DNA from: a virus
Lineage: Duplodnaviria > Caudoviricetes
Length of the DNA: 25,571 bases
Strand: one strand, 5' to 3'
Virus record (IMG/VR): IMGVR_UViG_3300001347_000043
Coordinates: 1-25,571 of that record
Shown here: piece after piece, positions 1 to 25,571 of the stretch
Numbering within the stretch: the first letter of the stretch is position 1
Layout: each line of letters opens with the position of its first letter
Notes under the pieces: model-generated
The model's database searches: none
What the model saw: only the letters and a program-made list of their open reading frames with translations
Told to the model about the DNA's origin: nothing
Program-made: the position numbers and the translations under genes

Positions 1-1
1 T

Positions 2-415
2 CCTTTGAATAAAATAGTCGCTAGATGTAAAAACCTGTGCTAATGCACGGGGGCGGCTTCCTGCCGCGTCTCCAACATAAATAGCAGAGCCATTTTTTCT
101 TAAATAGACCGTTGCCGCTGCGGCGCCACCAGTACCAACTCCCGCATCGCATAACACCAAAATTTTACTAGATGCGCTAGATGGGGTTATAGTTACTTGG
201 ATAGGTGCGCTCGGTGTAGTTGAGTTTGTAGACCATGCGTCTGTTTTGACTGTTTGAACAACCTGCAACACCTTACCCACACCAGCACCACCTTGTAGCG
301 CCATTGTCCCCGCCTCATCAGGCAACACCAATGTTCGGTCGGTATTTGTTGCGGGCGAGGCTAAGGTGAATACCCCAGTTCCTGTTACCGCCCCTTGAAT
401 TGCTACTTTAGACAT
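2..415 (-). CDS. Tail fibre / receptor-binding-like protein, truncated at window edge; paralog of 683-1204
   Basis: Not in ORF track. ATG at 415 opens MSKVAIQGAVTGTGVFTLASPATNTDRTLVLPDEAGT...GKVLQVVQTVKTDAWS...VTITPSSASSKILV, open to the window edge. Shares VLQVVQxVKTD and ITPxSxSSKILV with 683-1204. GGAGG upstream. Confidence 0.75.
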   Translation of the reverse strand, partial: MSKVAIQGAVTGTGVFTLASPATNTDRTLVLPDEAGTMALQGGAGVGKVLQVVQTVKTDAWSTNSTTPSAPIQVTITPSSASSKILVLCDAGVGTGGAAAATVYLRKNGSAIYVGDAAGSRPRALAQVFTSSDYFIQR

Positions 416-686
416 TAGATGCCTCCTTTGGATATTTTGCCTTAACTGTTTGGACTTTAGCCAGCATTGCGGCGGCTTCATTTCCACCTTTCCACAAGGC
501 ATCTAGTTGATCGCCGATGGGTGGGTATTCGGATGCTCGTTGTTGTTTGTATTGGTCAGGGTCAACCCAAGCGTTAACAAGGGCTAGGTCAATAGAGACT
601 TGGTTACCGTTTGCGTCAAATGCACCAGCACCGTCATCCACTGTGACCACTTGCGGGTAAAGTGCGTAAATTGCTTTGTGGTTCAT
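408..686 (-). CDS. Small tail-fibre-associated (assembly chaperone-like) protein
   Basis: YKQQRASEYPPIGDQLDALW...VKAKYPK motif typical of small proteins following phage fibre genes; overlaps both neighbours. Confidence 0.6.
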   Translation of the reverse strand: MNHKAIYALYPQVVTVDDGAGAFDANGNQVSIDLALVNAWVDPDQYKQQRASEYPPIGDQLDALWKGGNEAAAMLAKVQTVKAKYPKEASNV

Positions 687-1204
687 GCTGCTATCTCCAT
701 AAGTGTAATCTGGCTTGTTCCACCGAAGTATAGGTCAGTGCTTCTAAGGTTTACATATCCAGTAGCGCCAAGAGTATTTATTTGAATTTTATATGTGGTT
801 GCTGATGTTGTAGCTGGAGAATCTAAAAAAGTAATTGGCACAGAAATAAATGAATAATTTGTTCCATAAGGCATGGTGGCTGTTGAATTAACAGTAGCAC
901 TTGTGCTTTGGCAAATATTGCCAGAGTTTCTCATTAAATTAATTGTGAAATTACCATTAAGCGGGTTTCCAACGCTGAGAGTAGCTACGACAAGTATTTT
1001 GCTCGATGAAGATGTAGGTGTAATAGATACCGACAACCCAGTCACATCAACATATCCGTCTGTTGAGGAACTAAAGCTGTCTGTTTTAACGACCTGCACA
1101 ACCTGCAACACACTACCCGCTGGCATATCCGCAGAGGAAAACTGCGCCACGCTATCTAAGGCTGGCGTTGTAATGCCCGTTGTGCCATTTAAAACTATAC
1201 TCAT
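683..1204 (-). CDS. Tail fibre head / receptor-binding-like protein
   Basis: Ser/Thr-rich beta protein with VLQVVQ, ITPTSSSSKILV, LDSPATTSATTYKIQ and C-terminal SQITLMEIAA; lies in the tail cluster; GGAG RBS. Confidence 0.7.
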   Translation of the reverse strand: MSIVLNGTTGITTPALDSVAQFSSADMPAGSVLQVVQVVKTDSFSSSTDGYVDVTGLSVSITPTSSSSKILVVATLSVGNPLNGNFTINLMRNSGNICQSTSATVNSTATMPYGTNYSFISVPITFLDSPATTSATTYKIQINTLGATGYVNLRSTDLYFGGTSQITLMEIAA

Positions 1205-1213
1205 ATAATCTCC

Positions 1214-1531
1214 TTAAAGAACTAACCAGCGTGAGCCAGTTGGTACTGTTACTGTCGCGCCAGAGTCAATCGTAATTGGCCCAGTGCTCATAGCATTCTT
1301 ACCACTTGTGATAGAGTAGCTATTAGTCACTGTTTGACCATTCTCGTAAAAAACATCATCAGTAGCAGCACCAGTAGCGCCCCCACCCACTTGAACAACA
1401 GAACCACCACTGTTCTTAGTGTACATCTTCCTATCTTCGACGTTTAACGCCAGTTCTCCTACAGCTACATCTTCAGTAGCTGGAACAGAACCTGATGTGG
1501 TACTGTTCTTAATAATAATCGTGTTAGCCAT
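1214..1531 (-). CDS. Short tail fibre adaptor protein
   Basis: N-terminal IKNSTTSGSVP...GELALNVEDRKMY resembles fibre N-terminal docking domains; C-terminal VFYENGQTVTNSYSITSGKNAMSTGPITI module; TAATG-coupled to the upstream gene. Confidence 0.65.
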   Translation of the reverse strand: MANTIIIKNSTTSGSVPATEDVAVGELALNVEDRKMYTKNSGGSVVQVGGGATGAATDDVFYENGQTVTNSYSITSGKNAMSTGPITIDSGATVTVPTGSRWLVL

Positions 1532-2346
1532 TAGTATGTTCCTCCATTAATGGTCGAAGTCCATGAAGCATTAGTTCCATCTGTTGTTAAAAAAGTTCCT
1601 GCATTGCCAGTTTGACTAGGTAGTGAATCAACATCAGCCCAAGAAGCTGCTGTCCCGTCTGTTGTTAAGTATTTACCAGTGTTGCCTGTTTGAGTAGGTA
1701 AGGCATCAACAGTAGTCCACTCGGTATCGTAATCAGTAGCGCTTGCTTTGGTTAAAACCTGACCAGTCGTGCCGCCAACAACAACACCAGCCCCTGTTGC
1801 ACCTGTCTCGCCCTGAATACCCTGTATACCTTGGATACCTTGGATACCCTGAGCACCAGTGTCTCCTGTTTCACCTTGGATACCCTGTATACCTTGGATA
1901 CCTTGGATACCTTGGTCACCTTGAGGGCCTTGGTCACCTTGGATGCCTTGAGCACCTGTATCACCAGTGTCACCTTGGATACCTTGGATGCCTTGAATAC
2001 CTTGTATGCCTTGGTCACCCTGAATACCTTGGATGCCTTGATCGCCTTGTGGCCCTTGAGCACCAGTGTTTCCTGTTATACCTTGTACCCCTTGAGGCCC
2101 TTCAGGAATAACAAAAGCTAGTGCCTGTGCTCCAGCAAGACCACTAATAGTTACTGAGGCGTTTGTTCCTACGGCTCCAGTGGTGGTAGAGTTAACAGTA
2201 AGTCTGGAAGCGTTAGAAGCGTCTACAACCGCTTGTTCTGCTTCTGTAGCGGCGGTCTCAGCACGTATCGTGAGGGCTGTAACAGCCGAGATGGAAGCAT
2301 CGTTTGTTGCATCTCCACTCCCCCCAACGCCACGGTAAATAGCCAT
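1531..2346 (-). CDS. Collagen-like tail fibre protein
   Basis: Long Gly-X-Y tract (GIQ/GDQ/GPQ/GDT), GGTTGQVLTKAS motif, two LPxQTGNxGxxLTTDGTxASW repeats, ends INGGTY. Confidence 0.85.
   Translation of the reverse strand: MAIYRGVGGSGDATNDASISAVTALTIRAETAATEAEQAVVDASNASRLTVNSTTTGAVGTNASVTISGLAGAQALAFVIPEGPQGVQGITGNTGAQGPQGDQGIQGIQGDQGIQGIQGIQGIQGDTGDTGAQGIQGDQGPQGDQGIQGIQGIQGIQGETGDTGAQGIQGIQGIQGIQGETGATGAGVVVGGTTGQVLTKASATDYDTEWTTVDALPTQTGNTGKYLTTDGTAASWADVDSLPSQTGNAGTFLTTDGTNASWTSTINGGTY
1786..2100 (-). repeat. Collagen-coding 9-nt tandem repeats (GGTATCCAA / GGTATACAG variants)
   Basis: Repeated ACCTTGGAT units are visible on the + strand. Confidence 0.9.
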
Positions 2347-2513
2347 TATTTAGTTCCCTTAGGTTTAGTTTTTATGGTCTTTACAGGAGGACTCTTTTGT
2401 ACTTCTTCTTCTATTACTTCTTCGTAGTCTTCTTGCAAACGAACCTGTTCAATGTCATATTCATTATGAAATTCTACAAAATTACCACTCTGTTTACATC
2501 TAAATTTAGCCAT
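2346..2513 (-). CDS. Small hypothetical virion-cluster protein (55 aa)
   Basis: Not in ORF track: MAKFRCKQSGNFVEFHNEYDIEQVRLQEDYEEV...KPKGTK; AGGAG RBS; TAATG overlap with the next gene. Confidence 0.75.
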   Translation of the reverse strand: MAKFRCKQSGNFVEFHNEYDIEQVRLQEDYEEVIEEEVQKSPPVKTIKTKPKGTK

Positions 2514-2551
2514 AGAATCTCCTAGTTCATTTAGTCCCCTCTTAGGAAGAG

Positions 2552-2585
2552 ACTAAAGGAACGGGGCTGCTCATAACAACCCCGC
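2552..2585 (-). terminator. Probable leaky rho-independent terminator after the major capsid gene
   Basis: Minus strand GCGGGGTTG-ttatgag-CAGCCCCGT followed by TCCTTTAGT (weak U-tract); a second hairpin lies at 2530-2557. Confidence 0.6.
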
Positions 2586-2600
2586 TGTTCTACTTAGCTA

Positions 2601-3527
2601 TCAAGCAGCCATTGCGATTGCAACAGCGGCTTCATCACGCAGCTCTTTTACGCCATACAGCATGTCAGAGGTGAACAATGTTGCCAAGTAGTCTTGCTTG
2701 TACTGAGTCTGTGCGCGAACGCCCATCTGCTCTGCCAACACAAAAGCGTCCTTGTGGAACATCATACCAATACGAGCATCGCCAGTAGCGGTCTCGCAGT
2801 TGGTAGAAACGTAAACCTTCACGCCATAGACGTTACCAATTTGACCGTTACGGATAGTGTTGTTAGAACCAACGTCACCCACAAAAGCTTGCTCAGTGAA
2901 ACGAGCCAAACCCATCATCACGTTACGAGCTACAGGGGGCAGGACCAAACAACGATTGTCCATAGGCACGTCTGCATCATCCAACGTCTGGATAACCTTA
3001 CGGATACCAGCGTCAGTGATTGCAGCTTCGTTACCGCCCGTGTACAGGGTAGTACCGTCAGAAGCGATAACAGCCTTGTCATAAGCAATAGTACCGTTAC
3101 CACCTTGAGCACCACGGCCCAATTGAATCAGATCGGTATCTACTTGACGAGCCAAAGCGTAGCCAGCATCAGCAGTATAGAACTGACGCAATGAAGACAG
3201 AGCTTGGGTCTCTGTAATGTCTTCAATAAAGCGGCTGTACTCATAGTGCTTGTTAACCAACACTTGGATTTCGGTCTCAGCGTCTGCTTGGATCGTAACT
3301 GCGGTTGCAGCTGCTTTCACAGCGGCGTTGCCACGAGTAGGCTTAGGGATGTGCAAGGTATCGCCCTTTTTGCCCTTGAAGGACATCTTAGAGACGAGGT
3401 TTGCCATAACGAGGTTTTGCTTGTAGGCTGCGATGATTTCGTCAGACCACAATTCTGGGATAAATACACCAGCGTTTGCTTTGGTTACTACACTACTTGC
3501 GCCGCCGGGATATGCTGCTGTTGCCAT
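2601..3527 (-). CDS. Major capsid protein
   Basis: 308 aa with FIPELWSDEI, KGKKGDTLHIPK and C-terminal SDMLYGVKELR motifs typical of podovirus HK97-fold capsids; follows the scaffold gene; AAGGA RBS. Confidence 0.9.
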   Translation of the reverse strand: MATAAYPGGASSVVTKANAGVFIPELWSDEIIAAYKQNLVMANLVSKMSFKGKKGDTLHIPKPTRGNAAVKAAATAVTIQADAETEIQVLVNKHYEYSRFIEDITETQALSSLRQFYTADAGYALARQVDTDLIQLGRGAQGGNGTIAYDKAVIASDGTTLYTGGNEAAITDAGIRKVIQTLDDADVPMDNRCLVLPPVARNVMMGLARFTEQAFVGDVGSNNTIRNGQIGNVYGVKVYVSTNCETATGDARIGMMFHKDAFVLAEQMGVRAQTQYKQDYLATLFTSDMLYGVKELRDEAAVAIAMAA

Positions 3528-3550
3528 AATAATTTCCTTTTAAAAATGTT

Positions 3551-4354
3551 TTATTTAACTCGACCTTCGGAATAAGCTCTCATGATTTCATCAGAAAGTG
3601 CTTGATACCGATCAGGGTCTCGTCGCATGAGTTCAATGATGTCGGAGCGTCGGTATGTCTTCTTAGAACTCTCTCCAGTGCCTTTGCTGCTTCCGGTACT
3701 AGCGGCTTTTATTGCCTGCTTACGGGAAACCTTCTCAACATCAGCGGTCTGTTGTACTACATTTTGTCTTTCTTTCCATGTAGATAACAGTTCACTGGCT
3801 GCGTCAAAGTCAAACCGTTGATCAGCACGGACATATAGCTCTTGGCGAACCTTACTGTTCATCACCCAGTCTTGAAACGAACTACTTTGTATAATGTCCG
3901 TATAATCAGGATGACTTGCTTTAAGGTTGTTTAAAGCTTCTGCCTTTTGCATTCGGGACGCAAGCTCTTCAGCTTGACGTACCTTAGGGTGCTTATCAAT
4001 AGCTCTTGCTACAGCTGCATTGGGATCGTCATAAAAATCGATCTCTTCTTCTTCGACTTTAGGGGCTTGTTGTGAGATGGTTTGGGCGCGAATGTAATCA
4101 TCTACTACTTTACGAAGTTCTCCAACTTCACTCCCTTGCTTACCCATAGCCCTTTCGGCCTCTTGGTGCATACGAACAATGTCTTTAACAGATTTGTTCT
4201 TATACTTCTCAGGAATATCGTCTTCATCTTCGTTTTCGTAAGAATCAGCGGTTTGCTCCTCTAAGGAATCCTCTGTTTCTGTGTCGAGGGTGTCGAATTG
4301 CTCGTCCTCGGTTGCTTGAGATGTATTCTCGTCTTCATCAATAAATGTTGCCAT
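3551..4354 (-). CDS. Capsid scaffolding protein
   Basis: Acidic N-terminus, IPEKYKNKS...GKQGSEVGELRK, helical composition, C-terminal AYSEGRVK; directly upstream of the capsid gene. Confidence 0.85.
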   Translation of the reverse strand: MATFIDEDENTSQATEDEQFDTLDTETEDSLEEQTADSYENEDEDDIPEKYKNKSVKDIVRMHQEAERAMGKQGSEVGELRKVVDDYIRAQTISQQAPKVEEEEIDFYDDPNAAVARAIDKHPKVRQAEELASRMQKAEALNNLKASHPDYTDIIQSSSFQDWVMNSKVRQELYVRADQRFDFDAASELLSTWKERQNVVQQTADVEKVSRKQAIKAASTGSSKGTGESSKKTYRRSDIIELMRRDPDRYQALSDEIMRAYSEGRVK

Positions 4355-4405
4355 ATTGTACTCCGTGCTCTAAAGCATTGTGGAAAAGAAACTAGTGCTT
4401 GTGCG

Positions 4406-4639
4406 TTAAGCGGCACCTTTTTGTTCTGCTTTAATCTTCTCAGCACGTTTTCGTTCCCATTGCATTGCTGCTCCGGGAAAGTCGCCAGTAACGCCCTCAA
4501 GTTTTACCATTGGCGTGCTTATGATTCTTTCAGCAGTTTTGTCACAGATCGGACAGTGGGTTGCCCGGCAAGCCGAGTCCACTAATTTGTCTGACAAGTG
4601 ACCGTCTTCGCAAACAAACTCAAATATACGTCTAGCCAT
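4406..4639 (-). CDS. FmdB-like zinc-ribbon protein
   Basis: MARRIFEFVCEDGH...CPICDKTAERIIS (CxxxH...CxxC). Start moved to ATG 4639, which follows GGAGG. Confidence 0.75.
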   Translation of the reverse strand: MARRIFEFVCEDGHLSDKLVDSACRATHCPICDKTAERIISTPMVKLEGVTGDFPGAAMQWERKRAEKIKAEQKGAA

Positions 4640-4874
4640 TATCTTCCTCCGATGCGTCTTCATAACTATTTTTTATGGTAGACTCATAAGAGAGGATACG
4701 GTTGACAGCTTCAAGTTGTCCACGTCGATACCACAGTTGTTTCTCGTCTGAAATGGTTAGAATGTCACCAAGCACATCAGCGTTTCCTTTGATGTCCTCA
4801 ATGAAGTCTTTCCACCCATCTTGAGTAAACAGTTGTAGTAAATTTTCGTAATAATCTTGTAATTCTTTATTCAT
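4632..4874 (-). CDS. Conserved hypothetical protein downstream of portal
   Basis: LFTQDGWKDF...LWYRRGQL pattern; AAAGGA RBS; first gene after a sigma-70 promoter. Confidence 0.75.
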   Translation of the reverse strand: MNKELQDYYENLLQLFTQDGWKDFIEDIKGNADVLGDILTISDEKQLWYRRGQLEAVNRILSYESTIKNSYEDASEEDNG

Positions 4875-4911
4875 CTCTTTGTCCTTTCGTATTAGGAGAG
4901 ACCCTGTGTAT

Positions 4912-4940
4912 ATTATACCACACTTTTACTGTTTTGTCAA
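4912..4940 (-). promoter_or_regulatory. Sigma-70 promoter for the scaffold/capsid operon
   Basis: TTGACA-17 bp-TATAAT with TG extension (TTGACAaaacagtaaaagtgTGgTATAAT); the -35 overlaps the portal stop codon. Confidence 0.9.
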
Positions 4941-6916
4941 GCTTTTTTATTCATCATTTGCATTGTGGCTATTCGCTCATTGCTAACAATGTCACGTTCT
5001 TTTAGCATTAGCTCAGCAATCTTAGCTCGTTTGGCAAACTCATCCTCATCTGCGTTACCTTCTTGAAGGTTAGTAGAGAGGGCTGCTGCCAGTTTAGCTT
5101 TGACCACTTCAGGCTCCAATTGAGCCTCTATGGCGTACTTTTGTGCCTTAGCCTGTGTTTCAGCCACCTGAGCCTGCAAAAGCTGCATCTGGAGCTGTGC
5201 CGTTTGCATCTGCATTTGCATCTGTTGTTGCTGCATTTGCTGCTGCTCAGGGTTAGGCTGAGAAGATTGCTTCATTTGAGCCATTAGCTCCTCACGGTTA
5301 GATATACCCATGTTATCCACAACAGCTGAGATCAGCATGGGGTAGATTGGGTTATCTTGGCCTACGGTCTGCAAGAGTTGTACAAGTTGTGTTACCTCAT
5401 ACTCACGAGCAATAACACCCAATGATGATGAAGGTATAAACTTATAATCGCTAACGGGATAATTATCTGGATCAAATTGCATGTACCTCCACGCTGTCTT
5501 CTCAATCATGGGGATTAGGAAGGATTCTTGGAAGTTAATCAAGGTACGCTTATGACGCTTGATAATTGCACCCAAAGACATGGATACAGCCCCTGCTGCT
5601 GCTTCACCGTTAATACTACCGGGAATACCAGCGGCATCTACAGCTCCTGTAGCCATCTGAACCATCTTCTGCAAATCAGCCGCCTGAGCGAAAGTCACTT
5701 GATCTAGGTTACCAAACTTAAAGGGCTGGAGGATCTCCGCAGGGTTACCGTTGGTAAGGATAGTCTTACCGGGACGGACTTCTAACTTAGCGCCACGGGG
5801 CATACGAGAGGCATCCATGGCAATCATAGGATGCACTGTAAGCGCTAAGGCATCAATACGAGCACGTAACTCAGCATCCAAAGCCTTCTGGCTGTTATAG
5901 CCCTTCTCGCAGATACCACGGCCCCAGAAGCGACTTGGGACCACATCCCAAGGGAAAGCCACTACAGGGCGGTCCTGCATCATGTAGGGGTTTTCTTCAA
6001 TCTTCAGAAGCTGACCGCCATTGGCAACAACAATGATTACCTCAATGTAGCCTTCATTCTTATCATCGTCATCGTCTTCTTTAGAATCATCTGTTTCTAA
6101 GTCAGACATTTCGTCTTCTTCTGAATCGTTAAGAGCAGCCGTGTACATGTGCTTAGGAACTAAACCATAGTAACGGGTTAAACGTACCTTATCGTCTTCA
6201 TAGGCCGTTATGTCTTTATCTGCTTCCAGATCAGTATCTGTATCAGCATCTTCAAGCTCAACATCGTTATAAATGCCAGATTCAATACCTTGCTGTACTT
6301 GGTGCTTAGGCACAAACTCATCAATTATGACACCCATAGCGTCTTCAATGGTTGTAGCCACAGGATCAATCAAGAAGTTCTGAGGAAGCACAGGACGCAG
6401 TTTAACAACAAAGCGATCACTAATGTTTACACCCACGGCCTGCATAGCACCATCCATAAGAGGCTGGGTAGCAGGTTTCATTTCCTTGACTTCTTCTAGT
6501 ACTATTTCAGCACAACCAGTACCAAAGACTGCGGAGTTAATAAGACATTCTGCCACAGCGCGACGGGTCTTTGTAAACTTAAAGTCCTCATCTAACTGGT
6601 TCTTAAGATATTCAACGTCACCTTTTTGCTGATCATTGCGGTCATCTTGAATGTCAAACCACTTACCTCGACCAAAGGTGGCCTCTTCTACCTCAGCGAC
6701 AGCACTTTCGACCGCCTGTTGTAGGGCAGGGGAGATCAGACGTGAGCGCTCTGAGTCACGGGTCTTGTCCTCTGCTGCCCAGACACCACGCCAGAGGCGA
6801 TAGTACTCGTCAAACTTGTCTTTATAGTTGGTATTGTAATGGTCGCGCCAGCGCTCGGCCTTGTCCATCACCCATTCTTCAACCTTAGGTTCCATGTATT
6901 TTTTATCGTCGTCCAT
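4937..6916 (-). CDS. Portal protein (P22-like head-tail connector)
   Basis: 659 aa between terL and scaffold; NFLIDP, ENPY, FWGRGI motifs; Gln-rich coiled-coil C-terminus. Confidence 0.9.
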   Translation of the reverse strand: MDDDKKYMEPKVEEWVMDKAERWRDHYNTNYKDKFDEYYRLWRGVWAAEDKTRDSERSRLISPALQQAVESAVAEVEEATFGRGKWFDIQDDRNDQQKGDVEYLKNQLDEDFKFTKTRRAVAECLINSAVFGTGCAEIVLEEVKEMKPATQPLMDGAMQAVGVNISDRFVVKLRPVLPQNFLIDPVATTIEDAMGVIIDEFVPKHQVQQGIESGIYNDVELEDADTDTDLEADKDITAYEDDKVRLTRYYGLVPKHMYTAALNDSEEDEMSDLETDDSKEDDDDDKNEGYIEVIIVVANGGQLLKIEENPYMMQDRPVVAFPWDVVPSRFWGRGICEKGYNSQKALDAELRARIDALALTVHPMIAMDASRMPRGAKLEVRPGKTILTNGNPAEILQPFKFGNLDQVTFAQAADLQKMVQMATGAVDAAGIPGSINGEAAAGAVSMSLGAIIKRHKRTLINFQESFLIPMIEKTAWRYMQFDPDNYPVSDYKFIPSSSLGVIAREYEVTQLVQLLQTVGQDNPIYPMLISAVVDNMGISNREELMAQMKQSSQPNPEQQQMQQQQMQMQMQTAQLQMQLLQAQVAETQAKAQKYAIEAQLEPEVVKAKLAAALSTNLQEGNADEDEFAKRAKIAELMLKERDIVSNERIATMQMMNKKA

Positions 6917-7038
6917 TACATAGCTTTCTTAGCGCGACTGTTGCGTTTTGGCAACGGACGTGGTGTTTTCTTTAGGCACTTACCTGCTGACTTACATTTA
7001 GCAGGAGTAGGGCAACCGGGGCATGGTTTAAAACTCAT
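6916..7038 (-). CDS. Small Cys-rich basic protein (40 aa)
   Basis: Not in ORF track: MSFKPCPGCPTPAKCKSAGKCLKKTPRPLPKRNSRAKKAM; GAAAGG RBS; TAATG-coupled to portal. Confidence 0.7.
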   Translation of the reverse strand: MSFKPCPGCPTPAKCKSAGKCLKKTPRPLPKRNSRAKKAM

Positions 7039-7058
7039 TGTTTACCTTTCTAGTTTAA

Positions 7059-7298
7059 TTAACATTTCCACTTCTTGAGTGCTAATGCTTTACGAGTAGG
7101 ACTTCCGTCCGGTTTCTTCATAGGTCCTTTAACACCGCCCATACGAGCACAGAAGGATTTCTTACGAGCACCACCCTCAGGCTGTGGACGCTTAAGGTTA
7201 CTACCTGTGGCTGCATTGATTCGCTTACGGCCTGACTCTGAAAGACCGCCTGTGGGATTCTTGTCCTTCTTGGTAAGAGAAATCTTCTTATCAGCCAT
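7059..7298 (-). CDS. Small basic phage protein (DUF6321-like)
   Basis: KNPTGGLSESGR...RKKSFCARMGG...ALALKKWKC motif; start placed at MADKK, overlapping the upstream stop. Confidence 0.75.
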   Translation of the reverse strand: MADKKISLTKKDKNPTGGLSESGRKRINAATGSNLKRPQPEGGARKKSFCARMGGVKGPMKKPDGSPTRKALALKKWKC

Positions 7299-7446
7299 TT
7301 TTGGCCTTCTTGGCTGTCTTAGCAGCCTTTTGGAACTGTTTAGCCGTAGGAGCACCCTTTGTACCGGGTGTTCTCATTTTCTCTTTACTACCCGCAGCTA
7401 TGCGCTTACGTTTAGCATGGATATTTGCATAAAGTCCGTTTGCCAT
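7291..7446 (-). CDS. Small basic protein (51 aa)
   Basis: Not in ORF track: MANGLYANIHAKRKRIAAGSKEKMRTPGTKGAPTAKQFQKAAKTAKKAKNG; fills the gap directly after the terL stop. Confidence 0.8.
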   Translation of the reverse strand: MANGLYANIHAKRKRIAAGSKEKMRTPGTKGAPTAKQFQKAAKTAKKAKNG

Positions 7447-7447
7447 C

Positions 7448-8701
7448 TTACCACCCCGCTACTGCGTCTATAGGTTCCCAATCGTCTTCTTCAAAGTCAG
7501 CGACATAGGATACCTTTGCCAATTGTTCGATATACGATAACGAGTCTACCAAGTCATCATGTACCAGCTTATTTGGGAATTGAAACAACTGGTCCAAGAA
7601 CTCGTTATTCCAATCACCTTTGTTTAGTGTTATGTAGCCATTCTCGAAACGACCTTGTAAAGACCAAACAACCCTATCTGTCTTCTTCTTGTTACCATGG
7701 GCCAGCTCATCAACTCTAAAGAATGTCTGAGAGCGTCTCATGATGTCACTAAGGTATGGCATAACGGCCTGTCGTGCAATACCCTTCTCAATCCCTACAG
7801 CGTTTGGTTCGTACTTCTTGACCACATCAAAGATCTTCTTAGCGGTCTTCTTTACGTCCCAACGACCATAGATAATTTCCTTGACATACCACCCCTTCTC
7901 GTTTGCCTTTACAACGGCAATAGAGGTGTTGTCTAGACGCTTGTTTTTAACTCCTGTAGAACCTTCTTCTTCAAAGCCTGCCAAGTCAATTGCAATGTAG
8001 TAGTCGCCAGACTCAGGTTCATCTTCATCGAACTTAATCCACTTCTCTTTGAATAGTTCGCCTCCAGCAGCCTCGAAGGATGCCATAAATTCCTGCCGGA
8101 ACGAGAATGAGGACATACTCTTTTTTGCTGCTTCAATTTCATTAGGGTCTAGTAAGGGGTTATCAAAGGAAGTAAAGTGGAATGCGCTAAAGGTTGGGTC
8201 TTCGCCTCGAAGGCCATGTTGATATAAATCATAGAAGTGGTTACGACCCATAGGGGTACCAATGAACAACGCAGAACCCTTCTGGTCAGCTAGAGCAGGC
8301 CTAAGGATCTGTTCCCAGACCTCTGGCTTCATGTCAGCATACTCGTCCATCACCAAGAACTTCAACGACACACCACGCATGGTCTCTGGTCTATCAGCAC
8401 CCTTGAGGGAGATTGTAGCTCCATTGACAAGCTTAAGCTGTAGGTTGTTAATGTGACTACCTTGGATAACCGGATGGCCTACCTCTAACAATGTCTGCCA
8501 CATAATGTCACGGGCCTGCCCTTGGGTCGGTGCGACATAAAAGACATGCCCCTTCTCAGCTTGTAGGGCATTAACAATAAGAAGATATGCTGCTAGACGA
8601 GACTTACCTGTACGCCGACCAGCGGCTACGACCTTAAATCGATGCTCATCATTCCAGACCTCTTGTTGCCAAGGGAGTAGTTTAATTTGTAGATCAGACA
8701 T
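7448..8701 (-). CDS. terL: Terminase large subunit
   Basis: Walker A AGRRTGKS, YVAPT, Walker B VMDE, GTP coupling motif, RNase H-like IDLAG and HDDLVDSL. Confidence 0.97.
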   Translation of the reverse strand: MSDLQIKLLPWQQEVWNDEHRFKVVAAGRRTGKSRLAAYLLIVNALQAEKGHVFYVAPTQGQARDIMWQTLLEVGHPVIQGSHINNLQLKLVNGATISLKGADRPETMRGVSLKFLVMDEYADMKPEVWEQILRPALADQKGSALFIGTPMGRNHFYDLYQHGLRGEDPTFSAFHFTSFDNPLLDPNEIEAAKKSMSSFSFRQEFMASFEAAGGELFKEKWIKFDEDEPESGDYYIAIDLAGFEEEGSTGVKNKRLDNTSIAVVKANEKGWYVKEIIYGRWDVKKTAKKIFDVVKKYEPNAVGIEKGIARQAVMPYLSDIMRRSQTFFRVDELAHGNKKKTDRVVWSLQGRFENGYITLNKGDWNNEFLDQLFQFPNKLVHDDLVDSLSYIEQLAKVSYVADFEEDDWEPIDAVAGW

Positions 8702-9083
8702 CTTTAATTTCTATATCAGTTACTTCATCGACAGTCTCTGGCTCACTTACGCTGGCTCCTAGACCTGTGATGTTGATCTGTATAGCAGACCTACCACCTT
8801 GCTTAACAACTTCTTGCTCAAAGGCCGACACAGGGATAATCCTATCTACGACCAACTTCCAAGCAGCAGCTTGATTCTTATGTTCGTTATCTAGAGCAGC
8901 ATCAAAGATGGCATCTAAGACCTTCCTTGACTTTGGGCTAGACAACATCCTAGCTTTATATTCGTTAATGATTGCAGCATCACCTTTAGGGCGACCTACA
9001 GCATTACGTTTAGTATTAGCAGACAACTCATTCTTTGGTGGTCTACCAATTTTTCTTTTTATTTCTGACATTAAAGTCTCCAT
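8694..9083 (-). CDS. terS: Probable terminase small subunit
   Basis: Overlaps the terL start; GRPPK/GRPKG DNA-binding motifs; AAWKLVVDR helix; IQINITG tail. Confidence 0.7.
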   Translation of the reverse strand: METLMSEIKRKIGRPPKNELSANTKRNAVGRPKGDAAIINEYKARMLSSPKSRKVLDAIFDAALDNEHKNQAAAWKLVVDRIIPVSAFEQEVVKQGGRSAIQINITGLGASVSEPETVDEVTDIEIKDV

Positions 9084-9214
9084 AGTTATCTTAGGAACTC
9101 CTAAGGCTATACACGAGTATTTATACTTTGGTTAGTGTTTGTTAATAACCAACATAAAGTATCATCACTATGTGGTGTATGGGTTTCTCGTGTTTGTGTC
9201 TCTATATACCTTAT

Positions 9215-9243
9215 ATTATAGCACAAAAATCCTTATTTGTCAA
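9215..9243 (-). promoter_or_regulatory. Sigma-70 promoter for the packaging operon
   Basis: TTGACAaataaggatttttgTGcTATAAT: perfect -35/-10, 17-bp spacer, extended -10. Confidence 0.9.
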
Positions 9244-9300
9244 GTGTTTTCTACTCTGTCCCTAATTAAACCTTAGTTTAGTACCATTTAAACAACAGTT

Positions 9301-9414
9301 TTTCTTTAGAATACATAAGCTTATATTACTTTTAGTATATAGAGGAGTTTCTTTAGTTTCTTTAGGGTCTAAAGGAGACTTAAGGGGCCAATGGAGGACT
9401 TAAGGGGCCAATGG
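9301..9414. repeat. Short direct repeats (TTTCTTTAG x3; GACTTAAGGGGCCAATGG x2, period 20)
   Basis: TTTCTTTAG at 9301, 9348 and 9357; 18-bp repeat at 9377-9394 and 9397-9414. Confidence 0.85.
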
Positions 9415-9522
9415 GATTCCAAATTACCCTTATTTTGTATCTGGGCGGGTACAGCTAAAATACAACATAGGCTGTCCCCTCCCCCGGGGGTCCAAAAGAC
9501 CCTACAGAATACTCAGGAACAC

Positions 9523-9725
9523 ACTACATTGGTACTACATCAGTCTACATCAGTACTACCAATGGTCCAATGGACCCATAGGAGGCCGTAGGAGGCCGTA
9601 GGAGCCATCGGAGGCCATGGGGTAGGGGTAGTCCTAGGGGTAACGTGTGTGTGTCGCAGTGGGACCCCATTAGTCCCCATTGGCCACCATTGGCCACCAT
9701 CAGTACCCATCAGTCACCATCAGTT
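9523..9725. repeat. Three arrays of ~10-bp tandem repeats near the probable genome terminus
   Basis: CTACAT at 9524/9535/9545; TAGGAGGCCG-like units at 9579-9616; CCAT at exact 10-bp intervals 9667-9717 (6 copies). Confidence 0.85.
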
Positions 9726-9766
9726 AGCAGGACCTAGGCAGCACTTAATACCCCTACTGTCACCAG

Positions 9767-9854
9767 TGTCAATATTCCGACAGTAGGTGTCAATAAACCG
9801 TCAATAAGTGTCAAAAAATTGACAGTTTAGGGGCCTAGTGTCAAAATATTGACA
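9767..9854. promoter_or_regulatory. Four phased 16-bp palindromic boxes, probable upstream activator sites
   Basis: TGTCAATATTCCGACA (9767), TGTCAATAAACCGTCA (9788), TGTCAAAAAATTGACA (9809), TGTCAAAATATTGACA (9839); spacing 21, 21 and 30 bp. Confidence 0.75.
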
Positions 9855-9909
9855 GGGTCCAAGGGCCTAAAGTAATACTCAAGTATGCAAAAAGACTATC
9901 TTTAGGAGT

Positions 9910-9925
9910 TGGCATGGGGTTTGCT
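9910..9925 (+). promoter_or_regulatory. Sigma-54 (-24/-12) promoter of the early operon
   Basis: TGGCATGGGGTTTGCT versus consensus TGGCACG-N4-TTGCW: one mismatch, exact GG-N10-GC spacing, 35 bp before the first early ATG. Confidence 0.75.
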
Positions 9926-9960
9926 TAGGTGTTGTCATACAAACCACCAAGGGAGACACC

Positions 9961-10143
9961 ATGGAAATTATCGTAACCATCAAGAGTAACTATGGCACTG
10001 AGACAATCTACCCCTCATGTCTCAAGGGTCACATATTCGCAGAGATGGCAGGCACCAAGACCCTGACCCCGCAGGCCATCAAGCTTATCAAGGCCTTAGG
10101 CTATACTGTGTCAGTCGCAGGTCCTGCAATCAAATCACTGTAA
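9961..10143 (+). CDS. First early gene, small hypothetical protein
   Basis: AAGGGAG RBS; YGTETIYP...AGTKTLT...IKALGY pattern seen in small phage proteins. Confidence 0.8.
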   Translation: MEIIVTIKSNYGTETIYPSCLKGHIFAEMAGTKTLTPQAIKLIKALGYTVSVAGPAIKSL

Positions 10144-10155
10144 AGGATAACCATC

Positions 10156-10851
10156 ATGCAAACTAAACAATTCGGCACCCTTATTGGGTCCTATGGCAAG
10201 GGCATCACAGGCAGTGCCACAGTCAACTTTACGACCAGTGGCGGCAAGCACTGTGATGACTCATGCCCTCTTAAGGGTAACGGGTGCTATGCCATCACAA
10301 CGGAGGCCATGAAACCTTCCATCACGATAAACCTAGAGCGCAAGCAGGAAGGCATCAGTGACTACCTACAGGCACTGGTGACCCCTAAGGCACTGTCCAA
10401 GCTTAAGGCGGCGCCTTGGGTCCGCTTTGCGGCCTTCGGATCTATCCCTGCCCCTCATGAGTTGACCTTAGAGGATTTCGGGAACCTTCGGACCCTTGGA
10501 GCCTCATTGGACCATTCACGGGTCCACTGGCCCACGGAGACCATAGCGAAGGCCGATATGCTTAAGGTCGCAGGGTTCACCCCAAGGGTCTCAGTGGCTA
10601 CCAATGTTCACCATCTGCCCGATGTAATCAAGGCAGGCCATGTAGCATCCTGTGCCGTGAAGGGTGACAAGCTTGCAAGAGGCAAAAACAAGCGGTCCCA
10701 TAGCGCACAGGCCATCACCTTCATGCGGGACCTGAAGGCCCAAGGTATCAACGCCAAGGTGTGTCCTGCTGTCGCAGGGAATGCCAAGTGCGGCGCCTGC
10801 ACTGCCTGTGCGGATAAGGCGGTACAGGTTATCGTTTACCCAATGCACTAA
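10156..10851 (+). CDS. Gp88-like Cys-rich (putative Fe-S) protein
   Basis: CDDSCPLKGNGCYA, VRFAAFGSI and C-terminal CPA...CGACTAC motifs. Confidence 0.65.
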   Translation: MQTKQFGTLIGSYGKGITGSATVNFTTSGGKHCDDSCPLKGNGCYAITTEAMKPSITINLERKQEGISDYLQALVTPKALSKLKAAPWVRFAAFGSIPAPHELTLEDFGNLRTLGASLDHSRVHWPTETIAKADMLKVAGFTPRVSVATNVHHLPDVIKAGHVASCAVKGDKLARGKNKRSHSAQAITFMRDLKAQGINAKVCPAVAGNAKCGACTACADKAVQVIVYPMH

Positions 10852-10863
10852 GGAGCACACACC

Positions 10864-11040
10864 ATGTCATCAAACCAAAAGTTTAGGGTCTACTGTACCC
10901 TTAGAGCCCTATTGATACAGAACCATCACGGCCTACTGTGCGAGAGCCTACAGCAGAACCTTGAGGACCTTATAAAGGCCTTTCCTAAGCTTGCCAATGA
11001 GGCCAGTGAATCAGTTTATTGTCAAATACACGACGTATAA
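10864..11040 (+). CDS. Hypothetical early protein (58 aa)
   Basis: Not in ORF track: MSSNQKFRVYCTLRALL...CQIHDV; AAGGAG RBS. Confidence 0.75.
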   Translation: MSSNQKFRVYCTLRALLIQNHHGLLCESLQQNLEDLIKAFPKLANEASESVYCQIHDV

Positions 11041-11052
11041 GGAGCACACACC

Positions 11053-11286
11053 ATGAAGTACACCAAACCGATTAACATCCAAGGCCTAGGGACCCGTGCC
11101 CTGCGAAGGGTCCAAGTGGGCCAGTGGGTCACAGCAGGCGAAGGCGGCCCCCTTGGGCGCTACCTTGGATGTAAGAAGTCGAGGACCCTCATTGTCGTCG
11201 TAGGGTGGCATGAGAACGCCAAGCGCTACCCCGAAGGTCCTACGGCCTACTGGCAAACCCTGCGCGACTATGCACTAGGAGAATGA
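11053..11286 (+). CDS. Hypothetical early protein
   Basis: AAGGAG RBS; tightly packed in the operon. Confidence 0.75.
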   Translation: MKYTKPINIQGLGTRALRRVQVGQWVTAGEGGPLGRYLGCKKSRTLIVVVGWHENAKRYPEGPTAYWQTLRDYALGE

Positions 11287-11290
11287 ACCA

Positions 11291-11680
11291 ATGAAAGTCT
11301 ACGTATATTTTAACCTCCATAAACGATGCTTCAGTGTCAAGGCACTGGAAGGGCAGGCCAAGGGCCTAGTGATTGCCTATGCCAACGATGTGGTGCTATT
11401 TGACCCTGTGTTCAAGGTCTCGAAGGCAGGCAGGGAGAGGGTCCTACGTGAACGGAAAAAGAATGTCCATGCAGGCGTTGTCGGTGACTGGGACCCTGCA
11501 CAGTACAAGCCTGCGCGTACGGTAGAACTATGGGCCACTGGTGGGCGTGAAGTCACTTACAACCCGTACAAATACGAACAGTTCGTGTACAGGAACACGG
11601 AGACGCCAGTAGACAATCAACCGCGCTATGCAGGGTTGCACAGTGACGGCACACGTGCCACAATGTGGGCCTTGAAGTAA
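11291..11680 (+). CDS. Conserved phage hypothetical protein
   Basis: VYFNLHK..FSVK, GRERVLRERKKNVHA and VTYNPYK motifs recur in phage early regions; AGGAG RBS. Confidence 0.85.
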   Translation: MKVYVYFNLHKRCFSVKALEGQAKGLVIAYANDVVLFDPVFKVSKAGRERVLRERKKNVHAGVVGDWDPAQYKPARTVELWATGGREVTYNPYKYEQFVYRNTETPVDNQPRYAGLHSDGTRATMWALK

Positions 11681-11698
11681 CCAAAGGAGAATGAACCA

Positions 11699-11896
11699 AT
11701 GACCAAAAACGAAACCCGAGCACTGATTGAGATGTGCATGACTGCACTTGAGAATGTGGCCTCCGAGGCCGTGATTAAGCATGAGCGAGGCCTGACCAGT
11801 GAAGAGCTAGACCGATTCTATGGGTTCCTGTGCGAACAGCAACAGGGTCTTGCAGGCCACCATCCTGATTTTAAATTCACACGGGGGGACCAATGA
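11699..11896 (+). CDS. Hypothetical early protein
   Basis: AAGGAG RBS; ATGA overlap with the next gene. Confidence 0.75.
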   Translation: MTKNETRALIEMCMTALENVASEAVIKHERGLTSEELDRFYGFLCEQQQGLAGHHPDFKFTRGDQ

Positions 11897-12285
11897 CCCC
11901 TATAGAACACGCCATCATGACCCGTATGGAGATGAACGAGACAAACGATTGCTCAGTGCTCGCCCTCGCCATGGCCTGCCGTATTGACTACCACCTGTCC
12001 CATGTAGCCTTAAAGATGGCAGGCAGGAAGAACAGGCAGGGGGTCTTCCCCGAGCATATTAAGAAGGCCACGGAGAACCTAGGTTTTACACTAGGTCCTG
12101 TGATCAGGCCAAAGCAGGCCAACGGGTCCAAGTACACGCCGAGGACCATAGCAGAACAGTTCCCCGCAGGCCGCTATTTAGCGTTCAGCAGGGGTCATGT
12201 GTTCGCACTGGTCGATGGTGAGGTCAGGGACTGGCACAAAGGCCGCAGGTATCATATAATCAAGGTTCAAGAAATTAAGGAGTAA
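11893..12285 (+). CDS. Putative papain-fold (C39-like) Cys-His-Asp protein
   Basis: NDCSVLALA nucleophile helix and GHVFALVDG...D strand; function is inferred. Confidence 0.5.
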   Translation: MTPIEHAIMTRMEMNETNDCSVLALAMACRIDYHLSHVALKMAGRKNRQGVFPEHIKKATENLGFTLGPVIRPKQANGSKYTPRTIAEQFPAGRYLAFSRGHVFALVDGEVRDWHKGRRYHIIKVQEIKE

Positions 12286-12290
12286 CCATC

Positions 12291-12503
12291 ATGACAATTT
12301 TAGACACACCCGAGCAGATCAACGCTTACCGTCTCGCAACCCTACGCACTGGCCTACGGTCCGAGATCAGAGGCCTACGCATGACCAGAGGCCGTACGTG
12401 CTACGCCATCCTCAAGGACATGGGGTACAAGGGTTCCCGTGCGAAGGTACTGGAGCAGGTCACTGCTGACGTAGAGGCACTGAAGGAGGCCATAACAGCA
12501 TGA
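12291..12503 (+). CDS. Hypothetical early protein
   Basis: AAGGAG RBS; ATGA-coupled to the next gene. Confidence 0.75.
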   Translation: MTILDTPEQINAYRLATLRTGLRSEIRGLRMTRGRTCYAILKDMGYKGSRAKVLEQVTADVEALKEAITA

Positions 12504-12709
12504 TAGAATCACCACGCACCTACTACATATCAACACGTACAAGTGCGGGGTGGCATCGACTGCACCCTGAGAACTATCCCTCACTAGAGACCGCTACACT
12601 GGGCCTAGAGAGACACTTGGACAGTATGTTTTTTGAGCACGGGGAGATGCTCCCTAGTGGAATTTTTCGCATCGTACGGTGCAAACCAAGGAAGGTAAAA
12701 CAAGCATGA
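12500..12709 (+). CDS. Hypothetical early protein
   Basis: AGGAGG RBS; coupled on both sides. Confidence 0.7.
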   Translation: MIESPRTYYISTRTSAGWHRLHPENYPSLETATLGLERHLDSMFFEHGEMLPSGIFRIVRCKPRKVKQA

Positions 12710-12774
12710 TCATCATAGGCCTAGCCCTCTTCGTTTTTGTCGCCATGGTATGGGCGGCATGGAACAACCCCTAA
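12706..12774 (+). CDS. 22-aa hydrophobic membrane peptide
   Basis: MIIIGLALFVFVAMVWAAWNNP; ATGA overlap; AAGGAAGG upstream. Confidence 0.55.
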   Translation: MIIIGLALFVFVAMVWAAWNNP

Positions 12775-12793
12775 ACCATAAGGAATATTTACA

Positions 12794-12919
12794 ATGTTTG
12801 AACTACTCATGAAGGCCCTGATGGTTGCATCAGGTGTAGCTATCTTCTTCGCCCTAGGTGCTCTGTTCGCTGACTACCTAGAGTCTGTCTCTTACCGTAA
12901 ACGCAACAAAGGAAAGTAA
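12794..12919 (+). CDS. 41-aa single-pass membrane peptide
   Basis: MFELLMKALMVASGVAIFFALGALFADYLESVSYRKRNKGK; TAAGGA RBS; basic tail. Confidence 0.65.
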   Translation: MFELLMKALMVASGVAIFFALGALFADYLESVSYRKRNKGK

Positions 12920-12922
12920 ACT

Positions 12923-13168
12923 ATGGAACTATTCAAAATATCCAAGCTGACGGGTATGCCACACGTCATGACCATACCGCTGACTGAGCAGGCCTACGGC
13001 TACCTGTACAACCAGTGGAAGAACGAAAACCGCCTGATACAGGATGTGTTCTGTATGCTGAACGAGGACGAACGCGAGTTCATCATGAACGGCATTACGC
13101 CTGAGGAGTGGAAGGCCACATGGATGGCATACGACGATTATCAACAAGAGGAGAAGGACAATGCATAG
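12923..13168 (+). CDS. Conserved phage hypothetical protein
   Basis: LIQDVF..LNEDEREFIMNGITPEEW motif; AAGGA RBS. Confidence 0.8.
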   Translation: MELFKISKLTGMPHVMTIPLTEQAYGYLYNQWKNENRLIQDVFCMLNEDEREFIMNGITPEEWKATWMAYDDYQQEEKDNA

Positions 13169-13361
13169 CGACGAGCTACTGGAGGTAGTACTGGACCAGA
13201 TACAGCAGGACATCAAGGACGGTGATGTAACGTCACTGTTCGATATGCTAGAGTACATAGACCACGATACACTGGTGGGTTTTCTGTCCTACAGCCGCCT
13301 TGACAGTGCCCTTGAGCAGGGGTTAATAACAGGAGAAGAACATAATGAACAAGTTGTATGA
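13161..13361 (+). CDS. Acidic hypothetical protein
   Basis: GAGGAG/AAGGA upstream; overlaps both neighbours. Confidence 0.7.
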   Translation: MHSDELLEVVLDQIQQDIKDGDVTSLFDMLEYIDHDTLVGFLSYSRLDSALEQGLITGEEHNEQVV

Positions 13362-13632
13362 TCAAGTCGAGGAGCTATTGGACGAACACCATGAGGCTGA
13401 AATAGGCCGTTTGTTAGGCATCCCTGACAAGGACGCCAAGCTGATAGTCAGGGGTCTCCGCAGTCACCTCAATGACTGGAGGCCAGAACAGGTCGCCGGA
13501 GACGTGTGGGCCATCTTCAGCGAGAGTTACAGCGCTGAGTACATAGACGCCGAGGGCCACTATCAAGGCTTTGACACCAAGGGAGAGGCATTAGAGTACA
13601 TAACAAAGGAAAAGATCAATGAGCACAGCTAG
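13345..13632 (+). CDS. Acidic hypothetical protein
   Basis: AGGAG RBS; overlaps the thyX start. Confidence 0.7.
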   Translation: MNKLYDQVEELLDEHHEAEIGRLLGIPDKDAKLIVRGLRSHLNDWRPEQVAGDVWAIFSESYSAEYIDAEGHYQGFDTKGEALEYITKEKINEHS

Positions 13633-14248
13633 TCTAGTATGGGCCACACCAGACGCAGAGGATGTAATCGCCTACTGTGCCCGTGTGTCTAACCCTGACA
13701 ACCAGAACAACGTCAAGACTGCCTCACGGCTTCTTAAGTACCTGAGGGACCATAAGCACTGGTCACCTTTCGAGATGGCCTCTGTGTGCATGGAGATCAA
13801 CACCACGAGGGACATTGCACGTCAAGTGCTCAGGCACAGGTCCTTCAGTTTTCAGGAGTTTAGCCAACGGTACGCTGAGAACCTAGGGTTCGAGGAACCT
13901 ACAGCACCACGCCTACAGGACCACAAGAACCGACAGGCCAGTATTGAGGTTGATGATGAGTACTTGGACCAGTGGTGGAAGAGCGTACAGGTTCGTATGG
14001 CAGGAGAATCAGAGTTCCTGTACAAGCAGGCACTGGACCGAGGGATAGCTAAGGAGGTGGCACGTAAGCTACTTCCTGAAGGTCTCACACAGTCTCGGCT
14101 GTACATGGCAGGCACTATGCGCTCATGGTTGCACTTCATTGAGGTACGTACAGGCCCTGAGACCCAGAAGGAACACAGGGACCTTGCAAACCAATGCCTT
14201 ACTGTGTTACAATCGGTATCTCCTGCAATCTTTGGAGAACCATCATGA
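13619..14248 (+). CDS. thyX: FAD-dependent thymidylate synthase
   Basis: HWSPFE, RHRSFSFQEFSQRY (RHR-x7-SxR ThyX motif), EVARKLLP, TQKEHR. Confidence 0.97.
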   Translation: MSTASLVWATPDAEDVIAYCARVSNPDNQNNVKTASRLLKYLRDHKHWSPFEMASVCMEINTTRDIARQVLRHRSFSFQEFSQRYAENLGFEEPTAPRLQDHKNRQASIEVDDEYLDQWWKSVQVRMAGESEFLYKQALDRGIAKEVARKLLPEGLTQSRLYMAGTMRSWLHFIEVRTGPETQKEHRDLANQCLTVLQSVSPAIFGEPS

Positions 14249-14379
14249 CAGTAATAGAATGGGCCGCAGTCACCATGATCACGTTGTTCGGTGCCTTTGT
14301 AGGTGCCGCCTTTGGAGCGTGGTACATCATTGGCTTTTCGTTACTCCATTGTCCTAAAAACATCCCATCACTACTATGA
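14245..14379 (+). CDS. Small membrane protein (44 aa)
   Basis: Start at ATG 14245 (GGAG RBS, ATGA overlap); hydrophobic segment. Confidence 0.6.
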   Translation: MTVIEWAAVTMITLFGAFVGAAFGAWYIIGFSLLHCPKNIPSLL

Positions 14380-14585
14380 ACGATTACAAATTTGTTGAGA
14401 TGGTGTACGAAGACGGCGGTCCTTGCATGGACTGTATGCACAAGTACATCGAAGAAGAGACCTATCCCTATGGAGAAGGCACAGTGACCCAGAACTTCAG
14501 GGGTTGCCTAGTGCTAGACACAGGGTTCGGAGTATGTGATACTGCACAGAAATGGAAGGAGAGTGAGAATGGAGAAGATCTTTGA
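14376..14585 (+). CDS. Small Cys-containing hypothetical protein
   Basis: CMDC...PYGEG...C..C; ATGA overlap. Confidence 0.7.
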   Translation: MNDYKFVEMVYEDGGPCMDCMHKYIEEETYPYGEGTVTQNFRGCLVLDTGFGVCDTAQKWKESENGEDL

Positions 14586-15021
14586 GCCGTTTATTGGACC
14601 CAACGGTTGGTACTGCCACTATGAGGGCCACGTAGGTGTGGGTCTCACTAAGCAGGAAGCAGAACGTGAAGCAGTAAACAAATACGACATAGCAATGGAG
14701 AAACACTATATGGGCAAGATGAAGAACCAAGTGACAGCAGAGATGGAGATTACAGGCAACGACATTCATGAGGTCCTTGAGGCCCGTGGGAGACGCTACG
14801 GTGAGTACCATATGGTCGCTCAGTTATCACAGGCCCTTAAGGAGGCACTACAGGTGTCACCAAGCTGGGTTCACATGGAACCTCATCAGCAGGAGTCTCT
14901 GGAGATGATCTGCAATAAAGTGTCTCGTATTTGCAACGGTGATCCGTTCTACGTAGACTCATGGCGTGACATAGCAGGCTATGCACAACTGGTGGTCAAC
15001 GAACTGGAGAAGAGCCAATGA
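14569..15021 (+). CDS. DUF6378-like protein
   Basis: RGRRYG...KVSRICNGDPFYVDSWRDIAGYA motif; start set at MEKIF after AAGGAG. Confidence 0.75.
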   Translation: MEKIFEPFIGPNGWYCHYEGHVGVGLTKQEAEREAVNKYDIAMEKHYMGKMKNQVTAEMEITGNDIHEVLEARGRRYGEYHMVAQLSQALKEALQVSPSWVHMEPHQQESLEMICNKVSRICNGDPFYVDSWRDIAGYAQLVVNELEKSQ

Positions 15022-15194
15022 CTAGAGAAGAATTACGTCAGGAACTAATGAAGGACACCACGGAGTACTGCTGTTACTGTGGTGGTGAAAAAACAACATT
15101 CCAATGCTGTAGGGAAAACCACTTTGAGACCTTCGCTCAGATGGAGGCCTACGCACAGGAGGACTTTTTAGACTACGAAATGGATAACCAATGA
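15018..15194 (+). CDS. Small Zn-binding hypothetical protein (58 aa)
   Basis: Not in ORF track: YCCYCGG...QCCRENHF; GGAG RBS; ATGA overlaps on both ends. Confidence 0.7.
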   Translation: MTREELRQELMKDTTEYCCYCGGEKTTFQCCRENHFETFAQMEAYAQEDFLDYEMDNQ

Positions 15195-15334
15195 ACCTAG
15201 AGAAGTACGGATATAGTAGTATAACTGGAGTCTGTTTTAATCCTTTTGGTGTAAAACCCAGAGAGATTCAAGAGGCGGCGGCTAAACTAAGGCATCATAT
15301 TCTTGTTGACTATACAGAGGAGGCGTTGTTTTGA
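15191..15334 (+). CDS. Hypothetical protein (47 aa)
   Basis: MNLEKYGYSSITGVCFNPFG...EEALF; 4-nt overlaps on both ends. Confidence 0.6.
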   Translation: MNLEKYGYSSITGVCFNPFGVKPREIQEAAAKLRHHILVDYTEEALF

Positions 15335-15528
15335 CTGAAATGCAATTAAGTGATGTGCCTGACAACGCACGGTTTGAGCTAACAGAGGATCTACCTAGCG
15401 ATTACTATAAAGTAGGTAATTTGTATACAATGTTGTACAAAGAGCTTCCCTATGTTGTTTGTATGGATGCTCAGGGTAACCTACACAAGATAACGGCACG
15501 ATTAAAAGTGGTTTTAGTGGACGAATAA
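15331..15528 (+). CDS. Hypothetical protein
   Basis: TTG start after GAGGAGG. Confidence 0.65.
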   Translation: MTEMQLSDVPDNARFELTEDLPSDYYKVGNLYTMLYKELPYVVCMDAQGNLHKITARLKVVLVDE

Positions 15529-15540
15529 GGAGAAGAACAC

Positions 15541-15690
15541 ATGAAGAAGATGTCACTGACACAGGCATATCACCTGATCGCCATGTACAAGATATGGCCT
15601 GCTGCACAACTGACAACCGATCAACTGACTGAACTAGTGGAGGCATACAAGACGATAAAACAAGACAGAGAATCAAAACAGACCCCTTAG
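15541..15690 (+). CDS. Hypothetical protein (49 aa)
   Basis: AAGGAG RBS; MKKMSLTQAYHLIAMYKIWP...KQTP. Confidence 0.65.
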   Translation: MKKMSLTQAYHLIAMYKIWPAAQLTTDQLTELVEAYKTIKQDRESKQTP

Positions 15691-15760
15691 GTATACCTAG
15701 GTATAGGTAGACCCCTAAAAACGCAACAGAGGCCGTTCTGAGGCCTTTTAGGAGGACTTT

Positions 15761-15922
15761 ATGAGATGTGTGGCTTGCAACAAAGCACTGAGTGACAAAG
15801 AATCGACGTTTAAGAACCTGCAAGGAGACTACATGGATATGTGTTTCGACTGCTTACCTTATGTTTTTGACTCTTTTGAAGGTGATAACGAAGAAGATGT
15901 TGACAAGGAGGAAAAACCATGA
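15761..15922 (+). CDS. Small zinc-finger protein (53 aa)
   Basis: MRCVACNKALSD...DMCFDC (CxxC...CxxC) with an acidic tail; AGGAGG RBS. Confidence 0.75.
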   Translation: MRCVACNKALSDKESTFKNLQGDYMDMCFDCLPYVFDSFEGDNEEDVDKEEKP

Positions 15923-15928
15923 TACAAT
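15900..15928 (+). promoter_or_regulatory. Sigma-70 promoter for the replication operon
   Basis: TTGACAaggaggaaaaaccaTGaTACAAT, 17-bp spacer, extended -10. Confidence 0.85.
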
Positions 15929-15960
15929 AGATACATAAGGTAGCTAAAGGGATAATCATT

Positions 15961-16140
15961 ATGAATAATAAACCTAAGGAAAGAAACTACATAAAGAAAT
16001 ACATGGATCTACTCCATAGGAGTAAACCCTATGTTTCCCCTAAGAAAGAGTACAAAAGGAGTAAACTTAAGAGTTCCCTTAAGGTGGAGGTCTATCAAGA
16101 GCTTGACGATGATGTCTCGCCAAAGACCCCAAAATCCTGA
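15961..16140 (+). CDS. Small basic hypothetical protein (59 aa)
   Basis: MNNKPKERNYIKKYMDLLHRSKP...; AAAGGGA upstream; first ORF after the promoter. Confidence 0.55.
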   Translation: MNNKPKERNYIKKYMDLLHRSKPYVSPKKEYKRSKLKSSLKVEVYQELDDDVSPKTPKS

Positions 16141-16146
16141 TATACT
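16117..16146 (+). promoter_or_regulatory. Possible extended -10 promoter upstream of ssb
   Basis: TGaTATACT at 16138-16146; weak -35 TCGCCA 18 bp upstream. Confidence 0.4.
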
Positions 16147-16188
16147 GTTTCTTTTTCAACCAAGTCCACGATCTTACAGGAGGTAATC

Positions 16189-16569
16189 ATGGCAAATTCT
16201 AACTACACCAACGGCACAGCCGCTTTCGTTAACTTATTGGAGACTGACAAGTACAACGGTCAGGACACAGGCAAGTACTCTATCACCCTAACCATGGATG
16301 AGGACGAGGCCACAGTGTTAGAGAACATGGGCATCAAGCTCAAGGAGTACCAAGGCAAGGCCCAACGCAAGTTCTCCACCAAGTACCAAGTACCTGTGTA
16401 TGACCCTGAGGGCAACGAGATTGACACAGCAGACCTGCGCTACGGTTCCAAGGTCCGACTCAAGTGGGCAGAAGGTCGCCCTCACCCAGTACACGGCGTA
16501 TCAACATACTTGTCAGCAGTCAAGGTCATTGAGTTTGCTGAGAAAGCGGAGACTTCTGAGGAATTTTAA
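16189..16569 (+). CDS. ssb: ssDNA-binding protein (T7 gp2.5-like)
   Basis: OB-fold pattern (KYSITL, GSKVRL, YLSAVKVIE); acidic tail ending in Phe; precedes the primase-helicase; AGGAGG RBS. Confidence 0.8.
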   Translation: MANSNYTNGTAAFVNLLETDKYNGQDTGKYSITLTMDEDEATVLENMGIKLKEYQGKAQRKFSTKYQVPVYDPEGNEIDTADLRYGSKVRLKWAEGRPHPVHGVSTYLSAVKVIEFAEKAETSEEF

Positions 16570-16575
16570 GACAAC

Positions 16576-16589
16576 GGGGCTTCGGCCCC
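16576..16589 (+). other. GC-rich C(UUCG)G hairpin between ssb and primase
   Basis: GGGGC-TTCG-GCCCC with no U-tract on the + strand. Confidence 0.75.
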
Positions 16590-16605
16590 AACTTAAGGTA
16601 AAAGA

Positions 16606-18228
16606 ATGCAAAAGCATAAAACTGAAGCTAATTTTGTAAAACATGAGCCATGTCCTAAGTGTGACTCAAAAGATAATCTCGCGAGGTATGATGATGGGCA
16701 CGGCTATTGTTTTGGGTGTAATAATTATTTTCCTTCAGGGGAAGAAGCACAAGTGATGGATTTTCCTACGTCTCGAACCTTCGAGCAGTTAGGAGTAGTA
16801 GCGGCTATTGCAGACCGTAAGATCTCTCTGGAGACCGCCAAGAAGTACGGCGTCACCACTGAGTTCAAGATCGGTAGCTCAGACGCTATGAAGCAGTACT
16901 ACCCGTACTACGACAACAAGGGTACACAGTGTGGTCAAAAGGTCCGTGTGGTTCGTGACAAACGGTTCACAACCAGTGGCGACATGAAGGCTAACACTTT
17001 ATTTGGTCAACAACTTTTTAATAATGAGGGTAAATATGTCACAGTGGTTGAAGGTGAGCTTGACGCGCTTGCGGGGTATGAGCTACTCGGCTCGCGCTGG
17101 CCTGTGGTTAGCGTCTCTAAGGGTGCGGCTGGCGCTAAAAAGGATTTCCAACGCAATCTGGAATGGCTGGAAGGCTTTGAGAACGTAATCATTGCGTTTG
17201 ATGCGGATGAGGCCGGAAGAATCGCCGCAGAGGAGTGCGCTCAGATCCTGTCGCCTAACAAGGCCAAGATCGTTAACCTTGAGGAGTTTAAGGATGCCAG
17301 TGACTACCTGAAGCATGGCAAGGCCAAGGCATTCATGCAGGAGTGGTGGAACGCCAAGTCTTACATCATCACTGGTGTTATCACACTGGCTGACGCATGG
17401 GAAGACTTCCTGCGCCGAGGCAAAGAGAAGATCATTCCGTTCCCCGAGTCCTTTGGGCAGCTGAACCAGATGATGAACGGTGGTATTGTGGCTGGTGAGA
17501 TCACTGTGCTAGGCGCCTTGACCAGTGTGGGTAAGACCACCATGGTTAACGAGATCGTTTACCACCTGTGGAAGAACACAGACCTGAATATTGGCTGTGC
17601 ATTCCTAGAGGCTGACAAGGGCGAAGCAGTTCAGAACCTGTTGACAATACACAACAACATGAACTTCTCTCTCGAAAACATGGAGGACCACGATCTAGAG
17701 AAGTACAAGTCCGACATCATCACAGATGGTCGCATATTCCTGTATGACCACTACGGTGCCGCAGACCCAGATGAGATCTTCTTGAAGTTGCGGAGCATGG
17801 TCAAAGGTAACGGGTGTCGTATCTTGATTATCGATCCGTTACAGGCGGGTGTCTCTAGTAACGGCAACGAAGTGATTGATGACTTCATGGATCGACTGCT
17901 GAAGCTGGCTAAAGAGACCAATGTGGCTATCCTTGTGGTGTCTCATATGCGTAAGCCTAGCGCTACACAGCCGCACAACGTGTCTGAGTATGACCTTAAG
18001 GGGTCAGGCAGTATCAACCAGATCGCCTTCAACACGATTCTCTTGAGCCGTGATAAGATGGCAGAGGGAGATTACGCAAAGAACAGTACCTTCGTGCAGC
18101 TTGTGAAGTGCCGTAGGACTGGACAGACAGGGCCAGCAGGCTGGTTGTACTATAATCAGGTAACAGGACGGTTAGAGGCTGGAGTATCACCAGAGCTGAA
18201 AGCGGCTTCAGGAGAAGATGAGTTCTGA
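16606..18228 (+). CDS. DNA primase-helicase (T7 gp4-like)
   Basis: Zn ribbon CPKC...CFGC; TOPRIM EGELDAL and FDADEAG; Walker A GALTSVGKTT; SHMRK, LKGSGSI, KCRRTG. Confidence 0.96.
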   Translation: MQKHKTEANFVKHEPCPKCDSKDNLARYDDGHGYCFGCNNYFPSGEEAQVMDFPTSRTFEQLGVVAAIADRKISLETAKKYGVTTEFKIGSSDAMKQYYPYYDNKGTQCGQKVRVVRDKRFTTSGDMKANTLFGQQLFNNEGKYVTVVEGELDALAGYELLGSRWPVVSVSKGAAGAKKDFQRNLEWLEGFENVIIAFDADEAGRIAAEECAQILSPNKAKIVNLEEFKDASDYLKHGKAKAFMQEWWNAKSYIITGVITLADAWEDFLRRGKEKIIPFPESFGQLNQMMNGGIVAGEITVLGALTSVGKTTMVNEIVYHLWKNTDLNIGCAFLEADKGEAVQNLLTIHNNMNFSLENMEDHDLEKYKSDIITDGRIFLYDHYGAADPDEIFLKLRSMVKGNGCRILIIDPLQAGVSSNGNEVIDDFMDRLLKLAKETNVAILVVSHMRKPSATQPHNVSEYDLKGSGSINQIAFNTILLSRDKMAEGDYAKNSTFVQLVKCRRTGQTGPAGWLYYNQVTGRLEAGVSPELKAASGEDEF

Positions 18229-18613
18229 GACGAGGGCTTGGGATAAGACTGGTAATCGAAACAGGGGTGCATACCTTTGGGGCAAAGTGAAGCTCAAATG
18301 CACGGACTGTAATAGAAAATACCCGCAGGCAGTACTAGACTTCCATCACCCAATAGGGGTTATAAAGACGATGGCTCTGGAGTACAAAGCTTGGCGAGGG
18401 ATCGCAGGACCTAAGCCCGAAGTAGTCGCAGAAGCCGAGCAGTGCATGGTCCTTTGCGCTAACTGTCATAGATTGGAGCACATTAGGATGAAGAATGAGA
18501 AAAGTGATATTGGACATCGAGACGGACGGCCTGAAACCGAAGAAGGTTTGGGTAGTGGTGACCAAGGATCTGGACACCAAAGAAGTTTTGACTTTGAGGA
18601 ACCCGACACATGA
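18218..18613 (+). CDS. HNH endonuclease
   Basis: CTDC...LDFHH...LCANCHRLEH; overlaps polA by 119 nt. Confidence 0.8.
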   Translation: MSSETRAWDKTGNRNRGAYLWGKVKLKCTDCNRKYPQAVLDFHHPIGVIKTMALEYKAWRGIAGPKPEVVAEAEQCMVLCANCHRLEHIRMKNEKSDIGHRDGRPETEEGLGSGDQGSGHQRSFDFEEPDT

Positions 18614-20219
18614 AACCCTCAAAGAGTTCTTGGGCGGTGTTACACACATTATCGGGCACAACATTATTGCCTTCGATGTACCTGTACTCGACAGACTCTT
18701 GGGATTTGATAGTGCCTCTGTACGACTTACAGACACTCTGGTTCTCTCGCGACTATGCAACCCTTCTTTGGAAGGTGGACACAGCCTCAGAGAGTGGGGA
18801 ATACGACTGAATCTCCACAAAGGGGACTACGATGACTGGAGCAAGCTGACAGACGAGATGGTTGACTATTGTGTGCAGGACGTAGAAGTTACGTATGCGG
18901 TCTACAACAGGCTGACAGTAAAGCTGGCACCCTTTGGGGACGAGAGTATTGACCTTGAGCACGATGTGCAGAGGGTGATTACAAAACAGATCAACAATGG
19001 TTGGTTATTAGATCAGAAGCAAGCGATAGACTTACTGGGAACACTGTATGACAAAAAACTTGAACTTGAAAATAGCGTCAGGGATACCTTCAAACCGTTA
19101 CCTGTTTTTATCAAAGAAATCGTACCCAAATACAAGAAAGATGGTTGCCTGTCTAATGTGGGTCTTAAGTTTCTTGGGGATGATTGTAGTCTCGTGGGCG
19201 GTTCTTTTAGCCGTATTGATTACCCTGACTTCAATCTAGGGTCTAGGCAGCAGATCGGTAAGTATCTCCAATGGTTCGGATGGAAACCTAAGGACTTTAC
19301 TGAGACTGGACAGCCGATTGTGGATGAGAAGGTACTGAGCAACGTGAAGGACATACCAGAGGCCCAGCTGATTGGCGAGTACCTCTTGGTCCAGAAGCGT
19401 ATTGCACAGGTGGAATCATGGGTAGATGCCGTAGAGGACGATGGGCGTGTACATGGTTATGTTAATGCTATCGGTGCAGTCACAGGACGTATGACGCACA
19501 GTAGCCCTAATATGGCTCAGGTGCCTGCTGGTTACAGCCCCTACGGTAAAGAGTGTCGTGCTTGTTGGATTGTGCCTAAAGGTTACAAGCTTGTTGGCTG
19601 TGATGCCTCAGGTCTTGAGTTACGTATGTTGGCCCACTACATGGACGATGTTGGATACACAAAGGAAATATTACATGGTGACATTCACACAGCGAACCAA
19701 ACAGCTGCGGGACTTGCAACAAGAGATCAAGCTAAGACTTTCATATACGCATTTCTTTATGGCGCCGGAGACGCGAAAATTGGTACTATCACCGGAGGAT
19801 CAGCAAGAGATGGTAGAAGACTTAAGGAGAAATTTCTTACAAACACACCAGCTCTTGCAAACCTACGAGACAGAGTTGGAACAGCTGCTAACCGAGGTTA
19901 TCTCACAGGGCTGGACGGAAGAAAACTCTGGATTAGATCGCCCCACGCTGCCTTAAACACTTTGTTACAGTCAGCTGGTGCAATTGTAATGAAAAAGGCA
20001 TTGACAATTCTTGATGAGTATGCTAAAATATATAATATACAGTATAAATTCGTTGGCAACATCCACGATGAGATACAAGCAGAAGTCCGAGAAGATCAAG
20101 CACAGACGTTCGGGTGGTTAGCTGTAGAGTGTATAAAAGCGGCAGGCGTAAAGCTTAACTTAAGATGTCCTCTGGACGGTGACTTTAAAATTGGAGAATC
20201 ATGGGAACAGACACACTAA
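18495..20219 (+). CDS. polA: DNA polymerase family A with 3'-5' exonuclease (T7 gp5-like)
   Basis: Exonuclease motifs DIETDG, GHNIIAFD, YCVQDV; motif A DASGLELR; motif B RDQAKTFIYAFLYG; motif C IHDEIQ. Confidence 0.97.
   Translation: MRKVILDIETDGLKPKKVWVVVTKDLDTKEVLTLRNPTHETLKEFLGGVTHIIGHNIIAFDVPVLDRLLGFDSASVRLTDTLVLSRLCNPSLEGGHSLREWGIRLNLHKGDYDDWSKLTDEMVDYCVQDVEVTYAVYNRLTVKLAPFGDESIDLEHDVQRVITKQINNGWLLDQKQAIDLLGTLYDKKLELENSVRDTFKPLPVFIKEIVPKYKKDGCLSNVGLKFLGDDCSLVGGSFSRIDYPDFNLGSRQQIGKYLQWFGWKPKDFTETGQPIVDEKVLSNVKDIPEAQLIGEYLLVQKRIAQVESWVDAVEDDGRVHGYVNAIGAVTGRMTHSSPNMAQVPAGYSPYGKECRACWIVPKGYKLVGCDASGLELRMLAHYMDDVGYTKEILHGDIHTANQTAAGLATRDQAKTFIYAFLYGAGDAKIGTITGGSARDGRRLKEKFLTNTPALANLRDRVGTAANRGYLTGLDGRKLWIRSPHAALNTLLQSAGAIVMKKALTILDEYAKIYNIQYKFVGNIHDEIQAEVREDQAQTFGWLAVECIKAAGVKLNLRCPLDGDFKIGESWEQTH
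20001..20029 (+). promoter_or_regulatory. Internal sigma-70 promoter inside polA
   Basis: TTGACAattcttgatgagtaTGcTAAAAT, 17-bp spacer, extended -10, in a locally AT-rich patch. Confidence 0.7.
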
Positions 20220-21049
20220 TCAAAGATATTTATGACTTACTAGAGAACAAAAAGGTCTCTAAGGATGTCAACATAGACTTCTTAATCCACGAGTTCGGGG
20301 AGTCTATGAAGAAGATCATGAAGCGTCAGCTGAGTGACTGGAAACCAGACCGTAGGACCATTAGACTCTCTAATGTGGGCAAGACCCCTCTGTACCTTTG
20401 GAACCTCATGAGGGGGACAGAATCAGAGAAGATGACGCCCAACACGCTACTGAAGTTTATGTATGGACACATCATTGAAGAGATGCTGTTGTTCCTTGTG
20501 AAGGCTTCAGGGCACAAGGTGACCGATGAGCAGAAACGCTGTGAGGTCGCTGGTGTCATTGGACACATGGATGGACGTATTGATGGTACTTTGATGGACG
20601 TTAAGAGTACAAGCTCTTATAGTTTTAAGAAGTTCAAAGATGGTTCACTGGTGGACAACGATGCCTTTGGATACATAGACCAGCTCAAGGCCTATGCGAA
20701 GTCCGAAGGGGACACAAAGATTGCTTGGCTTGCCATGGACAAGCAGAATGGACACCTAACTTGGCTAGAGTATGACCTCGAAACAACTGATCATCCTAAA
20801 CTGAAGGAAGACATTGAAGAGAAAATCATAAATCTAAAAAAGGCGGTGGAATCGGATACTGCGCCAGACTTGTGTTACGATTCTGTAGAGGACGGGAAGT
20901 CTGGGAACGAAAAGCTTTCTATGGAATGCTCCTACTGTCAATACAAAAAGTCTTGCTGGCCCGAGTTAAGAACTTTCTTGTATTACAATGGACCAAAGCA
21001 TTTGGTAAAAGTAGTTAACGAACCTAAAGTACAGGAGATCACACGATGA
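20201..21049 (+). CDS. PD-(D/E)xK Cas4/RecB-like exonuclease
   Basis: YGHIIE, GHMDG...DVKS, YIDQLKAY and C-terminal CSYC-x5-C. Confidence 0.85.
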   Translation: MGTDTLIKDIYDLLENKKVSKDVNIDFLIHEFGESMKKIMKRQLSDWKPDRRTIRLSNVGKTPLYLWNLMRGTESEKMTPNTLLKFMYGHIIEEMLLFLVKASGHKVTDEQKRCEVAGVIGHMDGRIDGTLMDVKSTSSYSFKKFKDGSLVDNDAFGYIDQLKAYAKSEGDTKIAWLAMDKQNGHLTWLEYDLETTDHPKLKEDIEEKIINLKKAVESDTAPDLCYDSVEDGKSGNEKLSMECSYCQYKKSCWPELRTFLYYNGPKHLVKVVNEPKVQEITR

Positions 21050-21318
21050 CTAGAGCGATTTTAAACAAACTGGTTGTCTACAAGCAAAGCAATGGTCACA
21101 TGACCTTTAGGGAAGCAGTCTACGACGAGGAAGGGGACTTAGCACTCATGGGGGCAACCCCAGCCTTCCCAAGGGCACTTAGCCTTAATGACCTAGAGGC
21201 TGACCTAGAGGAGTTCATGGCAGCTCTTGACAGGACAGTGGTCAACGAGGATGATCTTGATGTAGATGACGATGTTGATCTGGATGATTTCGATGTAGAC
21301 GGGGAGTTAGCAAACTGA
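21046..21318 (+). CDS. Acidic hypothetical protein
   Basis: AGGAG RBS; EAVYDEEG motif; Asp-rich tail. Confidence 0.7.
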   Translation: MTRAILNKLVVYKQSNGHMTFREAVYDEEGDLALMGATPAFPRALSLNDLEADLEEFMAALDRTVVNEDDLDVDDDVDLDDFDVDGELAN

Positions 21319-21488
21319 TGTTTACCATAGAAGAACTAAAGGAGAAAATCGTAGAGACTTACGATCCAGATCTTCTGGTGGATGTTCTTAAGGTAACCAC
21401 AGAAGAATTGGTCGAGGCTTTAACGGATCAGATCCAAGAGATGGCAGACTTCTTTGAGGAGGAGTTTAAAGACGATGCAGAAGATTAA
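21318..21488 (+). CDS. Small acidic hypothetical protein (56 aa)
   Basis: Not in ORF track: MFTIEELKEKIVETYDPDLLVDVLKVTTEELVEAL...; TGATG coupling; GGGGAG RBS. Confidence 0.75.
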   Translation: MFTIEELKEKIVETYDPDLLVDVLKVTTEELVEALTDQIQEMADFFEEEFKDDAED

Positions 21489-21936
21489 CCTACGGTGGAG
21501 AAACGGTACAGGGATAACGAACTACGTTTCACGTGTTGAAGACTTCCTAGGTTTTATTTATTTAATTGAATTAGAGAATGGAGAATACTATGTCGGTAGA
21601 AAACAATTTTGGGCTAAAAGAGGCAATGGATGGGTTGAAAACGATTGGAGAGAGTACTGTAGCAGCAGTAAAACAATACAGCGATCTCCAGACCAAATCG
21701 TTAGAAAAACTATACTCGCTATCTTCAAGTCAAAGTCAGCCATTAGATTTGCAGAAGCGTATGGAATCATCAATTCAGGAGCTTATCTCGACTCAGACAA
21801 AGGTCTTAACTGGAGCTTTGAAGGGTCTAGAGGAACAATCAAAATGGATGAAGAAGACACTGAACAGCTCCGACGCTTAATGAGCTGGTGCTTACGTTGG
21901 AAAAAGAAACAAGATAAGGAAAAGACAGAAGAATGA
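21475..21936 (+). CDS. GIY-YIG family endonuclease
   Basis: GFIYLIE...YYVGRKQF...ENDWREYCSSS...AE...LN; start set at MQKINL. Confidence 0.8.
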   Translation: MQKINLRWRNGTGITNYVSRVEDFLGFIYLIELENGEYYVGRKQFWAKRGNGWVENDWREYCSSSKTIQRSPDQIVRKTILAIFKSKSAIRFAEAYGIINSGAYLDSDKGLNWSFEGSRGTIKMDEEDTEQLRRLMSWCLRWKKKQDKEKTEE

Positions 21937-23825
21937 ATACATACGAAACATTTATTGCCAAAAGCCGATACAGCCGCTTTCTGGATGACAAGCAGCGTCG
22001 TGAGCACTGGCCTGAGACCGTAGACCGCTACATGGAGTTCATCGACAAGCAGTTGTCCTCCAAGCAGAACTACATCATGCCTGAGGACCTGTATGACGAA
22101 CTACACACTGCCATCCTGAACCGTGAAGTTATGCCTTCTATGAGGGCTGTAATGACCGCTGGTGAGGCTTTAGACCGAGACAACACAGCAGGCTACAATT
22201 GTAGCTACCTGCCCGTGGATGACGTTAAGTCCTTCGACGAGGCCATGTACATCCTCCTGTGTGGTACTGGTGTAGGCTTTAGTGTCGAGAGCAAGTACAT
22301 AAACAAACTGCCTGAGGTCCCCTCACTGTTGTTTAATAGCCACACTAACATCGTGGTACGTGACAGTAAAGCTGGTTGGGCCAAGAGCCTGCGTCAGCTG
22401 ATTGCCCTGCTGTATTCTGGTGAGATTGCCACATGGGATGTGTCCAAGGTCCGTCCAGCTGGTGCTCGACTGAAGACCTTTGGAGGCCGTGCGTCAGGCC
22501 CACAGCCTTTGGTTGATCTGTTTAACTTTGTCGTTGGTAAGTTCAAAGGTGCCGCAGGCCGTAAGCTGACCAGCCTTGAGTGCCATGACATCATGTGTAA
22601 GGTCGGTGAGGTAGTTGTCGTGGGTGGTGTACGCCGTTCTGCTATGATCAGCCTGTCTGACCTGACCGATGACCGTATGCGTCATGCTAAAGCAGGTAGC
22701 TGGTGGGAACGTGATGGTCAACGTGCTCTGGCAAACAATAGCGCAAGCTACAACGAGAAGCCTACTGTGGGCGAGTTCATGACCGAGTGGTTGTCTTTGT
22801 ATCAGTCACACAGTGGTGAGCGTGGTATCTTCTCTAGAGCTGCCGCTAAGTACACTGTGGAGAAGCTGGGCCGTAGAGACTCTAGCTACGAGTTTGGTAC
22901 TAACCCCTGCTCTGAGATCATCCTGCGTCCATATCAGTTCTGTAACCTGACAGAGGTTGTGGCACGAGATACAGACACAGAGGCTACCCTGTCACGTAAG
23001 GTGGAACTAGCGACGATCCTAGGGACATTCCAAGCTACTATGACCGACTTCCCATACCTGCGTAGCATCTGGAAGAAGAACACCGAAGAAGAGCGCCTGT
23101 TGGGTGTGTCGATTACTGGTATCTTGGACTGCCCTCTGCTGAACAATGTCGATGACGAAGGCCTAGAGGAACGCCTAGGGGCCATGCGTATGTTAGCCGT
23201 TACCACCAATAAGGAGTTTGCTAGTGCTTTATCTATTCCTGCGTCTGCTTCTATCACATGCGTTAAGCCTAGTGGTACTGTTAGTCAGCTGGTCGATAGT
23301 GCCAGTGGTATTCATGCTCGCCATAGTCAATATTATATTCGACGAGTTCGTAATGATAATAAAGACCCAATTACAACGTTTCTCAAGGAAAAAGGAATCC
23401 CCAGCGAAGCGGATGTAATGAAGCCCAATGACACAACGATCTTTAGCTTTCCTATGAAGGCACCAGAGGGTTGTGTGCTACGTGATGATCTAGACAGCTT
23501 TACGCACCTGCGCCTGTGGTTGGCCTATCAGCGCCACTGGTGTGAGCATAAGCCCTCTGTGACGGTCTACGTCAAGGAAGAGGACTGGCCTGCTGTTGGT
23601 GCTTGGGTGTGGAAACACTTTGATGAGATCAGTGGCATTAGCTTCTTGCCATGGGACGGTGGTAGTTACCGTCAGGCCCCATACGAGGAGATCAATGAAG
23701 AGACCTACAACCAATTGCTGGCTGAGATGCCTCCTGAGGTCAACTGGAATGACTTCATTGAGATGGATGACAATGTAGAGGGAGCACAGACCCTAGCGTG
23801 TACCGCAGGAGCCTGTGAGATCTAA
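21933..23825 (+). CDS. nrdJ: Class II (adenosylcobalamin-dependent) ribonucleotide reductase
   Basis: YNCSY, GGVRRSA, GTNPCSEI, FCNLTEV, CVKPSGT and C-terminal CTAGAC; no nrdB beta subunit nearby. Confidence 0.93.
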   Translation: MNTYETFIAKSRYSRFLDDKQRREHWPETVDRYMEFIDKQLSSKQNYIMPEDLYDELHTAILNREVMPSMRAVMTAGEALDRDNTAGYNCSYLPVDDVKSFDEAMYILLCGTGVGFSVESKYINKLPEVPSLLFNSHTNIVVRDSKAGWAKSLRQLIALLYSGEIATWDVSKVRPAGARLKTFGGRASGPQPLVDLFNFVVGKFKGAAGRKLTSLECHDIMCKVGEVVVVGGVRRSAMISLSDLTDDRMRHAKAGSWWERDGQRALANNSASYNEKPTVGEFMTEWLSLYQSHSGERGIFSRAAAKYTVEKLGRRDSSYEFGTNPCSEIILRPYQFCNLTEVVARDTDTEATLSRKVELATILGTFQATMTDFPYLRSIWKKNTEEERLLGVSITGILDCPLLNNVDDEGLEERLGAMRMLAVTTNKEFASALSIPASASITCVKPSGTVSQLVDSASGIHARHSQYYIRRVRNDNKDPITTFLKEKGIPSEADVMKPNDTTIFSFPMKAPEGCVLRDDLDSFTHLRLWLAYQRHWCEHKPSVTVYVKEEDWPAVGAWVWKHFDEISGISFLPWDGGSYRQAPYEEINEETYNQLLAEMPPEVNWNDFIEMDDNVEGAQTLACTAGACEI

Positions 23826-23841
23826 GTAGCTTAGATAAACT

Positions 23842-23876
23842 AAAGGGGCCTTGGATAATCCTTGGCCCCTTTTTTT
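23842..23876. terminator. Bidirectional rho-independent terminator at the convergence of the two arms
   Basis: AAAGGGGCC...GGCCCC followed by a T7 run, between the convergent nrdJ and the minus-strand gene. Confidence 0.85.
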
Positions 23877-25569
23877 ATTCTTCTTCGTCTTCCCCGAAGG
23901 CAGCGTAACCTAAGCCTCCGGCACCTCCACCTGCAAGGAGCTGGTTCCTGAATGCCCTTGCTCTGTGTCTGTCAGAAACCGTGGGGTTTAAATTTAGAAT
24001 TTCTTCAGTGCCTACCTGTTGTTGGATGCTTTGAGAAGGAAATGGAACCTGTTCTGTAGGCCTTTCTACAGGCCCTGCGTCCTTAAGAGGTCCACTAGAA
24101 GAAGGGTTTTTACCCCCTAAGAAGTCTTCTCTAAAGTACGTAGCGTTGACTAGCTTATCCGCACCGGGAGGAGCAACCCCAAACAAATCATATCCATCAT
24201 TTATAAGAGTTTCTTTTCTACCATTAGGGTAGATAGCGTGAACAAGATTGACACCTCCTAAATCAATAGCACTAGAAAGCATACTATCGGTTAAAAGAAC
24301 ATAGCCTCTTTTGAGTGCTTTAGCTCTCTCAGTATCAGAGATACTTACTCCTTTAGTTTCTAAACCAGCAATAAGTTCTTCTGTGTCTTTGAATGGCTTT
24401 CGGAATGTACCTTGAAACGCTTTCTCTACAAGCTTCTTGTCTGCTTTTACACCACTCTTCTTTAAAAGAGCATGAAATTCTTCAAGACTTTCTGCGTTTT
24501 TAAGAGGGGAGTCTCCTCTAAAGGCCGTGTTTACAGCTTCTTGAAAAACAGGGTCGTTTACTTTCCTTTTCTGAGCCGCTGTTAAGTTTAACCCTTGTAG
24601 TTTTTTTAAGAAGTTAGTTCCACTTTTAAAATTTGTTGTTAAAGGCTGTTCTCCAAACAACTCTCTGGCAGCTTTTGCTATTTTAGAACCATGACTGCTT
24701 ACTGCGTCATTTCTTAGGTTTCCAGCAGCGCTTCCAAAAGCATTTCTTAAAACAAGCTTACCCCTACCGTCTCTCATTTTTTGATTTGAAGACATTAGGT
24801 CAAACATTTCTTCAGAAGCTTCTGGAAAAAACTCTTTAAAAGTGTCACGAGAATATGTACCAGATCCTAAGTTCACGTTACTCGTACGCGAGTTTATAAT
24901 AGGATTCTGAGGCGCGTCAAACTGCACATTAGTCATATAACTATGCTGTTTTTGCCCTTCAACTTTGTTTGATACCTCTCTAACTAACCTATTAGTTTGA
25001 TTGTCAATATCTTCTAAAAGACTAATTTTTTCAGCATCAGGCATGTCTGAGCTACCGATGTCTACTTTTAGTTGCTCTCCTCGTGCCCTTATGTCAGCCA
25101 CTTCTTTATAAGACTCGTCTACTAACTTTTTAAGCTGTAGAGGCATGTTCTCGTCAGCCAGTGCAAGTCCTTGTGGTGTTAGGAATTGTTCAATAGAGTT
25201 GGTTACCCCTCGTGCTCCAGAGCGAGCAGCGCCTAGATACTTTCCAACAGGACCTCCATAAAACCCTGTTATCTTGTTGTTCATGTTTTGAACAGGTATG
25301 TTAAGTGCGTTGCGAACACCTAATTTTTCTGCTGCTGCTCTTGAAGCATCTCCTACAACGTCCCCTATTTTTCTTGTGACTGCGTTTGGCGGTATAAAAG
25401 GAAGCATACCGAGAGCAGCCATACCGTAGTTAAAAGGTGTACGCTCTTCAGGGTTATACTTTAAGCGGTATAGATCAGCACCTAAGCCAGCAACATCGCC
25501 GACCACAGGAGCAAACATTGAAGCAAGCGCAAGATTATCTAAAGTCTCTTGAGTAGTGGCAGGTGTTGT
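23875..25569 (-). CDS. Large virion/ejection-type protein with pre-toxin-TG-like motif; 5' end outside window
   Basis: The frame stays open upstream of 25518 to the window edge (TTPATTQETLDNLALASMFAPVVGDVAG). Last gene of the late arm and AT-richer than nrdJ. Function is inferred. Confidence 0.55.
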   Translation of the reverse strand, partial: TTPATTQETLDNLALASMFAPVVGDVAGLGADLYRLKYNPEERTPFNYGMAALGMLPFIPPNAVTRKIGDVVGDASRAAAEKLGVRNALNIPVQNMNNKITGFYGGPVGKYLGAARSGARGVTNSIEQFLTPQGLALADENMPLQLKKLVDESYKEVADIRARGEQLKVDIGSSDMPDAEKISLLEDIDNQTNRLVREVSNKVEGQKQHSYMTNVQFDAPQNPIINSRTSNVNLGSGTYSRDTFKEFFPEASEEMFDLMSSNQKMRDGRGKLVLRNAFGSAAGNLRNDAVSSHGSKIAKAARELFGEQPLTTNFKSGTNFLKKLQGLNLTAAQKRKVNDPVFQEAVNTAFRGDSPLKNAESLEEFHALLKKSGVKADKKLVEKAFQGTFRKPFKDTEELIAGLETKGVSISDTERAKALKRGYVLLTDSMLSSAIDLGGVNLVHAIYPNGRKETLINDGYDLFGVAPPGADKLVNATYFREDFLGGKNPSSSGPLKDAGPVERPTEQVPFPSQSIQQQVGTEEILNLNPTVSDRHRARAFRNQLLAGGGAGGLGYAAFGEDEEE

Positions 25570-25571
25570 TT

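Follow-up and report, generated by a model that had tools for sequence, protein, structure and literature searches.

At a sigma-54 promoter the holoenzyme does not open until it is remodelled by an activator that hydrolyses ATP, and at flagellar promoters the activator FleQ is inhibited by c-di-GMP (PMC10723142, partial text). The FleQ box consists of GTCAAT and ATTGAC two bases apart, upstream of a -24/-12 core. Such 14-bp boxes precede the FleQ/sigma-54 flagellar promoters of the Pseudomonas fleSR and fliL type and those of Vibrio (FlrA/FlaK), and at the FleQ-controlled pel promoter FleQ boxes overlap sigma-70 elements (PMC10723142, partial text). A site for IHF between enhancer and core is optional in sigma-54 promoters (PMC2709558, partial text). 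Among phages, promoter P015 of Pseudomonas phage YuA has been assigned to host sigma-54 and its start has been mapped; it is one promoter among 21 starts, and the accessible part of that account describes no activator, enhancer or exchange (bioRxiv 10.1101/2023.10.13.562163). Sites for host master regulators in phage promoter regions, with a proposed tie to the state of the host, are described for CtrA ('lytic deferment'), Spo0A in phi29 and LexA (PMC9437464), and the accessible part of this source does not mention sigma54, FleQ or NtrC. A sigma-54-like phage promoter and the sensing of host regulators are already known. In the openly accessible main texts searched, we came across no phage promoter described as having a FleQ or NtrC enhancer.

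To our knowledge, the usual assumption for lytic phages is a start from sigma-70 promoters that are constitutive, or from a polymerase of their own. Since a sigma-54 promoter is shut until an activator opens it, one that heads the early genes would tie the first step of infection to the state of the host.

The window, by which we mean the whole stretch of 25,571 nucleotides analysed (IMG/VR record IMGVR_UViG_3300001347_000043, Caudoviricetes), belongs to an uncultured marine phage whose replication genes are T7-like. The genes for structure and packaging are read leftward from 9083; those read rightward from 9961 comprise small early genes, ThyX, primase/helicase, family-A polymerase, Cas4-like exonuclease and ribonucleotide reductase. 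Between them lies an array of boxes which, like the flagellar promoters, has the 14-bp GTCAAT-NN-ATTGAC form upstream of a core. Unlike those promoters, the locus is on a lytic phage, stands before genes annotated without function, has four boxes and no clear IHF site, and its FleQ boxes are predicted from sequence. It shares with pel the overlap of FleQ boxes with sigma-70 elements, but has a retained sigma-54 core downstream, and its sigma-70 match is weak. CtrA, Spo0A and LexA act on sigma-70-type promoters or on the timing of lysis, whereas the window would strictly need an ATP-dependent activator for its first promoter, and the regulator sensed would be exchangeable.

No cultured phage is close. 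The polymerase is 53% like that of pelagiphage HTVC103P, to which capsid and terminase are not close; capsid identity to cultured phages is at most 36%, and a blastn search of cultured phages with 9000-12000 returned three short hits, all outside the region. Relatives were fetched with the 129-aa ORF as query, which has no PHROG or Pfam match and to which 6,232 protein clusters are related. As the family is large in marine data and without a close cultured member, the result would bear on when infections in the sea proceed. The large terminase found no match in five genomes with FleQ-type promoters, nor, at E 1e-60, in 401 genomes from the order to which G006 belongs. Assembled contigs of six RNA runs contained 5-15% of the window's words; those examined, from four runs, cover coding and non-coding DNA alike and may contain DNA, so that they indicate no start.

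The box array and the sigma-54 core

The array comprises four 16-bp boxes spaced 21/21/30 bp, three of them of the form TGT-N10-ACA and two perfect TGTCAA-N4-TTGACA palindromes, which are the only such boxes in the window (Table 1). The four boxes, their spacing and their forms had been given in the preliminary description and were confirmed, as was the placement about 80-170 bp upstream of the predicted start: the box centres lie at about -90, -120, -141 and -162. A common helical face, also claimed there, is exact for the 21/21 spacing and only approximate for the 30. Against GTCAAT-NN-ATTGAC, boxes 3 and 4 have one mismatch each and boxes 1 and 2 three each. The GTCAA..CCGAC form of box 1 is also found in L365 and in other phage lineages; that of box 2 corresponds to secondary boxes upstream of fleS-like genes (L176, L178, L225), and L365 has no box 2.

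The core, with GG and GC 10 bases apart, is the only site in the window within one mismatch of what we take to be the sigma-54 consensus, and in the complete relative G001 (36.8 kb) it is the only strict core. The start would fall near 9936, presuming that it lies 12 bases after the GC. The core faces the ribosome-binding site AGGGAGA (9950-9956) 40 bp away, followed by ATG at 9961, so that the element stands as first described, ahead of the first early ribosome-binding site. Among 300 dinucleotide shuffles of the window, a core arose in 20, a perfect box in none and the two together in none; a chance origin of box plus core is excluded. The first gene behind the core varies among relatives, and whole small genes are gained or dropped directly behind the promoter, at 9952-9961 and 10147-10152.

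Table 1. Features of the window from the large terminase to the replication genes
Feature	Position	Strand	Remarks
Large terminase	7448-8701		phrog_2 match
129-aa ORF	8694..9083	-	upstream of large terminase; small terminase by position only
Sigma-70 promoter, packaging and structural genes	9215..9243	-	TTGACA-17-TG-TATAAT, 12/12
Putative direct terminal repeat	9477..9668, approximate		C-rich motif to GTGTG..ACCC motif
Exchangeable enhancer cassette	9748..9905		FleQ boxes here; DnaA-type and three NtrC-type boxes in sister phages
FleQ-type box 1	9767..9782		TGTCAATATTCCGACA; degenerate, GTCAAT-AT-TCCGAC; box start 142 bp from core
FleQ-type box 2	9788..9803		TGTCAATAAACCGTCA; degenerate, GTCAAT-AA-ACCGTC; 121 bp from core
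FleQ-type box 3	9809..9824		TGTCAAAAAATTGACA; perfect palindrome; 100 bp from core
Sigma-70-like element	9819..9847	+	TTGACA-17-TG-CAAAAT from boxes 3 and 4; 10/12, no T at -12
FleQ-type box 4	9839..9854		TGTCAAAATATTGACA; perfect palindrome; proximal, 70 bp from core
Palindrome ATACT-NN-AGTAT	9875..9886		between enhancer and core, slot often bound by IHF
Sigma-54 -24/-12 core	9910-9925	+	TGGCATGGGGTTTGCT
Early gene run	9961..15194	+	small ORFs, closely packed
DUF7227 protein	10156-10851	+	within early gene run
L5 gp82-like	11291-11680	+	within early gene run
ThyX	13619-14248	+	within early gene run
Sigma-70 promoter, replication genes	15900..15928	+	TTGACA-17-TG-TACAAT, 11/12

As a bacterial control, GTCAA-N4-TTGAC followed by a core was searched for; of the matching stretches, which number at least 120, 80 were fetched. 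A downstream ORF was present in 71 of these loci, and 60 of the genes were scanned. They encode FliL (13), histidine kinases that we call fleS-like from their build (8), FliG (1), FliW (1), sigma-54 activators (9) and GGDEF proteins (3); fliL, fleS-like, fliG or fliW thus stands behind the pattern in 23 of the 80 loci, and none of the 60 scanned genes belongs to a nif family. As far as the motifs tell, the boxes fit FleQ/FlrA and not NifA. The resemblance to FleQ had already been suggested in the preliminary description, and the match to the published consensus together with the flagellar-gene context in bacteria bears out that family. The parallel proposal of a NifA-type upstream activating sequence was rejected: TGT-N10-ACA is formally present in three boxes but is unspecific, occurring at 14 sites in the window, 11 of them outside the array, and none of the genes scanned behind the bacterial pattern is of a nif family.

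The distance from proximal box to core peaks at 65-68 bp (35/80) and 75-79 bp (24/80) in the bacterial loci, with just 3/80 at 69-71 bp. It is 68-70 bp in three phage lineages and 80-82 bp in others; the 70 bp of the window is off the bacterial peak, the 68-70 bp class by 2-4 bp. In the sphingomonad genomes L198, L199, L213, L224, L229, L234 and L238, FleQ-type boxes and a core precede a sigma-54 activator gene, so the phage host need not be a gammaproteobacterium.

The palindrome between enhancer and core recurs, with at most two mismatches, at 15 of the 19 phage FleQ loci that are distinct versus 2 of 77 bacterial ones, and at 4/58 phage and 1/30 bacterial NtrC loci; a near copy lies at 9109. 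No good IHF site was found between enhancer and core in the window, the best matching 6 of 9 positions of the consensus that we assume. Some NtrC-type relatives, e.g. L088, L312 and L355, do match it.

PHROG and Pfam matching of the window's own ORFs gave no sigma-54 activator, in agreement with the preliminary description. There was likewise no match for an RNA polymerase or an integrase, either in the window or in the scanned extra ORFs of G001, which also gave no activator match. PF00158 (Sigma54_activat) was searched in related records and was absent from all five, four of which are at least 90% complete; the control was positive in 14/14 genomes.

Enhancer exchange and recurrence in other phages

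A 231-aa early protein fetched 11 loci, of which L001 does not count as independent, being identical to the window throughout the stretch compared. All 11 retain the core, with either of two enhancers. Four have the window's boxes. The other seven (L004-L010) are without them and have three 17-bp TGCACCA-N3-TGGTGCA-like boxes 82, 102-103 and 123 bp upstream, together with what we take to be DnaA-type boxes. Since glutamine synthetase lies behind this pattern in 21, and P-II in 2, of the 30 bacterial loci fetched, we regard the sister boxes as NtrC sites; the NtrC motif is our assumption, supported empirically by that gene context. Of the 401 genomes from the order of G006, 36 have pattern and core together; the reversed control gave 0/401. 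The sister cassette shares this arrangement with NtrC/sigma-54 promoters of the glnAp2 type, from which the window differs in having no NtrC boxes and the sisters in the accompanying DnaA-type boxes. The accessible part of PMC8041468 makes no mention of an NtrC consensus.

The breakpoint can be placed in L444, which is 91.2% identical to window positions 6906-9747 and then continues with the NtrC cassette from 9747, 20 bp before box 1. This contig, which stops short of the core, has the same terminal repeat and a 98% identical 129-aa protein, and no FleQ boxes. Judged by their motifs, two unrelated activator consensuses occupy one slot before one retained core. This enhancer exchange between near-identical phages is what appears to be new here; it stands out most among the findings and lends itself best to testing, as it provides a natural matched pair for asking whether phages read motility or nitrogen status.

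In L365, whose 129-aa protein is 86% identical, three FleQ boxes lie at 131, 100 and 69 bp. Box half-sites and distances are held while the spacers drift; box 3 stays at 100 bp despite the diverged spacers. When viral contigs were scanned for a core with two FleQ-type boxes, 23 loci were found, 19 of them distinct, of which five are arrays or mixed. Outside the clade of the window, the layout recurs in three further lineages. One, a distant branch of the window's family with terminases at 53-55%, has boxes at about 131/111/68, with one member shifted by 12 bp, about one helical turn, to 124/80. A phage with a terminase at 27-28% has FleQ boxes at 122/89/69, and another lineage keeps a strict 21-bp period (145/124/103/82). 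The combination of NtrC boxes and core was found at 69 viral loci, 59 of them distinct and 35 of these in the window's family.

A quick terminase tree shows the enhancer labels to be patchy; its 63 distinct rows, some of them picked by motif, each have 300 or more aligned residues and 900 bp or more of upstream DNA. In 8 of the 63 rows the NtrC-plus-core unit faces back to the genome end. In L299, L308, L348 and their kin, NtrC boxes and core point toward the genome end and packaging genes, 490-670 bp upstream of the 129-aa ORF; a copy of such a unit at the right end would face late genes.

A probable host-activated early promoter and its alternatives

We consider that 9767-9925 is probably a sigma-54 early promoter activated by host FleQ. 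Enhancer and core would lie just inside the left end, in the DNA that presumably enters first, the order of entry being taken from T7-like phages. Once this end is in the cell, the host sigma-54 holoenzyme would form a closed complex at the core; host FleQ dimers would occupy the boxes, oligomerise and loop to the polymerase, whose complex they would open with ATP, and RNA would start near 9936. As sigma-54 activation by FleQ is inhibited by c-di-GMP, early expression would be highest in cells building flagella, and the NtrC-type sisters would respond to nitrogen limitation instead. The window's early genes are thus likely to be expressed best in flagella-building cells and those of the sisters in nitrogen-limited cells.

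What favours this reading is that the core is retained though FleQ boxes are swapped for NtrC boxes, with the breakpoint at 9747 in L444, that the distances are held in L365 and the layout in three other lineages, and that the five related records lack PF00158. The spacing 2-4 bp off the bacterial peak counts against it, as do the frequency of reversed box-plus-core units in viral contigs, the kept 10/12 sigma-70-like element, the NtrC units that point back and the cores without an enhancer.

Gating of infection or of DNA entry may follow from such a promoter. A strict gate seems doubtful and less likely than such a promoter; the effect may be only a bias of early expression. The weak sigma-70 element of boxes 3 and 4 could yield basal RNA, although other FleQ lineages are without it. 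The replication and late genes have sigma-70 promoters, so that a gate needs entry tied to early transcription, and both activators may be mostly active in nutrient-poor water. Tentatively, one may go further and picture a lytic marine phage population polymorphic for a host-state sensor of about 160 bp before its only early promoter, in which recombination would swap FleQ and NtrC boxes, so that near-identical phages would be restricted either to motile cells low in c-di-GMP or to cells limited for nitrogen, both in committing to infection and perhaps even in completing a DNA entry driven by transcription. If true, phages with such a sensor would partition one host by physiology and not by receptor.

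Some of the evidence could also speak for an array that starts no early RNA and acts as a decoy or end-binding platform, on which FleQ and sigma-54 holoenzyme would be titrated and the DNA end shielded or pulled in; we regard this as unlikely for the window. The wider family offers arguments for it. From 251 protein-picked loci, 160 with enough upstream DNA were grouped into 107 clusters, of which 47 have a core (about 1 expected), 30 at least two DnaA-type boxes (0 expected), 6 NtrC boxes, each with a core, and 2 FleQ boxes; most core-bearing clusters have no recognised enhancer. Among the 85 clusters with both end motifs, 32 have cores within the presumed terminal repeat (82 forward, 22 reverse), often tiled or face to face. 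In L103/L570 about 15 tandem FleQ-type boxes abut five tiled cores, and the viral contigs taken together have 42 forward units of box plus core, modestly above the 32 reversed, and 13 with a scrambled core. Beyond the repeat the same 85 clusters have 16 forward cores, toward the early genes, versus 1 reverse, and all six clusters with an enhancer there have a forward core (6/6). The window itself has a single core, outside the repeat and facing a nearby ribosome-binding site, with boxes at enhancer distance, and a decoy needs neither the distances retained in L365 and other lineages nor a core kept through the FleQ-NtrC exchange. By its layout the window unit has the shape of a promoter, and the family contains such promoter-shaped units alongside tiled arrays that may serve as decoys or as platforms for binding at the end.

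Quite unlikely, in our estimate, is a sigma-70 promoter under FleQ control, made of TTGACA (9819), in which the right half of box 3 doubles as the -35, and the extended -10 TG-CAAAAT (9842-9847), with RNA starting near 9854. FleQ on boxes 3 and 4 would repress or release it, and the phage may then be expressed in both c-di-GMP states. FleQ boxes do control a sigma-70 promoter at pel (PMC10723142, partial text). The element, a 10/12 match with TG, is retained in all five close FleQ-type relatives scanned (L001-L003, L363 and, with an 18-bp spacer, L365). Yet it is an automatic product of two palindromes 30-31 bp apart and has no T at -12; upstream of the core it is absent from 10/10 loci of three other FleQ lineages, in which some proximal boxes have no TTGACA, and from the NtrC sisters, and it leaves the retained sigma-54 core unexplained. 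A sigma-70 promoter has -35 and -10 hexamers 16-18 bp apart; sites like the present one, 10/12 with TG, number 14 in 7.7 kb versus 8.4 expected. The sigma-70 rule found a promoter in just 27 of 70 clusters without a core outside the repeat, so that its silence is weak evidence.

It is very improbable that the boxes serve a phage protein for packaging or replication that binds at the genome end, the core being a bystander: the array does lie 100-190 bp from the presumed terminal repeat, and the ATACT-NN-AGTAT palindrome accompanies phage and not bacterial FleQ loci, so that another factor may bind there, but L444 lacks such boxes despite its near-identical 129-aa protein and its repeat, and the boxes fit a host flagellar-promoter consensus while their replacement fits another host consensus.

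Motifs at the genome end

The presumed terminal repeat was placed by conserved motifs. Of 83 related contigs ending on this side, 33 stop within 300 bp past the conserved C-rich motif, and at least 15 of these, by eye, end in or beside the GTGTG..ACCC motif, which is present in 85 of 97 clusters. A candidate sigma-70 promoter in some relatives, TTGACA-17-TATGTT, was dropped because of its overlap with the terminal motif. At 9530-9730 there are runs of 10-bp tandem repeats, imperfect and differing in copy number among relatives.

Inside the presumed repeat, L427, L434, L478, L500, L078 and L056 have sigma-54 cores in tiled arrangement, at most 8 forward and 4 reverse; these often form face-to-face pairs 7 bp apart, of which both members could not start RNA. 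Up to 9 DnaA-type boxes, by the motif that we assume, lie in or near the repeat of L408, L436, L296, L352 and L485. L352 has two perfect FleQ-type boxes among its DnaA-type boxes, about 770-800 bp upstream of the 129-aa ORF, and three cores as well as NtrC boxes are present in this phage. In the window, a GC-rich stretch at 15685-15755, ahead of the replication genes, resembles, by eye and when reversed, a motif close to the end of L408, L436 and L501, and is possibly a processing or origin signal.
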